A DNA stretch of 64,000 nt from an uncultured Defluviitaleaceae bacterium (GTDB lineage: Bacteria > Bacillota > Clostridia > Lachnospirales > CAYPQA01), in the NCBI GenBank assembly GCA_964611385.1, contig CAZSXS010000004.1, forward strand, positions 1,782-65,781. The letters run 5' to 3'. The position numbers and the translations under genes are program-made. This document shows positions 1-64,000 of this stretch, piece by piece. The first letter of the stretch is position 1. Each line of letters starts with the position of its first letter. Under the pieces are notes generated by a model. It was not told the DNA's origin, ran no database searches, and saw only the letters and a list, made by a program, of their open reading frames with translations.

Positions 1-2605
1 TTCCCCGCACACTTTGATCGGCATAAGACAGCTCAATCACACACTGGCTTTCATTCTCAAGGGTAAGCACCACACTAACGACACCTCTGTCAAGGAAAAA
101 TTCATAAATATCCTTCTTAGCAGGATCGGAATTTCCTGAAAGACCGGTGATTTGTGCCTCTTTAATTTCGAGCAAGGCACCAAGCTCTTCGGCGTAGACC
201 GATTTTGCTTTTTCAATCCAGAAGTCGCTATTGTTTGCAATAGCTTCTTGATCCAATTCTGTGCTTGGGTTTTCTGCGCTTGATTTTTCTGCACTTGGTT
301 TTCTGTTCGGATTTTGGAAGTTGGCACTTATGTTCTCTACTTCGCCGCTTTCTGCATTGAGTTGAACAAAGTAACTCCAGAAAGCCTCCCCCTTTGCAAG
401 AAGCGTCCGTACTTTCAAGGGTGAAAAAGACACGTACCACTGACGCTCATTCGTACCCTTAAGGGCGCTGAAATTTGCACTGATCTCCAAGGGAGTAAAA
501 TCCACCTGAAACAGCTTTTCGATTCCCTCTTTTGCTTTGGAGATCGCCTCTACTTCCGTTAGATCATCGGCATCGGCTTTTAGTAAAATTCCCTCTCGTT
601 CAATCCTCACTTGCACAGCATAATTGATTCTGGCTCCGTGGTCAATGAATTGAAGCAATTCCTCGTCTGTCAATTCCCTAGAAGGATAGTAAATGGTATC
701 CTGATCCAAATCATAGTAAACTTCAGATTCGCCGGCCTTAAGAGGCAGAGGACTTTGGGGTCTGAGGCCGTCATATTTATAGGAGTCACTTAAGATCATC
801 GAACGAGAGACTTCATCCTTTGTCATCTCTCGGTTGCTGAGAGAGGCATGGTTTTGAGAATTTTTATCCAAGGCCTCGTTATAAAGCTGTATATCTTTTT
901 CTGTTACAACCTGAGCCAGGTATTCAGCCAACGACAGGGGTTTCGATTCACTTTCTAACACGGGAGTCTCATCTGAAGATGCTATTAATTTTGGTTCAGA
1001 GCCTTGTTTTTTCATTTCCAGAATACTCCACAGAAAGGTGCCCATATTGTCATTCGCCCTCAATTCCACCAGCCAGATGGTGTCATCTAAAAAGTAGAGC
1101 TCATAACCAATACCCTTCCCATTTTCTTTTGCTCCTAAGAGTTCATAGCGTTTGATTTGGGTAAATCCAGATAAATCAAGGCTGTGGCTAGGCAAAATCG
1201 AAAGGGTATTAAACAAAGCTTGGTCAAATTCCTTCTCAGTATACGTAATAGGCATACTCTTCTCCTGAAATTCGTTTTCTATCAGCAGACTTTCCGGCGT
1301 AAAGCTATACTTTTCTTCATAGTCATCAGTGTAAAAAGCGGAGCTTAGAGGATTGGTATAGACCCAGTGTACAAAGGTATACGTACCATAAATAGCTTCT
1401 ACTTCATTTTTTGCTTCATTTGTAGCTTCGATTTTAACTTCACTTTCGGTTTCACTTTCACTTTTGCTTTCGCTTACGATTAGGAGCTTGCTCTCAGTTG
1501 CTGTTTTTTCGCCTGTCTGGCTGGCTTGGGTAGTCAGAAACAAGAGGCCCATACAGGACATAAGAACGATACTGACCACAGCGATTGAAAAGCGGCGTTT
1601 TTGAAATAACTTTCCCAATTGAATCATTTGAATTCTCCTCTCAATATTTACTTTGTTATCAAGCATACACAGCATTCTCGGCACTAGGGTAACGCCGCTG
1701 TATTTGGCAAGCACAGCCACCAGCGACAGGCTGTATTCTCTTTGGTGCTCATTTCCGATTCGGCTTAGAACATACGCATCGTTGGCAAGCTCCATGTCCT
1801 GCCGAACATACTTAAATAGAACCCACAGCAGCGGATTAAACCAATAGACAGCCTGGAAAACAATCAGCAGAAAGTTAATGAGTAAGTCTCGGCGCTTTAA
1901 ATGGGCAAGCTCATGCAGCAGAACATGAGAAAGATTTTGATCGTCCAGACTTTCGGCGTAGGAGGGCAAGAGTATCCTTGGTCGGAAAATCCCCATCAGA
2001 GCAGGAGTTTGTATGTAGGTCTGTAGTATGATTTCAATCGGCTGATGCAGGTTGAGCCTAGACTTGCATTGTTCAAGCAAGGCCATATAACGACCAGTAT
2101 TAATCCATAATTGATTGCGCTTGACTTTGTAACGAAGTCTCATCGCCATAACGAACAGAAACGTAGCGATGGCGATAAAGCCAAACAGCCATACGGATGG
2201 GATCACAAGATCAAAGAGCTGTGATTTCAGTTGCAAGTCTTTCATTTCAACTTGAAGCGTGTTGAGACTTTCGGGCGAATCCGGCAAGTGGCTTGGCAAG
2301 GACTCTGTAGATTGGTACGCCATAATCCGCTGACTTAAGGCTAGCTCCTCCTCGCGAAAGGAAATCTCCTTCACTTGTGAGAATTGAAATAACAAGGGGA
2401 TCTTGCTTTGTAGCCTAAAGGGTAGGGCCAAGGCAAAAAAAGCTAAGAACCACATCGTATATTTCCAAAAAGGTGAAATATGAACATCAGCAAAGCGTCG
2501 GATTAGCAGAATCACCACAGCAATGCAAAGTCCGGTTAAGGACATGTACAAGAGATTGTAAAAAATGGGAGCAATATAAGTTGCTATCCACACATCAAAG
2601 GCCAT
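1..2605 (-). CDS. BlaR1/MecR1-type M56 metallopeptidase signal transducer with long non-PBP C-terminal domain (3' end off window, at least 868 aa)
   Basis: Absent from the ORF track because the frame is open at the left edge. My translation from ATG 2605 (RBS AAGGAGGAG at 2612-2620) gives MAFDVWIATYIAPIF..., several TM stretches, the zinc motif HELAHLKRRD, and a further TM (FSIAVVSIVLMSCMGLLFL near nt 1590). The frame then stays open to nt 1 (...ELSYADQSVRG). ATG 1627 is in the same frame as 2605 (978 nt apart), and I saw no stop between them. Confidence 0.8.
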   Translation of the reverse strand, partial: MAFDVWIATYIAPIFYNLLYMSLTGLCIAVVILLIRRFADVHISPFWKYTMWFLAFFALALPFRLQSKIPLLFQFSQVKEISFREEELALSQRIMAYQSTESLPSHLPDSPESLNTLQVEMKDLQLKSQLFDLVIPSVWLFGFIAIATFLFVMAMRLRYKVKRNQLWINTGRYMALLEQCKSRLNLHQPIEIILQTYIQTPALMGIFRPRILLPSYAESLDDQNLSHVLLHELAHLKRRDLLINFLLIVFQAVYWFNPLLWVLFKYVRQDMELANDAYVLSRIGNEHQREYSLSLVAVLAKYSGVTLVPRMLCMLDNKVNIERRIQMIQLGKLFQKRRFSIAVVSIVLMSCMGLLFLTTQASQTGEKTATESKLLIVSESKSESETESEVKIEATNEAKNEVEAIYGTYTFVHWVYTNPLSSAFYTDDYEEKYSFTPESLLIENEFQEKSMPITYTEKEFDQALFNTLSILPSHSLDLSGFTQIKRYELLGAKENGKGIGYELYFLDDTIWLVELRANDNMGTFLWSILEMKKQGSEPKLIASSDETPVLESESKPLSLAEYLAQVVTEKDIQLYNEALDKNSQNHASLSNREMTKDEVSRSMILSDSYKYDGLRPQSPLPLKAGESEVYYDLDQDTIYYPSRELTDEELLQFIDHGARINYAVQVRIEREGILLKADADDLTEVEAISKAKEGIEKLFQVDFTPLEISANFSALKGTNERQWYVSFSPLKVRTLLAKGEAFWSYFVQLNAESGEVENISANFQNPNRKPSAEKSSAENPSTELDQEAIANNSDFWIEKAKSVYAEELGALLEIKEAQITGLSGNSDPAKKDIYEFFLDRGVVSVVLTLENESQCVIELSYADQSVRG

Positions 2606-2608
2606 CTT

Positions 2609-2992
2609 TTACTCCTCCTTAATCTGATCCAAAAGCTTTTCGATCTCTGCCTTGCTTATTTTTTCCTCACGCACAAAGTTTAACAGCATATTAAAGGTCG
2701 AGCCGTCAAACACGCGATTCAAAAGATTTTTGCGCGTGTGGGCGATATACTCGTCCCTAGACACAAGGGCTGAGTATAAAAAATTCCGTGCTTTGAGTTC
2801 CTCTGCCTTGACCGCTCCTTTTTGAACCAGCCTTAACAGTTCTGTTTTGAAAGTGCTTTTGTTTTTCATCACTGCACCCTCCAGATTGTTATAGATTTCC
2901 GGTGAGGTCGTAGGGCCTTTTTCCCATAAAACCTTCATAATGGGCAGCTCCCCGTCTGTGATTGATACTTGCTTAGCGTTGGTTTTTGCCAT
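2609..2992 (-). CDS. BlaI/MecI/CopY-family winged-helix transcriptional repressor
   Basis: 127 aa. The N-terminal segment ELPIMKVLWEKGPTTSPEIYNNL and the overall size are typical of the penicillinase-repressor family. The stop lies 4 nt upstream of the M56 gene start. Confidence 0.85.
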   Translation of the reverse strand: MAKTNAKQVSITDGELPIMKVLWEKGPTTSPEIYNNLEGAVMKNKSTFKTELLRLVQKGAVKAEELKARNFLYSALVSRDEYIAHTRKNLLNRVFDGSTFNMLLNFVREEKISKAEIEKLLDQIKEE

Positions 2993-3015
2993 ATAGGACT
3001 CCTTTCGTTATTGGT

Positions 3016-3052
3016 TTACACGTGTAATCTCAAATGGAGTTTACAACAGTAA
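3016..3052. promoter_or_regulatory. Two tandem BlaI/CopY-type operator dyads (TACAnnTGTA type)
   Basis: TTACACGTGTAA (3016-3027) is a perfect palindrome containing TACAcgTGTA. TTACAACAGTAA (3041-3052) is an imperfect copy. Each lies in a 23-nt direct repeat GTTTACAnnnGTAATCTCAA. Confidence 0.55.
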
Positions 3053-3066
3053 TCTCAAGTTGTCAA
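3038..3066 (-). promoter_or_regulatory. Sigma-A-type promoter for the blaI-blaR1-like operon
   Basis: On the minus strand I read TTGACA (3066-3061), a 17-nt spacer, then TAAACT (3043-3038). Operator 2 overlaps the spacer and -10. Operator 1 lies in the early transcribed region. Confidence 0.45.
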
Positions 3067-3219
3067 TACCTAAATGCGTCTTTGGCAATGAAAGTATTTC
3101 AGAAATTGATTGTAACCATCTTATAATTATGTTATAAACTTTGAGTCCTTCAAAAAAGTTGAGAGAAGCAAGGCATTCATCACTATGTTTTTGACACTAT
3201 AAAAGAAAGTAGGGATACT

Positions 3220-5457
3220 ATGGCGTATGAGTATATTGAACTCATCGGCGCACGAGAAAATAATTTAAAGAATGTGAATCTAAGGATTCCAAAGAAGAAG
3301 ATAACCATTTTTACCGGCGTGTCCGGTTCTGGGAAATCCTCCATTGTCTTTGATACAATCGCCCAGGAGGCGGGGCGACAGGTAAACGAAATTTATAGTA
3401 AGTTTGTTCAGGGCTTTATGCCAAAATATGGTCATCCCGATGTCGATTCCATTGAAAATCTGTCCTTGGCCATTATTGTTGACCAAAAACGAATCGGCGG
3501 AAACTCCCGTTCCACCTTGGGTACCATTACGGATATTAATCCCTTGATACGGCTTCTGTTTTCCAAAATCGGACAGCCGCATGTTGGCCCCTCTCACCAT
3601 TTTTCCTTTAATGACCCGAACGGTATGTGCAAAACCTGTGAAGGCATAGGTCGTATCGTTACCTTGAACCTTGAAAAGGCGCTGGATGTTGAAAAGTCCT
3701 TAAACGAAGGTGCGATTTTGCTGCCGGGCTTTGGCGTTGGTACTTGGCAGTGGAAAGTCTACGCAGGGACAGGCTTTTTTGATTGCGATAAAAAAATTAA
3801 AGATTATACCAAAGAGGAATACGATAAGCTCGTCTATTGTAAGGCCGAAAAAATAAAGTCCAGCATCGTGGAAGGGATGAATTCCACTTATGAAGGACTT
3901 TTGGAACGCTTTATACGGCAAAACGTCAAAACCGAAGGGGAAAAATCAGAAGCCAGTAAAAAGAAAATAGCCCCTTTTGTGACAGAGGCTGTGTGTAGAG
4001 ATTGTTCAGGTAAACGCTACAATGAGCTTGTTTTGTCCTCGAAGATCAAAGATTTTTCCATTGCAGACTTGACGGCACTACAAGTGGATCTGCTGCTAGA
4101 GTTCATTGAAAAGATTGATCAAGCAAATGTGAAACCCATCGTGGACAATCTGGCGGGTCGTCTACGAGACTTGATACACATTGGACTTGACTATGTAAGC
4201 CTGGACAGAGAGACTTCTACGCTTTCCGGCGGAGAATCTCAGCGGGTTAAAATGGTAAAGCACTTAACCAGCAGCTTGACTGATGTGATTTATATTTTTG
4301 ATGAGCCAAGCATAGGCTTGCACCCAAGAGACGTGCACAGACTGAATGATTTGTTGGTAAAGCTCAGAGATAAGGGGAACACCGTGATCGTTGTGGAACA
4401 CGACCCGGATGTGATCAAAATTGCGGATCATATTGTTGACCTTGGCCCACAGGCGGGTAAACATGGGGGCAAAATTACGTTTGAAGGTTCCTATGCCGAC
4501 CTTTTGAAGACGGACACGCTCACCGGAACCCACTTGGGCAGAAATCTGCCGATCAAGAGCAATCCAAGAAAAGGCACTAATTTTTATGAGACAAAGAAGT
4601 CCAGTCTGCACAATCTGAAGAACGTAAGCCTTCGAATTCCTAAAGGCGTGTTTACGGTTGTCACTGGTGTTGCCGGTTCTGGGAAAAGCACCTTGGTGAA
4701 CGGGGTTTTTGCGAAGGAATTTAAGGACGCAATCATCATTGACCAATCTGCGGTTGCAGCAAATCTGCGCTCGAATCCGGCCACCTTTACTGGGATTATG
4801 GATGAGATCAGAAACCTTTTTGCCACAGAAAACAAGGTCAGTGCTGGTTTATTCAGCTACAATTCAGAGGGGGCCTGCACCAGCTGCAAAGGGCGGGGTG
4901 TCATTGAAACAGATCTTTCCTTTATGGATTCGGTGGAAACCGTTTGTGAAGATTGCGGCGGGAAGCGCTACAAAGAAGAGGTATTAGCCTATCAATACAG
5001 TGGGAAGACCATTGTAGACGTACTGGACATGACCATTGCGGAAGCGGTTGAATTTTTTAAGCAAAAGGAGATTCTAAGCAAGCTCAAGCACATTATGGAG
5101 GTAGGTTTACAATACATGACCTTGGGACAACCTCTCGACACGCTTTCCGGCGGCGAATGTCAGCGGCTCAAGCTTGCCAAAGAGCTAAACAAGAAGGGAA
5201 ACATATACATCATGGACGAGCCGACCACGGGTTTACACATGTCAAACATCACAAGCATTCTGGAGATCATCAACAAGCTCGTAGACAAGGGTAACACGGT
5301 AATCGTTATTGAGCACAATCTAGACGTGATCCGCAATGCAGACTGGGTTATAGACATTGGAGTGGACGGCGGCAGCCGAGGCGGGCAAATTCTTTTTGAA
5401 GGGGCAGCAGCAGATTTGAAAAGCTGCAAGGCTTCTATAACTGCTAGGTATATATAA
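3220..5457 (+). CDS. UvrA-like ABC ATPase paralogue lacking the UvrB-binding domain (745 aa)
   Basis: There are two ABC modules: GVSGSGKSS / LSGGESQRVKM / IYIFDEPSIGLH and GVAGSGKST / LSGGECQRLKL / IYIMDEPTTGLH. Zinc modules are CKTCEGIG, CRDCSGKR, CTSCKGRG and CEDCGGKR. The sequence runs from LIRLLFSKIGQPHVG straight into FSFNDPNGMC, so the ~140-aa UvrB-binding insertion of canonical ~940-aa UvrA is missing. Confidence 0.85.
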   Translation: MAYEYIELIGARENNLKNVNLRIPKKKITIFTGVSGSGKSSIVFDTIAQEAGRQVNEIYSKFVQGFMPKYGHPDVDSIENLSLAIIVDQKRIGGNSRSTLGTITDINPLIRLLFSKIGQPHVGPSHHFSFNDPNGMCKTCEGIGRIVTLNLEKALDVEKSLNEGAILLPGFGVGTWQWKVYAGTGFFDCDKKIKDYTKEEYDKLVYCKAEKIKSSIVEGMNSTYEGLLERFIRQNVKTEGEKSEASKKKIAPFVTEAVCRDCSGKRYNELVLSSKIKDFSIADLTALQVDLLLEFIEKIDQANVKPIVDNLAGRLRDLIHIGLDYVSLDRETSTLSGGESQRVKMVKHLTSSLTDVIYIFDEPSIGLHPRDVHRLNDLLVKLRDKGNTVIVVEHDPDVIKIADHIVDLGPQAGKHGGKITFEGSYADLLKTDTLTGTHLGRNLPIKSNPRKGTNFYETKKSSLHNLKNVSLRIPKGVFTVVTGVAGSGKSTLVNGVFAKEFKDAIIIDQSAVAANLRSNPATFTGIMDEIRNLFATENKVSAGLFSYNSEGACTSCKGRGVIETDLSFMDSVETVCEDCGGKRYKEEVLAYQYSGKTIVDVLDMTIAEAVEFFKQKEILSKLKHIMEVGLQYMTLGQPLDTLSGGECQRLKLAKELNKKGNIYIMDEPTTGLHMSNITSILEIINKLVDKGNTVIVIEHNLDVIRNADWVIDIGVDGGSRGGQILFEGAAADLKSCKASITARYI

Positions 5458-5558
5458 AACCGTGGGGGAGAGAAGGGAAAAACTTTTTCAAACGGCGAAA
5501 AAGTTTTTCCCTTCCCTCCCCCACACCCCCTTCCATCCCTTTTCAAAAAGCCGGACAT
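5456..5558 (+). repeat. Intergenic repeat family A, copy A1 (25-bp-stem hairpin element)
   Basis: The element reads AAAACCGTGGGGG, then a hairpin (arms 5464-5488 and 5498-5522, one mismatch, loop CAAACGGCG), then ...TTTTCAAAAAGCCGGACAT. It starts inside the uvrA-like stop codon. Near-identical copies are at 28618 and 34775. Confidence 0.85.
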
Positions 5559-5575
5559 GGGAGATATCAAACTTC

Positions 5576-5718
5576 TGTAGGCGGTGTCAACGGGTTAAGA
5601 ATTTTAGCCTCAAATGTCTTAATGCTTCTAGGCTACTAAGGGCGGTGTCCCTTCTGTGGCTTGGGCGTGGATAACCCTGTTACTTGGCACGTGCTATAAA
5701 TGCCCGTTTGTAGTATAG
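5576..5718 (+). repeat. Intergenic repeat family B, copy B1 (degenerate left half, conserved right half)
   Basis: The right part GGGCGGTGTCCCTTCTGTGGCTTGGGCGTGGATAACCC...AATGCCCGTTTGTAGTATAG matches 22960-23043. It ends 2 nt from the stop codon of the convergent GTPase gene. Confidence 0.7.
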
Positions 5719-5720
5719 AT

Positions 5721-6899
5721 TTACATCCGATATGTTGGCTTTGGCTCCTTTGGTGAAAAGGCTTCTGTACTTAAAGCGGACAAGGTCAAGCCATAGGATT
5801 CGGCCACAGCTTTCAGGGTATTTTCTGTAATTTCGGCAAGTCGCTGGGGATTGCTGACGGCTCGGATATTTATAATTAAAGAGGAGTCTTTCCGTAAGGG
5901 AAGGCTCATTTTTTTTGAAGAGTCCAGGGAAAAGCCGTCTTGAAGGCTCACGCAGCTTAGCTTACAAAATTCATGCTCACTGGACAAATAAAGTTTCATA
6001 TGAGCCAAGTCGGGCGAATCTTGCATTTGATCTCTTAGGGCTTCGGCCAAAGCCAGAAGGAATTGGTTGCCGTCTATGTCTTGATTTTCCGCTTCGGTCT
6101 GCAAGGGTCCGGACGATAAGGCTCCGGTTTGCAAGGTAGCCGACGTATTTAACCAGCCCAAGTCGGCTTCTGCTTTGGCATAGCGTTGGTAATCAATGTC
6201 GAGGGACTGGCCTGGGTCTTTCGGGTCTAAGTCCATGAGCCTTCCGAGCCAGGGCGTTAGGCTACTGGGTTCCCTTGCGCTGACAGCAAGGATTTCTTTG
6301 CCGGGGTAGCTGGTTTCCAGGAAGGACAGCATTTGTTTCTTTTCGGCTTCCGTCAGGGTATCGATTTTATTCAGAACAAGGATGTCGGCTTCTTCAATTT
6401 GCTTGCTAAACAGATAATTGATCTCGTTGAGCACCCCGGCATCTTTTCCGTCTGCACTTGCCAGGCGCTTTTTCTCACGGATGAGTCTGGAAAGCCGCTT
6501 TGGATCAAGCACGACGGACAGGGGCAGCAGTTTGAAATGAAGTCTTTTGTGGACGGAGCTGTGGAGCGGTTTGATAATGGCAGCCACCAAGTCTGTACAA
6601 CTGCCCACCGGTTCCGCAAGGATGAGATCTGGGGCGTTTTCGGACATGGTTTGCAGCTTCCGCGTAAACTCGTCAAAGTTACAGCAGAAGCAGCCCCCTG
6701 TTACTTCAAGGACATCCAACCCCATGCTCTTTAAAAAAGCGGTATCCACCAGCTGACTGCCCTGATCGTTAGTGACTACGCCTACCTTTTTGCCTGCCTG
6801 TAGCAGAAGCTTGGCCATTTGGGCAATGGAGCTTGTCTTTCCGGCGCCCAAAAAGCCTCCCACTACCACCAGTTTTGTATGGATCTTTGCTTCATTCAT
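5721..6899 (-). CDS. G3E-family P-loop GTPase, COG0523/CobW-like putative metallochaperone
   Basis: Motifs seen: Walker A GGFLGAGKTS, metal-binding-type motif GGCFCC, Walker B-like ILAEPVGS, and NKID. The start ATG overlaps the upstream gene's stop (ATGAATGA). Confidence 0.8.
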   Translation of the reverse strand: MNEAKIHTKLVVVGGFLGAGKTSSIAQMAKLLLQAGKKVGVVTNDQGSQLVDTAFLKSMGLDVLEVTGGCFCCNFDEFTRKLQTMSENAPDLILAEPVGSCTDLVAAIIKPLHSSVHKRLHFKLLPLSVVLDPKRLSRLIREKKRLASADGKDAGVLNEINYLFSKQIEEADILVLNKIDTLTEAEKKQMLSFLETSYPGKEILAVSAREPSSLTPWLGRLMDLDPKDPGQSLDIDYQRYAKAEADLGWLNTSATLQTGALSSGPLQTEAENQDIDGNQFLLALAEALRDQMQDSPDLAHMKLYLSSEHEFCKLSCVSLQDGFSLDSSKKMSLPLRKDSSLIINIRAVSNPQRLAEITENTLKAVAESYGLTLSALSTEAFSPKEPKPTYRM

Positions 6900-7197
6900 C
6901 TTCCATCAGCTCCAATATTTGATTGATTTGTTTGGGTGTTATGATGGTTCCAGCGGATATTTGTTCGTCATTAATTAAAACGGCCGGGAGCTTTTCAACC
7001 TCCAGGCCGGATATTTTTTCGAAATCAAGACAAAGAGCCTGGCTCAGTGTCTTGATTTCGATCAGTTCCCAGGAAAAGTCCTTTCTTGTTTCCGAAAGCT
7101 TATCGAGGGTTTCTATGTTTAAGGAATTAATGATGACACAAGCCGTGCAAGGCGCGCTTTGAACGATCAGTTTTGCATGAAATCTTGTGCTTTGCAT
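6892..7197 (-). CDS. Small thioredoxin-fold protein (Thioredoxin_3 / redox-active-disulfide-protein-2-like), CxxC = CTAC
   Basis: 101 aa. APCTAC sits near the N-terminus, and the C-terminal LPAVLINDEQISAGTIITPKQINQIL resembles the tPalvidGe..v.G..Ps pattern of small Trx-like proteins. It is paralogous by eye to the C-terminal domain of the upstream gene. Confidence 0.55.
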   Translation of the reverse strand: MQSTRFHAKLIVQSAPCTACVIINSLNIETLDKLSETRKDFSWELIEIKTLSQALCLDFEKISGLEVEKLPAVLINDEQISAGTIITPKQINQILELMEDE

Positions 7198-7202
7198 TTT
7201 AC

Positions 7203-8555
7203 TTACAGTCCTTTTTTCTTTAAACCATCCACGAAGGAGGCCTTTAAGGTATCGTGATCTGGAATGATGGAGATAAATTTAATTTCTCCGTCAACGCAAA
7301 TGGTGGGGATATTGGAAACGCCTAACTTCAACATAACGGCGACGGATTCCTTTTCCTTGACCTTGTATTCCTTGATCGACAGGTTCTTCAGGTCTGAAGC
7401 GGCTGTCCGAACGGCTTCCATCATGTACTGACAGGGTGCGCAAGACTCGGAGTCAAGCGTGATCACATCAATGTAAACCGTGCTTTGGTCGCTGTAATCA
7501 GGCAAGGAAACCTCAATGCCGGAAAGAGGGCTGACGCTTTCCATCAGGTCTGCAACTTCTCCATGAACCACAGCCGCAACAGCTTCTGCGTTTTCCACGG
7601 GAACATCAAAGGGCATGTCACAGCCTGGTGAAAGCACAAAGCCTTTTGTGCCGCCGATGGCCAGGCAGTTCATAGCGTCATTTATGTTGTCGGCAACACT
7701 TCCGAACAGCATGGTAAGCGTAAGCTTAATGTTCCCGCCGAAGGAAATATTATACTTTCTGCAAACGTCCCGAACATAGTCCAGAGGAATATTCTCGTCG
7801 ATAGACAAGCCGTCAGGACCGCTCTTACACATGACTTCAATGTTGTTCTTAGCGTTTCCGCAAACAAACAGAGTAACCAGCTTATTACGACTACGGACAT
7901 AGTCATAGATTTTTTTACAATAAGGCAAAACAAATTCCTCAAAGTTATCAGAAGAAATCTGGGAGGTCATAGGGTCTACAATGGCAATGATATCAACACC
8001 AGCATCCAGATACATTTTGGCAGTCTGTATGCCTACCTCAGCGCAGAAGTCCAGAAGCTTATAGGTTTCTTCCGGCTCGTCTATCATATTGTAGAAGATA
8101 TCGGTTCCCAGCAAGTGCAGAGCCAGGGTAAAGGGGCCAGTGATCAGGCCGTAAACCGCTTTGTCCTTTCCAACGGTCTCACAAATTTTGCGACAGGCAT
8201 CCAGGACAATGGGAAAGCGACCATCCTTTTCCGTCGGAATTTTTAAGTCAGCAAGCGTTTTACCCTCGGCTAAGGGGTGGGAGATAACAGAAGGAGGGTT
8301 ATGGGTAGCCCATTGGAGACGACAGCCCATGGCCTCAGCCTCAATCTGTAGGTCAAACAAAGCCGGGATTCCGTCAGCACGGTACTTCTCTACTGCCAGG
8401 CTTACTGCTTTCGTGATATGTTCACTGCTCTTGAAAAATTCTTCTGCGTTTACGCCGATCAGCTTCGCTGCATGACAGCCCACAAAGGGGACCCAGGGTG
8501 CTCTTGGCGTTTCTTGATTTTTAATGGCTGCTAAAACCAGTTCTTTTGAATTCAT
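7203..8555 (-). CDS. URO-D/MtaA/CmuA-family (methylcorrinoid-type) methyltransferase homologue fused to a C-terminal CxxC thioredoxin-like domain
   Basis: 450 aa. Residues 1-340 have URO-D-family features (PWVPFVGCHAAKL, ITGPFTLA, IVDPMTS, LFVCGN, SPGCDMP). Residues ~360-450 read VYIDVITLDSESCAPCQYM...GVSNIPTICVDGEIKFISIIPDHDTL, which is Trx-like. Confidence 0.8.
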   Translation of the reverse strand: MNSKELVLAAIKNQETPRAPWVPFVGCHAAKLIGVNAEEFFKSSEHITKAVSLAVEKYRADGIPALFDLQIEAEAMGCRLQWATHNPPSVISHPLAEGKTLADLKIPTEKDGRFPIVLDACRKICETVGKDKAVYGLITGPFTLALHLLGTDIFYNMIDEPEETYKLLDFCAEVGIQTAKMYLDAGVDIIAIVDPMTSQISSDNFEEFVLPYCKKIYDYVRSRNKLVTLFVCGNAKNNIEVMCKSGPDGLSIDENIPLDYVRDVCRKYNISFGGNIKLTLTMLFGSVADNINDAMNCLAIGGTKGFVLSPGCDMPFDVPVENAEAVAAVVHGEVADLMESVSPLSGIEVSLPDYSDQSTVYIDVITLDSESCAPCQYMMEAVRTAASDLKNLSIKEYKVKEKESVAVMLKLGVSNIPTICVDGEIKFISIIPDHDTLKASFVDGLKKKGL

Positions 8556-8582
8556 ATTTTAATTCCATCCTTATCTTTTATT

Positions 8583-8716
8583 TATACTCAGTCACGCTAG
8601 CTTTGCAAAGCCGCCGCCCAAAACAATAGAATTTAAGCAGGTTGAATGATGGCGGCTTGGTAAATGTTTAAGAGACTGAGTATAGCTACTTTGCAAAGTT
8701 GACAGTACTGAGTATA
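8583..8716 (+). repeat. Intergenic repeat family C: full copy C1 (8583-8684) plus an adjacent partial right end (8685-8716)
   Basis: Terminal inverted repeats TATACTCAGT and ACTGAGTATA flank ~80 bp containing CTTTGCAAAGCCGCCGCCC. The reverse complement matches 23085-23186 almost base for base. Confidence 0.8.
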
Positions 8717-8801
8717 AGTGACGAAAGCCCTGTTTTCTTTAACTATTTTATTTTTATTTGTAAATGATTATGGTTTCAGTTTTTACCAATCCGTTTTTTA
8801 G

Positions 8802-8830
8802 TTGCTAATAACTGTATTTTGTGGCATAAT
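8802..8830 (+). promoter_or_regulatory. Candidate sigma-A promoter upstream of ligA
   Basis: TTGCTA, 17-nt spacer, CATAAT. Confidence 0.35.
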
Positions 8831-8879
8831 CCAGAACAAATTAAAGGGAAATTAACATACCACAAGAAAGGAATTTTCT

Positions 8880-10940
8880 ATGCCGCGCAAAAAAAACACA
8901 GACGACACAAAAACAGAAACCCAGCAAGTCAAAAAAACGCCTCGTAAGAAAGAGGGCGTAGAGGCTAAAGCTTTCGAATCCGATCTGGAGCTTTCTATAA
9001 AAATCCGCTCCCTTACGGAACGATTGAATGAAGCCAGAAAAGCCTATGAAACCGGCACGGCTATCATGAGTGACCGGGAATACGACGCTCTGTATGACGA
9101 ATTATTGGAAATAGAGCAAAGGACAGGGATCATCCTAGAAGACAGTCCGACTCAAAACGTAGGTTACACCGTCCTGGACAGTTTGGAAAAGGTTCCTCAT
9201 GAGCGCCCTATGTTATCCTTGGATAAGACCAAGGAGGTCAGCAAGCTAAAGTCCTTTTTGGACAAAGAAGAAGGACTGTTGTCCTGGAAGCTAGACGGGC
9301 TGACAGTCGTACTGAAGTATCAGGGCGGCCTGCTCAACCAAGCACTCACCCGCGGCAACGGCTTAATCGGGGAGGACATCACCCATAACGCAAAGCACTT
9401 TAAAAACCTGCCAAAAAAAATAGCCCATACGGGCGAGCTGATTATACGTGCTGAGGCAGTGATTTCGTATAAGGAATTTGAAAAAATCAATGAGGACTCC
9501 CAAGAAAAATACAAAAACCCAAGAAATCTATGCAGCGGCACGGTTCGGCAGCTAAACAGTGAGATTGTTGCAAAACGGAGTATTGATCTTTTTGCCTTCT
9601 CCCTAGTGAAATCCGACGAGACTTTTGAAAAAAAATCTCAAGGGCTTCTTTGGCTGCAAGGGCTTGGGTTTCAGATTGTAGGCTATGAGATGGTTACGGC
9701 GGCCACTGTGGAAGAGAAGGTTTTGGACTTCGAGCAAAAAATCAGCCAAAACGAGTATGGCTCAGACGGCCTCGTACTAACTTATGACGACATTGCCTAC
9801 AGTCTATCTCTTGGCCAAACCTCTAAATTCCCCAGGGATTCCATTGCCTTTAAATGGCGGGATGAACTGAGTGAAACGACTCTCTTGGAAGTGAGCTGGA
9901 ACACCTCACGAACGGGCTTGATCAATCCCGTTGCGGTTTTTGAGCCGGTAGAGCTGGAGGGAACAACGGTTCGAAACGCCAGCCTTCATAATTTAAGCAT
10001 ACTGGAGGAACTGGAGCTTGGCATCGGGGACACCATTACCGTGTATAAGGCTAACATGATCATCCCCCAGGTGGCTGACAACCTAACTCGCAGCAATCAG
10101 ATTGATATCCCTAAAAGCTGCCCCGTTTGCGGCAGCGATACAGAGATCGTCACGAACATAACGGTCAAATCCCTCTATTGTTCCAATCCAAACTGCCGGG
10201 CGCAGCTGGTGCATTCTCTCACCCACTATTGTTGCCGGGACGCCTGTAACATCGAAAACCTTTCGGAAGCCACTATAGAAAAGTTCGTGGATCAGGGTTT
10301 TATTGAGGATTTTTCGGATATCTATAAGTTGCCAGATCATGAAGAAGCCATTTTGGAGCTAGAAGGCTTTGGTCGCCGCTCCTATGACAGACTGATGGAA
10401 TCCATTGAAAAGTCAAAAACTCTGCCTCTGTTCCGACTGATTTATGCCCTGGGCATTCACCATGTGGGTCTTAGCAATGCAAAGCTCTTATGCAAGCACT
10501 ACAGCCTGGATGAAATCCGAAGCATCAGCGTAGAACAGTTGGTGGCCATTGACGGCTTTGGAGAAGTGATTGCAAACTCTATTGTAAAGTATTTTTCTAA
10601 CCAGGAAAACCAAAGCTTGCTGGGTCGCCTTTTAAGCTATGTGGAAATTCTTCCAGACAAGACCCATGTTCAGGGTGATACATCGGATCAATCCCAACTT
10701 CCCCTAAAAGGTCTGAGCTTTGTAATTACAGGTACGCTGAATCACTTCGAAAATCGGGGCCTATTGGAAAGCCTTATTGAAGAGAAAGGCGGCTCCGTAT
10801 CCAAGAGCGTCAGCAAGAACACCAGTTATCTAATTAACAATGACCAAGACTCCGCTTCTTCCAAAAACAAAAAGGCCCTTAGCCTTGGTATTCAGATTAT
10901 CAGTGAAGATGCGTTTTTGGAAATGGTTGGGGCGCAGTAA
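8880..10940 (+). CDS. ligA: NAD-dependent DNA ligase
   Basis: Seen: adenylation motif KLDGLTV, Ia-domain segment SDREYDALYDEL, zinc finger CPVCGS...CSNPNC, HhH region, and C-terminal BRCT (FVITGTL...SKNTSYLI). There is an unusual ~35-aa lysine-rich N-terminal extension. Confidence 0.9.
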   Translation: MPRKKNTDDTKTETQQVKKTPRKKEGVEAKAFESDLELSIKIRSLTERLNEARKAYETGTAIMSDREYDALYDELLEIEQRTGIILEDSPTQNVGYTVLDSLEKVPHERPMLSLDKTKEVSKLKSFLDKEEGLLSWKLDGLTVVLKYQGGLLNQALTRGNGLIGEDITHNAKHFKNLPKKIAHTGELIIRAEAVISYKEFEKINEDSQEKYKNPRNLCSGTVRQLNSEIVAKRSIDLFAFSLVKSDETFEKKSQGLLWLQGLGFQIVGYEMVTAATVEEKVLDFEQKISQNEYGSDGLVLTYDDIAYSLSLGQTSKFPRDSIAFKWRDELSETTLLEVSWNTSRTGLINPVAVFEPVELEGTTVRNASLHNLSILEELELGIGDTITVYKANMIIPQVADNLTRSNQIDIPKSCPVCGSDTEIVTNITVKSLYCSNPNCRAQLVHSLTHYCCRDACNIENLSEATIEKFVDQGFIEDFSDIYKLPDHEEAILELEGFGRRSYDRLMESIEKSKTLPLFRLIYALGIHHVGLSNAKLLCKHYSLDEIRSISVEQLVAIDGFGEVIANSIVKYFSNQENQSLLGRLLSYVEILPDKTHVQGDTSDQSQLPLKGLSFVITGTLNHFENRGLLESLIEEKGGSVSKSVSKNTSYLINNDQDSASSKNKKALSLGIQIISEDAFLEMVGAQ

Positions 10941-11090
10941 AGGCGACTAACCTTGGAAACATAGGGAGAGATGACTTCGCTCTTTCGCAGATTCAAATAT
11001 TTTGCATTAAGTAAACCTTTCAAAGCCTACGCTCATGATTCCACCGGCAGACAAAATCAATAGGATGGTTGTTGTTAGCAATTTAAGGTG

Positions 11091-11129
11091 AAAAAGAGCG
11101 CGACCGACAGATGCGGTCGCGCTCTTTTA
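11091..11129. terminator. Bidirectional rho-independent terminator between ligA and the AraC-family gene
   Basis: Stem AGAGCGCGACCG (11095-11106) pairs with CGGTCGCGCTCT (11114-11125). It is flanked by an A-run upstream and a T-run downstream. Confidence 0.7.
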
Positions 11130-11157
11130 AGTGAAGAACTCTATTGGGCACTTGATT

Positions 11158-11946
11158 TTATATAGCAATCATCAAATAATCCCAACCATCGGAAGTATAC
11201 GCCTTTGTAAAACCGAAATGCAGGAAGGCCTTGCAGCTTTCACTGTTTTCGTATTGCGGAGATATTAGCGTTGACACGTTCATCATCTTGCATTGGCGTT
11301 TCATCTCGGCAAGCATTTTTTCCATGACAGCATCATTATCTCCACCAGTTAAAACAAAATTGTTATCGAAAAGGAAGCCAAGTGGCAATCCGAATGGTTT
11401 TTCCATTGGGAGCGCCATAACCACTTTACCGTCAACCTGTGCAACAAGATGAATACCCTCTCGGCGCTCTAGTTTTTCGATCGATGGCAAGATTTTAACC
11501 TCCGTAATCTGCCTTGGTGTCATTGCACTGTAAACATTTTCCCACAAGTCTTGAACGTCGTCTTTACATATGGGACGAATAACGATTTTTGAATTTTCCA
11601 CTAGCTTTATCCCCTTTGTTTTTGGTTTTCGTGCATGTTCGGCATACTCCTTTGGCGATACGCCGAATTGTGCGGTAAAAGCTCTTGTAAATCCCGCGTG
11701 AGTGCCAAAGCAGTAGTCCATTGCTACTTCGCAAATGCCTTTTCCGTGGGAAATTTCAATTGCACTGGCATAAATACGTTGTTCACGAACATACTCCATG
11801 ATCGACTGCCCTGTGACCCCCTTAAACTCGCGAGCAAAGTGATAAGCCGAATACCCGACAAAACGCGCTATTTCATCAAGTGAAAATTCGTCTTTCAAAT
11901 GTTCAGATACAAAAGATTTTACCTTGTCAATGTGTGCCTGTTCCAT
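11158..11946 (-). CDS. AraC-family HTH regulator fused to a GNAT-like C-terminal domain
   Basis: I place the start at ATG 11946 (MEQAHIDKV; RBS GGAGAAGGA), not the track's 12165. The N-terminal HTH_18 pattern is LDEIARFVGYSAYHFAREFK...EVAMDYCFGTHAGFTRAFTAQFGVSP. The C-terminal ~150 aa (IVIRPICKDDVQDLWENVY...) looks acetyltransferase-like. Confidence 0.75.
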   Translation of the reverse strand: MEQAHIDKVKSFVSEHLKDEFSLDEIARFVGYSAYHFAREFKGVTGQSIMEYVREQRIYASAIEISHGKGICEVAMDYCFGTHAGFTRAFTAQFGVSPKEYAEHARKPKTKGIKLVENSKIVIRPICKDDVQDLWENVYSAMTPRQITEVKILPSIEKLERREGIHLVAQVDGKVVMALPMEKPFGLPLGFLFDNNFVLTGGDNDAVMEKMLAEMKRQCKMMNVSTLISPQYENSESCKAFLHFGFTKAYTSDGWDYLMIAI

Positions 11947-12090
11947 AAGATCAATCCTTCTCCGTACGGTAACTTTATTATAACGAATATTTTGTACAAA
12001 GCTTTTCGTGAATTGCGGATTTAAAACATAGAAATTCAGAGAACGATACTCTTTCTTCTGAGCAGAATATAATTTTTCGGGTAGGGGTAA

Positions 12091-12130
12091 AACCCAAAAA
12101 ATCGGGGTTACGGCATATTGCCGTAACCCC
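12091..12130 (-). terminator. Rho-independent terminator of ychF
   Basis: A 12-bp stem GGGGTTACGGCA/TGCCGTAACCCC (12104-12130) is followed on the minus strand by GATTTTTTGGGTTTT. Confidence 0.75.
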
Positions 12131-12165
12131 AGTATTAACAAATAAAAATGAATAAAACAATCCAC

Positions 12166-13245
12166 TTACACATTAAACCTAAACAAAGTCACATCCCCAT
12201 CTTTCATGACATATTCCTTACCCTCCAGGCGCACCAGACCTTTTTCTTTGGCAGCGGTGTAGGAGCCTAGGCTGATGAGGTCGTCATAGTTGACAATTTC
12301 CGCTCGAATAAAGCCCCGCTCAAAGTCCGTATGGATTTTTCCCGCAGCTTGGGGCGCCTTTGAACCCTTCTTAATGGTCCAGGCCCGCACTTCCTTTGGC
12401 CCTGCGGTCAAAAAGCTGATGAGACCCAGTAACTCGTAGCTGGCTTTGATGATTCGTTCCAGACCACTTTCCTCTAAGCCCAAATCTTGTAAAAACAAAA
12501 GCTTTTCGTCCTCGTCCAATTGGGCAATCTCTGCTTCTATCTTGGCACAGACCACGAAAACCTGGGAACCCTCCGACTTCGCATAGGCTTCAAGCGTGGC
12601 TACATGCTCGTTGTGAAGTGCTTCCTCGGAAACATTAGCAGCATAGATGACCGGCTTTGTAGTCAGCAGATTCAAGCTGGCTACGATGGCCTTATCCTCT
12701 TCATCGAAGCTCAGGCTTCTTGCCGACTGTCCCTTGTTCAGGGTTTCGATGATTTGCTCAATGAGTTCCGCTTCTCTTTGATAGGACTTGTCTGCCTTAA
12801 GTGCCTTGCCGATTTTGGACTGGCGGCGTTCCAAGCTGTCCAGATCTGCATAGATCAGCTCCAAGTTGATGGTTTCGATATCGCGGCAAGGATCCACGGT
12901 TTGATCCACATGGATCACATTGCCATCCTCGAAGCAGCGCACCACATGCAGCAGTGCGTCCACCTCCCGAATGTGGGACAAAAACTGGTTGCCCAGCCCC
13001 TCTCCCTTGGAAGCCCCCCGCACCAGACCGGCTATATCGACAAACTCCACTACGGCGGGAATTAACTTTTCCGATTTATACAGCTCTTGCAGCCGGTTTA
13101 GCCTATCATCTCTCACCGGAACGATGCCCACATTGGGGTCTATGGTACAAAACGGATAATTGGCCGCCTCGGCCCCCGCCTTGGTCAAAGAATTAAACAA
13201 AGTGCTTTTGCCCACATTGGGAAGCCCAACAATCCCTAATTTCAT
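12166..13245 (-). CDS. ychF: Ribosome-binding ATPase YchF
   Basis: [27 protein letters not shown], the C-terminal TGS-type region, and the full-length family pattern. Confidence 0.9.
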
Positions 13246-13536
13246 TTCTTTACTCCCTTTCTTAGTTCATCAGAATTTAATACTTATTCAATACTTATTC
13301 AACAAATTCAGTCAACTGTATCACAGTTACTTTAAACCGTCAACTTCAATTTCCTGTGAGGAGCAACATTCTTTGTAGTTTCTTTAAACATTTTCATGGC
13401 TAAGAATGGTATACTTTATAAAACAAATTTGTTGAGCCAACTGATCAATTAAATTTGTTGAATCCAAACGAAGGGGGGCTTACTTACATTTTTCACGTAG
13501 TATTTAAGTGCGGCAAAGCCGCAGAGGGAGCATATT

Positions 13537-14499
13537 ATGATTAAAACAAAGAGAATTTTCGTTTCACTGGTAATGACATTTTGCATTACCTTGATGTCCT
13601 TGGGGTTTCGTCCAGCTTCTGTACAGGCAGCTTCCACCAAGGATTTTGTAGTGATTAACCTAACCCAGGCAGAAATTTATGCCCTATATGTCTCTCCGTC
13701 GGATGCTGAGGACTGGGGCGAGGATATTTTAACCGTTGACACGCTTCCCAATGAAGAAATGGTTGAAGTTCAATTTGACTTTAATGAAGACATAAGCTTT
13801 TGGGATTTGAGAGCAGAAGACCAGGACGGGAACGCCATTGTCTTTGAGAATGTGAATGTAGATGAGATTTGGAATGTTACTTTGGGCTTTGTTGATGAAA
13901 AACCGGTAGCTCTCATGGGCAAAAAGCACTGGGTTAATCTGAATAATGCCACAGGCGTTGACATTTATGCCCTCTATCTTTCACCCACCGATACCGATGC
14001 GTGGGGCGAGGATGTCTTGGATGTGGAAGTACTCTCCGACGGCGAAGAAGCTCAATTTATGGTTTTGGCTCAGGCTGGTCAAAGATATTGGGATTTAAGG
14101 ATTGAAGATTCAGACGGAAACGCAGTGACCTGGACAGGTCTTGACATCACTACCATGAGCGACTTAAAGCTCATCCTCAAGGATGGTGAAGCACTCATCG
14201 GTGCCAATTACAATTTGGACTTCACTTTGACAAATAATGCCGGACTTCCGCTGTATGCCTTGTATCTCTCTCCTGCCGAATCCAACGAGTGGGGAGAGGA
14301 TATCTTAGGTCTTGATATACTTGAAGACGGTACAAAGGCAAACATCTCATTTGCTCCTGATGCAAGCGCTCAGCTTTGGGATTTAAGAATCGAAGACCAA
14401 GACGGCGGCTTTGAAGTTTGGAAAAATATTGATTTGTCTGTTGCAAACGAAATTACGATTGTCATAGAAAACAAGGTTTGCAAAGCATATGTCCGATAA
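13537..14499 (+). CDS. Secreted protein built from three tandem ~95-aa repeats of an unassigned domain
   Basis: A signal peptide (VSLVMTFCITLMSLGFRPASVQA) is followed by three repeats, each carrying YALY[VL]SP...WGED[IV]L and WDLR[AI]ED[QS]DG. Confidence 0.7.
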   Translation: MIKTKRIFVSLVMTFCITLMSLGFRPASVQAASTKDFVVINLTQAEIYALYVSPSDAEDWGEDILTVDTLPNEEMVEVQFDFNEDISFWDLRAEDQDGNAIVFENVNVDEIWNVTLGFVDEKPVALMGKKHWVNLNNATGVDIYALYLSPTDTDAWGEDVLDVEVLSDGEEAQFMVLAQAGQRYWDLRIEDSDGNAVTWTGLDITTMSDLKLILKDGEALIGANYNLDFTLTNNAGLPLYALYLSPAESNEWGEDILGLDILEDGTKANISFAPDASAQLWDLRIEDQDGGFEVWKNIDLSVANEITIVIENKVCKAYVR

Positions 14500-14538
14500 G
14501 CAATAAAAGTATAATGCCCCCCTTTTTATTGCCTTGCA

Positions 14539-14587
14539 AAAAAAACAGCCTCTTTCCGACTGCAATCGGACAGAGGCTGTTTTTTTC
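14539..14587. terminator. Bidirectional rho-independent terminator
   Basis: ACAGCCTCT...AGAGGCTGT stem with an inner TCCGA/TCGGA pairing. An A-run precedes it and TTTTTTTT follows. Confidence 0.75.
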
Positions 14588-14675
14588 TTGCTTTTGATAA
14601 ATGGTTAAGAGACTATGTTTACAAATGATTTAGAAAATGCTATATTTTTATAAAAAGAATAGGAGGACAGTAAGA

Positions 14676-16526
14676 ATGAAAACGCTAACAATAACAATCT
14701 TTTTTCTTGTACTGTTGTTGAATTCAAATGTTTTTGGAGAAGAACTAAGCGATGCACATTTTTCATCCACTACAACTGAATTCACGGCACAAGAAGCAGA
14801 GGCAGAAAAAACAGAGACACAAGAAACAAAGGCAGAAGAAGCAGAGACCGTGGAGTCCGTAGAAACGGCTGTAGATTTAACAGAAGAAGCTGTGAATCGA
14901 ACACAAGCAGCTGTGCTTCTATCAGGGGAAACTGAACCAATGATTGAGGAAGCCATACAATCTGCAGAAACGGAGAAGCTCTGCGTAGAAGCTGCACCAC
15001 AGCTTACAGACGACTCTAAAAGCACAAAGGAGACAGCAGAGGCAAGGGAGGAAATCCTTAGCTCCGCTGCGTCCTACATCACACAATATGAACCCTATTC
15101 GGCGGGAATATTACCCGAAGCAAGCTATGAGCTGCTTCCGAAATTCAGCTATGCTTATTTAAGCCTACCGATTAATGCACAGGGAACAGCGTATACAGGG
15201 AATGTGCAATTGCCCGTGCAATGGAACAGAGAAGAGTTTGAGGCAAACATGGCGGCGGGAAAAACCGAATTTGAGATATCCGGTGATTTCGTCCTTCCTG
15301 ATGGAGGCCTGAGCCTAGACTCTGTTGTTAACTCTGAGGGCAAGGAATATTACCTGAGCGATTCGATTTTAGTACTGCAGAGTCCTGGTGCTGACTTGCG
15401 CCCAACTTTCTCCGTAAGGTGTTTAAATGAGCCGATCAATAACTTTGAGATTCGCTCCATCATTCCGCCGGATTTTAAAAACATTTATTACTTTGAGTTT
15501 GCGATTCCGTATTTATTGGTTACTGAAAGTGAGCATCATAGTGTTGTGGTCGAGGTTCAGAAAACCCTGGATGGAAGTATCTTTGAAAATGCAGCATTCA
15601 GAAACGCCCGCTCTGTTGCCAACTGGAGAGAGGACCGCTATCAGTACCGAATTGACTCATCCATAGCGATTGAGGACCCTTCGGTGCCTGTTGGTTACCG
15701 TGTCGTCGTTCAGAACGGGCCGCGTGCAGGTAACTCCAATGTTGCTTGGGCCACCTATGACAGTGAACAATTCCGCAAAACCGACAACGGGTATGTCCCT
15801 TATATCCCTCCGCTTGTTGAACCCGATAAAGAAAGCCCCCCTATAACGCCAAGTCCTTCACCTTTGCCTTCACCTTCGCCTTCACCTTCGCCTTCACCTT
15901 CGCCTTCACCCCCCTCTACTCTTCCCCCGTCGAATTCTTCGCCCTCCGAATCCACAAATCAACCCTCTGAGGATGCGAGTTTAAGAGATAAAAGCGATGA
16001 AAGCGAAGGCGGCTTCGATGGAGGAACACGAGGCGGTGGTACAAGCCAAACTGCCGGGAGTAAGACCACGGAGGATAAAGTCACCTACAGCGGCACTCAG
16101 CTGGAGAAGACTGTTTCCCATGGAAAAAATACAGAAATTTCACTTGATGATGTGAAAGTCACGATAGAGAATGAAGTTTTAAAGACACTGCCCAATGGTA
16201 TTTTTGATACCTTTTCTGTTTCTGTAAAAAAGCGATCCGATGACAGCTTTTATGTAAGCCTCTTGAGCAATAAAAAAGAAGTAAAGCACTTAAAATATAC
16301 CGTCTGCCTGCCCTACACCGCCCCGGAGGGGTATGAATCTATTGAGGTTACCATAGATGAAACCTCAATAGACGAGTTTACATATGATGAGGACGCAAAA
16401 ACAATCACGCTTACGACCGATAAGACAGGGCTGATAAAAATAAAAGCTGTTATTCATTCCGTCCCCGATGAGAGTAAGCCAGAGGAATCAGAAGGATCAG
16501 AAAAATCGGCCTTTGAGCCTAAGTAA
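14676..16526 (+). CDS. Secreted/cell-surface protein with acidic N-terminal region and Pro-Ser linker, function unknown
   Basis: I place the start at ATG 14676 (AGGAGG at 14661-14666). Signal-type N-terminus MKTLTITIFFLVLLLNSNVFG, an E/T/A-rich region, and an SPSPLPSPSPSPSPSPSPSPP linker. Confidence 0.7.
   Translation: MKTLTITIFFLVLLLNSNVFGEELSDAHFSSTTTEFTAQEAEAEKTETQETKAEEAETVESVETAVDLTEEAVNRTQAAVLLSGETEPMIEEAIQSAETEKLCVEAAPQLTDDSKSTKETAEAREEILSSAASYITQYEPYSAGILPEASYELLPKFSYAYLSLPINAQGTAYTGNVQLPVQWNREEFEANMAAGKTEFEISGDFVLPDGGLSLDSVVNSEGKEYYLSDSILVLQSPGADLRPTFSVRCLNEPINNFEIRSIIPPDFKNIYYFEFAIPYLLVTESEHHSVVVEVQKTLDGSIFENAAFRNARSVANWREDRYQYRIDSSIAIEDPSVPVGYRVVVQNGPRAGNSNVAWATYDSEQFRKTDNGYVPYIPPLVEPDKESPPITPSPSPLPSPSPSPSPSPSPSPPSTLPPSNSSPSESTNQPSEDASLRDKSDESEGGFDGGTRGGGTSQTAGSKTTEDKVTYSGTQLEKTVSHGKNTEISLDDVKVTIENEVLKTLPNGIFDTFSVSVKKRSDDSFYVSLLSNKKEVKHLKYTVCLPYTAPEGYESIEVTIDETSIDEFTYDEDAKTITLTTDKTGLIKIKAVIHSVPDESKPEESEGSEKSAFEPK
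15853..15911 (+). repeat. In-frame (CCTTCACCTTCG)n microsatellite encoding the (PS)n linker
   Basis: Read directly: ...agtccttcacctttgccttcaccttcgccttcaccttcgccttcaccttcgccttcaccc. Confidence 0.8.
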
Positions 16527-16545
16527 CCCGAGTGGAGGGAGTATC

Positions 16546-17217
16546 ATGCCAAACGTTCTGCTGGTGGATGATGATCACGCCATTCTCGACATTAATGAAA
16601 TTTATCTTAGATATATGAACTATGAGGTTCAAACGGCAACATCTGGAGAGCAGGCCTTACGCTTAATCAAAAGCTTTACACCTGACTGTATTATACTGGA
16701 TATTTGTCTGAACGATATATCGGGCCTACAGCTTTGTTCAAAGCTGAAAGAGCTCAGCCATGCGCCCGTCATTTTTTTGTCCTGCTTGGATAGTGAGGAG
16801 GATCGAATCGAAGGCTTCATCAAAGGGGGCGATGATTATGTAATCAAGCCTTTTTCCACAAAGGAGCTGGAGCTTCGGATTCGGGCAAGAATGGGACAGA
16901 CTGCTCGGTCTGGGGATACTAAAAGCTTTGGCAGGCTTTCTGTCAGCAGAAGCAGTGGCGCTTATGTAGATCAAGTACCCTTGCAGCTGACCGCCAAGGA
17001 GCTTTCTATTTTAAATTGTCTCGCAGACGCACCCAATCAAATCATTCAAAACGAACAGTTGTTTGAAACGGTTTGGCAAATGCCGCCCAACAGCGATATA
17101 CGGGCAATCTCCGTACATATCTCTAATCTAAGAAAGAAGCTGTCAGAGGCCTTGGGCAATGACAGAATGATAGAAACGGTTTGGGGGATAGGCTATCGGC
17201 TGCGATGGAAAGAGTGA
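16546..17217 (+). CDS. OmpR-family response regulator
   Basis: Start ATG 16546 (GGAGGGAG RBS). Receiver motifs LLVDDD, IILDICL and VIKPF, with a C-terminal winged helix (VHISNLRKKL...VWGIGYRL). Confidence 0.85.
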   Translation: MPNVLLVDDDHAILDINEIYLRYMNYEVQTATSGEQALRLIKSFTPDCIILDICLNDISGLQLCSKLKELSHAPVIFLSCLDSEEDRIEGFIKGGDDYVIKPFSTKELELRIRARMGQTARSGDTKSFGRLSVSRSSGAYVDQVPLQLTAKELSILNCLADAPNQIIQNEQLFETVWQMPPNSDIRAISVHISNLRKKLSEALGNDRMIETVWGIGYRLRWKE

Positions 17218-19217
17218 GCCTTCATACGATTTTTGCAAGCTTGAAAACCCCTAAGCTGCCCATCCTCATTTGCCTTTGCTTTGCGGCCCTGCTGCTGAAT
17301 GCAAAATGGATCCTGCGTTTTGACAACAAGTATGCATTGGACGGAAAGCAAGCGGCTCTGGGCATACTCAACTTTGAGGGTAAGCTGACTTACTTGATTG
17401 ATGATTGGGAACTTTATGCCGGACAGCTTTTATCTCCCCAGGAAATCGCTGCCCTAAACCCAAAAGTTTCCCAGTATGTATATGTAGGAGAGTACAGCGA
17501 CTTTGCCTTTAGAGCTCAAGGAGTACCTTTTCATGGAAATGCCACCTATCGCCTGCGGATCAATGTAAGCAGCCAGCCAACCCAATACACCCTGGAGCTG
17601 CCGGAAATCTTCTCCGCTTACAAGCTTTGGGTCAACCGTGTTCTTGTTCACCAAAACGGAAGACTGGAAAACGAAGACTACGCCCCCTTCATACAGACCG
17701 GTTCTGTTTCCTTTGAAGCCAAAGGGCAAATTGAACTTGTTTTTGCTGTGTCCAATTTTTCTCACTACTATAGCGGCATCTTTTATCCGCCAGCCTTTGG
17801 ACTTTACCGAGACTTGAATACCCTGCTGGATATCCGCCTCACCCTTAAATGCCTGTATTTGTTTATCCCGCTTTTTATCGGCGTCTTTTATCTGGTACTT
17901 TATTTTAGCATCAAGGAGACCATGCATCGCCAGACTGCCTTTGTGTGCTTTTACTATGTGGGCTATAACGCCTATACTTTGTGGGGGCTTGTTGGCTTTT
18001 CAAATGTTTCTCTCTGGTATGGAATCGAGGATCTCTTTTTTTGTGCTTTGCTTATGCAAGTGTTAAGCCTTTGCGCTTATCTTACTTCCCTGGGTAAATT
18101 TCACAGGCTATTGATATACCTTGGCTTTGTTTTACTTTCCTTCAGGCTTGCACTGCTGCTTCCTGCCTGGGACTTGCTCAGAATTTATGGTATATGTTTT
18201 GATTTTTATAAATACACGCTGCTGCTTTATCTGTTTGCCATGATTATGGTGGCGGCCTTTCGAGGTGGGATACAGTCAAAATTTTTGCTGATTGCGGTAG
18301 GCTTGTTTGCTTTTGGAATCTATTTGGACAATTTCGCCGGGGAATTTGAGCCGATTTTATTTGGCTGGCATACTGAACGTACGGGCTTTTGGATGGTTTT
18401 GATTTTCAGTGGAATTCTCGTATACAGAAGCGTTATCATAAACAAGCAAAACAAGGCCTACGCCACAAAAATGGAACAGCTTGTCGATGAAAAAACGCAA
18501 AAGCTTGCGGAGACAAGCAGGCAGTTAAGTCATGTGCTCAGCACAAGAAAACGCTTTATGGCAGACATAGCCCACGATTTAAAGTCCCCTATAGCGGCAG
18601 TGTTAGGATACTTAGATCTGTTAAGGGCCGGAATCATTTTGGAAGCGGATAAAGAGCAAGAGGTTTTGCAAAGCATATACAGCAAGTCCAAGGAGCTGAA
18701 CAAAAGAGTCTCGAAGCTACAAGTCTTAGCAAAGCTAGACGAGGACTTGCCCAACTTTACCTGTGTGAACATCAAGGATTATCTGGAAAGCTTACTGGAA
18801 GCCTTTGAACCTCTTGCGGAAGCCGTCGGCGTAAGCTTGCAGCTGACAAGCTGCGATACAACCATGGACATTGACACAGACAAGTTGCATCATGCAATTG
18901 AGAATATCTTGCAAAACGCTTTACAAGCCCTCAGCCCTGGAGGGAAAATTGTCCTTTCCGCTCAAGAGGATGAAGACAAGCTGAGGCTAAGGATTTCCGA
19001 TAACGGCTGTGGCATTTCGCCTGAGGATTTACCGTATATTTTCAAGCGCTTCTGGTCCGGAAGCACTGGGCGTTCCGGTCTTGGCCTTTCCATTGTCCAA
19101 AAAATAGTGGAGGAGCACGGCGGTCATATCTCCGTCGAATCCACAGTTGGACTGGGCACAACGTTTACAATCCTTCTGCCCCTAAACGCTCTTCAAAATA
19201 AAACAATAATCAGATAA
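17205..19217 (+). CDS. Sensor histidine kinase with 7TMR-DISM-type architecture (extracellular beta-rich domain + ~7 TM)
   Basis: The likely start ATG 17205 overlaps the RR stop. The N-terminal extracytoplasmic region (GNATYRLRINV...AYKLWVNRVLV) is followed by about seven hydrophobic segments, the H-box IAHDLKSPIAA, and an HATPase region (DNGCGI, GLGLSIV). Confidence 0.8.
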   Translation: MERVSLHTIFASLKTPKLPILICLCFAALLLNAKWILRFDNKYALDGKQAALGILNFEGKLTYLIDDWELYAGQLLSPQEIAALNPKVSQYVYVGEYSDFAFRAQGVPFHGNATYRLRINVSSQPTQYTLELPEIFSAYKLWVNRVLVHQNGRLENEDYAPFIQTGSVSFEAKGQIELVFAVSNFSHYYSGIFYPPAFGLYRDLNTLLDIRLTLKCLYLFIPLFIGVFYLVLYFSIKETMHRQTAFVCFYYVGYNAYTLWGLVGFSNVSLWYGIEDLFFCALLMQVLSLCAYLTSLGKFHRLLIYLGFVLLSFRLALLLPAWDLLRIYGICFDFYKYTLLLYLFAMIMVAAFRGGIQSKFLLIAVGLFAFGIYLDNFAGEFEPILFGWHTERTGFWMVLIFSGILVYRSVIINKQNKAYATKMEQLVDEKTQKLAETSRQLSHVLSTRKRFMADIAHDLKSPIAAVLGYLDLLRAGIILEADKEQEVLQSIYSKSKELNKRVSKLQVLAKLDEDLPNFTCVNIKDYLESLLEAFEPLAEAVGVSLQLTSCDTTMDIDTDKLHHAIENILQNALQALSPGGKIVLSAQEDEDKLRLRISDNGCGISPEDLPYIFKRFWSGSTGRSGLGLSIVQKIVEEHGGHISVESTVGLGTTFTILLPLNALQNKTIIR

Positions 19218-19272
19218 CAAAAGAACGAGGTCGAAACAGAGTAGGCCAACTATAAAAGTAAACAATCTGTTC

Positions 19273-19301
19273 TTGCACCAGACGTATCTTTCCGATAAAA
19301 T
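19273..19301 (+). promoter_or_regulatory. Candidate sigma-A promoter of the etfB-etfA-dehydrogenase operon
   Basis: TTGCAC, 17-nt spacer, TAAAAT, about 100 nt upstream of etfB. Confidence 0.4.
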
Positions 19302-19399
19302 ACATATAGATTTTTCACAGCATACTATACTGATTACTATCCCTTTGAAAATTCTTCAAGCAAAAATTCGTAACGAAACTACTTTATAAGGAGGAAACA

Positions 19400-20185
19400 A
19401 TGAAAATCATTGTATGCATTAAACAAGTCCCCGGCACGCAAAAGGTTACGATCGACGAAAAGACCGGTTCTTTGATTCGTTCTGGGGTGGAAGCGAAGAT
19501 GAACCCTTACGACTTGCACGCCATTGAGGCAGCGATGGAGATAAAGGAAGCACTTGGAGCCGAGATCACGGCCTTGACCATGGGTCCCCCCAGTGCAAAG
19601 GAAATTTTATACGAAGCCTTTTCCTTAGGTGTAGATGAAGGGATTTTGCTCAGCGACTTTGCCTTTGCAGGCTCTGATGTTTTGGCAAGCAGCCGAGCTC
19701 TTTCTCAATGCATCCGACTCACGGACTTTGACCTGATCCTCTGCGGCAAGCAAACCACTGACGGAGATACCGCCCAGGTTGGCCCCGCCATAGCCGAGTT
19801 TTTGAATATCCCTCATGTCAGCTGGGTCAAGCGGATTTGCAAGCTGGATGAGAAGGGGATCACCCTGGAGCAAGACTTGAATGAAAGTATACTGAGCGTA
19901 AGCATGAACTATCCCTGTTTAATCACGGTGGAAGCGAGTCTCAACCGTCCCCGGCTGCCCTCCTACCTTTTGAAACAAAAAAGCAAGAACAGACCCATTA
20001 AAACCTACAGCTTACAGGATCTGCGGGACAAAGATAAAAACAACTACGGTATGCTTGGCTCTCCCACTTCCGTGGAACGGATTTTTACCCCCAGCTCGAC
20101 CACACAAACACATCTTATGGAGGCCGAGCCAGAGAAAATGGCCGAAAGCTTAAAAAGCAAGCTGATTCAGCTTAAGTTTGTTTAA
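19400..20185 (+). CDS. etfB: Electron transfer flavoprotein beta subunit (LctB-like)
   Basis: MKIIVCIKQVPGT, the NPYDLHAIEAA pattern, and the typical 261-aa length. Confidence 0.85.
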   Translation: MKIIVCIKQVPGTQKVTIDEKTGSLIRSGVEAKMNPYDLHAIEAAMEIKEALGAEITALTMGPPSAKEILYEAFSLGVDEGILLSDFAFAGSDVLASSRALSQCIRLTDFDLILCGKQTTDGDTAQVGPAIAEFLNIPHVSWVKRICKLDEKGITLEQDLNESILSVSMNYPCLITVEASLNRPRLPSYLLKQKSKNRPIKTYSLQDLRDKDKNNYGMLGSPTSVERIFTPSSTTQTHLMEAEPEKMAESLKSKLIQLKFV

Positions 20186-20206
20186 TTTATAGAAAGAAGG
20201 CGAAGC

Positions 20207-21487
20207 ATGAGTGGAATATACATAAAGCATGAACTGTGTGACGGCTGCGGGCTTTGTATAAGCAAATGTCCCTTTGAGGCCATCGAAAAGGATGAAAAAA
20301 TAAAGATCAGCAGCGGCTGTAAGCTGTGTAAGCTTTGTATCAAGGCCTGCCCAAAACAAGCCATTGCCCTGGCAGAGGGGGGCAAGTCGGTAAATAAGGA
20401 AGCATGGAAGGGTATTTTGATTTATGTAGAGTATGAGGGAAACAAGATTCACCCTGTGACCCTTGAACTGATCGGAAAGGCCCGGCAGTTGATTCAAGAA
20501 CGGAACAAGGGTGAGGAATGCAGCTGCATTTTTATAGGGAATGGAATAGCCGAAAACGAAGTGACAGGGAACGAAGTGACGGGGAACAGCGTGACGAGAA
20601 ACAGCCTGGAAGAGGAAGCCCAGCATCTCTTTGACTATGGCGTAGACAAGGTCTATGTGTACGAGGGGGAGGATTATGCGCATTTTCGCGTGGATGCCTA
20701 TGCGGCAGCCTTTGAAGATTGTATCCGTGACCTGAAGCCCAATGTAGTCTTGATCGGCGCAACAGCTGTGGGTCGTTCTCTTGCGCCAAGAGTGGCTACC
20801 CGATTTGAGACAGGCTTAACGGCAGACTGCACCAGTCTGGAAATACGACCCGACGGGAACCTGGTACAGATTCGCCCGGCCTTTGGCGGGAACATTATGG
20901 CGCAGATTCTGACCAAAAACCACAGGCCCCAGTTTGCAACCGTTCGATACAAGGTTATGGAGCCAGCGGAAAAATGCCCTGGGCATAAGGGAAGCATTAT
21001 CAAAAGACAGCTCAAAGGACTCTCTTCTACGATACAAGTCCTATCCGCTCAACCGAAGGAAAAGGTAAAAAGCATTGTAGACGCAGAAGTACTGGTGGTT
21101 GCCGGACGAGGGGTAAAAACCAAGGAGGACTTGGGACTGCTCAGAGAACTGGCAAGTCTTCTAAACGGGCAACTTGCTTGCACAAGACCCCTGGCCGAAC
21201 AGGGCTTTTTGGAAAACACCTGCCAAATCGGACTCTCCGGCCGAACAGTCAAGCCTAAACTGATCATCACCTGCGGCGTATCCGGGGCGATTCAGTTTGT
21301 GGCCGGGATGCAGAGTTCCGAATGCATTATTTCCATCAACAAGGACAAAAACGCGCCCATCTTTAAACTCTCCCACTATGGCTATGTAGGGGATTTATAC
21401 GAGGTGATTCCCAGGCTCATATCCGGATTAAAAACTTCCGGTAAACTACAGATGCCCGGTGCGGAAAAGGAGGCGGCTTATGTATAA
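20207..21487 (+). CDS. etfA: Electron transfer flavoprotein alpha subunit with N-terminal 2x[4Fe-4S]-type ferredoxin domain (LctC-like)
   Basis: CDGCGLCISKCP and CKLCKLCIKACP at the N-terminus, then EtfA core motifs (GVSGAIQFVAGM). A low-complexity NEVTGNEVTGNSVTRNS insertion is present. Confidence 0.85.
   Translation: MSGIYIKHELCDGCGLCISKCPFEAIEKDEKIKISSGCKLCKLCIKACPKQAIALAEGGKSVNKEAWKGILIYVEYEGNKIHPVTLELIGKARQLIQERNKGEECSCIFIGNGIAENEVTGNEVTGNSVTRNSLEEEAQHLFDYGVDKVYVYEGEDYAHFRVDAYAAAFEDCIRDLKPNVVLIGATAVGRSLAPRVATRFETGLTADCTSLEIRPDGNLVQIRPAFGGNIMAQILTKNHRPQFATVRYKVMEPAEKCPGHKGSIIKRQLKGLSSTIQVLSAQPKEKVKSIVDAEVLVVAGRGVKTKEDLGLLRELASLLNGQLACTRPLAEQGFLENTCQIGLSGRTVKPKLIITCGVSGAIQFVAGMQSSECIISINKDKNAPIFKLSHYGYVGDLYEVIPRLISGLKTSGKLQMPGAEKEAAYV
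20555..20605 (+). repeat. 15-nt in-frame tandem repeat (3.4 copies) inside etfA
   Basis: aacgaagtgacaggg / aacgaagtgacgggg / aacagcgtgacgaga / aacagc. Confidence 0.8.
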
Positions 21488-22874
21488 GATCACAGATCAA
21501 GAGTTGCAATTTTTGAAGGAGCTATTCGGAAAAGATCGGGTACATACAGGCGAGGAAATCAACGAGGATTTTGCCCATGACGAAATGCCGGAGTACGGGA
21601 AATTCTTTCCCTCTGTCGTTGTGGATGCCCTCTGCACGGAGGAAGTCAGCCGCTTGCTGGCCTACGCCAACGAAAACAAAATCCCCGTTACCGTTCGGGG
21701 AGCCGGAACAGGACTCTGCGGGGGCTGTGTAGCTACCTGCGGTGGGATCTTGCTGAACCTGCTGAACATGAACAAAATTCTGGAAATCGACGAAAAAAAT
21801 CTCATTGCTGTCGTAGAACCGGGGGTTCTTTTGATGGAGCTAGCTGAAAAGGTGGAGGAACAGGGGCTTTTATACCCGCCTGACCCCGGCGAAAAAAGCG
21901 CCACCATCGGGGGCAATGTGATGACCAACGCGGGGGGAATGCGTGCCATAAAATACGGAGTGACCCGGGAGTACGTTCGGGGCATGGAAGTGGTTTTGGC
22001 CAACGGCGAGGTACAGCAACTGGGAGGAAAGATCGCAAAGACCAGCTCGGGCTACAGCTTGAAGGATTTATTGATCGGCAGCGAAGGAACCCTGGGGGTT
22101 GTGACCAAGATACAACTCAAGCTCATCAAGTTGCCCAAACGTTTTATTACTTTACTGGTGCCTTTTAACAGCTTAGAGGATTGCCTGAATACTGTGCCTG
22201 TGATTTTAAATGCCTCCGATACGCCGTTGAACTTGGAATTTATGGAACGAGAGGTAATTTTAAAATCCGAAGAATACTTAGGCACCCGCTTCCCTGACAA
22301 GTCTGCCCAGGCCTATCTGATGATCAGCTACTCCGGCAACAGCCGTGAAGAAATTGAGAACTGCTATGATGGCGTTGCGCAGGCTTGCCTGGCTCATGCC
22401 GCCCTGGATGTTCTGATCTCCGACACGGAGGAAAGACAAAGCAGTATATGGACGGCAAGGGGTGCATTTTTGGAAGCCATCAAAAGCTCCACGTCAAGCA
22501 TGGATGAATGCGACATCGTAGTCCCCATCGAAAAGGTGGCTGAGTACCTCCAGTTTGCCAAGCAACTGTCCTTGGATGAAGCCATCCGCATTCCCTCCTT
22601 TGGACACGCCGGAGACGGGAATCTTCATCTTTATGTCTGTAGGGATGAGTATCCGGAAGACATCTGGAAGGAAAAGTGCAAGCGGGTGATGGATCAGCTT
22701 TACGAGTGCGCCAAGAAGCTGAAAGGCGAGGTATCCGGGGAACACGGCATCGGTCATGCCAAGCGGGAATACCTGCTTCAATCTGTTGGAGGGACACAAA
22801 TGCGTCTTATGCGGGAAATCAAGCGTATATTTGATCCAAACAACATTTTAAACCCAGGGAAGCTGATACTATAA
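21480..22874 (+). CDS. FAD-binding (PCMH/GlcD-type) 2-hydroxyacid dehydrogenase, LctD-like lactate dehydrogenase candidate
   Basis: I place the start at ATG 21480, overlapping the etfA stop (ATGTATAA). Seen: the FAD-binding segment VTVRGAGTGLCGG, the GEHGIGHAK motif, and the position directly after etfBA. Confidence 0.8.
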   Translation: MYKITDQELQFLKELFGKDRVHTGEEINEDFAHDEMPEYGKFFPSVVVDALCTEEVSRLLAYANENKIPVTVRGAGTGLCGGCVATCGGILLNLLNMNKILEIDEKNLIAVVEPGVLLMELAEKVEEQGLLYPPDPGEKSATIGGNVMTNAGGMRAIKYGVTREYVRGMEVVLANGEVQQLGGKIAKTSSGYSLKDLLIGSEGTLGVVTKIQLKLIKLPKRFITLLVPFNSLEDCLNTVPVILNASDTPLNLEFMEREVILKSEEYLGTRFPDKSAQAYLMISYSGNSREEIENCYDGVAQACLAHAALDVLISDTEERQSSIWTARGAFLEAIKSSTSSMDECDIVVPIEKVAEYLQFAKQLSLDEAIRIPSFGHAGDGNLHLYVCRDEYPEDIWKEKCKRVMDQLYECAKKLKGEVSGEHGIGHAKREYLLQSVGGTQMRLMREIKRIFDPNNILNPGKLIL

Positions 22875-23043
22875 GAACGGGCGCAAATAGCACAAAGCGA
22901 TCCGATGAAAGCCTCAGAAGGGATACCGCCCGAAACGGCTTGCGACCAGCTCTAGTGGAGGGCGGTGTCCCTTCTGAGGCTTGGACTTGGATACCCATTT
23001 CACTTGGTACGTGCTTTGATATTAATGCCCGTTTGTAGTATAG
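22869..23043 (+). repeat. Intergenic repeat family B, copy B2 (MITE-like, with 21-bp internal stem)
   Basis: The left end CTATAAGAACGGGCGCAAAT contains the dehydrogenase stop codon TAA. The stem is GCCTCAGAAGGGATACCGCCC (22911-22931) paired with GGGCGGTGTCCCTTCTGAGGC (22960-22980). The right end is AATGCCCGTTTGTAGTATAG. Confidence 0.8.
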
Positions 23044-23054
23044 GATAACGAAAG

Positions 23055-23186
23055 GATTGCAAAGAACCGTCTAAGAGAGTATAGTATACTCAGTCTTTTA
23101 AACATTTACTAAGCCGCCATCATCCAATCCGATTAAATTTTATTGTTTTAGGCGGCGGCTTTACAAAGCTGAATGTAACTGAGTAG
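23055..23186 (-). repeat. Intergenic repeat family C: partial end (23055-23083) plus full copy C2 (23085-23186), inverted relative to C1
   Basis: TATACTCAGT...GGCGGCGGCTTTACAAAGCT...ACTGAGTAG. It is the reverse complement of 8583-8684 with a few substitutions. Confidence 0.8.
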
Positions 23187-23213
23187 ATTCAAATTTTGTT
23201 GATGGAGGAGAAT

Positions 23214-24083
23214 ATGAAATACAACAGTGCTGAACAATTGATTAAGCTTGCCGTTGAAAAAAAACTGCGCCTCTGCGACCTAGCCCTGGAGACGGAGTGT
23301 AAATTACAAGAAAGCAACCGGGAGAAGGTTCGGGAGGAGATTTCAAATGTCCTTTCGATCATGGAGGAAGCCGTGGAGAAGGCTTGCTTGAAGGAAGTCG
23401 TTTCCGTCAGCGGCTTAAGCGGTGGTGATGCCCTAAAACTCTCTCACTACAAGGAGGGGGAAAGCTTCTGCGGAAGCGCCGTTTTGGATGCAGTGGCTAA
23501 GGCGGTTTCTTCTTCTGAGGTCAATGCTTCTATGGGAAAAATTGTTGCCTTTCCCACAGCCGGTTCCTGCGGGATCGTGCCTGGCGCTTTGCTGTCGGCC
23601 TGGAAAAATAAAAATCTTGACCGAGAGCGCTTGATAGACGCACTTCTGACTGCTTCTGCCGTAGGCTTGATCATTGAAGCAAAGGCAACTTTGTCTGGGG
23701 CAGAGGGGGGCTGTCAGGCAGAGTGCGGTGCCGCTGCCGCTATGGCTGCAGCCGGGCTGATCCAGTTGGTTAGTGACGATATTTACCTTCCCTTTGAAGC
23801 AGCGGCCTTAGCGCTAAAAAACCTCCTGGGCCTTGTTTGCGATCCAGTCTGCGGCCTGGTGGAAATCCCCTGCATCAAGCGTAATGGTTTCGGCTCCGCT
23901 ATAGCCCTTGTGGCCGCCGACATGGCTTTGGCCGGCGTCAAGAGCAAAATTCCCTTTGATGAAGTGGTGGACGCCATGAGCCGAATTGGACGCGCTCTGC
24001 CAGTTGACTTGCGTGAAACCGCCCAAGGCGGCCTTGCCACGACCAAGACCGGAAAGGAATATGCAGAAAGGCTCAACTTATAA
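23214..24083 (+). CDS. sdaAA: L-serine dehydratase (Fe-S type) alpha-subunit homologue, no adjacent beta subunit
   Basis: Start ATG 23214 (GGAGGAG RBS). Motifs seen: PTAGSCGIVPGAL, GAEGGCQAECG and VCDPVCGLVEIPCI. Confidence 0.8.
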   Translation: MKYNSAEQLIKLAVEKKLRLCDLALETECKLQESNREKVREEISNVLSIMEEAVEKACLKEVVSVSGLSGGDALKLSHYKEGESFCGSAVLDAVAKAVSSSEVNASMGKIVAFPTAGSCGIVPGALLSAWKNKNLDRERLIDALLTASAVGLIIEAKATLSGAEGGCQAECGAAAAMAAAGLIQLVSDDIYLPFEAAALALKNLLGLVCDPVCGLVEIPCIKRNGFGSAIALVAADMALAGVKSKIPFDEVVDAMSRIGRALPVDLRETAQGGLATTKTGKEYAERLNL

Positions 24084-25021
24084 TGAAGACCTTATATATT
24101 TCCGACTTGGACGGCACCCTTTTGAACTCAGAAGCAAGGCTTTCGGAGTTCAGCCGAAACACCCTTAACCGCTTGATTCAGCAAGGCTTGCAGTTTAGTA
24201 TCGCAACAGCCCGGACGCCGGTAAGTACCCTTGCTATTTTGGAAGGCGTGCAGTTTTCTATTCCTATGGTTTTGATGAACGGCGCAGTGATCTATGATCC
24301 AGTAAAGCAAGCCTATCTGAAAGCCCATCTCATCGGTGAAACTGCTCTTTTTCGTCTCTTGGATCTGGTTAAGCAGCATTCCCTAGAAGGCTTTCTGTAC
24401 ACCTTGGAAAATGGCGTTTTCCACGCCAACTACGAGAGCTTGAACACGACCGATGCTCAGCGCTTTTATGAAGAACGGATCGAAACCTACGGCAAGGCCT
24501 TTCGAAAGACAGCTTCCTTTTATGACTGTAAAAGTGATCATCCGATTTACTTCACGCTTTGCAGTGAACATCATAACCTTTTACCCATCTATGAAGCGGC
24601 TTGCAAGATTAACGAAAGCACTGATGGGTTACCAATTCATGAGGCGGCAAACAAGATGGTCGAAAGCACAGATGGGTTACCCATCAATGAAGCAGCTCCC
24701 CAACCCCACCGTCAAGGAAGTCTGCATCTGGAGTTTTACAACGATGTGTACGACCGAAACATCTGGTATCTGGAAGCCAGCTCGCCGGAAGCTTCAAAAT
24801 ACAACGGCCTTCGTTATATTCAAAAAGAGTTTGGCTTTGAAAAGACCATTGCCTTTGGAGATAACTTAAACGATCTTTCCCTCTTTGCGGCCAGCGACGA
24901 AGGCTATGCTGTGGCCAACGCAAAGCCCCCACTGAAAGAAAAAGCTACAGCCGTTATTGCAGGAAACAACGAAGACGGGGTTGCGAAATGGTTGCTGCAA
25001 CATGCTAATTCAATTTGTTAA
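24083..25021 (+). CDS. HAD-superfamily Cof-type phosphatase with a duplicated insertion in the cap region
   Basis: Seen: DLDGTLLN motif I, ATARTP, and the C-terminal FGDNLNDLSLF...NA. The ATG overlaps the sdaAA stop (TAATG). Confidence 0.8.
   Translation: MKTLYISDLDGTLLNSEARLSEFSRNTLNRLIQQGLQFSIATARTPVSTLAILEGVQFSIPMVLMNGAVIYDPVKQAYLKAHLIGETALFRLLDLVKQHSLEGFLYTLENGVFHANYESLNTTDAQRFYEERIETYGKAFRKTASFYDCKSDHPIYFTLCSEHHNLLPIYEAACKINESTDGLPIHEAANKMVESTDGLPINEAAPQPHRQGSLHLEFYNDVYDRNIWYLEASSPEASKYNGLRYIQKEFGFEKTIAFGDNLNDLSLFAASDEGYAVANAKPPLKEKATAVIAGNNEDGVAKWLLQHANSIC
24587..24697 (+). repeat. 48-nt in-frame tandem duplication (2.3 copies) inside the HAD gene
   Basis: IYEAACKINESTDGLP / IHEAANKMVESTDGLP / INEAA, with the nucleotide units clearly related. 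Confidence 0.8.
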
Positions 25022-25026
25022 AGTAA

Positions 25027-25066
25027 AGAAGCCGCTGGTCTTTGTTAGACCAGACGGCTTCTTTTA
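25027..25066 (+). terminator. Rho-independent terminator after the HAD gene
   Basis: GAAGCCGCTGGTC...GACCAGACGGCTTC stem followed by TTTT. Confidence 0.7.
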
Positions 25067-25176
25067 TTTGCTATCTTATGGAATCATCCAAAGCCAGTAA
25101 ACATTCACGAAGTATTTCATAAAATGGTAGTGACATAGACTCAATCCCTACCAACCAACAGAAAGGAGCGCGAATC

Positions 25177-25458
25177 TTGAATATCATGATGGATGAAATT
25201 ATGCAAGTCTTACTGTCAAAGGGCTTTCAAAAAATTGTATGTCTCGATACGCTGACCATTGCACAGTTTAATGCGCTGTGTGCCTTATTGATCAAGAACA
25301 ATATCCCCTTTGATACAACCTATACCACTGGTACCCGTCGGGATGAGCCCTCCTTGCAGGTCACGATCTACATCAACCCTAAGACGACCCTTAACTATAC
25401 CTTTAACGGAACCGTACAAAACAGCGAGCCAAATGTGACCACACCCGGAAATACATAA
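25177..25458 (+). CDS. Hypothetical small protein (93 aa)
   Basis: An ORF with AGGAG 8 nt upstream of a TTG start, followed by the hairpin ACCCGAA...TTCGGGT. I recognised no motifs. Confidence 0.4.
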   Translation: MNIMMDEIMQVLLSKGFQKIVCLDTLTIAQFNALCALLIKNNIPFDTTYTTGTRRDEPSLQVTIYINPKTTLNYTFNGTVQNSEPNVTTPGNT

Positions 25459-25600
25459 AAAAACCCGAACACAGGGGGGATTGTATTCGGGTTATGGGGG
25501 GGATATTATACAAGCTTAACTTGTATTGCTGTTGCAATTATAATGATTGCCAAATTAATAAATTTTATACAAGGAAAATAAAAATTCTTAAAAATTATTA

Positions 25601-25660
25601 ATCTTTCAAAATTTCCTGGGATTATATCGCCCCCATGTCCGGCTTTTTTGAAAGATGAGG
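25601..25660 (-). repeat. Intergenic repeat family A, partial copy A6 (flank module only)
   Basis: ATCTTTCAAAATTTCCTGGGATTATATCGCCCCCATGTCCGGCTTTTTTGAAAG matches 28821-28880 and the reverse complement of 34861-34910. Confidence 0.7.
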
Positions 25661-25666
25661 ATTTAT

Positions 25667-25695
25667 TTGACAAACCTATTTTTTTAAACTATACT
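25667..25695 (+). promoter_or_regulatory. Candidate sigma-A promoter
   Basis: TTGACA, 17-nt spacer, TATACT, about 65 nt upstream of the 25761 gene. Confidence 0.45.
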
Positions 25696-25760
25696 CCCAC
25701 TGGAAAAGTTCAACAGAAAAAAACAAACAAAAGGTAAAACCATCGTAAAGGATTGAGACA

Positions 25761-26402
25761 ATGCCATTTCTGGGATTAATATTTATATTTATTTTTTTTG
25801 TATTCTATATTCAGTTTTTAATGCGCAAAGGATATTCGAATTATCGTAAAACTCAGGAGAAGGTTGAAGCGTATCTTGAAGAAGAAAGACAAGCTAACTT
25901 TTCCCGAAAAAAAGATATTGATGAACAAAGCTTTATCAAACCGGATTGGAGCAGACTCCCTCTAAATGAACTCAGCCCGACAAAGAAGGACATGCTCATG
26001 AAGCTAGGGCAGTCGAAAATGCTGCGTTTCGAAACGCCAATGACCAACCGGGAACTCAAATTAATGTATGGCATGGCAAATTTTGAAGCTGTGATCGCCT
26101 ATGAAGAAACTTTCCAAAAATTTTCAAGAGAGCTTTTGGAATGGGCGGAAGGATTATACAAAGGGGGAAAAAATGAAGCTTGCTTGGTGGTGCTGGAAGA
26201 GTTGATCCGATTAAACAGTGAATTGAGCCGCGTATATTTCCTTTATACGGATTTGATTTGCGAGAACCAAGAGGTAAAAAACAAAAAATTGGTCGATAAA
26301 TTGGACGATTTAAGCATCCTAGTGAAAAATTTACACATGAACGATGTTATAAAAACAAAAATTTTAAATTATATTAATGATAAAATTAGTTTGTTTTTAT
26401 AA
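25761..26402 (+). CDS. N-terminally membrane-anchored hypothetical protein (213 aa)
   Basis: One N-terminal TM (FLGLIFIFIFFVFYIQFL) followed by a helical, charged body. No recognisable catalytic motif. Confidence 0.6.
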   Translation: MPFLGLIFIFIFFVFYIQFLMRKGYSNYRKTQEKVEAYLEEERQANFSRKKDIDEQSFIKPDWSRLPLNELSPTKKDMLMKLGQSKMLRFETPMTNRELKLMYGMANFEAVIAYEETFQKFSRELLEWAEGLYKGGKNEACLVVLEELIRLNSELSRVYFLYTDLICENQEVKNKKLVDKLDDLSILVKNLHMNDVIKTKILNYINDKISLFL

Positions 26403-26439
26403 CAAAACAACTGCGGCATAGTCGCAAACGGAGGCCTCA

Positions 26440-27714
26440 ATGAATATCGGGATATTTACAGACACTTATTTTCCGCAAATCAGCGGTGTTGCAACTTCAA
26501 CAAAAATGTTAGCCAGGGAACTGAACAAGCTGGGTCACAAGGTGTACATTTTTACCACGGATGATCCAAAGGCCGAGAAAACACCTTATGTTTTCCGGCT
26601 ACCTAGCATGCCTTTCCTTTTCTTACCTTCGCGCAGGGTAGCATACCTGTACCCTCCAAAGCTGCTATTAAAGATGAAAAGCCTTGATTTAGATATCATT
26701 CATACACAAACCGAATTTCCTATGGGGATCTTTGGGCGGGTGGTTGCGGAGTTTTTATCCATTCCAACCGTACACACCTATCACACCATGTATGAAGACT
26801 ACGTTCACTACGTTGCAAATGGAAAATTGATCAGCCCCAATGCTGCCAAGCAGTATGTTAAATTATTTTGCAAAGGAGCCAAGACCATCATTACGCCTGT
26901 GGAAAAGGCAAAGAAGAGGCTGGTTGAATTCGGGGTTTCGAAGGACATACAGGTTGTTCCCAGCGGCATTGATTTTACGCCCTTCCAACGGGGCAAGTAC
27001 AGCCAAGAGGAAATCAACGCTGCTAAAGAAGCCCTGGGCTTAAATCTGACCGACCCCATCGTCATTACCGTAGGGCGGGTAGCAAGGGAAAAGAGCATTG
27101 ATGTTACCCTAAAGCAGATGCCAAAGCTTTTGGAACTGATGCCAGAGGCAAAGTTTGTTATCGTGGGGGACGGACCTTATTTGAAGGATCTAAAAGCCAT
27201 GGCCAAGAGCCTTTCGGTTGAAAACGCCGTAATTTTTGCCGGGCCCCAGCCCTGGGACAGCATTGGCTTATACTACCAAATGGGGGATGTTTTTGTTACT
27301 GCTTCAACCTCTGAAACCCAAGGCCTTACGCACATTGAGGCCATGGCGGCAGGTGTGCCTGTCATTGTAAAAAAGGACTTAAGCTTTGAGGCCATCGTCC
27401 TTGATCAGGAGACGGGACTGGTGTTTAAGCAGGATGAGGAACTTACACACTGCATTTACAGAGTACTTAGCGACAAGTCTTTCGCCCAAAAATTGGTTGA
27501 AGGAGCCTATGAGATTATCAAGCCCCTGTCCTGTGAGGAATTTGCGAAGAGGATCCTTGAAATTTATATCAAGACTCTAGAAAGACATAGCCCTCCCAGA
27601 ACCAAAATTACCCTGACTCCCCTGATTAATAAAATCCGGGTCTTGAAAGATTTTACCCTCCGTAGAAAGAACGGGGTTGATGCGGTTGAAATGGAAAAAG
27701 AAAATATAATATAA
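26440..27714 (+). CDS. GT4-family glycosyltransferase, probable glycolipid (glucosyl-diacylglycerol-type) synthase
   Basis: N-terminal MNIGIFTDTYFPQISGVA and the EX7E motif ETQGLTHIE...AMAAGVPVIV. The glycolipid role is inferred from resemblance to diacylglycerol glucosyltransferases and is unverified. Confidence 0.8.
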   Translation: MNIGIFTDTYFPQISGVATSTKMLARELNKLGHKVYIFTTDDPKAEKTPYVFRLPSMPFLFLPSRRVAYLYPPKLLLKMKSLDLDIIHTQTEFPMGIFGRVVAEFLSIPTVHTYHTMYEDYVHYVANGKLISPNAAKQYVKLFCKGAKTIITPVEKAKKRLVEFGVSKDIQVVPSGIDFTPFQRGKYSQEEINAAKEALGLNLTDPIVITVGRVAREKSIDVTLKQMPKLLELMPEAKFVIVGDGPYLKDLKAMAKSLSVENAVIFAGPQPWDSIGLYYQMGDVFVTASTSETQGLTHIEAMAAGVPVIVKKDLSFEAIVLDQETGLVFKQDEELTHCIYRVLSDKSFAQKLVEGAYEIIKPLSCEEFAKRILEIYIKTLERHSPPRTKITLTPLINKIRVLKDFTLRRKNGVDAVEMEKENII

Positions 27715-27881
27715 GTAAACATGGGATTGGCGCATACACACTTTTCTGAAACAGGCTGTGTTCAAGAATTCCTTGGACATAGCCTTTCTTGTATCCTCTG
27801 TTGTAATTAAAAGCAAAGCCGAGTATAATGAGGAAAAAGTGTAGAAATATGCTTTTTATTTTTTCATGACGTGAGGTATAG

Positions 27882-28589
27882 ATGAAATTACAACTATTAT
27901 TAAGTTATGTGCGAAAAGCCTGTGACGATTACGGGATGATACAGGACGGAGACAAGATTGCCGTTGGGATTTCTGGCGGAAAGGACAGTTTGACGCTTTT
28001 ACTTGCGTTGAAAAATTTACAGCGCTTTTATCCTGCCAAGTTTGAGCTTGTTGCGATCACGGTTTCCCTTGGTTTGCCGGGTTTTGATACCACGGAAATA
28101 CGAGCCTTTAGCGAAAATCTGGGCGTACCTTATTATTTGGTGGAGACGGACATTGGAGAAATCACAATGTCGCAAAAGAACCCCTGCTCCTTATGTGCCA
28201 AGATGCGAAAGGGTGCATTAAACGACAAGGCCGTAGAGCTTGGCTGCAACAAGGTTGCATTAGGGCACAACAAGGACGATGTGGTAGAGACTTTTCTACT
28301 CTCTCTTTTTTATGAAGGGCGCTTTCATGTATTTAGTCCGGTTACATACTGGGATCGAAAGAACATTCATTCCATACGGCCACTTTCCTATGTACCCGAG
28401 AAGGACATTATATCCTTTAAGAACAAAAATCAGCTTCCAGTTTTAAAAAATCCATGTTCCGTTGACGGGCACACAAAAAGGGCTGAGGTTAAGAATCTAG
28501 TCAAGGAATACAACGAGCGTTTCGGCAACTTCGACGAGAAGCTTTTCGGTGCCATCCGCCGTGAGGGATTGGACGGATGGAAAATCTAA
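27882..28589 (+). CDS. ttcA: PP-loop ATPase of the TtcA (tRNA 2-thiocytidine) family
   Basis: PP-loop GISGGKDSLTLL, cysteine motif NPCSLCAKMRKG, and GHNKDD. Confidence 0.75.
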   Translation: MKLQLLLSYVRKACDDYGMIQDGDKIAVGISGGKDSLTLLLALKNLQRFYPAKFELVAITVSLGLPGFDTTEIRAFSENLGVPYYLVETDIGEITMSQKNPCSLCAKMRKGALNDKAVELGCNKVALGHNKDDVVETFLLSLFYEGRFHVFSPVTYWDRKNIHSIRPLSYVPEKDIISFKNKNQLPVLKNPCSVDGHTKRAEVKNLVKEYNERFGNFDEKLFGAIRREGLDGWKI

Positions 28590-28617
28590 AACAAGACCAA
28601 GATTAAAAAGAAAGATC

Positions 28618-28723
28618 AAAACCGTGGGGGGAAGGAGAAGAAAACTTTTTTCAAACGGCGAAAAAAGTTTTCTTCTCCTTCCCCCCACACCCCCTATCCT
28701 CCTCTTTCAAAAAAGCCGGACAT
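28618..28723 (+). repeat. Intergenic repeat family A, copy A2
   Basis: AAAACCGTGGGGGG, a 26-bp-stem hairpin (28625-28650 / 28660-28686, loop CAAACGGCG), then ...TTTCAAAAAAGCCGGACAT. Confidence 0.85.
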
Positions 28724-28730
28724 AGTCTTG

Positions 28731-28767
28731 TGTGGTGGCTTTGCAAAGCTTAACGATACTGAGTATA
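28731..28767 (-). repeat. Intergenic repeat family C, partial copy C3 (one end)
   Basis: GGTGGCTTTGCAAAGCTTAACGATACTGAGTATA matches the ends of C1 and C2. Confidence 0.65.
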
Positions 28768-28820
28768 GTATAGATCAATGAAATATAGAAAGAATTTAAA
28801 CTATGCTTTAGCAGTCTCAA

Positions 28821-28934
28821 ATCTTTCAAAATCTCGTAGGATCCTCAATCATAACCCCATGTCCGGCTTTTTTGAAAGGTGGAGAAAGGGGAGGTTAGCC
28901 AACAAGTTTTCCGCCTCCCTCCCCCACGGTTTTT
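28821..28934 (-). repeat. Intergenic repeat family A, copy A4 (inverted orientation, variant core)
   Basis: ATCTTTCAAAAT...CCCCATGTCCGGCTTTTTTGAAAGGTGGAGAAAGGGGAGG...CCTCCCTCCCCCACGGTTTTT. It shares both termini with A1-A3 but has a different internal hairpin. Confidence 0.75.
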
Positions 28935-28975
28935 GAGAGACCCTTAATTTTAAAATAAGAAAGGAATTTTATTAT

Positions 28976-29224
28976 ATGTTTACATTTATACCAAATGGTG
29001 TTTGTTCAAGAGAAATTCAAGTGGATGTGAAGAACGGCGTTGTAGGCAGCATTGAGTTTGTTGGGGGCTGCAACGGGAACTTGAAGGGAATCAGCCAACT
29101 GGTTTCTGGCATGAAGGTGGATGAGGCGATTAAAAGACTGAAGGGCATTACCTGCGGCAGTAAGCACAGTTCCTGCCCTGATCAGTTAGCTGTGGCCTTG
29201 GAACAGGCTATTCGTGAGGGGTGA
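28976..29224 (+). CDS. TSCPD-domain small protein (TIGR03905-like)
   Basis: 82 aa with VGGCNGNLKGISQL and CGSKHSSCPDQLA, characteristic of the family. Confidence 0.75.
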   Translation: MFTFIPNGVCSREIQVDVKNGVVGSIEFVGGCNGNLKGISQLVSGMKVDEAIKRLKGITCGSKHSSCPDQLAVALEQAIREG

Positions 29225-29228
29225 AGCG

Positions 29229-30173
29229 ATGAATACAAACGGCAAAACCGAAAAGCGTGATAGCAAAATTCATTTGGTCAAAGCAAACATTGAAAAGGTT
29301 ATTGTCGGTAAGAGTAAAGAAATTGAACTGGTTTTGGCTGCGCTCTTGGCAAATGGTCATGTGCTTCTGGAGGATACTCCGGGGACAGGGAAGACCATCC
29401 TTGCCAAGTCTTTGGCAGCGTCCATTCATTGCGATTTTGGGCGGGTTCAGTTTACGCCGGACTTGCTGCCCTCTGACTTGGTGGGTCTTAATTTTTACAA
29501 CCCAAAGGATGGATCCTTCACCTTCAGAAAGGGCGCTATTTTTACAAACATACTGCTGGCAGATGAAATCAACCGAGCCACACCCCGTACACAATCCGGT
29601 CTGCTGGAAAGCATGGAGGAAAAGCAAATTACGGTGGATGGCGTTACTTATGTTCTGGATGCTCCTTATTTTGTCATTGCCACCCAGAACCCCATTGAAA
29701 CCCAAGGCACCTTTCCCTTACCAGAGGCCCAGTTGGATCGCTTCTTGATTCGGCTGTCCTTGGGATACCCCAGTACAGAGGAAAGTACGCAAATATTAAA
29801 GCGCTTTGTGGAGAACAATCCCTTGACGGATTTAAAGCCGGTCATTGAAAAAAGCGAATTGCTCGCCATGCAAAAGGCTTCAAGCGCCGTTCATATTGCA
29901 GAAGATGTTTATGCCTACATCACTCGACTCTGTGAGGAGACTAGAAAGCATGATGCTGTTACCCTTGGCATCAGCACCCGAGGCGCTCTTGCCCTTGCGA
30001 GGCTGTCCCAGGCTTTTGCTTTCATTCAGGGCAGAGACTTTGTCAATCCCGATGACGTCAAAAGCCTCTTACCGTCTGTTTTCGGGCACAGGCTTATTGT
30101 TCGCGGCAACAAGACGAGCAGCGTGATTCAAGAGGTATTGCAGGGAGTGAAGGTTCCTACAGAAAACTGGTAG
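29229..30173 (+). CDS. MoxR-family AAA+ ATPase
   Basis: Start ATG 29229. Walker A EDTPGTGKT, Walker B LLADEINRA, and the QNPIE...LPEAQLDRF pattern. Confidence 0.85.
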   Translation: MNTNGKTEKRDSKIHLVKANIEKVIVGKSKEIELVLAALLANGHVLLEDTPGTGKTILAKSLAASIHCDFGRVQFTPDLLPSDLVGLNFYNPKDGSFTFRKGAIFTNILLADEINRATPRTQSGLLESMEEKQITVDGVTYVLDAPYFVIATQNPIETQGTFPLPEAQLDRFLIRLSLGYPSTEESTQILKRFVENNPLTDLKPVIEKSELLAMQKASSAVHIAEDVYAYITRLCEETRKHDAVTLGISTRGALALARLSQAFAFIQGRDFVNPDDVKSLLPSVFGHRLIVRGNKTSSVIQEVLQGVKVPTENW

Positions 30174-30221
30174 GAGGGTCGGATCAGTTGCATACCTTGC
30201 CTGATCAGATTGGGGGGAATT

Positions 30222-31343
30222 ATGGCAATCATTGGATTGATTGTGGTGGTGGCACTACTCGTTACGGTACAGGAACGGCTGTATCGGCGGTTTTGGAGCA
30301 AAAAGCTGTCTCTGTCTTTGGAGTTTTCGACCAAGACGGTTTTTGAGGGGGAAAAGCTTTTCTTGACCGAAAAGGTATCCAATGCCAAGATTTTGCCGCT
30401 TCCGTGGCTTTGCGTAAAGCTTCAGCTTTCACGGAAGCTTTTTTTTATAGGCGATAAGTACGACAATATCCATGTTTCCGATTACCTGTATAGAAATGAC
30501 TTGTACAGCGTGATGTTCTATCAAAAAATCACCAGAAAGCTGCCTCTGATCTGCTTATCCCGGGGTTACTATACTATCAAAAGCGCAGACTTGGTAAGTA
30601 GCAATATTCTAATTTCCGAAAAATTAATCATTCCCGTCCCCTGCAACACAAGTGTGACGGTTTATCCAAAGCTTATCAACACACCCCTTTTGGAGTTTCC
30701 CTTCCAAAAGATTTACGGCGCTGTTCTGACCAAGCGCTTTATCAATCCTGATCCCTTTGAATTCCGGGGGATGAGGGAGTATGAGCCTTACGATGATTTC
30801 AAGTCGATTAATTACAAGGCTTCGGCTCGGGTTGGAAAGCTGATGGTCAACCTCTATGGTTATACCAACGACATGGAGGTGCTACTGATACTGAACCTGC
30901 AAAAGTATAGCGCCTGGTCCTCAGAGCTGATTTTTGAGGACAGCATACGCCTGGCTGCCTCTTTGGCAAAGCTTTTGCTTGAAAAGGGCATTTCGGTGGG
31001 TCTTCTTTCCAATGGTCGGGATATCATTACCGACACCCCCATTCACATTAAGCCTGGTTCTGGCAGTAATCACTTGTTAAATATCTATGAGGCTTTGGCC
31101 AGGATAGACCTTGGAAAGGAAGCTTTGCCCTTCGAAGCATCCCAAGGGGATCCCTCGGTGATTTCTGTTTTCATTTCCACAAATCACGAGCCCCAAACGT
31201 TACAGTTTTATGAAAGGCTACAGTCGGCGGGCTGGATCTTGCCTTACTTTCGGGAGATGACGATTAAGCTTCCGATCGACTATGTGCCATGGGAGGTGAT
31301 CTGGGATGACCAAGGTCAGAAAGCTGATTCCGCCGCTCTGTAA
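30222..31343 (+). CDS. DUF58-family protein (MoxR partner)
   Basis: An N-terminal TM, FRGMREYEPYDDFKSINYKASARVGKLMV (DUF58 signature region), and the position directly after moxR. Confidence 0.75.
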   Translation: MAIIGLIVVVALLVTVQERLYRRFWSKKLSLSLEFSTKTVFEGEKLFLTEKVSNAKILPLPWLCVKLQLSRKLFFIGDKYDNIHVSDYLYRNDLYSVMFYQKITRKLPLICLSRGYYTIKSADLVSSNILISEKLIIPVPCNTSVTVYPKLINTPLLEFPFQKIYGAVLTKRFINPDPFEFRGMREYEPYDDFKSINYKASARVGKLMVNLYGYTNDMEVLLILNLQKYSAWSSELIFEDSIRLAASLAKLLLEKGISVGLLSNGRDIITDTPIHIKPGSGSNHLLNIYEALARIDLGKEALPFEASQGDPSVISVFISTNHEPQTLQFYERLQSAGWILPYFREMTIKLPIDYVPWEVIWDDQGQKADSAAL

Positions 31344-32457
31344 TGAGCTATGGTTTTTCTTTTTCCTTGCTGGGATTTTTTCCTTGCCTTCCTGGATGGT
31401 TTTAAAGAATGTTTCGTACATTACTCTTTTCCTGATCCCCATCCTTTTAAGCTTTCTCATCCGCAAGACTGTGAAGAATTTCTTCCTGTTTTTGGGCTTG
31501 AATCTTCTGTTTGTTTTACCGGTTTTTGCGCTTGATTTATACCAAAGCTTGTTTTATGGCGCCTTTTTTCTCTTTCTCTTTTTTAACACCTTTATCAAGC
31601 GACTGAAACCGTACCAGGAACTAAGTTTTAGCGCCATCGTCGTTGTGCTGGGCTTGAACATTGCGGTTTCCGTCTCAGCCAGTGTACTGGGCTATAAGCA
31701 GATTCCTCCCTACATGTTTATCTATTCCCTCCTAGCCGTGCTGACCTTCCTGATTTCATCTCAGATTCGGAAAGTTGACTATTCCTTAGAATTAATTACC
31801 GCAACCACCTTCCAGCCGGTTGATCGAATTCTGAGCTTCAACAACCGTACTTTCCTTCTTTTTGCGGGAATCCTTCTCGTGCTAAGCGTTGGTTCGTTGC
31901 TCATTGATTTCGAAGGGTACATCTATGGACTTTTGGGTTTGATATTGACGGGAATCCGCTACCTGGCTTCTTTACAGAAGCCTGAGTTACCAGGAGAGCC
32001 CCTGGTGGAGGTAACGCCTCCGCCGCCACCTCCTGCTACGATGGGTCGATTTCCCCTTGATCCGGGCAAAGAAAACTTTATTGTGAAACTGATCGAAGAG
32101 ATCATTATGTTTCTGATGCAGATTGTCTTGGTGTTGGGCTTTATCGGCTTGATTCTATACGCTGCCTATCTGCTCTACAAAAAATTCTATTCGGTTAAGA
32201 AGAGCGACGATATAGTAGAATTTATTTCTCCAGAAACTTCATTGGAAAGAATGCTTCAAAGCATCAAAACGAGTTTCCTCGGGCCTTCCAATAAGCTAAG
32301 ACGCATTTATTTTAAGAAAGTCAAGTCCTATATCAAAAAAGGAAGCAGCATCCAGTCCTCCGATACCACAGCGGAGATTCAGGAGAAGTTGTCCAGCTTT
32401 GAAGATATCAGCGAGCTGACAGGGAAGTATGAGCAGGTTCGTTATGGGAAGGAATGA
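31306..32457 (+). CDS. Polytopic membrane protein with C-terminal DUF4129-like domain
   Basis: About 7 hydrophobic segments, a PPPPPP tract, and the C-terminal TAEIQEKLSSFEDISELTGKYEQVRYGKE, which resembles the DUF4129 ...RYG ending. It overlaps the DUF58 gene by 38 nt. Confidence 0.6.
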   Translation: MTKVRKLIPPLCNELWFFFFLAGIFSLPSWMVLKNVSYITLFLIPILLSFLIRKTVKNFFLFLGLNLLFVLPVFALDLYQSLFYGAFFLFLFFNTFIKRLKPYQELSFSAIVVVLGLNIAVSVSASVLGYKQIPPYMFIYSLLAVLTFLISSQIRKVDYSLELITATTFQPVDRILSFNNRTFLLFAGILLVLSVGSLLIDFEGYIYGLLGLILTGIRYLASLQKPELPGEPLVEVTPPPPPPATMGRFPLDPGKENFIVKLIEEIIMFLMQIVLVLGFIGLILYAAYLLYKKFYSVKKSDDIVEFISPETSLERMLQSIKTSFLGPSNKLRRIYFKKVKSYIKKGSSIQSSDTTAEIQEKLSSFEDISELTGKYEQVRYGKE

Positions 32458-32512
32458 ATGCTGTGAAATCGGTATGCTATTCCCATAAGTAGATTATACT
32501 GAAAGCTAAAAT

Positions 32513-32550
32513 GCATTTGGGTGTTCTTTTCATGCCCAAGTGCTTTTTTT
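32513..32550 (+). terminator. Rho-independent terminator after the MoxR operon
   Basis: GCATTTGGGT (32513-32522) pairs with GCCCAAGTGC (32534-43) using G-U wobbles, then TTTTTTT. Confidence 0.6.
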
Positions 32551-32624
32551 GTTGTGAATAATTCCATCCATACTCGGCACCCTAACGACTTTTCTAAAAA
32601 GCTCCCCCTCACCAAAACACAGGA

Positions 32625-32651
32625 ACGAATTAAATTTGTCTACATATTATA
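32625..32651 (+). promoter_or_regulatory. Possible sigma-K-type promoter of dpaAB
   Basis: AC (32625-26), 16 nt, then CATATTATA (32643-51) fits AC-N16/17-CATAnnnTA. spoVF/dpaAB is sigma-K dependent in Bacillus. This rests on the motif match only. Confidence 0.3.
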
Positions 32652-32684
32652 ATGCATAGAAGAATTAAAAGGCTGGGTGGTACT

Positions 32685-33545
32685 ATGCGAAAATGTTTTG
32701 CGGTCATTGCTGGTGACAGGCGAAATATTTGTTTGGCTAAAGCTTTACGTGATGACGGACATATGGTAAAAATGTACGGCTTTTCGTTTTATGATAAAGA
32801 AGTAGTCGAGGAGGAAGAAAGCCTATTTTCGGCGATTACAGGGGCAGATTGTGTCATCGGAGGAATCCCCACCAGTAATGATGGGATCAGCTTGAACGCA
32901 CCCTTTAGCCCCACCCCTGTGCTGTGTGATGATGTTTTTCGATTGATCAAGCCTGAGCAGCTCTTTATGGGAGGATACTTTCGGCAGGAGCTGAAAGACC
33001 TGGCCAAAAAGTACGATGTTCAAATCTACGACCTGTTGCAATATGAGTCTCTGTCCATACTCAATGCCATCCCCACGGCAGAGGGGGCTGTGAAGATCGC
33101 CATAGCCGAAACCGATTTTACTATACATGGAAGCAACATTCTAGTAATTGGTTTTGGGCGCATCGGCAAAATGCTCTGCAAAATCCTGAGTTCCTTCTCC
33201 GCTAATATTACTGTGGCTGTCAACACGGAAGAAGCCAGTGCATCAGCCAGAAGCTATGGATACAAGGTCATCTTCAGCGCCAAAATGAAGAGCGAGTTGT
33301 CTGACTTTCACATCATTTTCAATACAGTCCCCAAAATTTTATTGGATAAGCAAAACTTGAAATTCCTGAAAGAAGAAGCATTGATTATTGAGTTGGCTTC
33401 GCCTCCCTATGGCATTGATTATGAAGCCAGTAAGGCCTTAAACATTCGCACGGTCTTTGCGAACTCCTTGCCTGGGATTGTTGCGCCGAAAACAGTTGCT
33501 ACCTATATCAAAGACACCATCTATTCAGTTATAGGGGGAATATAA
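32685..33545 (+). CDS. dpaA: Dipicolinate synthase subunit A
   Basis: Start ATG 32685. Seen: VIAGDRRN...LAKAL, the Rossmann segment LVIGFGRIGK, and direct adjacency to dpaB. Confidence 0.8.
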   Translation: MRKCFAVIAGDRRNICLAKALRDDGHMVKMYGFSFYDKEVVEEEESLFSAITGADCVIGGIPTSNDGISLNAPFSPTPVLCDDVFRLIKPEQLFMGGYFRQELKDLAKKYDVQIYDLLQYESLSILNAIPTAEGAVKIAIAETDFTIHGSNILVIGFGRIGKMLCKILSSFSANITVAVNTEEASASARSYGYKVIFSAKMKSELSDFHIIFNTVPKILLDKQNLKFLKEEALIIELASPPYGIDYEASKALNIRTVFANSLPGIVAPKTVATYIKDTIYSVIGGI

Positions 33546-34127
33546 ATGAAACTGGAAGGTAAAAAAATCGGTTATGCCATCACAGGCTCCTTCTGTACGA
33601 TAGAAACTGCGCTTCAACTCATTACGAACCTGCAAGAGAAGGGTGCGGAGGTTACGGCTATCCTTTCGGATACGGTAGATCGTCTTGATACACGCTTTGC
33701 CAAACAGGATGAGTTAAAAGAAAAACTAAGCCACCTGACCCAGCAGCCACTAATCAACTCTATCGTCAAGGCCGAACCAATCGGCCCCAAACGGCTGTTT
33801 GATTTAGTGATCGTCGCTCCCTGTACAGGGAACACTTTGGCGAAGCTTGCAAACGGCATCACCGATACCTGCGTGACCATGTCGGTCAAGTCCCATATCC
33901 GAAACAACGCGCCGGTTTTGCTGGGCGTTTCTACCAATGACGGCTTGGGAGTTTCGGCCAAAAACATCGGTGAGCTTATGAACATGAAAAATTATTACTT
34001 TATCCCTTTCTTTCAGGATAACCCTGAACAAAAGCCAAAATCTCTTGCCTTTAAAAAAGAGTTGATCGTCGAAGCAGCAGAAGCGGCCCTTTTGGGTAAG
34101 CAAATTCAGCCTGTGATTTCCAGCTGA
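33546..34127 (+). CDS. dpaB: Dipicolinate synthase subunit B (flavoprotein)
   Basis: GYAITGSFCT, IVAPCTGNTLAKLANGITD, and the typical 193-aa length. Confidence 0.85.
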   Translation: MKLEGKKIGYAITGSFCTIETALQLITNLQEKGAEVTAILSDTVDRLDTRFAKQDELKEKLSHLTQQPLINSIVKAEPIGPKRLFDLVIVAPCTGNTLAKLANGITDTCVTMSVKSHIRNNAPVLLGVSTNDGLGVSAKNIGELMNMKNYYFIPFFQDNPEQKPKSLAFKKELIVEAAEAALLGKQIQPVISS

Positions 34128-34738
34128 ACAAAGCTAGACGCCAAGATTTGTTTCCGCTCTAAGATCACACTGTCCCGCTGAAACAACGCCTCCACAAAGC
34201 GAGGCTCATTGAGCCAGTCTTGGATTTCATTTTGATAAAGAATCACCGGCATCCTGTCATGTATGTCCTCCATAAAGCGGTTGGCGCTTCGTGTAAAGAT
34301 CACAAAGCAGTCCCGCAGCTCCTCCCCCGTCCTGTAGGCGTTGTAAATCCCCGCCATGTACAGCACGGGGCTTTCTTTGCAGGTGAACAAAAATTTATCC
34401 TTCGCTTTGCGCTCGTCCTTCTTTTGCCATTCAAAAAAACCAGTAGAAGGAATTACGCAACGCTTACTCCAAAGCGCTGTCTTAAACAGGTTTTTATCTT
34501 TGGTGGTTTCACTCTTGGCATTGATGATCACACCCTTACCGTCCCATTTTGGAAAGCCCCAATTCATAAGCGTAGCCGCCGCCCTTCCCTGCTGGAAAAT
34601 GAGAACCGGAGCCGCATCGGTTGGACACACTTCTCCCGTCTTGACACTTTTCCCTTTCGTTCTGTCATTGATTTCTTCAATGATCCGATTGATTTCATCC
34701 AGGTCTTCTTCTGAATCAAACTGATATCTTCCACACAT
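34106..34738 (-). CDS. SRAP-domain (YedK/HMCES-type) abasic-site processing protein
   Basis: The start is set at ATG 34738 so the protein begins MCGRY (the catalytic Cys2 must follow the initiator Met). FFEW and the family pattern are seen. The 3' end overlaps dpaB by 22 nt. Confidence 0.85.
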   Translation of the reverse strand: MCGRYQFDSEEDLDEINRIIEEINDRTKGKSVKTGEVCPTDAAPVLIFQQGRAAATLMNWGFPKWDGKGVIINAKSETTKDKNLFKTALWSKRCVIPSTGFFEWQKKDERKAKDKFLFTCKESPVLYMAGIYNAYRTGEELRDCFVIFTRSANRFMEDIHDRMPVILYQNEIQDWLNEPRFVEALFQRDSVILERKQILASSFVQLEITG

Positions 34739-34774
34739 GATACTCACTCCATAATTCTTTTTATTGGTATCTTT

Positions 34775-34910
34775 AAAACCGTGGGAGGAAGGAGAAGAAA
34801 ACTTTTTTCAAACGGCGAAAAAAGTTTTCTTCTCCTTCCTCCCCCCCCATCCTCTTCTTTCAAAAAAGCCGGACATAGCGAGGATCAATCCCACCCAAAT
34901 TTTAAAGATC
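34775..34910 (+). repeat. Intergenic repeat family A, copy A3 (with extended right flank module)
   Basis: AAAACCGTGGGAGGAAGGAGAAGAAAACTTTTTTCAAACGGCGAAAAAAGTTTTCTTCTCCTTCCTCCCC...CAAAAAAGCCGGACATAGCGAGGATCAATCCCACCCAAATTTTAAAGATC. Confidence 0.85.
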
Positions 34911-35025
34911 CTTTTTTATTTTTTGTTGAGTGTTTAGGCAGTTTCCGTTATAATACACATAACTTCCGGTCATTCTACTAAGCGTGACCAAACATAGCAG
35001 CTATGCGCTGTTGAAAGGAGCTTTT

Positions 35026-36192
35026 ATGAAAAACAAAGCAAATGAAAAACAGATCACAAAGTACATATTTCTTATAGCAGGCCTTGTACTTGGCATTCTT
35101 TATTTTAGTTATATCTTGAATGCCGTCGGATTGCTGTGGCGTATCGTCTACCCCTTGATTCTTGGCTTTGTGATCGCCTATGTCTTAAATATCCCCATGA
35201 AAAAAATCGAAAGCCTCTACTTCCCCAGGAGCAAAAGTAAGCTGGTGAAGAAATCCAGGCGGGCTGTAAGTCTGCTGTTGTCCGTTGCGCTGATTCTGTT
35301 GGTTCTGCTGCTGGTGTTGTTGATCGTCCTACCTGAAATCGGGAAAACCTTTGCCGTCCTTGCTTCGGCCTTTCCGGGCTTTATTGACCGCATCAATTCT
35401 TGGATACAGGAAAACAAACAGCATGTTCCAGCCATTGCCGACTGGATCAGTGAAATCAAAATTGATTGGCAAAGCCTTGTGAGAAGCGTTGCCAATTATA
35501 CGACAAAAGGAATCAGCAGTATTTTCAATTCCTCTATCAATCTGATTTCGGTGTTTACATCCGGCATTTTCGATCTGCTCATGTCCCTGGCCTTTGCCAT
35601 TTATCTTCTATCTGGAAAGGAAACCTTGCTCGCTCAGCTCAAACGGGTACAACAAGCTTTTATGCAAGAGAGGGTTTCCCTAAAGCTCAATCAATACCTG
35701 GCTGTTGCCAATGAATCCTTTACCAACTTTATCTCTGGACAATGCATCGAAGCCCTTGTTCTCGGCTCCCTCTGTTCTGCGGGCATGTGGATCTTCCGCT
35801 TCCCTCATTTCATGACAGTTGGGGTCTTCATAGGCGTAACCGCACTGATTCCTGTAGTGGGCGCTTACCTGGGGGCAGGGGTCGGAGTCTTTTTGATCCT
35901 TATGGTTGATCCCTTGAAGGCTATCTGGTTTTTGGTCTTTATTTGCATCTTGCAGCAGCTGGAAAACAATTTGATTTACCCCCGTATAGTCGGAACCTCT
36001 ATCGGACTGCCGGGTATTTGGGTGCTGATCACGGTGGTGATTGGCGGCGGCCTTGGGGGCGTGATTGGTATGCTGCTTAGTGTGCCGGTTGCGGCTACAC
36101 TTTACAAGCTCCTGCAAATGGCCACAAGAGAGCGCTTGGCGCTGCAAAGCAAAGTGAGTAAGGAAGGAAGCACGAAACATGAAAATCATTAA
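35026..36192 (+). CDS. AI-2E (PerM/YhhT) family transporter
   Basis: Start ATG 35026 (GAAAGGAG RBS). Eight hydrophobic segments and the LENNLIYPRIVG family motif. Confidence 0.8.
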   Translation: MKNKANEKQITKYIFLIAGLVLGILYFSYILNAVGLLWRIVYPLILGFVIAYVLNIPMKKIESLYFPRSKSKLVKKSRRAVSLLLSVALILLVLLLVLLIVLPEIGKTFAVLASAFPGFIDRINSWIQENKQHVPAIADWISEIKIDWQSLVRSVANYTTKGISSIFNSSINLISVFTSGIFDLLMSLAFAIYLLSGKETLLAQLKRVQQAFMQERVSLKLNQYLAVANESFTNFISGQCIEALVLGSLCSAGMWIFRFPHFMTVGVFIGVTALIPVVGAYLGAGVGVFLILMVDPLKAIWFLVFICILQQLENNLIYPRIVGTSIGLPGIWVLITVVIGGGLGGVIGMLLSVPVAATLYKLLQMATRERLALQSKVSKEGSTKHENH

Positions 36193-37708
36193 GATTCTAT
36201 GCGGCAGAATGTTTATAACTGCTACCCTGATCCTAATTCAACTCGCATGGTTTCTTGTGTTTTGGATGCGCTTGACCCGTTATTCACCTTTCATCAGTTT
36301 GCTGTTTACGATTTTAAGTCTTTCTATGGTTTTGTATCTCATCGTCAAAGACGACAACCCTTCCTTTAAAATGGGCTGGATTATCGTCCTCATGGCTTTA
36401 CCGCTACTGGGAGGCCTATTGTATTTCTTCTTTGGCACCAAAAGACCCTACAAAAAGCTGAGTAGAACCATCGCCGCCTCCCACGAAAACTTCTTACCCT
36501 ATCTAAAGCCCAACAAGGATCTGGAAAACGAAATAGCAAACAGAAACGAAAGGGCAGCTGGGAGTATTTCTTACTTGCAGCAGAGCTGTTCCAGTCCGGT
36601 ATGGGAAAACACACAGACCCATTATTATCCCCTTGGCGAAGAAATGTATGCTGAAATGCTGGCAGAGCTTGAAAAAGCCCAGGAATTTATTTTCATGGAG
36701 TATTTTATTATCGAAGAGGGCGAAATGTGGAAGGGGATCCATGATATTCTAAAGAAAAAGGCAGCTCAGGGCTTGGATGTCCGCTTACTGTACGACGATA
36801 TGGGCTGCCTGAATCTCCTTCCCCAAAGTTTTGCTAAAGATATGGAGAAGCAAGGCATTCAGTGTATGCCTTTTAATCCTTTTGTTCCCTTTTTGTCCCT
36901 GGCAATGAACAACCGTGACCACAGAAAAATCACGGTCATAGACGGCAAGGTAGCCTTTACGGGTGGTATCAACATTGCTGACGAATATATCAATGCAAAG
37001 AGTAAACTTGGGCATTGGAAGGACACGGGCATCAAGATGACAGGGGATGCTGTTTTGAATTTCACCCTTATGTTCCTAGAGATGTGGAACGCATTCCGAA
37101 AGACGGACAAGGATTTGGGAAAGTTTCTGCACAGAAATCCAGAATCGAAGCCCCAGGAAAGTGACGGCTTTGTATTGCCTTTCGGAGATTCTCCCTTGGA
37201 TAACGAAACCCTCAGCCAAAACCTCTACAACGATCTCTTAAACCAAGCCAAGCGCTATGTTTACATCTTTACGCCCTATTTGATTATCGACGACGAAATG
37301 CAAAACGCCCTACGCTTTGCCGCAAAAAGAGGAGTAGACGTCCGTCTGGTTACCCCCGGCATTCCGGACAAAAAAATAGTCTATCGAATGACCCGCTCCT
37401 TCTATCAAGGCTTACTGTCCAAGGGCGTAAGAATCTACGAATACACACCAGGCTTTCTTCATGCCAAAAGCTATGTCTGTGACGACGAATTGGCGGTGGT
37501 AGGGACAATTAACATGGATTTCCGCAGCCTGTATCTACATTTTGAATGCGGAACCCTCTTATATAAAACCGCTTCGGTAATGCAATTAAAAAATGATTTT
37601 TTAAAAACCCTAGAGGTTTGCAAAGAGATCAAACTTGAAAACTGTAAACAAGGCTGGTTCTGGAAGATGATAGACAGTATTATCCGGGTATTTGCGCCTC
37701 TGATGTAA
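36179..37708 (+). CDS. cls: Cardiolipin synthase
   Basis: Two N-terminal TMs and two HKD motifs (HRKITVIDG, LHAKSYVCDD). Confidence 0.9.
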   Translation: MKIIKILCGRMFITATLILIQLAWFLVFWMRLTRYSPFISLLFTILSLSMVLYLIVKDDNPSFKMGWIIVLMALPLLGGLLYFFFGTKRPYKKLSRTIAASHENFLPYLKPNKDLENEIANRNERAAGSISYLQQSCSSPVWENTQTHYYPLGEEMYAEMLAELEKAQEFIFMEYFIIEEGEMWKGIHDILKKKAAQGLDVRLLYDDMGCLNLLPQSFAKDMEKQGIQCMPFNPFVPFLSLAMNNRDHRKITVIDGKVAFTGGINIADEYINAKSKLGHWKDTGIKMTGDAVLNFTLMFLEMWNAFRKTDKDLGKFLHRNPESKPQESDGFVLPFGDSPLDNETLSQNLYNDLLNQAKRYVYIFTPYLIIDDEMQNALRFAAKRGVDVRLVTPGIPDKKIVYRMTRSFYQGLLSKGVRIYEYTPGFLHAKSYVCDDELAVVGTINMDFRSLYLHFECGTLLYKTASVMQLKNDFLKTLEVCKEIKLENCKQGWFWKMIDSIIRVFAPLM

Positions 37709-37820
37709 TCTACCATTTAAAGCTTCAGGGGCTTGTCTCATGATAATGTTGTAGAACTGGTGGTATATATTATTGGTAAGGCAGATCCGGCAATCTCGTA
37801 ATTATCTATTCATCTATATC

Positions 37821-37934
37821 TATATATTCGGCAAAGAGTTTCTCAAATTCTCCGTTCGCTCATGAACAGGAAACTTGCCTCTGCAAGTTTCCATTCGCTC
37901 CGGACAATTTGGAAACTCTACTGCCGAATATATA
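37821..37934. repeat. Long imperfect inverted repeat (~55-bp arms, 4-nt loop)
   Basis: TATATATTCGGCAAAGAGTTTCTCAAATTCTCCG...GGAAACTTGC ctct GCAAGTTTCC...CGGACAATTTGGAAACTCTACTGCCGAATATATA, centred at 37879-37882. Confidence 0.75.
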
Positions 37935-37993
37935 TCAGAAGGCGGTTCTGGAGAATACGCTAAAGCTTTTCTAAATATTGTATCCATCCTCTT

Positions 37994-38031
37994 GGGTTGC
38001 CCCTATTTTACATCTGGGGCAGCCCTTTTTT
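37994..38031 (+). terminator. Rho-independent terminator ~290 nt downstream of cls
   Basis: GGGTTGCCCC (37994-38003) pairs with GGGGCAGCCC (38016-25), followed by TTTTTT. Confidence 0.6.
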
Positions 38032-38070
38032 GATGTGTCCTTAATTGACGCTCACATTTGGTTCAAACAC

Positions 38071-38099
38071 TTGCTCAACTTTGCTTTATTGATTATAAT
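38071..38099 (+). promoter_or_regulatory. Candidate sigma-A promoter of the ABC exporter pair
   Basis: TTGCTC, 17-nt spacer, TATAAT. Confidence 0.4.
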
Positions 38100-38133
38100 A
38101 TTTTAAAAGCCTTATCTAGAGAGGAGTCGGCCT

Positions 38134-39972
38134 ATGCAACAAAAAGCACCAAGTCCCAGAGGGATACTCAACAATCTCCAGTATCTTTTCAAATTTATTT
38201 GGGAATGCGACAAGAGCATTTATGGCATCATGGCATTTTACACCCTTCTTACCGCCATTGCTCCATTCATTGGAATCTTTGCACCTAAGTTTCTCATTGA
38301 CGAGCTGATTAAGGGCAAAAGACCAGAAATGCTGATTGGTATCATTGTGGCATTTTTTGTGCTGTCAGCCCTGGTGAGTTACCTGACCCAGTTTTGCTTG
38401 GGGAAGTATTTTCCGAAGAAGTATCGGTTCGCTGCGGTGATGGAAGCAAAGCTGAAAGAAAAATCCATGCGGATGGATTTCAAAAACACCGAAGACCCTA
38501 TGGCCATGGACAAGCTTCATTTTGCAACGGAAGCTATCAGCGCCTGGGGGGAGGGTGTTGCTGAAATTGTGAACCGGACTTTCTTTCTTTTGGGGCGGTT
38601 GATTTCTTTGGTCGGCTATTTATGGATTATCACTGTATTAAACCCCTTGCTCATCCTGTTTTTGGCCGTGAATATGGTTGTTGTTTATTTTGTTACTGAA
38701 CACGCCAAGAAAGAACAGCTAAAGGTGGGAAAGACCATTTCTGCTAAGGAGCGCAGAGGCAGTTATATCGGAAAAGTAATGTACGATTTTGAATACGGGA
38801 AGGATATCCGAATTTACAATTTGGGCGAATATTTGGCGAATAAGTACTGGTTTTACAAGAAGCCTCGGGTGGACTTGTACAAGGACTACTGTGCAAAGAA
38901 TTTTTTAACTGCTTTGGTGGATGGATTGATTATGATACTTAGAGAAGGACTGGTTTATGCCTACCTAATCTATAAGTTTTTTACAGAAGGCATGAGCCTT
39001 GGAGATTTTTCGATGTATTTTTCCTCTGTGGTTAACTTTACCGACACCATGAAAAACAGTATCGCCACCCTATTGGAAATCCGGGTTCAATCCCAATACG
39101 TGGATGCGTACCGTGAATATCTGGAGCAGGAAGATGAACAAGCCACTCCAAATCCCAAGCAGATTCCAAAGGATCATACATATGAGATTGATTTTGAAAA
39201 CATAAGTTTCCGGTATCCTCATGGTCAAAAGGATATATTTACCAATTTGAACCTAAAAATTAAGAAAGGGCAAAAGCTAGCCATCGTCGGAGTGAACGGG
39301 GCAGGAAAAACCACTCTGGTAAAGCTGCTTACCCGCTTATACGAGCCCACAGGGGGCCGAATCCTGTTAAACGGAACGGACATTCGGGAGTTTGGTCGGG
39401 AGGCGTACTGGGGGATCTTTTCTGTAGTTTTTCAGGAAATCAAGATTTTTGCCTTATCCGTGGCAGAGAATGTAGCCCTTGCCTTGGGTGGACAGGTAGA
39501 CCGGGAGCGGGTTACTTGTTGTTTAAAAGAAGCGGGGATTTGGGAGAAGGTATCCACCCTAGAAAAGGGCATAGACACAAGCCTCTTAAAAACCTTTGAT
39601 GAAAACGGCGTCGTTTTCTCAGGCGGTCAAAGCCAAAAAATCGCTCTGGCCAGAGCCTTATATAAGGACGGCCCTGTTGTCATTCTGGATGAGCCAACAG
39701 CTGCCTTAGATGCACTTGCAGAGCAGGAAATTTATGAGAAGTTTAATAGCCTGGTGAAAGACAAGACCGCAATCTATATTTCCCACCGATTGGCTAGCAC
39801 CCGCTTTTGCGATGTGATTGCATTTTTTGAAAATGGGCAGTTGATTGAATATGGTACCCACACCGAGTTGATGACCAAAAACGGCAGGTATGCAGAGATG
39901 TTCCGTTTACAGGCCCACTACTATTCAGAAGAGGCTGCTCAGAGCGACCAAGGGCGGGAGGGATTGGCATGA
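38134..39972 (+). CDS. ABC exporter, fused permease/ATPase half-transporter (type I exporter fold)
   Basis: Six-TM N-terminal half, then Walker A GVNGAGKTT, signature FSGGQSQKIALARAL, and Walker B VVILDEPTAALD. Confidence 0.85.
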   Translation: MQQKAPSPRGILNNLQYLFKFIWECDKSIYGIMAFYTLLTAIAPFIGIFAPKFLIDELIKGKRPEMLIGIIVAFFVLSALVSYLTQFCLGKYFPKKYRFAAVMEAKLKEKSMRMDFKNTEDPMAMDKLHFATEAISAWGEGVAEIVNRTFFLLGRLISLVGYLWIITVLNPLLILFLAVNMVVVYFVTEHAKKEQLKVGKTISAKERRGSYIGKVMYDFEYGKDIRIYNLGEYLANKYWFYKKPRVDLYKDYCAKNFLTALVDGLIMILREGLVYAYLIYKFFTEGMSLGDFSMYFSSVVNFTDTMKNSIATLLEIRVQSQYVDAYREYLEQEDEQATPNPKQIPKDHTYEIDFENISFRYPHGQKDIFTNLNLKIKKGQKLAIVGVNGAGKTTLVKLLTRLYEPTGGRILLNGTDIREFGREAYWGIFSVVFQEIKIFALSVAENVALALGGQVDRERVTCCLKEAGIWEKVSTLEKGIDTSLLKTFDENGVVFSGGQSQKIALARALYKDGPVVILDEPTAALDALAEQEIYEKFNSLVKDKTAIYISHRLASTRFCDVIAFFENGQLIEYGTHTELMTKNGRYAEMFRLQAHYYSEEAAQSDQGREGLA

Positions 39973-41779
39973 ATAAGATGAAAGCACTTTACAAGCTCAC
40001 TTTAGAGGAGTTCGGGATCATTCTCAAGTTTTTGAAGCAGGCCCAAAAGCTCTCTACCCCGGCTGTATAGCAAACATCATTCTTTCAGCTGCAATCGGAG
40101 CCATTGTCCCTTTTATTAACGTCATTTTGCCTAAGTTCATCATTGATGGCTTATCAGCTAGAAGAAGTCCGCAGTATTTTATCATTGTTGTCAGCGCCGC
40201 CGTTTTAGTTAACGGACTTTTAACCATCATAAACGCCTGGATGAGTCAAGTCATCGGACGCTACAAAGGCATGATGCTGAAAGAGCACTTCATCCTCCAT
40301 TTGGGCAAGAAGATTATGAATATGGACTTTGAAGATCTGGAGGATCCCCAAATTCTGGATCAGCGGGAAAAGGCCGTGGATACAGTGAATGACCGTGGGA
40401 GCGTATGGGGCCTGATTGGCTCCATTACCTTTGCTTGCACGCAGTTCGTAACCCTAGCCGGATTTATTGTCTTACTTACAACCTTAAGCCCCCTGCTGGT
40501 GCTGTTTATCATCTTGATCATTGTGGCTAACATGCGGCTATACAAAAATTCACAAAAGATTGAGTTTGAATTTAATCAGAAGCTTACGGTGATTGGTCGT
40601 GAACATACTTATTACAAGCAACTGACCAGTGATTTTACCATGGGAAAAGATGTGCGGATTTATAAAATCCGAGATTTGATTATGGACAAAATCAATTCAT
40701 TTTATAAGGCTAGCTTTGACATCATTCGGAAGCAGTTTCGCACTGTCAAGCATTATGACGGGATCATCAACGTAAACACCCAGGTACAGTCTGCCATTGT
40801 TTACGCTTACATGACCTTCATGGTACTGGTTAAAGGAATGACCATTGGAAACTTTAGTATGTACGTGGGCGCAGCTAATGGTTTTTCTAGTACGCTGTCG
40901 AACCTGTTGAGCAGTCTTGTTTGGCTTCGCCAGCTTTCCACGTATTTGGAAAAGTACATGGAATTCGACGAAATCCCCAGTCGAAGTACCAAAGAGGGCT
41001 TGGAAACCGAAGGCATTCGGGATTGTGAGATCGAGTTTTGCAATGTTTCCTTTAAGTATCCCAAGGGCAGCGACTATGTACTTAAAAATGTTTCCATCAA
41101 AATCAGCAAGGGCAAGAAGCTTTCTGTTGTTGGGATGAACGGTTCCGGCAAGACCACCTTTATTAAGCTCTTGGCAAGGCTCTATGAGCCGGACGAGGGA
41201 GAAATTCGAATCAATGGCACCAACATCAAGGAATACCGATATGAGGATTACCAAAAGCTATTATCCATCGTCTTCCAGGACTTCAAGCTTCTGGCCTTTT
41301 CCATTAAGGAAAACGTTACTCTAAAGGACGAAAGCACGGATGATGCAGGCGTTACAGAAGCCTTGCAAAAGGCAGGACTCTGGGAAGATGTACAAAAGCT
41401 CTCCCAAGGCATCAACACCTACATTTATAAAGTTTATGAGCAAGACGGAATTGAATTTTCCGGTGGCCAAGGGCAAAAGCTAGCTTTAGCCAGGGCCATT
41501 TACAAAAATTCACCCATCGTCATTCTGGATGAGCCAACCGCTGCTCTGGACCCTATTGCAGAGTTTGAAGTCTATAAAAATTTCAATGAAATCGTTGGAG
41601 ACAAGACTGCCATCTATATTTCTCATCGCTTATCTTCTTGCCGTTTTTGTGATGACATTGCCGTTTTTCACAACGGGCAGCTTATACAAAGAGGGAATCA
41701 TAACGCACTGATTGGGGATGAGAAGGGAAAATACTACGAGCTTTGGAATGCCCAAGCACAGTATTATACAGAAAGTTGA
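39969..41779 (+). pseudogene. Second ABC exporter half-transporter, interrupted by a frameshift ~90 nt into the gene
   Basis: ATG 39969 overlaps the upstream stop (ATGA) and reads MNKMKALYKLTLEEFGIILKFLKQAQKLSTPAV then TAG (40068). The -1 frame is open from 39977 and reads ...CIANIILSAAIGAIVPFINVILPKFIIDGL, continuing into the track ORF 40127-41779 (GMNGSGKTT, FSGGQGQKLALARAI, IVILDEPTAALD). Confidence 0.7.
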
Positions 41780-41805
41780 ATCTAAGCCAACATAAAAAAT
41801 CAATG

Positions 41806-41845
41806 ACAGAATCAGGTTGTTCAACGAATCTGATTCTGTTTTTTT
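41806..41845 (+). terminator. Rho-independent terminator after the ABC pair
   Basis: ACAGAATCAG (41806-15) pairs with CTGATTCTGT (41830-39), followed by TTTTTT. Confidence 0.75.
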
Positions 41846-42392
41846 ATCAGTGAACTTTTAAACAATTACGGTAAAAAGGCAGTAAATGACATCAGTTTTA
41901 CTTTAGAACAAGGTGAAGTTTTTGGCTTTTTGGGCCCGAATGGAAACCCTTCTGTACTGCCCCCTCAGTCTGCGGCAAATATTTAATGCAAAGATTATTG
42001 CGTCCTTCGCACTTAGTCAATTTGTATCACTTGTATCCTTTGTCGTTATGACCTTGGTCGTCCAAACAGAAATCCGGCTCATCATCGGGCCTTTAATGCT
42101 TCTGGGACTTAATTGGCTTGTGCTGCTGCTCCTTGTGTCTCCCTCCATTTCGCTGATTGCAATCACACTGATTGTGCGTGGCTCGGCGAAAGCCAAGACA
42201 ATAGAAGAATCTCAGCAGCGTAGTTCCTTCTTGGTTTTACTTATTGTAGTCTTGGTCGTTGGACAATTCAGTGGCATTATGAAAGTCAACATAGGGCTAA
42301 TGCTCGGAATTGGTGTTCTTTGCGCCATCGTGGGGTTACTCCTTCTTCGCCGTTCAGCTGCTAATTTTCATTACGAGCGCTTACTGCAGTGA
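41846..42392 (+). pseudogene. Deletion scar: 5'-truncated ABC ATPase fragment joined out of frame to the C-terminal part of an ABC-2-type permease
   Basis: 41846-41945 reads ISELLNNYGKKAVNDISFTLEQGEVFGFLGPNG, the pre-Walker-A region that stops inside GPNG(AGKS). From ~41940 another frame reads (M)ETLLYCPLSLRQIFNAKIIASF... with 4 TM segments and the ending ...FHYERLLQ, typical of ABC-2 permease C-termini. Confidence 0.55.
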
Positions 42393-44447
42393 GGTTTTTT
42401 CACCTTTTTTCGTATAGACATGATCAAAGTAAGCCGCTGCCCCACAGTTATAATTAAAATTATTGGTATCCATGATTAAATTGGCCTTGTCATCCAAGGT
42501 CAATCTAATCACGACCGTTTCGTTTATATCATAGATTTTTTCGTCCGCCTGATAATTCAAGCCGTTTTTATCAAAGAGTGCAAGCCCGCTGAACGCACCC
42601 ATGTGGACATTCTGTACGGCCTTCGCATAGGCGGAAGCCTCTATATAAGCCAGATCATCAAAGACAGGTACCACTTTCATATTTGAACTTTTAGAATCAG
42701 TGGCATTATTCCCATCGTAAAACCCTTCAAATTTAAGGATATCTTTGCCAGGCTTTTCAATCTCAGGCAGCTCTGTATCTTCCTTCCCAAGCACCAAGGG
42801 TAAAACCTTTGTCCCATCCGTCCAAACACCTTTAATCATATCGTCTTGGATTAAGCCATACAGTCTGCCTGTGCCGCCTTCTTCACGAAGCTCAAAACTG
42901 CCTCGGTGAAAATAACCATCCAGCTTAATCTCCTTACCATACTTGTCGTAATAATAACTGCCCTCAATGAAACCCTTTTTGACATCCAGATTCATATGAA
43001 TCTTCAGTGAATCATTGATATGACCCACCAATGATCGCGTACCAAGCCATTCTATGGAGGTGCCACGCTCATAGCCTAGAAAGCGGGGGTCACTCCCATC
43101 GGGCTTGATGAAGTAATACCGCATATCTTTGTCTCCGTTAAATAGGTTAATCACGATCCCATCTTTAACAAATTCAAAGCCAAGATTAAAATAGGGAAGA
43201 AAATCCATTGATGTCTTATTCTTATCAAAAAACGTATATTCAAAGATTGTTTCTGCATTACGCCCATCAAGCTTCAGACTGACCAAGCGTGATGCAGTGT
43301 GCTCCAAATCCTCTCTAACAATTCCTCTTCTCTCGGTCTTGACCGTTTCATAGATTCTTTCCTCATAATAAAGCCGATCTTTAAAAATTTGGGGACTGTC
43401 AAAATTATCCTTGTAGTCGCCATCCTCTACTTGGGGCGTTTGCACAACAACAACAGAGCTATTGTTTTGCCTATTGTAGGCTGCGAGGTACTTTTTCGTT
43501 TTATTCTTTGATCGGAAGGAATATAGGATGTAATTTTCATCCGTGTACGCGATGGAGGTTACGCCAAAAGGATCAATACTCTTTGGTATTTCTTCCGGCT
43601 TTACCTCTATATTTGGCGCAATAAAGATCTTCTCAGGCAGGATAACCCCTAATCTATCCTTGGCTAACTCCCAACGCTGTGACGCTTTCTTTAGTGTTGG
43701 GGGCGAATCAAGCTCAACCGTAAAGGAGAGATCATAGTCTGCCTTCTCTAGTGTATCGAACACCTCATCATCGCTCCAAATCGTTTCTAGATAATCAAAA
43801 TTATCATTGTTATATCCTCTAAATCCCATGCCCGATTCATAATTGTTTTTTATATAGCCCGTCACGATGGGGCCATAGCTATAGCTAGTCTCTTCATTTA
43901 CTAAATACCAGTCATTGTCCATATATTTGAAAGTTGCCGCTTCACTCCAACGCCACGCACTGCCGCCATATGCGCTTATTGTGAATGCATTTCCTTCAGC
44001 CGTAATTGCTGCATAAGGATCGCCAAAAATACCGCCTTCATGCTGGTTTCGGACTAGATTGATATCCTGAAAATTAAGTTTGTAGCTCCCCTTACCGCTA
44101 TTGGAAGCTGCAAATAAAATCCGTGGGTAAGCTAAATAATACTTGTCCTCTCCACTAAATTCACACTGTAGTATCCCAACGATGTCCATGGCCCCATCGT
44201 TATTAAAATCAAGCTTCACATGATCAATGAGAGCCCATTCATCAACGGCAAAGCCTTCCAATGAGGATGCTTCTGTCGGCAAGTTAGGGATGATCATGCC
44301 CCCTTCAAGATTGCTTGAAGAAGCCGATTCTTGCTTATTCGTTGCTTCTTGTGAATAAACAGTATGCGTTTGTTCAACAAATGCAAGCAGTAGAGCCAGA
44401 CTGATCGTTCCGATCAATCGCTTCGTCTTTAAAACTGTTCTTTTCAA
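42381..44447 (-). CDS. Large secreted protein of unknown function (~688 aa)
   Basis: The likely TTG start at 44447 is 7 nt after AGGAG (the track GTG 44456 has no spacing). Signal-like LIGTISLALLLAFVEQTHTVYSQE and an FG-GAP-like segment LDFNNDGAMDIVGIL. It has its own TTGCAC-17-TATAGT promoter upstream. Confidence 0.65.
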   Translation of the reverse strand: MKRTVLKTKRLIGTISLALLLAFVEQTHTVYSQEATNKQESASSSNLEGGMIIPNLPTEASSLEGFAVDEWALIDHVKLDFNNDGAMDIVGILQCEFSGEDKYYLAYPRILFAASNSGKGSYKLNFQDINLVRNQHEGGIFGDPYAAITAEGNAFTISAYGGSAWRWSEAATFKYMDNDWYLVNEETSYSYGPIVTGYIKNNYESGMGFRGYNNDNFDYLETIWSDDEVFDTLEKADYDLSFTVELDSPPTLKKASQRWELAKDRLGVILPEKIFIAPNIEVKPEEIPKSIDPFGVTSIAYTDENYILYSFRSKNKTKKYLAAYNRQNNSSVVVVQTPQVEDGDYKDNFDSPQIFKDRLYYEERIYETVKTERRGIVREDLEHTASRLVSLKLDGRNAETIFEYTFFDKNKTSMDFLPYFNLGFEFVKDGIVINLFNGDKDMRYYFIKPDGSDPRFLGYERGTSIEWLGTRSLVGHINDSLKIHMNLDVKKGFIEGSYYYDKYGKEIKLDGYFHRGSFELREEGGTGRLYGLIQDDMIKGVWTDGTKVLPLVLGKEDTELPEIEKPGKDILKFEGFYDGNNATDSKSSNMKVVPVFDDLAYIEASAYAKAVQNVHMGAFSGLALFDKNGLNYQADEKIYDINETVVIRLTLDDKANLIMDTNNFNYNCGAAAYFDHVYTKKGEKTSLQ

Positions 44448-44579
44448 GCGATTCACTCCTTCTCTAGGATTTGCAAGCTACTATAATATAAGATCCTACT
44501 TCGTGCAACGCCTTTTTTTAATGCATCATTTGACAAACTCGCTGCCTTTGAACCAAAGCAACTGCATGAGCCTAGGAGC

Positions 44580-44996
44580 CTAGGCTACAGGAATAGGAGT
44601 GATCAGCTGAACATGATGGTCCTTCACGAGATAGCGATATTCGATTGTCCTATCCTCCGGAGACTTTTCCCAGGGTCGGCTATAGGTAAAAGTCAAGGTG
44701 ACCGTTCCGTTGCCGACCGGTTCAAACTGCCAGACGTGCATCCCCGGCGCCCCAGCTAAAGAAGTCTTTGGCGCTTTGTATTCGTTATAGGTTTCTTTTA
44801 GGATTCCTTCCTTGTCCATGGTATAACTCCAGACGTAACCCGTGGAGGGATTTTCTTTAAGGATAATCGTAGGCCCTAAAGAATCGGCAAGGTCTAACGG
44901 ACGCATGGCACCCAGCAGGAGACTTGCAGTGAGAAGTCTTTTGATCACCTCTGATGGGCAGGAGCTAGTCTTTTGGAATTGATTTGAAGTGTACAT
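44580..44996 (-). CDS. Chagasin-family (I42) cysteine-peptidase inhibitor homologue
   Basis: The ENPSTGYVWSY motif (family signature NPTTGYxW), ~110-aa Ig-like body length, and RBS AAAGGTGGA. Confidence 0.7.
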   Translation of the reverse strand: MYTSNQFQKTSSCPSEVIKRLLTASLLLGAMRPLDLADSLGPTIILKENPSTGYVWSYTMDKEGILKETYNEYKAPKTSLAGAPGMHVWQFEPVGNGTVTLTFTYSRPWEKSPEDRTIEYRYLVKDHHVQLITPIPVA

Positions 44997-45011
44997 GAGG
45001 ATTCCACCTTT

Positions 45012-45290
45012 CTATACTGCAAACGGGCATTATTATCACAGCACCGTTAAGCTTAAAGCCACCACGCAAAATATACTGTAAACATCGTACACAAAATACG
45101 CTGAACAGCTATGCACAAAGCGGTCTGATGAAAATACACAAAGCGATCCGATGAAAGCCTCGAAAGGGATACCGCCCGAACGGCTTACGACCAGTTCAAG
45201 TGTAGGGCGGTATCCCTTTCGAGGCTTGGGCGTGAATACCGCGTTTTCTTGGAACGTACTAAGTATCAATACCCGTTACACTATTGTAAG
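45012..45290. repeat. Intergenic repeat family B, copy B3 (longest copy, inverted-repeat termini)
   Basis: The left end CTATACTGCAAACGGGCATT is the reverse complement of the right-end consensus AATGCCCGTTTGTAGTATAG. A perfect 21-bp stem joins GCCTCGAAAGGGATACCGCCC (45157-77) and GGGCGGTATCCCTTTCGAGGC (45205-25). There is an internal 21-nt tandem duplication (45113-45156). The right terminus is degenerate. Confidence 0.75.
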
Positions 45291-45406
45291 CACTCCCCCA
45301 CATTCTGCTACTCATATCCAAAAGTTTTACATAAAAAAAGCGGCTCTGATCATTCCAGAGCCACCCTATCTTTTCTTCACAGCGTTCAGAGCCTATCCTT
45401 CATTTC

Positions 45407-45637
45407 TTACATCCACTTCTTCATTACCAAATCATATAAATTCCGAAAAGCCGCCAAAATCCCCAATATAGTAAAAATCAGCAAAAACCAAGGTTCCGTG
45501 TGCAGCCATCCGTCTAAGCCCTTTCCGATCATAATACTGATAAAGACAGTAAAAAAAAGAGTAAGCCCCACCTGTGTGAGCATGGCTAAGGCGTTGGTAA
45601 TTTCACGCCGATGTTTTTTGTCCATTTTCAGCTTCAT
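45407..45637 (-). CDS. AtpZ/AtpI-family small membrane protein
   Basis: 76 aa with two TMs and the pattern GKGLDGWLHTEPWF...GILAAFRNLY. The ATG overlaps the stop of the upstream reductase (ATGA). Confidence 0.55.
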   Translation of the reverse strand: MKLKMDKKHRREITNALAMLTQVGLTLFFTVFISIMIGKGLDGWLHTEPWFLLIFTILGILAAFRNLYDLVMKKWM

Positions 45638-46512
45638 ATCGTCCCCTTGGGGAACATGGGTTCCTTGGCTTCGTATTCCATCAGTGCTTTTGTTTCTGCC
45701 TCATTGATGGGAATGAAGGCCTCTCCAAAGCCTTGAGCAATCTTAAGAGCAAGCCTGAATAAGCGGATGTCGCCAGGCGGTATCAGTGCAGCTACCGGCT
45801 GGGATAAAGTAAACCTCATCGCCAATTCGGCATGTGCCTCATCTTCAATGGGACGGTACCAACACTTTGGATATGGGCGCTTTTCTTTGGGTAAATCCCC
45901 CTCCCAAGCTGTTTTTGCCAGAGCCTTCAAGGCCAGAACCACTGCATTTCTTTCCTTAGCCTTTTGGAAAATCTTAAAGCCATATTTACCAAAGTCGTTT
46001 CCTTTAAGCATAGAGGCCCAGTTGATGGGGGTCAGCACGGACTCGAAGGCAAAGCTGTCAAAGAGCTTACAGGCCGCCTCCTCCGTATGAGCGGAGAATC
46101 CGATGTGCCTGATTTTTCCTTCCTTTTTTGCCTTTACTAAAACCTCTAAGGCTCCGCCCGGCGCTAATAGAGCATTCACCTCTTCCTCGGTTGTCACGCC
46201 GTGAAGCTGATATAAATCAAAACAATCAGTTTCCAGAATCTTCAAAGAATTACAAAGCTCCTGCTCGGCCTCCGGTCCATTTCTTTTCCCTGTTTTACAG
46301 GCCAAAAAGACCTGGTTTCTCTTGCCTCGAAGCGCTGGCCCCAGCTTTTCCTCTGCATTTCCGTAAGAGGGAGCCACATCAAAATAGTTTATTCCCTGGT
46401 CAAGCGCCTCAGCTACAAAGTCATTGGCCTGCCTTTGCTCCTCACCGGAAACAACGATTCCTCCAAAGCCAATGATGGATAAATCTTCATTATGATACTT
46501 CCTATAAATCAT
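45634..46512 (-). CDS. Aldo/keto reductase
   Basis: Start ATG 46512 (GGAGGAG RBS). Seen: IIGFGG, DVAPSYGNAEEKLG and IGFSAH. Confidence 0.8.
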   Translation of the reverse strand: MIYRKYHNEDLSIIGFGGIVVSGEEQRQANDFVAEALDQGINYFDVAPSYGNAEEKLGPALRGKRNQVFLACKTGKRNGPEAEQELCNSLKILETDCFDLYQLHGVTTEEEVNALLAPGGALEVLVKAKKEGKIRHIGFSAHTEEAACKLFDSFAFESVLTPINWASMLKGNDFGKYGFKIFQKAKERNAVVLALKALAKTAWEGDLPKEKRPYPKCWYRPIEDEAHAELAMRFTLSQPVAALIPPGDIRLFRLALKIAQGFGEAFIPINEAETKALMEYEAKEPMFPKGTI

Positions 46513-46824
46513 ATACTCCTCCTTTTTTGTGGTTATACTCCACAAATGATTTGCAACCCCGCAAATCTACTCAGAACTGGACAGTGCAAAAATGTGAATC
46601 GCCAAATCGAAAGAATCGCTGAAATGATTACTTGCCTGTATTATATCATGCACCATAAGATAAAACTATACTACAGTATAGGATTTTTTTCTTTAAGTAG
46701 CAAGTTTATGCTTACACTAGCCCAAAGTGATTGGAATTTTTAGAGCAAATAAGGGGCAGACTAGACTCAGGAAAAGTACTTTATTGAACCCAAAAGAGAG
46801 AAGTGTTGGAAACGTGAGAAAACG

Positions 46825-48102
46825 ATGAAACATATACTTAAAAAATTGATGATTGTCGCCGGAATCCTTCTGTATATCTTGTTCGGAATCTTATTCGTGA
46901 ATGAATCCACGAGATGGATGGCAGAGGAGTACTATAAAACACTGGGTTCAAAGGCGATGGATATTGCCCTGATCGTATCAAAAAGCTATTATCTTACAGA
47001 CCAAGAGGTTGCTGAGCTAAGATCCCTCCCCTTTAAAGAAATTGTCAATCACCCTGCAAATCAAAGACTGAGTAAGCTTTTCGCGGGCGGGAAGTTTAAC
47101 AATGATTTTAAGTACGCCTATATTATGGTTCGACTGAACAAGGATGAGATCAAGTATCGAGTGGATCAAGGCCATGAAGAATATTATAAAGCACCGGCAG
47201 GCACAGCTCTTGATGTTCTTTGGTTGGTAGATGTGATTATCAACTCCGAAGAAAAAAATGCAGCATCCAAGCAGTCTACCTATTACGATGACATCAACCG
47301 ATACTCCTATATTCGTGAGTATGATATGCAAGTTTTTGAGGACAAGAAAAGCACTTATGTGATCTCTCGAGATGAGTACGGGAATGCCTTTACGGGATAC
47401 GTTCCCTTTTATACGGATGAGAACCATTTTGTAGGAATGCTGGGCGTGGATATTTATTTTGAACGCTTTGAGCAGCACACCAACGAAATCCGTATCGTTC
47501 TTCTATCCGTGTTCTTATTTCCAACCATCATTTTGACAGCGGTCTATACATTTTTTTATGTTCGAAAGCAGCGCTATAACACCAGCGTGGCCTATAACGA
47601 TTCCTTGACGGGGCTTTATAATCGAAGGTTTTTGAGCTATTGTCTGCCAAGGCTACTGCGTGAGCATTTTCGAAAGAGAAATTTCCTATCAGTCATTATG
47701 GTAGATGTGGACTATTTTAAGAAATACAACGACTACTACGGCCACCAAAAAGGGGACATTGTTCTTTATCAAGTCTCCCAGGCTATTCTTTCCGTGCTGA
47801 GAAGCAACACAGACTATGTATGCAGATACGGCGGGGAAGAAATCATTCTTCTCTTACCAAACACCAACCTACAAGGTGCCAGAGCAGTTGCCAAAAAGGT
47901 GAAACAAGCCGTAGAAGTTTTATCGATCCCTCACATTGTCAGCGAAGTCTCTGCCACTGTCAGCGTTTCCCAAGGCATCTATTCTGCCATTCCAAGAGCC
48001 TTGGGTAAGGAAGCAGAGCACAAATTCATCGAACATGCAGATCAGGCTTTATACAGAGCAAAGGAAAGAGGTCGGAACAGCTATGTGTCTTATGAAGAAT
48101 GA
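46825..48102 (+). CDS. Membrane-bound diguanylate cyclase (GGDEF) with extracytoplasmic sensor region
   Basis: TM, ~200-aa loop, TM, then a GGDEF domain: DSLTGLYNRR, DVDYFKKYND and the RYGGEEI active site. Confidence 0.8.
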   Translation: MKHILKKLMIVAGILLYILFGILFVNESTRWMAEEYYKTLGSKAMDIALIVSKSYYLTDQEVAELRSLPFKEIVNHPANQRLSKLFAGGKFNNDFKYAYIMVRLNKDEIKYRVDQGHEEYYKAPAGTALDVLWLVDVIINSEEKNAASKQSTYYDDINRYSYIREYDMQVFEDKKSTYVISRDEYGNAFTGYVPFYTDENHFVGMLGVDIYFERFEQHTNEIRIVLLSVFLFPTIILTAVYTFFYVRKQRYNTSVAYNDSLTGLYNRRFLSYCLPRLLREHFRKRNFLSVIMVDVDYFKKYNDYYGHQKGDIVLYQVSQAILSVLRSNTDYVCRYGGEEIILLLPNTNLQGARAVAKKVKQAVEVLSIPHIVSEVSATVSVSQGIYSAIPRALGKEAEHKFIEHADQALYRAKERGRNSYVSYEE

Positions 48103-48120
48103 AAAAACAAAACTTAGATA

Positions 48121-48498
48121 TCATACCAAGCTAAGCAGCAAGCGAATCAGCAGGCCTGTGACAAAGAATCCACAAAGCAAGCCACTGATTAGGCGCCTCG
48201 CGTTCGTGGACTCCCAAAACTGAAGAAGCTGGCCAAAGCCATCAACGGCCAGTAAGACCGTTGACAACAAGGCCAAAGCCCCATAAACAGAAAAGGCAGC
48301 CCGTCCATGAAGCGGCAGCAACAGAACTGCAAGAAACTCGCCAAACAACAAGCCCGTACACCTAGCACACAGGGGAAATTGATAGCTATAAAAATGAAAG
48401 CTTCTTTCCTGCTTTTGATGACAGCCAGTTAGGGCGCCCAGCTTCATTAAGCGGATCCAGAGCTTTAGTTTTTTATTTGAATTTTTTTCCACAGTCAT
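48121..48498 (-). CDS. DUF2085-family membrane protein
   Basis: GCHQKQERSF...PLCARCTG signature plus TMs. The start is ambiguous (ATG 48561, 48498 or 48447). I list 48498. Confidence 0.55.
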   Translation of the reverse strand: MTVEKNSNKKLKLWIRLMKLGALTGCHQKQERSFHFYSYQFPLCARCTGLLFGEFLAVLLLPLHGRAAFSVYGALALLSTVLLAVDGFGQLLQFWESTNARRLISGLLCGFFVTGLLIRLLLSLV

Positions 48499-48694
48499 GG
48501 CACACCCATAATAAGCTTGTGGTTGAAGTGGTTCGTCCTTCTCCCATACCGCATAAGCCACAAAGCCAGCCTATGGGCCCTAAGATCAGATATCCGATAA
48601 GGCCTCCACAACAATCAAAGCCTTTGATTTTCGTTGAACTGCTAACCTCTGATACGGCTTGCACATTTTGACTTCCACATTTTGGACAATGCAT
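48473..48694 (-). CDS. Small zinc-ribbon protein with central hydrophobic hairpin (LITAF-like layout)
   Basis: 73 aa: CPKCGS...(CCGGLIGYLILGPIGWLCGLCG)...CHDCGKKF. Confidence 0.45.
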   Translation of the reverse strand: MHCPKCGSQNVQAVSEVSSSTKIKGFDCCGGLIGYLILGPIGWLCGLCGMGEGRTTSTTSLLWVCHDCGKKFK

Positions 48695-48873
48695 CTTGAT
48701 TCCTCCATCTCATAGCGAACAAGCACTATGACTTTTCATTTACTTTCGTAACGATTTACGCAAATAAATGCAAATATTCTTCATTTTATTTTGCGAGCGT
48801 GATATTTATGATTCTAATGAATCTGCTCTTGTGTTCTTTCGATTACTACTGTAAGCTACTATATAAGACTGTG

Positions 48874-48982
48874 TCTTTCAAGATTTCTGTGAAACTTATT
48901 TGACCTTCCTGTCCGGTTTTTTTGAAAAGAGGAGGAAGAGGGTGGAGGGGTAAATCAACAAGTTGGTTCTCCCCACGGTTTT
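48874..48982 (-). repeat. Intergenic repeat family A, copy A5 (inverted orientation, variant core)
   Basis: TCTTTCAAGATTTCTG...CCTGTCCGGTTTTTTTGAAAAGAGGAGGAAGAGGGTGGAGGGG...CTCCCCACGGTTTT. The termini are as in A4. Confidence 0.7.
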
Positions 48983-49001
48983 AAGAAGGAGATGTATAAC
49001 G

Positions 49002-49679
49002 ATGAAAACAATACTAATTATAGAAGATGACGAAAATTTAAGTCGTGGTATTGCCTTTGCTTTTGAAAGCGGAGGCTATGCTGTGAAGACGGCGAATACC
49101 TTGAAGGGTGGCCGGACGCTTTTTGAACAAGGGGACATTGATCTTTTGCTTTTGGATATCGGCTTGCCTGATGGGAGTGGGTTGCAGTTTTGTAAAGCCA
49201 TACGGGAGAAGTCGAATGTACCCATCATTATGCTGACCGCCTGCGACCTGGAAACTGATGAGGTGCAGGGATTGCAGTATGGCGCGGATGATTATATCAC
49301 AAAGCCCTTTTCGCTGTCCGTGCTCCGTGCCAGAGTCGATAGCTTGTTTCGCCGCTTGAATCGGGAACAGTCCGTGCAACTGAAGCTAGGGAACTGCCGA
49401 CTGGATTTAGCACTTTGTAAGTTTTACAGGGACGAAACGGAAATCCCCGTCAGCGCCACGGAGTTTCGCCTCCTGCATTATTTTATGCAAAACGCAGGGC
49501 AGATTTTATTAAAGGATCAAATTTTGGCTGCCCTTTGGGATAAGGATGGGAACTTCGTGGACGAAAATACCCTGTCTGTTAATATCAGTCGGCTTCGGGG
49601 AAAGGTAGAAGCTGATCCCAAAAAGCCGAAAATCATCAAGACCGTTCACGGAATGGGTTATATTTGGGTAAAGGAATGA
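49002..49679 (+). CDS. OmpR-family response regulator
   Basis: Start ATG 49002 (AAGGAG RBS). Seen: ILIIEDDE, LLLLDIGLPDGSG, ITKPF, and the winged helix VHGMGYIW. Confidence 0.85.
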   Translation: MKTILIIEDDENLSRGIAFAFESGGYAVKTANTLKGGRTLFEQGDIDLLLLDIGLPDGSGLQFCKAIREKSNVPIIMLTACDLETDEVQGLQYGADDYITKPFSLSVLRARVDSLFRRLNREQSVQLKLGNCRLDLALCKFYRDETEIPVSATEFRLLHYFMQNAGQILLKDQILAALWDKDGNFVDENTLSVNISRLRGKVEADPKKPKIIKTVHGMGYIWVKE

Positions 49680-49680
49680 A

Positions 49681-50640
49681 ATGATGTTCTATGTGATTGT
49701 TTGCTGTATCATCGTTTGCAGTGTGGCTGCAAGCGCTTGTGTTTTGTTCTTCCTACATAGTCGTCGGTATGTCAAAAGGGCCTTTGACCGCATTGACGAT
49801 ACCCTGGAGCATGTTTTAAATAAAGAAGCCTTTCCTCCGACTACAAAGCTGGGAGAAGACCGGATTTCAAAACTGAATCACAAAGCTCATCGGATTTTGG
49901 AGCGAACCTTATCGGAAGCTGGGCAGCTTCAAGACGAAAAGGAAAGCATACAGGGCTTTATCTCAGATATGTCCCACCAGATGAAAACCCCCTTGTCAGG
50001 GATTTCAATGTATTCCGAACTGCTGAAATCGGAAAAGCTGTCGGATCAGGACAGGCAAGAGTTTCTGGAGCGTATCCATGCCTTGTCGGGGAAACTACAG
50101 TGGATGATGAACAGCTTGATCAAAATGTCTCGTCTGGAGGTGGGTGCTATTACGCTTTCCCCAGTGAATGCGGAGATCCGGCAGACTATAGGAAACTCCG
50201 TAGAGAGTATTATTTCCGCTGCTGCCAAGAAAAATATCAATATCCGTGTGGAAGATTTTGAAAATATCCTGCTGTATCATGATAAAAAGTGGACAGCAGA
50301 GGCCATTGCGAATGTCCTGGAAAATGCGGTCAAGTATTCCCCTCCCGACAGTGAAATTCAAATCAGGGTCGAGACCCTGAGCTTATACACCAAAATTATG
50401 ATTACCGACCATGGAATCGGCATCAAGAAGACAGATTTCAACCTGATTTTCAAACGCTTTTACCGGGCCGAAAATGCCAAGGACAGTGAGGGCTCCGGGC
50501 TGGGGCTGTACCTAGTTTCTTTGATCCTAGAGAAGCAAGGCGGTTATATTATGGTGGATTCAGAACCGGGTGCATGGACTACCTTTTCTTTGTTTTTGCA
50601 AAACAATATGCTTGCAAACACGGCACTTACAAAACTGTAA
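49681..50640 (+). CDS. Small membrane-anchored histidine kinase without extracellular sensor domain
   Basis: One N-terminal hydrophobic segment, then the H-box SDMSHQMKTPLS and an HATPase region (DHGIGI, GSGLGLYLV). Confidence 0.8.
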   Translation: MMFYVIVCCIIVCSVAASACVLFFLHSRRYVKRAFDRIDDTLEHVLNKEAFPPTTKLGEDRISKLNHKAHRILERTLSEAGQLQDEKESIQGFISDMSHQMKTPLSGISMYSELLKSEKLSDQDRQEFLERIHALSGKLQWMMNSLIKMSRLEVGAITLSPVNAEIRQTIGNSVESIISAAAKKNINIRVEDFENILLYHDKKWTAEAIANVLENAVKYSPPDSEIQIRVETLSLYTKIMITDHGIGIKKTDFNLIFKRFYRAENAKDSEGSGLGLYLVSLILEKQGGYIMVDSEPGAWTTFSLFLQNNMLANTALTKL

Positions 50641-50689
50641 GAATTGATCAAGATTTTGTAAGCCTGCTGTAAGAACGCTGCCTTACAAT
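50626..50689 (+). promoter_or_regulatory. Inverted-repeat regulator site and activator-type promoter upstream of the ABC genes
   Basis: CTTACAAAACTGTAAG (50626-50641, perfect dyad TTACA-N4-TGTAA). Extra TGTAAG / CTTACA half-sites are at 50658-63, 50668-73 and 50682-87. A TACAAT -10 is at 50684-89 with no good -35. Confidence 0.45.
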
Positions 50690-50723
50690 CATCCCATACT
50701 CAAAAAGAAAAGGAGCAATATAC

Positions 50724-51410
50724 ATGTCCATATTACTGACAAAGGGACTGAAAAAATACTATGGGAAGGAACCGAATCTGGTTCGTGCGCTGGACGGCGT
50801 TGATTTGGAAGTGCAGGCGGGGCAGTTTGTGGCTGTGGTAGGCATGTCCGGCTCGGGCAAGAGTACTCTTTTGCATATGCTGGGGGGCTTGGATAAACCC
50901 TCAGAGGGGGAGGTGATTGTAGGCGGAAACCAACTGTCTAAGATGACGGATGAACAGCTAACAATCTTCCGTAGACGGAATGTCGGCTTTATCTTCCAAA
51001 ATTACAACCTGGTACCTATTTTAAATGTTTATGAAAATATCATTTTGCCTCTTGCCCTGGATGGGAACCAGGTGGATAAGGCCTTTGTGGATGAAATCAT
51101 CCGTACCCTAGGCCTTTCTGAAAAGCAAGGAAACCTTCCCAATACCCTGTCGGGCGGACAGCAGCAGCGAGTGGCTATCGCTCGGGCCTTGGCTACAAAG
51201 CCCTCTATCGTCCTGGCCGACGAGCCCACAGGAAACCTGGACAGCAAAACCAGTCAGGATGTATTGGGCATTTTAAAGATGACCTCCACGAAGTTCCATC
51301 AAACCATCATGATGATTACCCATAACGAACAGATTGCACAGCTGGCCGACCGAATTATCCATATTGAAGATGGCAAAATCAAGGCAGAGGTGAGCAGCCA
51401 TGAAAAATAA
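50724..51410 (+). CDS. ABC transporter ATP-binding protein (MacB/LolD-type)
   Basis: [24 protein letters not shown] and [11 protein letters not shown]. Confidence 0.9.
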
Positions 51411-53808
51411 CAATCAAGCCTTTGTTAGGGACCTGGCTCTGCAAAACCTAAAAAACAACAAGCTCCGAAACCTCTTTACCGTGCTGGCGATTGTGCTTTC
51501 TGTCAGCCTGCTAATGGGCCTTACCCTGTCCTATACCGCCATGAACGAAAGCACCAAAAAACAGATCAATCAAATGCAGCATGTGATTTACTATCGGGTA
51601 ACGCCGGAGCAAATTGAAGTCCTGGAAAAAGATGAACGCATAGCCGAGCTGTATCTTTTCAAGCAAGGACAAAGCATGGAAATCGAAAATTTTATGGTGG
51701 TTCCCCGGTTTTACGAGCAAAAGGGCACCAAAATGCTCATTCCCCGTATCACTGAGGGCAACTATCCTCAGGCCGAAAACGAGATCGCTGTGGATAAATC
51801 CTATATGGCGCAGATCGGGAAAGCAGCCGCACTGGGTGCAAGACTTTCCTTTCAATTTTTGGACGGCAGCCAAGAAGAATTCATCATCAGCGGCTACACT
51901 GATACGGGTATGGTTTCCAATGTCTACAATCTGCTGTTTTCCCAGAGTTATGCTATAAACGGCTCTCAGCTCAAAGAACATAACTACCATGTAGCCGTCC
52001 GCATTGTTGGAGCCGAAAGGATGTCAGACCAGGAATTTCTGGAGACCATCCGCTCCATCGGCAGCGACTGCGGGATCCAAAGACAACATATCAATGAAAA
52101 CAATATCTTTGTCCTGTCTCTATCTTCAAGCTTTGGAGATGTGCTGCTTTTGATCACGCTGTTCTTTATTATTCTCTTGGTTAGCTTTTTGGTGATCTAC
52201 AGTGTGTTTTATATTTCGGTGGTGGGCAGAACCCAGCTGTTTGGGCAGTTACGTACCTTGGGCGCCACCAAAAAGCAAGTCAAGCGCATCGTAAGACAAG
52301 AAGGCCTGCTCTTATGCCTCTTGGGCGCACCCCTCGGTCTTGTGATGGGCGCTTTGTATGCTTATTTCATAAGACCCGATGGCTGGAACTGGAAGACAAC
52401 ACTCCTAATCGGCTGCATTGTTTGGCTAGCCGATCTGCTGACGGTACTGATCTCTGTAGGCAAACCGGCAGACTTAGCCGCAAAGGTATCCCCCATTGAG
52501 GCCCTTCGGACGAACATGGCCGAAGAGGATATCAAACGCTTTCAACGAACAGTGAAAGTGGGCAGCCTAAGCCCCTGGCACCTGGCACGACTGAACGTAA
52601 AAAGAAACAGGAAAAAAGCAGTGCTGACCATCCTGTCCTTATGCCTTGGCGGTATCCTTTTCATGGCCGGAACCAGCATGATTACTTCCATCAATCAAGA
52701 AGAATACTCCAGACAAGGGAATTTTAAACACGGTGAATATTTTCTATCCCTTTCCGAAAACGCTGCCCAAACCAACCCCTTTGGTATGACCGGTGTTCAA
52801 GCTCAGGGCAACCCCATGAATCAAGAGCTATTCGATCGGATTTCCAAGATAGAGGGTGTAAAAACACTTATTCCCTTGGAAAAGCTTGCAGTCAAATTTG
52901 ACTACAAGGGGATACGCTCCGATGATTCGATCAATCCCTTTAACCAAGCAGAGGCAGAGCTACTGCGAAGCGGACTGAAGGAAGGCAGCCTTGACTATGA
53001 GCGTATGGTGGCAAACAAGGAGATACTGGTCGTCCTGAATAATATGGCGAAAGAAATTTACGGCTGGCAATTTGAGATCGGGGACAGCATAAACCTGCGT
53101 TGGTATGACGGGAAGGAAGAAGTGGAAAGCAGCTTTACCATTGCTGGAAGCGTTGACTACTCGCCCGAAAATTATTTGCAGGTTTATTCTGCCGGATGGT
53201 TTCTGGCGCCGGAGCCGCTTATAAGGGAAATGATGGTCGAGGGCTTTAACTTAACTCGAAATCTCATCGTGTCGGTATCTGACTTTCAAGAACAGGGGGC
53301 GAAAGTCGAACAACAATTACAGTCTATTGTCGATGAAAGCCCACTGTTAAAAATGGCAACGCTACGGGAAGGGATCCTACAGGATCAAAATTCCTTCAGA
53401 ACCCTCTACAGCTTTGTCTTGGGGATAACCTGCTTCATCATCTCTTTCAGCCTGATCAATCTGATCAACACCCTGATCACCAATGTCTTGACTCGAAAAA
53501 GAGAATTTGCCATGCTCCAATCCATAGGCATGGATCAGCGTCAGCTGACCCTTATGATTCAAGGAGAAGGCTTGCTGTTGACTCTATGGAACCTGCTCTT
53601 GACCGTATCAGCGGGAACGGCTTGCGGCTACATCTTTATTCTAATCATGAAGAGCTACGGAGCAGACTACATGCATTACAGCTTCCCCATCTGGTATTTC
53701 CTACTCTATGCTGCTCTAATTACACTCTCCCCCATCCTCATATCCGCTCTGTCTATTAAGCTATTCCAAAAGAAAGCTCTGGTCGAACGGCTAAGGGAAG
53801 TGGAATAG
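51400..53808 (+). CDS. FtsX-family ABC permease with two 4-TM halves, each with a large extracytoplasmic loop
   Basis: 802 aa. By eye the hydrophobic segments follow a TM1 - ~200-aa loop - TM2-4 pattern twice. It overlaps the ATPase gene by 11 nt. Confidence 0.8.
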   Translation: MKNNNQAFVRDLALQNLKNNKLRNLFTVLAIVLSVSLLMGLTLSYTAMNESTKKQINQMQHVIYYRVTPEQIEVLEKDERIAELYLFKQGQSMEIENFMVVPRFYEQKGTKMLIPRITEGNYPQAENEIAVDKSYMAQIGKAAALGARLSFQFLDGSQEEFIISGYTDTGMVSNVYNLLFSQSYAINGSQLKEHNYHVAVRIVGAERMSDQEFLETIRSIGSDCGIQRQHINENNIFVLSLSSSFGDVLLLITLFFIILLVSFLVIYSVFYISVVGRTQLFGQLRTLGATKKQVKRIVRQEGLLLCLLGAPLGLVMGALYAYFIRPDGWNWKTTLLIGCIVWLADLLTVLISVGKPADLAAKVSPIEALRTNMAEEDIKRFQRTVKVGSLSPWHLARLNVKRNRKKAVLTILSLCLGGILFMAGTSMITSINQEEYSRQGNFKHGEYFLSLSENAAQTNPFGMTGVQAQGNPMNQELFDRISKIEGVKTLIPLEKLAVKFDYKGIRSDDSINPFNQAEAELLRSGLKEGSLDYERMVANKEILVVLNNMAKEIYGWQFEIGDSINLRWYDGKEEVESSFTIAGSVDYSPENYLQVYSAGWFLAPEPLIREMMVEGFNLTRNLIVSVSDFQEQGAKVEQQLQSIVDESPLLKMATLREGILQDQNSFRTLYSFVLGITCFIISFSLINLINTLITNVLTRKREFAMLQSIGMDQRQLTLMIQGEGLLLTLWNLLLTVSAGTACGYIFILIMKSYGADYMHYSFPIWYFLLYAALITLSPILISALSIKLFQKKALVERLREVE

Positions 53809-53874
53809 CAATGGATGAGAGGGGAAGATTTTGAAAAGCTGAAAAGGATTTTCGAAGCAAAGCGGTTATAGTGC

Positions 53875-53915
53875 AAAAGGCGTATGGGTATTGTTGCGAT
53901 GCCCATACGCCTTTT
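53875..53915. terminator. Bidirectional rho-independent terminator
   Basis: AAAAGGCGTATGGG (53875-88) pairs with CCCATACGCCTTTT (53902-15). Confidence 0.75.
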
Positions 53916-54046
53916 GTATTCGTACTGCAATACTGGGACCAAGCTGTTCTTCTCCAAGCAACAAAAACCCTCATAATATTAATACTAATTCTCTTGTAAT
54001 TCTGAAGCTTTGTCGTGAATTAGTTTGGTAACTTTTTCATAATCTG

Positions 54047-54075
54047 TTGACATTGCGTTGGCTTTTATGTACTAT
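54047..54075 (+). promoter_or_regulatory. Candidate sigma-A promoter of the chemoreceptor gene
   Basis: TTGACA (54047-52), 17-nt spacer, TACTAT (54070-75). Confidence 0.5.
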
Positions 54076-54203
54076 GTGTTGTAGCGCAAACGTAAGGCTG
54101 ACATATGCTTCCTTTTTAATCAATCGAGGGTATCCCTCTATTTTAGACTTTGTGCTATTTTTTATAATTGTTGGAAACCAACAGAATTTTGGAGGGGAAT
54201 TTA

Positions 54204-56456
54204 ATGAATTGGTACAGGAACATGAGAATCAAATCAAAGCTTCTAGCTAGTTTCGGGTTAGTCATTATTGTTTCTATCGTTATGGTAGCGTTTGCCGTCA
54301 TGGCTATGAAGAATCTGGGTTCACGGTATAAACTGTTAATAAGCGGCCCTATACATGCGAGAACTTATGTTATTTCAGTTGGAAGAAATTTTTCAAGGGC
54401 TAATCTTAATTTACAAAACATTGTGGGTTTTTTTGGTAGCAAGGATGAGCTTAATTCAGATAAAGAGAATCTGAATTACTTTGTCAATGAAGCTATAATT
54501 GAATTAGGCAAGTACAAAGATTCTATAAATAGTGACGAATCCTTAGATAAAAAATTTGTCGATGAACAAATTACTTGGGCTGATGAATTGATTGCTGATA
54601 TTAAAAATAATTATATTCCATTATGTGATCATATTGTTTCAACAATATATACGGATAAAGACAAAGCAATGCAAGATACCTTAGTAGTAAATAAAATTGT
54701 AGATGAAATAAACGATCATCTAGATCAAAAGGGAACTGAATTGAATGATTTATTTGATGATCAATTATATAGAATGCAACGGTTTGAGGACGCTTCACAC
54801 GTTTTTATGAATGTATTTTCCGGGTTTTTGACAACTATAACTATACTGATTACACTCTATGTTGCGAAGGTTATTACAAAGCCTATTAAGCAATTAATGA
54901 GATGCGCTGACAAAGTGGTGAATGGTGATTTTAGCGAAAAAATCGCAATTACCCAAACGAATGATGAAATCGATCAACTATCAAATCATATAGCGCAAAT
55001 GGTATCCATATTTGAAGCGATCATAAATGAAGTTTCCAAATTTAATGTTGAGTTTAGCCAAGGAGATATTGAGGCTCGGCTTAATTCGGAAGGCTTTCAC
55101 GGAAGATATAAAGACATTATTGATTCAATTAACAATTTAGTGAATATCTTTGGGGAGGATAACACAACGCTGATTGGTTACATGAAAAATATTGGTGAAG
55201 GTATCTTTGATTTTGAGGTGAAAAAATTCCCTGGCAAAAAGGTTATTTTAACAAACACCATCACAAATGTTCAAAGTAATTTAATTCAAGTGTCCAATGA
55301 GATTAATAACCTAATTAAGCAAGCCACAGCCGGAAATCTGAATTGTCGGTTTAATTCTAATCAATATCAGGGTGATTGGAAAAACATAATGGATGCGCTC
55401 AATATGCTGGTTACTGCAATCTCTATTCCTTTAAGAGAAGTGCAGCACGTTTTATCCAGGATAGAAGAAGGCGATTTTTCTGCCAAAATGGAAGGGAAGT
55501 TTGAGGGAGAATTTGCTACGATGCAAAGCAGCTTGAATCAAACGACTCACGAAGTAGGTTCTTATATTACTGAAATAAGCGAAATACTTAAAGATGTGTC
55601 CAATGGCAACTTAAAAAAAGGCATTATCAGAAATTATGTTGGCCAGTATGATCAAATCAAGCTTTCAATCAACAATATCATTCAGACCCTTAACAGAGTT
55701 ATTTGTGATATTGGTATATCGGCTAATAATGTTTTATCCGGAGCCAACCAGATCTCTTTAAGCTCAATTGATTTAGCGAACGGAGCAACAAAGCAAACTT
55801 CCTCGATTGCTGAGCTTATGTCATCCATTAAGATGATCAGTGAAAAAACACAATTAAATACGACAAATTCACAAACCGCTACTGAGCTATCCGACCGATC
55901 CATAGAGAATGCACGCTTGGGTAATGAAGATATGGATCGGATGTTGTCATCTATGGATGGGATCAAGGAATCTTCAAACAATATATCAAAACTAACAAAG
56001 GTCATTGAAGAAATCGCTTTTCAGATCAATCTTCTGGCGTTTAATGCATCAATTGAAGCTTCTCGAGCTGGTCAGTATGGAAGAGGATTTTCCGTTGTAG
56101 CTGGTGAAGTGCGCAATCTTGCCTTAAGAAGCCAAGAAGCGGTTAGCGAAACCACTCAGTTAATTGAAGAATCAATTGAAAAAGTGGATACAGGTACAAA
56201 AATAGCAAATATTACAGCCTCTGCTTTAAACACGATTATCAATGATGTCGTTTCTATCTCCAAAATGATAAACCAAATATTTAGTTCAACTAAAGAACAG
56301 GGTCAAGCGATCTATATGGTTAATGATGAAATTACTGAAATCTCTTCTGTTGTTCAAAGCAATTCTGCTGCGTCTGAAGAAACAGCAAGTGCCGCCGAAG
56401 AACTTGTGTCTCTGTCTCAAGCGCTTACTAATGCAGTTTCTTATTTTACAGTTTAG
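54204..56456 (+). CDS. Methyl-accepting chemotaxis protein with periplasmic helical sensor and extended HAMP-repeat region
   Basis: Start ATG 54204 (GGAGGGG RBS). TM1, ~170-aa loop, TM2, ~250 aa of HAMP-like repeats, and the conserved signalling hairpin EIAFQINLLAFNASIEASRAGQYGRGFSVVAGEVRNLA. Confidence 0.85.
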   Translation: MNWYRNMRIKSKLLASFGLVIIVSIVMVAFAVMAMKNLGSRYKLLISGPIHARTYVISVGRNFSRANLNLQNIVGFFGSKDELNSDKENLNYFVNEAIIELGKYKDSINSDESLDKKFVDEQITWADELIADIKNNYIPLCDHIVSTIYTDKDKAMQDTLVVNKIVDEINDHLDQKGTELNDLFDDQLYRMQRFEDASHVFMNVFSGFLTTITILITLYVAKVITKPIKQLMRCADKVVNGDFSEKIAITQTNDEIDQLSNHIAQMVSIFEAIINEVSKFNVEFSQGDIEARLNSEGFHGRYKDIIDSINNLVNIFGEDNTTLIGYMKNIGEGIFDFEVKKFPGKKVILTNTITNVQSNLIQVSNEINNLIKQATAGNLNCRFNSNQYQGDWKNIMDALNMLVTAISIPLREVQHVLSRIEEGDFSAKMEGKFEGEFATMQSSLNQTTHEVGSYITEISEILKDVSNGNLKKGIIRNYVGQYDQIKLSINNIIQTLNRVICDIGISANNVLSGANQISLSSIDLANGATKQTSSIAELMSSIKMISEKTQLNTTNSQTATELSDRSIENARLGNEDMDRMLSSMDGIKESSNNISKLTKVIEEIAFQINLLAFNASIEASRAGQYGRGFSVVAGEVRNLALRSQEAVSETTQLIEESIEKVDTGTKIANITASALNTIINDVVSISKMINQIFSSTKEQGQAIYMVNDEITEISSVVQSNSAASEETASAAEELVSLSQALTNAVSYFTV

Positions 56457-56507
56457 TTTTGTTCCCTTTGTATCTTTTACTTTTTATTTGAAAAGGAGGA
56501 AGAAAAA

Positions 56508-57353
56508 ATGATTGCAATGGATAACTTTGAAAGGTGGCAACAAATACTATTTACTGATAAGGCAACAGCAGTATTAAATAGTAATGAAAAAGCGGATTTG
56601 GATAAACTCTCATTAGAAAAAAGAAACGACTTACTGAGGGATCTGCTTGAGAAACCTGTGGGTGATGTAGGTGTACTGCACCCCTTATACTTTAGAAATA
56701 AGTGGGCTGATGCATTGTTGGCGACAGGGCTTCAGGCACCTGTATCTGTATTTGAAATAGCCCCCGGCTCTAATGATGTCATTCCATTAACGGTATCTCG
56801 TATCTTTAACCATCCCCAAACGTCCTATACGGCAGCTAATACAAATAAACAGTTAACCCAATATCTTTATGAAAAAACAAGCCATCTGCCAATTAAAATA
56901 AAAGTCATTGAGGAACAGGCGCAAATGATGGGTGTTTATGCTCAGCCTAGTCAATTTGATGCGGTGCTGTTTGAACATGCCGTGAACGATATTATGTATG
57001 ACATGATTGCCCGAAAGAATGGCTTGGATACCATTCATGAAGACTGGTTTGGTATTCTTCCGAAAATTATCAGCTGTATGAATAGCGAATATGCCAATGG
57101 CACCTATGAAAGTACGATCAAAGAGGAACTTCTTGGGGTGTTTTCATCTTGTTTGGATACCTTAAAGGAAGGTTCTTACATCATAATCAATCATTTTATG
57201 TATCAAGCCGATTTAGATTTGGGGCTAAATTATGAATTGTGGGAAACGCTCCTTCCAACAGTTCGAAAATGGGTCGAAGAGGCAAAGATTGGTAAAGAAG
57301 TGTTTTTTGACGGATTTGAGCCTCAGTGGTGGATGTTTATACAGAAGGCGTGA
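56508..57353 (+). CDS. Hypothetical protein, possibly a degenerate Rossmann-fold methyltransferase-like protein
   Basis: 281 aa with a strong RBS (AAAGGAGGAAG). Weak class-I MTase-like segments are VFEIAPGSND, AVLFEHAVNDI and GSYIIINHF. The assignment is tentative. Confidence 0.45.
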   Translation: MIAMDNFERWQQILFTDKATAVLNSNEKADLDKLSLEKRNDLLRDLLEKPVGDVGVLHPLYFRNKWADALLATGLQAPVSVFEIAPGSNDVIPLTVSRIFNHPQTSYTAANTNKQLTQYLYEKTSHLPIKIKVIEEQAQMMGVYAQPSQFDAVLFEHAVNDIMYDMIARKNGLDTIHEDWFGILPKIISCMNSEYANGTYESTIKEELLGVFSSCLDTLKEGSYIIINHFMYQADLDLGLNYELWETLLPTVRKWVEEAKIGKEVFFDGFEPQWWMFIQKA

Positions 57354-57479
57354 GAGGGAAAGACTGTCAGTGCATGAGGTTGCTCAGCTCGAATCTTGCT
57401 GAATTTCATTCGCATTTTATGCGTTATGAAAGATGGGCGTAAATACCACAGACGAGAACAATCTTTATAGAGGTAAAAA

Positions 57480-58418
57480 ATGAAAACAGCAATCATTTCA
57501 GATGTTCACGGAAACTACAGCGCATTAATCAAAGTGATTGAACATGCAACTTTGAACAAAGTGGATCGATTTATTTTTATAGGAGACTATGTATTTGACT
57601 TGCCATTTTCTAATGAAGTGGTGAAGTATATTTCCTTACTAAAAAACGCCGATGTTGTTTTGGGAAACAAAGAAGTCTATTTAAAAGCATTGTCCCAAGA
57701 AAATCAAGCAGCGTGGGTATTTGACCAAATGGGGGCAATGTACCAAACCTATCGTGAACTGTCCGAGGAAGCACTTGCTTTTATTTCAACACTTAAAGAA
57801 GACGCCTATATTCCGCTTCAAAGCGGTGGCTTTATTTACGCAAGCCATTATCCAAAAGACATGCTGCAAGGAATCAAAGCAGATTGTACAAGCTCGCAAT
57901 TCCATAAGAAAATGATAGAAAGGCTCTTTTCTCATGAACAGTTTCTTTGTGATTTTAGTGAATTACTAAAGCAGGATGAGTTTAAAAGCTTATTTGGTAA
58001 AATAGAGGCTAAGGTTATCTTGTTTGGCCACAACCATTTACAAAGCTATGGATATTGTGGTGAAAAGCTCATTATTAACCCTGGTTCTTGCGGACTACCC
58101 CTTGACTTTGACACTCGAGCCTCTTATACCATGCTGGAAGAAACAGAATCCGGCCTTGCTGTCATTGAACATCGAGTTGAGTACGATATTGAGGCTACTA
58201 TTGAGCAAACAAAAAAGTCAAAAGTCTATGCGTGCGGTAGGGTTTGGTTGGAACTGGTTTTTTTGGCAATGAGGACGGGTAGAGACTATTTTGGACTGTT
58301 TTTTAAAATTGCAACTGAATTAGCAATTTCCAAAGGCGAAACAAGCGGCTTCTTTACCAACGAAACTTGGAAACAAGCTTATACTAATTTTTTAGATCAT
58401 GTGAGGTGGATGCAATGA
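57480..58418 (+). CDS. Calcineurin-like metallophosphoesterase (YfcE/MJ0936-type) with C-terminal extension
   Basis: Motifs seen: ISDVHGN, IGDYV, GNKE, GHNH and PGSCG. Confidence 0.8.
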   Translation: MKTAIISDVHGNYSALIKVIEHATLNKVDRFIFIGDYVFDLPFSNEVVKYISLLKNADVVLGNKEVYLKALSQENQAAWVFDQMGAMYQTYRELSEEALAFISTLKEDAYIPLQSGGFIYASHYPKDMLQGIKADCTSSQFHKKMIERLFSHEQFLCDFSELLKQDEFKSLFGKIEAKVILFGHNHLQSYGYCGEKLIINPGSCGLPLDFDTRASYTMLEETESGLAVIEHRVEYDIEATIEQTKKSKVYACGRVWLELVFLAMRTGRDYFGLFFKIATELAISKGETSGFFTNETWKQAYTNFLDHVRWMQ

Positions 58419-59140
58419 GAACATTTGAAAGCCCTGCATATTCAAAAGTAAATGCACAAGTCTTCGGAGAAGACTTAAAGCAAATGGGGATGGCAACTAT
58501 AAAGCAGGTGGAAAAATTGGCTCTGATACTGCCAAAGGGTGGGAAACTATTGGATTTAGGCTGCGGGGCAGGGCAAATAACAAAGTGGTTTGCTGAAAAA
58601 TTGCAATGCGAGGCAGTTGGAATTGATCTTGATGATGAGGCTATTTCTTATGCCACTGCACATAACGCTAATGCAAAAATTGAGTATAAAAAAATGGATT
58701 TTTTAGATATCAACTTGCCGAATAACGATTTTTCCATTGTGCTTTCGATTGACACCCTTTATTTTTGTAAATCCATTGACAATATTCATAAAGTCCTTTC
58801 ACGCTGTATAGAATTGCTGAGCGATAATGGTATTATTGCTGTTTTTTGGGAAAACTGCCCTGCTACTATCTACGAAAATAAAACAAACACGCCACAAGGA
58901 ACCCCTATCGGAAAATGGGCAAATGAAATGGGGTATCGTTTTGAAACAATTGATTTTTCAAGTGAATTGATGGATTTTTGGAAATCATGGAGATACTTTG
59001 AAGACAGTAAGGACGAATTGATTGCAGAAATAGGTGAGGCGGCATTTGCTGAATCAGAGCAAGAGTTTAAATTTATGATCAGCTATTTTGAAAAAAATCC
59101 TAACTATATAGGAAGATGGTTGTTCTTGATACATAAATGA
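58415..59140 (+). CDS. Class I SAM-dependent methyltransferase
   Basis: LLDLGCGAGQIT motif I, acidic loop GIDLDD, and IVLSIDTLYF. The likely ATG 58415 overlaps the upstream stop (ATGA). Confidence 0.8.
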   Translation: MRTFESPAYSKVNAQVFGEDLKQMGMATIKQVEKLALILPKGGKLLDLGCGAGQITKWFAEKLQCEAVGIDLDDEAISYATAHNANAKIEYKKMDFLDINLPNNDFSIVLSIDTLYFCKSIDNIHKVLSRCIELLSDNGIIAVFWENCPATIYENKTNTPQGTPIGKWANEMGYRFETIDFSSELMDFWKSWRYFEDSKDELIAEIGEAAFAESEQEFKFMISYFEKNPNYIGRWLFLIHK

Positions 59141-59217
59141 AGGAGTGGGCTTTCTTGAGGGGGAATACCTCAGCTGGTGGTCTAATGAGTTGTAAGTTTA
59201 TCCGAAATTTGGCGGAT

Positions 59218-59276
59218 TCTATGCAAAACAAAAGCGAGTGCTAAAAGTAAAAGCACTCGCTTTTGTTTTGCATAGA
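59218..59276. terminator. Perfect 25-bp inverted repeat (probable bidirectional terminator or protein/recombination site)
   Basis: TCTATGCAAAACAAAAGCGAGTGCT (59218-42), loop AAAAGTAAA, then AGCACTCGCTTTTGTTTTGCATAGA (59252-76). I checked every pair by hand. There is no U-run beyond the stem. Confidence 0.5.
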
Positions 59277-59514
59277 AACTGGGGCCATATATTTGTGGGA
59301 TAATTGTCGTTGAACTTAACAGCGAGGGCTACCGCTATGGGAGGATGTTGAAGATTAAAATATACCTTCAATGAATTTCTGTTGCGAAATTTTCTAACGC
59401 TTGCCCTTGTGTCATTTTGTATTCTGCTTTATAATGCATTATTAAGGCGAAAGACAGAGAGCCATACAAAGCATTTATTTATAGCATATAATAAATTACC
59501 ATAGGTGAAGTACG

Positions 59515-60573
59515 ATGATAAAATTGAGCCCAAAGTACTTTTTGTTATCCATTCTATTTTTATTCATTGAAATACTAATAGCGATATATATTCACGATTC
59601 GTTGGTTCGGCCTTACGTTGGTGATATCATTGTTATTTTACTGATATATTCTATATATCGCTCTTTTTTTAGCGTCAACATCAAGTGGGTTCCTATTTGC
59701 ATATTTATTTTTGCCACTGCTGTGGAGCTAATGCAGCTGGTAAACATTGTTTCCTTATTAGGGCTAGAGGATAATAGAATTGCACGTGTTGTGCTTGGCA
59801 CGACTTTCGATTTAAAAGACATAGCTTGTTATTTTGTAGGAACATTGTTGGTAATTGCATGGAAAAAAATCAACAATACGGCCTTACAAATGCTTGTCAT
59901 ATTTCTTGCGGGATTAACCTCTATGGTTACTTTTATAATTCTTGCTTACAATGGTTTATGGTGGCCAATTGACCCTGTATTAATGGGTTATGAAATAAAA
60001 GGAGTTGATGTAGCCAGATATCAAGGGGATATTGACTGGGAAATTCTGCATGAGAAGGGGATTAAATTTGCTTTTGCAAAAGCCACTGAAGGCAGCTCCT
60101 ATAAAGATCCATATTTTGATATGAATGTGATAAATGCTGAAGGTGCAGGGATTCATACAGGCGCCTATCATTTTTTCAGAACAGAAACAACAGGTCATAA
60201 TCAAGCTGAAAACTTTCTTAATTCAATTATTAAGTATACATTGACAATGCCACCTGTTTTGGACTTTGAAGTAGCTGACAATGAAGATGATATTGAAAAA
60301 AGACGCATAATTAATGAAACAAAAGCCTTTCTTTTGAAAGTAGAAGAAGCGTTAGGCGTTAAACCATTGATTTACTCAACATATGAAAGCTATTATGCTT
60401 ATTTAATAGATGACTTTGGTGAGTATGATTTTTGGATGAGAGATTTAATCAAACAGCCTTCTATACCGAATGGTAGAATTGTTATTTGGCAATATTGCAA
60501 TAGGGGCAGATTAGAAGGTATAGATGCTAGTCAGAAATATGTTGACTTGAATGTGTTGTTTTGGTTGGACTAA
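59515..60573 (+). CDS. DUF2809-like membrane domain fused to a GH25 muramidase (lysozyme)
   Basis: The N-terminal ~115 aa (IHDSLVRPYVGDIIVILLIY...AVELMQL...VLGTTFDLKDIACYFVG) looks like DUF2809. An extra TM follows, then GH25 motifs GVDVARYQGDIDW, FAKATEG and GAYHF. Confidence 0.8.
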   Translation: MIKLSPKYFLLSILFLFIEILIAIYIHDSLVRPYVGDIIVILLIYSIYRSFFSVNIKWVPICIFIFATAVELMQLVNIVSLLGLEDNRIARVVLGTTFDLKDIACYFVGTLLVIAWKKINNTALQMLVIFLAGLTSMVTFIILAYNGLWWPIDPVLMGYEIKGVDVARYQGDIDWEILHEKGIKFAFAKATEGSSYKDPYFDMNVINAEGAGIHTGAYHFFRTETTGHNQAENFLNSIIKYTLTMPPVLDFEVADNEDDIEKRRIINETKAFLLKVEEALGVKPLIYSTYESYYAYLIDDFGEYDFWMRDLIKQPSIPNGRIVIWQYCNRGRLEGIDASQKYVDLNVLFWLD

Positions 60574-60817
60574 AGGTTGATGAAAGAGATTGCTCTGTAA
60601 ACATTGTCTGAATACCCTGCATGAGCTTATATAATAGCAATGGCAGTTAAGATATGTTTGCATCAAAATATCCTGATAAAGTTGATGCATTGTTTTATTT
60701 GGTTACTCAGACGTTAAGTTGAAAGACCTTCAGATATGGCAATGTACGAAAGTTGAAGGTGGTAACATAATATAAAACCGAAATATTGAACAATAGAATT
60801 TCTTAGGAGGATAAAAG

Positions 60818-61741
60818 ATGGATGAGGTTATGAGAAATCAGAGTAAGGAACTTGCAAAGCGTTATCATGAAGCGATTGAGAGCTTTGTGGACAAGGTTCG
60901 TGGCGACCCAAATGTAATTGCTGTTATTGTATATGGCAGTGCGGCACGGGGAGCAGTTTGGGAGCGGAGTGATATTGATATTGATGTCATAATACGAGAT
61001 CAGAAACTTGATAAAAAGAGTTTTTGTTTGTATGAAGATAATATATTACTAAACATAGGTATCGGTCAGCGTAGTGATATGCGACGCTATATGGAAAAAA
61101 CATTAACAGGCTCGGTAGGTCATTCCTTTGCTACAACATCAAAGGTGGTATATACCACGGACGAAACTATCAACGAATATTTCGAGGAAAACAAGAAAAT
61201 CGGACAAGCAGACGTTGAAAAAAGCATCTTCTTTTCCATTATGGGGCTTCTGGGTACCATGGAAAAGGTGGAAAAATGGATTGTCACCATAAACGACCTT
61301 ACCTATGCACGGTATTATCTCACCATCGCCGCTGATGGGGTGGCAAAAATTGAGGTATCCTCACACAATGAAGTACCCACCCGTGAAGCCATACGGCAAG
61401 CGGAAAGGCTTAACCCTGCGCTTATGAAAAAATTTTATCATAGACCGCTTGCAGGTGATATGACGAGAGAAGAAATTTTAGCAACCCTCAAAGATATGGA
61501 CGACTATCTTATGACACATATTGATGCTGTACTTAATGTCGTAAGAGGACTGTTTGGCGATGGCGAAATAAAAACAGGTACACAAATCAGTAATTATTAC
61601 AATGCGAGTATGCATGATTTGCACGGTATTTTAGATTGGTTATGCGATAAAAATTATCTTATCAAACTTTCGCAGACCATACGCATTACACCAAAAAGTA
61701 GGCTTGCAGTAGAAGAAGCGGCATTTATGATGCCTGTGTAA
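60818..61741 (+). CDS. Pol-beta-fold nucleotidyltransferase with helical C-terminal domain
   Basis: VIVYGSAARGAVWERSDIDIDVII (the GS...DxD minimal NTase motif) and RBS AGGAGG. Confidence 0.7.
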   Translation: MDEVMRNQSKELAKRYHEAIESFVDKVRGDPNVIAVIVYGSAARGAVWERSDIDIDVIIRDQKLDKKSFCLYEDNILLNIGIGQRSDMRRYMEKTLTGSVGHSFATTSKVVYTTDETINEYFEENKKIGQADVEKSIFFSIMGLLGTMEKVEKWIVTINDLTYARYYLTIAADGVAKIEVSSHNEVPTREAIRQAERLNPALMKKFYHRPLAGDMTREEILATLKDMDDYLMTHIDAVLNVVRGLFGDGEIKTGTQISNYYNASMHDLHGILDWLCDKNYLIKLSQTIRITPKSRLAVEEAAFMMPV

Positions 61742-61771
61742 CTTGTTATGCATCCCAGGAGGTAAATACAC

Positions 61772-62866
61772 ATGCCAGACTTAATCAAAAACAGATACAA
61801 TCACGAATCACTTCGAGAACTCGCCTTGGACATTCAATCGGTCTATAGCGAATTTCAGATAGACGAGTTTTTATTATCAACAATGAATGAAACATGGGAA
61901 AATTTAGAGCTAAAAGATAGATTAATACAAATAAGTATGAACTTGGGTAAATACTTGCCTGGGGATTATAAAACAGCCATTGGTATTATTGATAAAGTGG
62001 TCATGAACTATGGCACCTGGCTGGACGGCTTTGTTGTCTTCTTTCCAATTTTTGTTGAGATTTACGGGCAAGATGAAGCCAATTGGGATGTTTCTATGGC
62101 TGCCTTGGCGAGATATACTCAGTATGCATCTTCGGAGCTTGCAGTAAGGTCATTCATCATTAACCACGAAAAGCGTATGATGGCACAGATGTATGCTTGG
62201 TCCAAGAATGAAAATGAGCTGGTCCGAAGGCTTGCTTGTGAAGGTTGTCGCCCTCAATTGCCGTGGGGGCAGGCATTAACCAGTTTCAAAAAAGACCCTA
62301 CGCCTATCTTGCCTATCTTGGAACAACTGAAGGTCGACCCGTCGCTTCATGTACGAAAAAGTGTCGCCAATAACCTAAACGACATTTCCAAGACACACCC
62401 GGATTTAGTTGTAAAGCTTGCAAAGGATTGGTACGGTAAAAATGAGAATACAGACTGGATCGTAAAGCATGGTTGCAGGACACTACTTAAAAAAGGGAAC
62501 CGTGATCTCCTGGCTCTTGTTGGATATGATGATGATACTTCAATTGATATCCATGACTTTGCTTTAGATGAAACATTGATTTCGATTGGTGAGGATATTA
62601 CTTTTTCTTTTGTAGTTTTGGCAAAGGAAGCGACAAAAGTACGATTGGAATATGGAATCGACTATGTGAAATCCAATGACAAAAGAAACAGAAAAATATT
62701 TAAAATATCGGAAGTTTCAGTAAAAGAAAATGAAAAGAAGTTATACCAGAAAAAACATTCCTTTGCAGATCTAAGTGTAAGGAAGCATTACCCAGGTATC
62801 CATTCGATTACGCTTATTGTCAATGGGGTAGAGCAGGGCAAACTGGATTTTGAGTTGACAGAATAA
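61772..62866 (+). CDS. HEAT-like-repeat DNA alkylation repair protein (AlkC/AlkD superfamily) with beta-rich C-terminal domain
   Basis: LVRRLACEGCRPQLPWGQAL and HVRKSVANNLNDISKTHPD resemble the DNA_alkylation family. The last ~110 aa are beta-rich, as in AlkC proteins that carry an Ig-like domain. This is by-eye only. Confidence 0.6.
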   Translation: MPDLIKNRYNHESLRELALDIQSVYSEFQIDEFLLSTMNETWENLELKDRLIQISMNLGKYLPGDYKTAIGIIDKVVMNYGTWLDGFVVFFPIFVEIYGQDEANWDVSMAALARYTQYASSELAVRSFIINHEKRMMAQMYAWSKNENELVRRLACEGCRPQLPWGQALTSFKKDPTPILPILEQLKVDPSLHVRKSVANNLNDISKTHPDLVVKLAKDWYGKNENTDWIVKHGCRTLLKKGNRDLLALVGYDDDTSIDIHDFALDETLISIGEDITFSFVVLAKEATKVRLEYGIDYVKSNDKRNRKIFKISEVSVKENEKKLYQKKHSFADLSVRKHYPGIHSITLIVNGVEQGKLDFELTE

Positions 62867-62951
62867 CCACTGGTTTCTGAGCGTACAAGCCTATGAAACT
62901 TCAAGAATAGCCCATTTTGTTTATCCCCATCCCCCCAAAGAAAGGAGACCC

Positions 62952-64000
62952 ATGGACAAAATCAAAGCCAACTACAATAATACCCAGCGCTTATTTACAG
63001 AAATGCTCCAAAGCACTGGAGTGCGATATGAGTTTTTCAGTGATCACATGACAGATGTTTTCAAGAAAAGGTGGTATAACAGCTTTATTCCGCCCAAATT
63101 ACAATCCTATGCAAAAGATCACGCTTTTCATTATGAGATTCCTGGAGGGTATCTCTGGCATGTCTTTAGTTACGGCCACTTAGACTGCATAAAGGAGAGC
63201 AGTGCTTGTAAGGTCTTTGACGCACAATCCAAGGAGGATTGCATACTTTTTTTCAGCGACGAGAACTTCTCGTTCAAGATCAAAAATAACGACAGCCTCA
63301 CCGCTGAACTCCTGAACGAGTTTGATGAGGTGTTTGTCACCAGCTCAGACTTTACATGGACATATATCCATACACACGAAAAAGACTGCGGCCCTTATTT
63401 TTACCAAAAGGGTGCCCAAACTAAAAAGGATCTCATACGCAGCATGATGAAGCGCCCGGCTTTATATGTAGGTAAATATCGGCTTGACTATTTCTATCAC
63501 TTCTTAAATGGATACTTTGTTTCTCATAGCCAGACCTTTCCTGACAGCGACTGGGCTATTGAATATGATTTGGAGAAATGGCTGCTCGTCAATGAATCTG
63601 CTTCCATCAGAGGAGCCGCTTCGATTAATAGCTGGAGCCTGTTCTTTGTGTGCTTTGGCGTGAGAGACTTGGCGATGAGCGCGTTCAAACGTTTCTTGGA
63701 TGGTGATGCGTTGACAGAAAGAAGGACTGGAGATTCAACGGATTTATTAAAGGAATCCCCTGCGCATAAAATTAGTTCGGCTCGTTCGTTGATTGAAGAA
63801 CAAGAGGCCTCTCAGAAACAGGGCGAGGCTGTGTCTGCCCAACCAAATCAAGCAGATCTGTCTTGCCCAAATCAACAAAATCAACAAAATCAACTAAACT
63901 ACCCCAACAAATTCAACACACTCCTAAACTACATCTACAGCATAATCCAAGCACCCGTCAAAGAAATCAAAGTATACCTTTTCTTTACCGACTATTTCAT
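62952..64000 (+). CDS. Hypothetical protein, 3' end off window (at least 349 aa)
   Basis: Not in the track because the frame is open-ended. ATG 62952 follows AAAGGAGA. I translated it without stops: MDKIKANYNNTQRLF...YLWHVFSYGHL... (DUF4275-like by memory), then KRPALYVGKYRLDYFYHFLNGY and a Q/N-rich tract QPNQADLSCPNQQNQQNQLNYPN. Confidence 0.6.
   Translation, partial: MDKIKANYNNTQRLFTEMLQSTGVRYEFFSDHMTDVFKKRWYNSFIPPKLQSYAKDHAFHYEIPGGYLWHVFSYGHLDCIKESSACKVFDAQSKEDCILFFSDENFSFKIKNNDSLTAELLNEFDEVFVTSSDFTWTYIHTHEKDCGPYFYQKGAQTKKDLIRSMMKRPALYVGKYRLDYFYHFLNGYFVSHSQTFPDSDWAIEYDLEKWLLVNESASIRGAASINSWSLFFVCFGVRDLAMSAFKRFLDGDALTERRTGDSTDLLKESPAHKISSARSLIEEQEASQKQGEAVSAQPNQADLSCPNQQNQQNQLNYPNKFNTLLNYIYSIIQAPVKEIKVYLFFTDYF

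Follow-up and report, generated by a model that had tools for sequence, protein, structure and literature searches.

MetE and the homocysteine domain of MetH activate a thiol for methylation at Cys-rich zinc sites. The closest described relatives of the enzyme considered here are the soluble methylcobamide:coenzyme M methyltransferases of methanogens (MtaA, MtbA and MtsA). In bacteria, the characterized MT2 enzymes are pterin-binding, and the characterized corrinoid methyltransferases of the URO-D type are MT1s (PMC13222342). Bacterial MtaA-like proteins are encoded in the type 1 mlp clusters together with a corrinoid protein and an activase, and with no tetrahydrofolate methyltransferase (PMC10418091). 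Among the COG0523 GTPases, subfamily 13 is found paired with corrinoid methyltransferases, the zinc enzymes MtaA/MtaB (Haas et al. 2009; PMC2770081).

The 64-kb stretch of DNA analyzed here (the window) contains three adjacent genes in which an MtaA-like barrel is fused to a thioredoxin-fold domain (UroD-Trx; gene 1) and is followed by a free thioredoxin-fold protein (gene 2) and a G3E GTPase (gene 3). A literature search found no characterization or published study of this trio, which, within the literature searched, is a previously uncharacterized variant of a known methyltransferase type.

Gene organization

The three genes lie on the minus strand (Table 1) and encode proteins of 450, 101 and 392 amino acid residues. 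Genes 1 and 2 are separated by 5 nt (TAA GTAAA ATG), genes 2 and 3 overlap by 8 nt (ATGAATGA), and the start codons of genes 2 and 3 are preceded by AAGGA and GGAG, respectively. This packing had been described in an earlier reading of the DNA made without database searches (the sequence-only reading), with which the ORF coordinates agree exactly. The genes constitute a single operon. The leader contains an inverted repeat of 29 nt (8582-8610/8689-8717; 79% complementary) and its RNA folds with a computed energy of -44.8 kcal/mol (z = -2.5). This region has no Rfam match and is not conserved upstream of orthologues; the tie between its repeats and the operon is uncertain.

Table 1. Features of the UroD-Trx operon (positions in the window)
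Feature	Position	Strand	Evidence
5′ leader/intergenic sequence carrying long imperfect inverted repeats (TATACTCAGT and CTTTGCAAAG boxes)	8556..8730	(-)	
Gene 1, UroD-Trx: MtaA-like URO-D barrel and C-terminal thioredoxin-fold domain	7203..8555	(-)	ORF, Pfam, AF2
URO-D/MtaA-type (beta/alpha)8 barrel, gene 1 residues 3-331	7563..8549	(-)	Pfam, phmmer to 4AY7
F230-V-C232-G, position of the MtaA H-x-C zinc motif, with Phe for His	7857..7868	(-)	Alignment to 4AY7
C312 (SPGCDMP), position of the distal zinc-ligand Cys of MtaA	7620..7622	(-)	Alignment to 4AY7
Thioredoxin-fold domain of gene 1, residues ~358-450 (beta-alpha-beta-alpha-beta-beta-alpha)	7206..7484	(-)	PF13192, AF2
C372-A-P-C375 motif, start of the first Trx helix of gene 1	7431..7442	(-)	Conservation
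Gene 2, free thioredoxin-fold protein, 101 aa	6892..7197	(-)	PF13192, conservation, pS/pN
C17-T-A-C20 motif of gene 2	7138..7149	(-)	PC[TSQ][AS]C conservation
Gene 3, long-type G3E GTPase (COG0523-like), 392 aa	5721..6899	(-)	PF02492, hhalign, AF2
P-loop GGFLGAGKT, gene 3 residues 14-22	6834..6860	(-)	Invariant among 30 orthologues
G-C70-F-C72-C73, CxCC metal-binding motif of COG0523, gene 3 residues 69-73	6681..6695	(-)	Alignment
C-terminal alpha/beta domain of gene 3, residues ~225-392	5724..6227	(-)	Conserved motifs

The MtaA-like barrel

Pfam analysis of gene 1 reveals URO-D (PF01208; 4.3e-65) over residues 3-331, and the top phmmer match among solved structures is Methanosarcina mazei MtaA (4AY7), which aligns with residues 5-328 (2.9e-30). 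The same protein is the best PDB match of the AF2 model (pLDDT 90.6, pTM 0.81), with a TM score of 0.90 on the target, an rmsd of 2.1 Å and 28% identity. The leading NCBIfam matches are MtaA/CmuA, methylcobalamin:CoM methyltransferase, MtaA and MtbA, HemE being far weaker. The first of these, TIGR01463 (mtaA_cmuA; 3.5e-56), scores 190.9 bits and lies under its cut-off of 235.4, as do PRK06252 (174.7 against 244), MtaA_Meth (149 against 400) and MtbA (137.5 against 600) under theirs. Judged by profiles and the predicted structure, the barrel is of the URO-D type and nearest to MtaA.

Most database annotations would make gene 1 a true uroporphyrinogen decarboxylase (HemE); the source annotations read “uroporphyrinogen decarboxylase (family protein)”, in keeping with the PF01208 match, and D68, the equivalent of Asp86, is invariant. 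Against this, TIGR01464 (hemE) scores 84 bits where 303 is the cut-off, identity to the UROD structures (16-23%) is below that to MtaA, and the positions of UROD Arg41 and Tyr164 are occupied by His28 and His147. Alignment with tobacco UROD shows that the Arg positions of RQAGR read FVGCH and that the catalytic Tyr is His147. The neighbors in the family's loci are, moreover, corrinoid methyltransferase genes and not heme genes. We regard a HemE function as extremely improbable.

Alignment with M. mazei MtaA places LFVCGN of gene 1 opposite LHICGN, and SPGCDMP opposite APGCGI. F230, C232 and C312, along with H28, H147 and the CxxC of the thioredoxin-fold domain, are invariant in all 78 full-length family sequences, which come from several phyla; a complete H-x-C...C site is present in none of them. 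The change of His to Phe with retention of the distal Cys, which had been read by eye, is thus a property of the family. The canonical zinc His is missing from every member, so that neither the binding of zinc nor the activation of a thiol can be taken for granted. H28 and H147 are family-specific His residues at UROD active-site positions and are candidates for alternative metal ligands.

The Phe substitution is not bound to the thioredoxin fusion, since unfused relatives of ~335-345 residues (P0249, P0254, P0256, P0259, P0265 and P0268) also carry F-x-C-G. In two divergent fused relatives (P0308 and P0368) C312 is retained, and the CxxC is replaced by SxxS or reduced to a single Cys. A degenerate one (P0252) lacks C232, C312 and the cysteine pair of the CxxC, all lost together. 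The existence of unfused F-x-C-G proteins and of fused proteins lacking CxxC indicates that the CxxC is not strictly required by the barrel.

The thioredoxin-fold modules

Thioredoxin_3 (PF13192) is matched by residues 369-437 of gene 1 (7.1e-07) and by gene 2 (2e-06), the two modules scoring 29.6 and 28.1 bits, above the gathering threshold of 24.8. The cut-off of 62 for TIGR00412 (MTH895/ArsE) is not reached (28.1 and 21.2 bits). With the URO-D and cobW matches of genes 1 and 3, all of the domains assigned in the sequence-only reading were recovered by profile search. In the AF2 model of gene 1 the module consists of E360-366, H373-386, E392-398, H402-411, E418-421, E424-428 and H434-447; C372-C375 opens helix H373-386, and P417 precedes strand 3. 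The CxxC, which forms part of the sequence TLDSxSCAPCQY, is invariant in 78/78 sequences; the divergent P0252, P0308 and P0368 are the only relatives in which it has been lost or has degenerated.

Gene 2 is conserved directly 3′ of gene 1 in 32 loci. Its free-standing orthologues share an invariant PC[TSQ][AS]C and a conserved cis-Pro motif (FPA/LPA), and comparison with four of them gives pS values of 0.84-0.93 and pN values of 0.30-0.40. These data establish the small ORF as a real gene, as had been assumed. The further suggestion that it is a paralogue of the gene 1 module holds at the profile level (hhalign probability 94.6%) and not at that of BLASTP, by which no similarity was found. The free protein is seen only alongside the long-type GTPase, with one exception (L036); many loci of Bacteroidota lack the second module, and many of its fused forms have a degenerate CxxC.

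It had been proposed that the CxxC modules might supply the missing metal ligand or serve as methyl acceptor. This proposal is somewhat weakened by the unfused and CxxC-less relatives, by the frequent absence or degeneration of the second module and by the availability of H28 and H147; the joint loss of Cys residues in P0252 speaks for a link between the barrel site and the CxxC. It is possible, though in our estimation doubtful, that the modules are instead redox devices which reduce a C232/C312 disulfide or the disulfide of an acceptor thiol, with the GTPase re-inserting the metal as part of a repair kit. In both modules the arrangement is that of a canonical thioredoxin, with the CxxC opening helix 1 and a loop bearing the cis-Pro, and fused relatives which keep C312 without CxxC, as well as the unfused F-x-C-G relatives, would be expected if the CxxC were accessory. 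UroD-Trx is adjoined in Robinsoniella loci by a lipoyl-domain protein and a lipoate ligase, which might provide a dithiol reductant. Oxidized MetE (PDB 1XR2, among the structural matches of gene 1) forms a disulfide at its zinc site. However, the neighborhoods contain no conserved gene for a thioredoxin reductase or another reductant, the length of the invariant TLDSxSCAPCQY suggests something beyond a generic redox site, and in P0252 the barrel and CxxC cysteines disappeared together.

The G3E GTPase

The cobW domain (PF02492; 1.9e-27) spans residues 11-202 of gene 3. An alignment of 30 orthologues reveals that C70 and C72 are invariant, that C73 is present in 90% or more of the sequences and that LNKID (NKxD) is conserved; GCFCC aligns with GCICC of YjiA. 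Conserved motifs are also found in the C-terminal domain (DIDYxxYAxAEAxLGWLN, EIAHLK and INxRA), which, searched alone, matches nothing in Pfam, CobW_C (PF07683) included. Full-length gene 3 aligns by hhalign with short, CobW_C-bearing COG0523 neighbors with a probability of 99.6, the C-terminal part aligning weakly and with low confidence. The AF2 model (pLDDT 88.5, pTM 0.86) is closest in the PDB to YjiA (4IXN/1NIJ), followed by HypB and UreG; the match to YjiA, a Zn-binding COG0523 protein, extends across the two domains, which are oriented differently. Gene 3 falls under every NCBIfam CobW and ZigA cut-off and has a weak match to the MeaB P-loop. By sequence criteria, it is a divergent COG0523-like G3E GTPase.

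Distribution and genomic neighborhoods

The UroD-Trx fusion occurs in at least 590 species genomes of Bacillota, Bacteroidota, Verrucomicrobiota, Lentisphaerae and others. A G3E GTPase adjoins it in at least 52 of the 64 informative loci (~80%), and the exact trio is present in 27 of the 64, so that the sequence-only reading, which a lack of synteny elsewhere would have refuted, withstands this check. Among the 40 well-flanked loci (at least 5 kb on both sides), 17 contain a B12-binding corrinoid protein, nine a second URO-D methyltransferase and eight RACo. URO-D (13 members) is the sole recurrent Pfam family among the 111 other neighbors in 26 corrinoid-protein loci, and no pterin-binding methyltransferase recurs among them.

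The window itself had been described as lacking corrinoid partners, and this is borne out: phmmer searches with seeds for corrinoid protein, RACo, MtaB, PocR, CobT and DUF1638 found none in the 64 kb, and neither did a scan for the motif DxHxxG...SxL...GG. Of the 14 well-flanked trio loci, 9 likewise have no corrinoid protein, MT1 or activase nearby; these absences count against a corrinoid-dependent enzyme.

Where a partner methyltransferase is present it varies, being MtaB (L003, L024 and L027), an O-demethylase-like URO-D protein (L007, L045 and L054) or a canonical HxC...C URO-D protein (L029, L038 and L069), and UroD-Trx is constant, as would be anticipated if it served as a common MT2. 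The cluster in L003 (RACo, corrinoid protein, MtaB, cobW, UroD-Trx, Trx and cobW) resembles an MtaABC set, and no protein in it other than UroD-Trx is a candidate for the role of MtaA. In Clostridium estertheticum the order is RACo, corrinoid protein, URO-D, PocR and DUF6951, followed by the trio.

Because the known bacterial methyltransferases of the URO-D type are all MT1s and the bacterial MT2s pterin-binding, a serious alternative is that gene 1 is itself an MT1, which would demethylate a methylated substrate (e.g., methyl-sulfur or methyl-selenium) at its Cys-rich site and methylate a corrinoid protein, genes 2 and 3 still maturing the metal site and the acceptor-side enzyme lying elsewhere. 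The Mlp proteins, which are the MtaA-like members of type 1 MGCs, have been proposed to demethylate methyl-selenium and methyl-sulfur compounds (PMC10418091). Many loci contain only UroD-Trx and a corrinoid protein, and the operon of L063 contains a separate homocysteine S-methyltransferase (PF02574), which could serve on the acceptor side. Yet in the three loci with MtaB the MT1 position is already filled, with no other acceptor-side methyltransferase within 10 kb, the partner changes while UroD-Trx does not, and the nearest characterized relatives of gene 1 are MT2 enzymes. On balance we think an MT1 function unlikely.

A role upon the cobamide cofactor is decidedly less credible. Gene 1 would here dealkylate methylcobamide to cob(I)amide with a thiol, in the manner of CblC, and the GTPase would act in cofactor loading like MeaB/MMAA. 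CobT is found in five loci, cobalamin biosynthesis genes and a B12 riboswitch lie beside the L003 cluster, and in L036 a CobA-type adenosyltransferase-like gene (identified by eye) replaces the GTPase after UroD-Trx and Trx. The weak MeaB match and the commonness of orphan trios without a corrinoid protein are compatible with such a role, but the invariant CxCC and the YjiA-like fold favor a metal chaperone over MeaB, and the commonest neighbors are methyltransferase corrinoid proteins, RACo and second methyltransferases.

Proposed function

We lean towards the view that the operon specifies a corrinoid-dependent methyltransferase of the MtaA type whose metal site is Cys-rich and non-canonical, and which is matured by a GTPase of its own together with a thioredoxin-like helper. 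Within the URO-D superfamily, gene 1 would fall in the MtaA branch (methylcobamide:thiol, “MT2”). Its methyl donor is most likely a corrinoid protein in the methyl-Co(III) state, and it would pass the methyl group to a nucleophile held at the barrel metal site (C232, C312 and further ligands), a thiol-type acceptor being more likely than tetrahydrofolate. A protein thiol is unlikely to be the stoichiometric acceptor, because the module is embedded in methyltransferase clusters of the catabolic type. Gene 3 may be the dedicated GTPase which loads this site with metal, probably zinc, via its CxCC, and gene 2 and the thioredoxin-fold domain of gene 1 may assist maturation through their CxxC thiols, either handing over the metal or keeping the ligand cysteines reduced. 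The corrinoid protein, substrate-specific MT1 and activase of this genome would be encoded outside the window.

A bolder version, which we consider improbable, is that of a new metallocenter system, in which a Cys-rich site between the MtaA-like barrel and the thioredoxin CxxC is assembled by the GTPase through a thiol relay, the whole being a tetrahydrofolate-independent acceptor-side methyltransferase. If true, this would represent an unrecognized enzyme of its kind in non-methanogenic, largely non-acetogenic anaerobes, and would explain the fate of methyl groups from methanol, methoxy or methylthio compounds in such organisms.

Comparison with known systems

The operon shares features with four known systems. 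Gene 1 has the same barrel as MtaA, MtbA and MtsA and both of their zinc-ligand Cys positions, and clusters such as L003 place it with MtaB, a corrinoid protein and an activase, as would be the case for MtaA. Its family differs in having Phe for the zinc His, two additional invariant His residues (His28 and His147), and a thioredoxin domain with CxxC fused to the barrel. The host of the trio, moreover, is a bacterium, in which synthesis of coenzyme M is not expected.

The barrel matches MetE remotely in structure, with no sequence-level membership; a likeness to methionine synthase is also seen in the homologue of the MetH activation domain which follows the GTPase in Bacteroidota operons and in the PF02574 gene of L063.

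The type 1 mlp clusters (Kountz and Balskus preprint; PMC10418091) comprise Mlp1-3, a corrinoid protein and Ram/RACE, to which L029 and L086 are generally similar. The Mlps are His-Cys-Cys proteins for which no thioredoxin fusion or GTPase is described (PMC10418091), and gene 1, with its Phe, is set apart by this description; the window, furthermore, has a single MtaA-like gene, no corrinoid protein and no Ram/RACo.

With the COG0523 metallochaperones (YjiA, ZigA, Zng1 and CobW), gene 3 shares the cobW domain, the CxCC, the YjiA-like fold and adjacency to MtaA/MtaB-type genes. Proteins of its type are longer (~362 residues; 392 here), with a C-terminal domain which PF07683 does not recognize, and are distinguished by an extra invariant Cys in EPVGSC and by their obligate pairing with a small thioredoxin-like protein.

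Operon Organization

The trio is a tightly coupled operon with conserved linkage. It encodes UroD-Trx (gene 1; an MtaA-like URO-D barrel with a C-terminal CxxC Trx domain), a free CxxC Trx-fold protein (gene 2), and a long-type COG0523-like G3E GTPase (gene 3). The open reading frames and the window sequence bear out the minus-strand layout described in the sequence-only reading: 5 nt separate genes 1 and 2, genes 2 and 3 share the overlap ATGAATGA, and the Shine-Dalgarno-like sequences AAGGA and GGAG precede the internal start codons. Synteny extends to other loci: of the 64 informative ones, 27 carry the exact trio and at least 52 have a G3E GTPase next to gene 1.

Coordinates of features in the window and in orthologous loci (L003, L036, L053, L063)
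Feature	Sequence	Positions	Strand	Description
Gene 1	Window	7203-8555	minus	ORF, 450 aa
Gene 2	Window	6892-7197	minus	ORF, 101 aa
Gene 3	Window	5721-6899	minus	ORF, 392 aa
Trio leader	Window	8556-8730	minus	Between trio and divergent ligA-like gene
Imperfect inverted repeat	Window	8582-8610 / 8689-8717		29 nt, in leader
Low-G+C segment	Window	54001-62000		G+C 0.34-0.38 vs ~0.45 elsewhere; GC skew strongly positive
Homocysteine S-methyltransferase	L063	11824-12771		315 aa; PF02574, 6e-71; between 539-aa UroD-Trx and GTPase
Protein in GTPase position	L036	11962-12513		183 aa; after UroD-Trx and small Trx
DUF5714 fused to GTPase	L053	8299-9972
Cobalamin riboswitch	L003 (Cellulosilyticum)	15286-15499		99 bits; ahead of cobyric-acid and cobinamide genes

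The leader contains three copies of TATACTCAGT and two of CTTTGCAAAG; as RNA it gives a fold of -44.8 kcal/mol (z = -2.5) in which the ribosome-binding region is partly paired. A riboswitch or other known RNA upstream of the trio was ruled out by the absence of Rfam matches in the window or the leader, and a conserved operator was rejected because both repeats are window-specific and are not kept upstream of orthologues. Anti-phage defence was likewise discarded, PADLOC having given no match. The window's low-G+C segment may represent an island of foreign or specialised genes.

The UroD-Trx Fusion Protein

Pfam reveals URO-D (4.3e-65) and Thioredoxin_3 (7.1e-07) in gene 1, Thioredoxin_3 in gene 2 (2e-06, above gathering), and cobW in gene 3 (1.9e-27, N-terminal half only), in agreement with the domains originally proposed for the trio. 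The top NCBIfam match of gene 1 is MtaA/CmuA (3.5e-56), which is under the cut-off. Alignment with M. mazei MtaA (4AY7) places LFVCGN opposite LHICGN and SPGCDMP opposite APGCGI; the by-eye assignment of Phe for His was therefore right. The AF2 model is confident (pLDDT 90.6, pTM 0.81), and the best match to its barrel is MtaA (TM 0.90 on target), ranking above all uroporphyrinogen decarboxylases and far above MetE. A HemE function was rejected, since NCBIfam scores, alignment, and fold match all favour MtaA.

The barrel is thus MtaA-like, with two conserved ligand-position cysteines, the ligand histidine being absent. The invariant Cys, His, and Phe residues in 78 full-length members are H28, C78, H93, H147, F230, C232, C312, C372, and C375. 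The pair C78 and H93 is common to this family and MtaA, whereas H28 and H147 are family-specific and align with the UROD Arg41-type and Tyr164 active-site positions.

The fusion protein belongs to a large family that is tightly conserved. The 450-aa architecture is common to more than 100 clusters (clustered at >60% identity), and a scan of one genome per species recovered a relative in at least 590 species, the best 80 of which belong to Bacillota, Bacteroidota, Verrucomicrobiota, Lentisphaerae, Halanaerobiales, KSB1, and others. All but three of these best relatives (77/80) extend to at least residue 432 and therefore include the Trx domain. In other phyla, gene 1 is often ~540 aa and carries a second Trx module of 86-89 aa, in which CxxC is kept only in part; the next gene then encodes a short COG0523 protein bearing CobW_C. 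The second module is absent altogether in some Bacteroidota.

The Small Trx Protein and the GTPase

The small ORF is genuine: gene 2 orthologues retain PCxxC and the cis-Pro loop, and pN (0.30-0.40) is well below pS (0.84-0.93, synonymous sites saturated). It had been described as a paralogue of the gene 1 Trx domain. This stands at the profile level (hhalign probability 94.6%), but close paralogy was rejected, BLASTP having found no similarity between the two. Wherever the free Trx protein occurs, a long-type GTPase (356-435 aa) accompanies it, except in L036; there the GTPase position holds a protein that, judged by eye, resembles a CobA/BtuR-type cob(I)alamin adenosyltransferase, and CobT lies farther downstream.

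Conserved in the long-type GTPase are the P-loop, NKxD, and GCFCC motifs, together with an additional cysteine in EPVGSC. It aligns over its full length with the short COG0523 neighbours (hhalign probability 99.6, with low confidence over the C-terminus); the C-terminal domain of gene 3 has no Pfam match. The structural model, which is confident (pLDDT 88.5, pTM 0.86), most closely matches E. coli YjiA, followed by HypB and UreG. Compared with a 362-aa consensus, gene 3 has two lineage-specific insertions (residues ~143-156 and ~256-272), the second being of low pLDDT (<50 at residues 266-268). Its top NCBIfam match is "CobW-related selenoprotein" (NF041053, 2.6e-18), and "HUIPC motif thioredoxin-like selenoprotein" (6.8e-06) is among the matches of the gene 1 Trx domain; relatives of both partners therefore exist as UxxC selenoproteins.

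Genomic Context and Role

In anoxic habitats, the gut among them, corrinoid methyltransferase systems mobilise the methyl groups of methanol, methoxylated compounds, methylamines, and methylated sulfur or selenium compounds; the known bacterial acceptor-side enzymes, which are pterin-binding, pass these groups to tetrahydrofolate. In the window, phmmer with seeds and a motif scan found no corrinoid protein, RACo, MtaB, second URO-D, CobT, or DUF1638 homologue, and for these families the reported lack of corrinoid-system partners there holds. Elsewhere the context is that of corrinoid methyl transfer. Neighbour clustering across 82 loci revealed a B12-binding corrinoid protein in 28, PocR-AraC regulators in 18, RACo activase in 14, a MetH-activation-domain protein in 8, DUF2284 in 6, CobT in 5, and MtaB and DUF1638 in 3 each; where at least 5 kb was present on both flanks, 17 of 40 loci had the corrinoid protein. 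In cultured C. estertheticum, the order is RACo, corrinoid protein, URO-D, PocR, DUF6951, and the trio.

In 26 loci with a corrinoid protein, the 111 remaining neighbours include only one recurrent Pfam family, URO-D (13), and no pterin-binding methyltransferase recurs. The second methyltransferase is MtaB in L003, L024, and L027, an O-demethylase-like URO-D in L007, L045, and L054, and a canonical HxC...C URO-D in L029, L038, and L069. Because UroD-Trx is constant beside these variable enzymes of the substrate-side type (MT1, which methylates the corrinoid protein), and because of the MtaB clusters, the evidence points to an MtaA-like, acceptor-side (MT2) role. Against this role, every bacterial MT2 characterised so far is pterin-binding, and the bacterial URO-D methyltransferases with a characterised function act as MT1s (PMC13222342); L063, moreover, encodes a separate homocysteine S-methyltransferase in an operon that also includes a corrinoid protein and a second URO-D. 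An MT1 role for gene 1 itself is retained as a less likely reading.

Several loci have further distinctive neighbours. In Bacteroidota (L066, L067, L069, L072, L081, L083, and L085), a ~235-aa stand-alone homologue of the MetH reactivation domain (PF02965, 4.7e-11) directly follows the COG0523 gene and is itself often followed by RACo, giving two different corrinoid reactivation devices per operon. In the Lachnospiraceae loci L038, L039, and L040 (Robinsoniella; ~6.7-9.8 kb), L051, and L053, the genes ahead of UroD-Trx encode DUF5714, a small protein with a Biotin_lipoyl domain, a short COG0523 GTPase, and lipoate-protein ligase. A lipoylated dithiol protein beside a CxxC enzyme may hint at a reductant or acceptor. 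The L003 riboswitch was the sole B12 riboswitch detected; located ~2.5 kb downstream of that locus's MtaB/UroD-Trx cluster, it fronts cob genes, not the trio. Inspection by eye of the housekeeping genes next to orphan trios (L042 group) gave no functional hint.

The Proposed Metal Site

We surmise that the barrel would hold a non-canonical metal site activating the methyl acceptor, into which the GTPase would load the metal; the Trx modules could hand the metal on by a thiol relay or protect the ligand cysteines from oxidation. CxxC might provide the missing metal ligand, as suggested in the sequence-only reading. In favour of this idea, the motif TLDSxSCAPCQY is invariant, and P0252, a divergent fused relative (455 aa, 34% identical to gene 1), has jointly lost C232, C312, and both CxxC cysteines while retaining H28, the sole hint of four-cysteine co-dependence. 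However, unfused relatives also carry F-x-C-G, C312 persists in fused relatives that have SxxS or only one Cys in place of CxxC, the second module is dispensable, and H28 and H147 are available as alternative ligands.

Comparison with Known Systems

The descriptive part of the initial reading is confirmed: the trio is a real, conserved, uncharacterised module, most likely of the kind in which a COG0523 chaperone serves a corrinoid methyltransferase. Literature searches turned up no paper about the trio, the UroD-Trx fusion, its small Trx partner, or the long-type GTPase, in line with the sequence-only reading, in which the trio was not recognised as a characterised system. To our knowledge, few COG0523 clients are known and a thioredoxin-like component is so far undescribed for this chaperone family, for which UroD-Trx would be a clean, genetically linked client. 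The UroD-Trx family is widespread and strongly conserved, and in clusters lacking a pterin-binding methyltransferase it stays constant while its MT1-type partners vary; should it act on the acceptor side, its substrate would define an unknown methyl-group fate in fermentative anaerobes. The trio is a well-defined, widespread target for study of the acceptor and the metallocentre.

A COG0523 subfamily adjoining corrinoid methyltransferases was already noted by Haas et al. 2009 (PMC2770081). The closest characterised enzymes to gene 1 are the methanogen methylcobamide:CoM methyltransferases, from which it differs in lacking their His ligand and in scoring under their curated cut-offs. Among described bacterial systems, the nearest are the type 1 mlp clusters reported by Kountz and Balskus (PMC10418091), which are set apart from the trio by their description as His-Cys-Cys, with no Trx fusion or GTPase mentioned.
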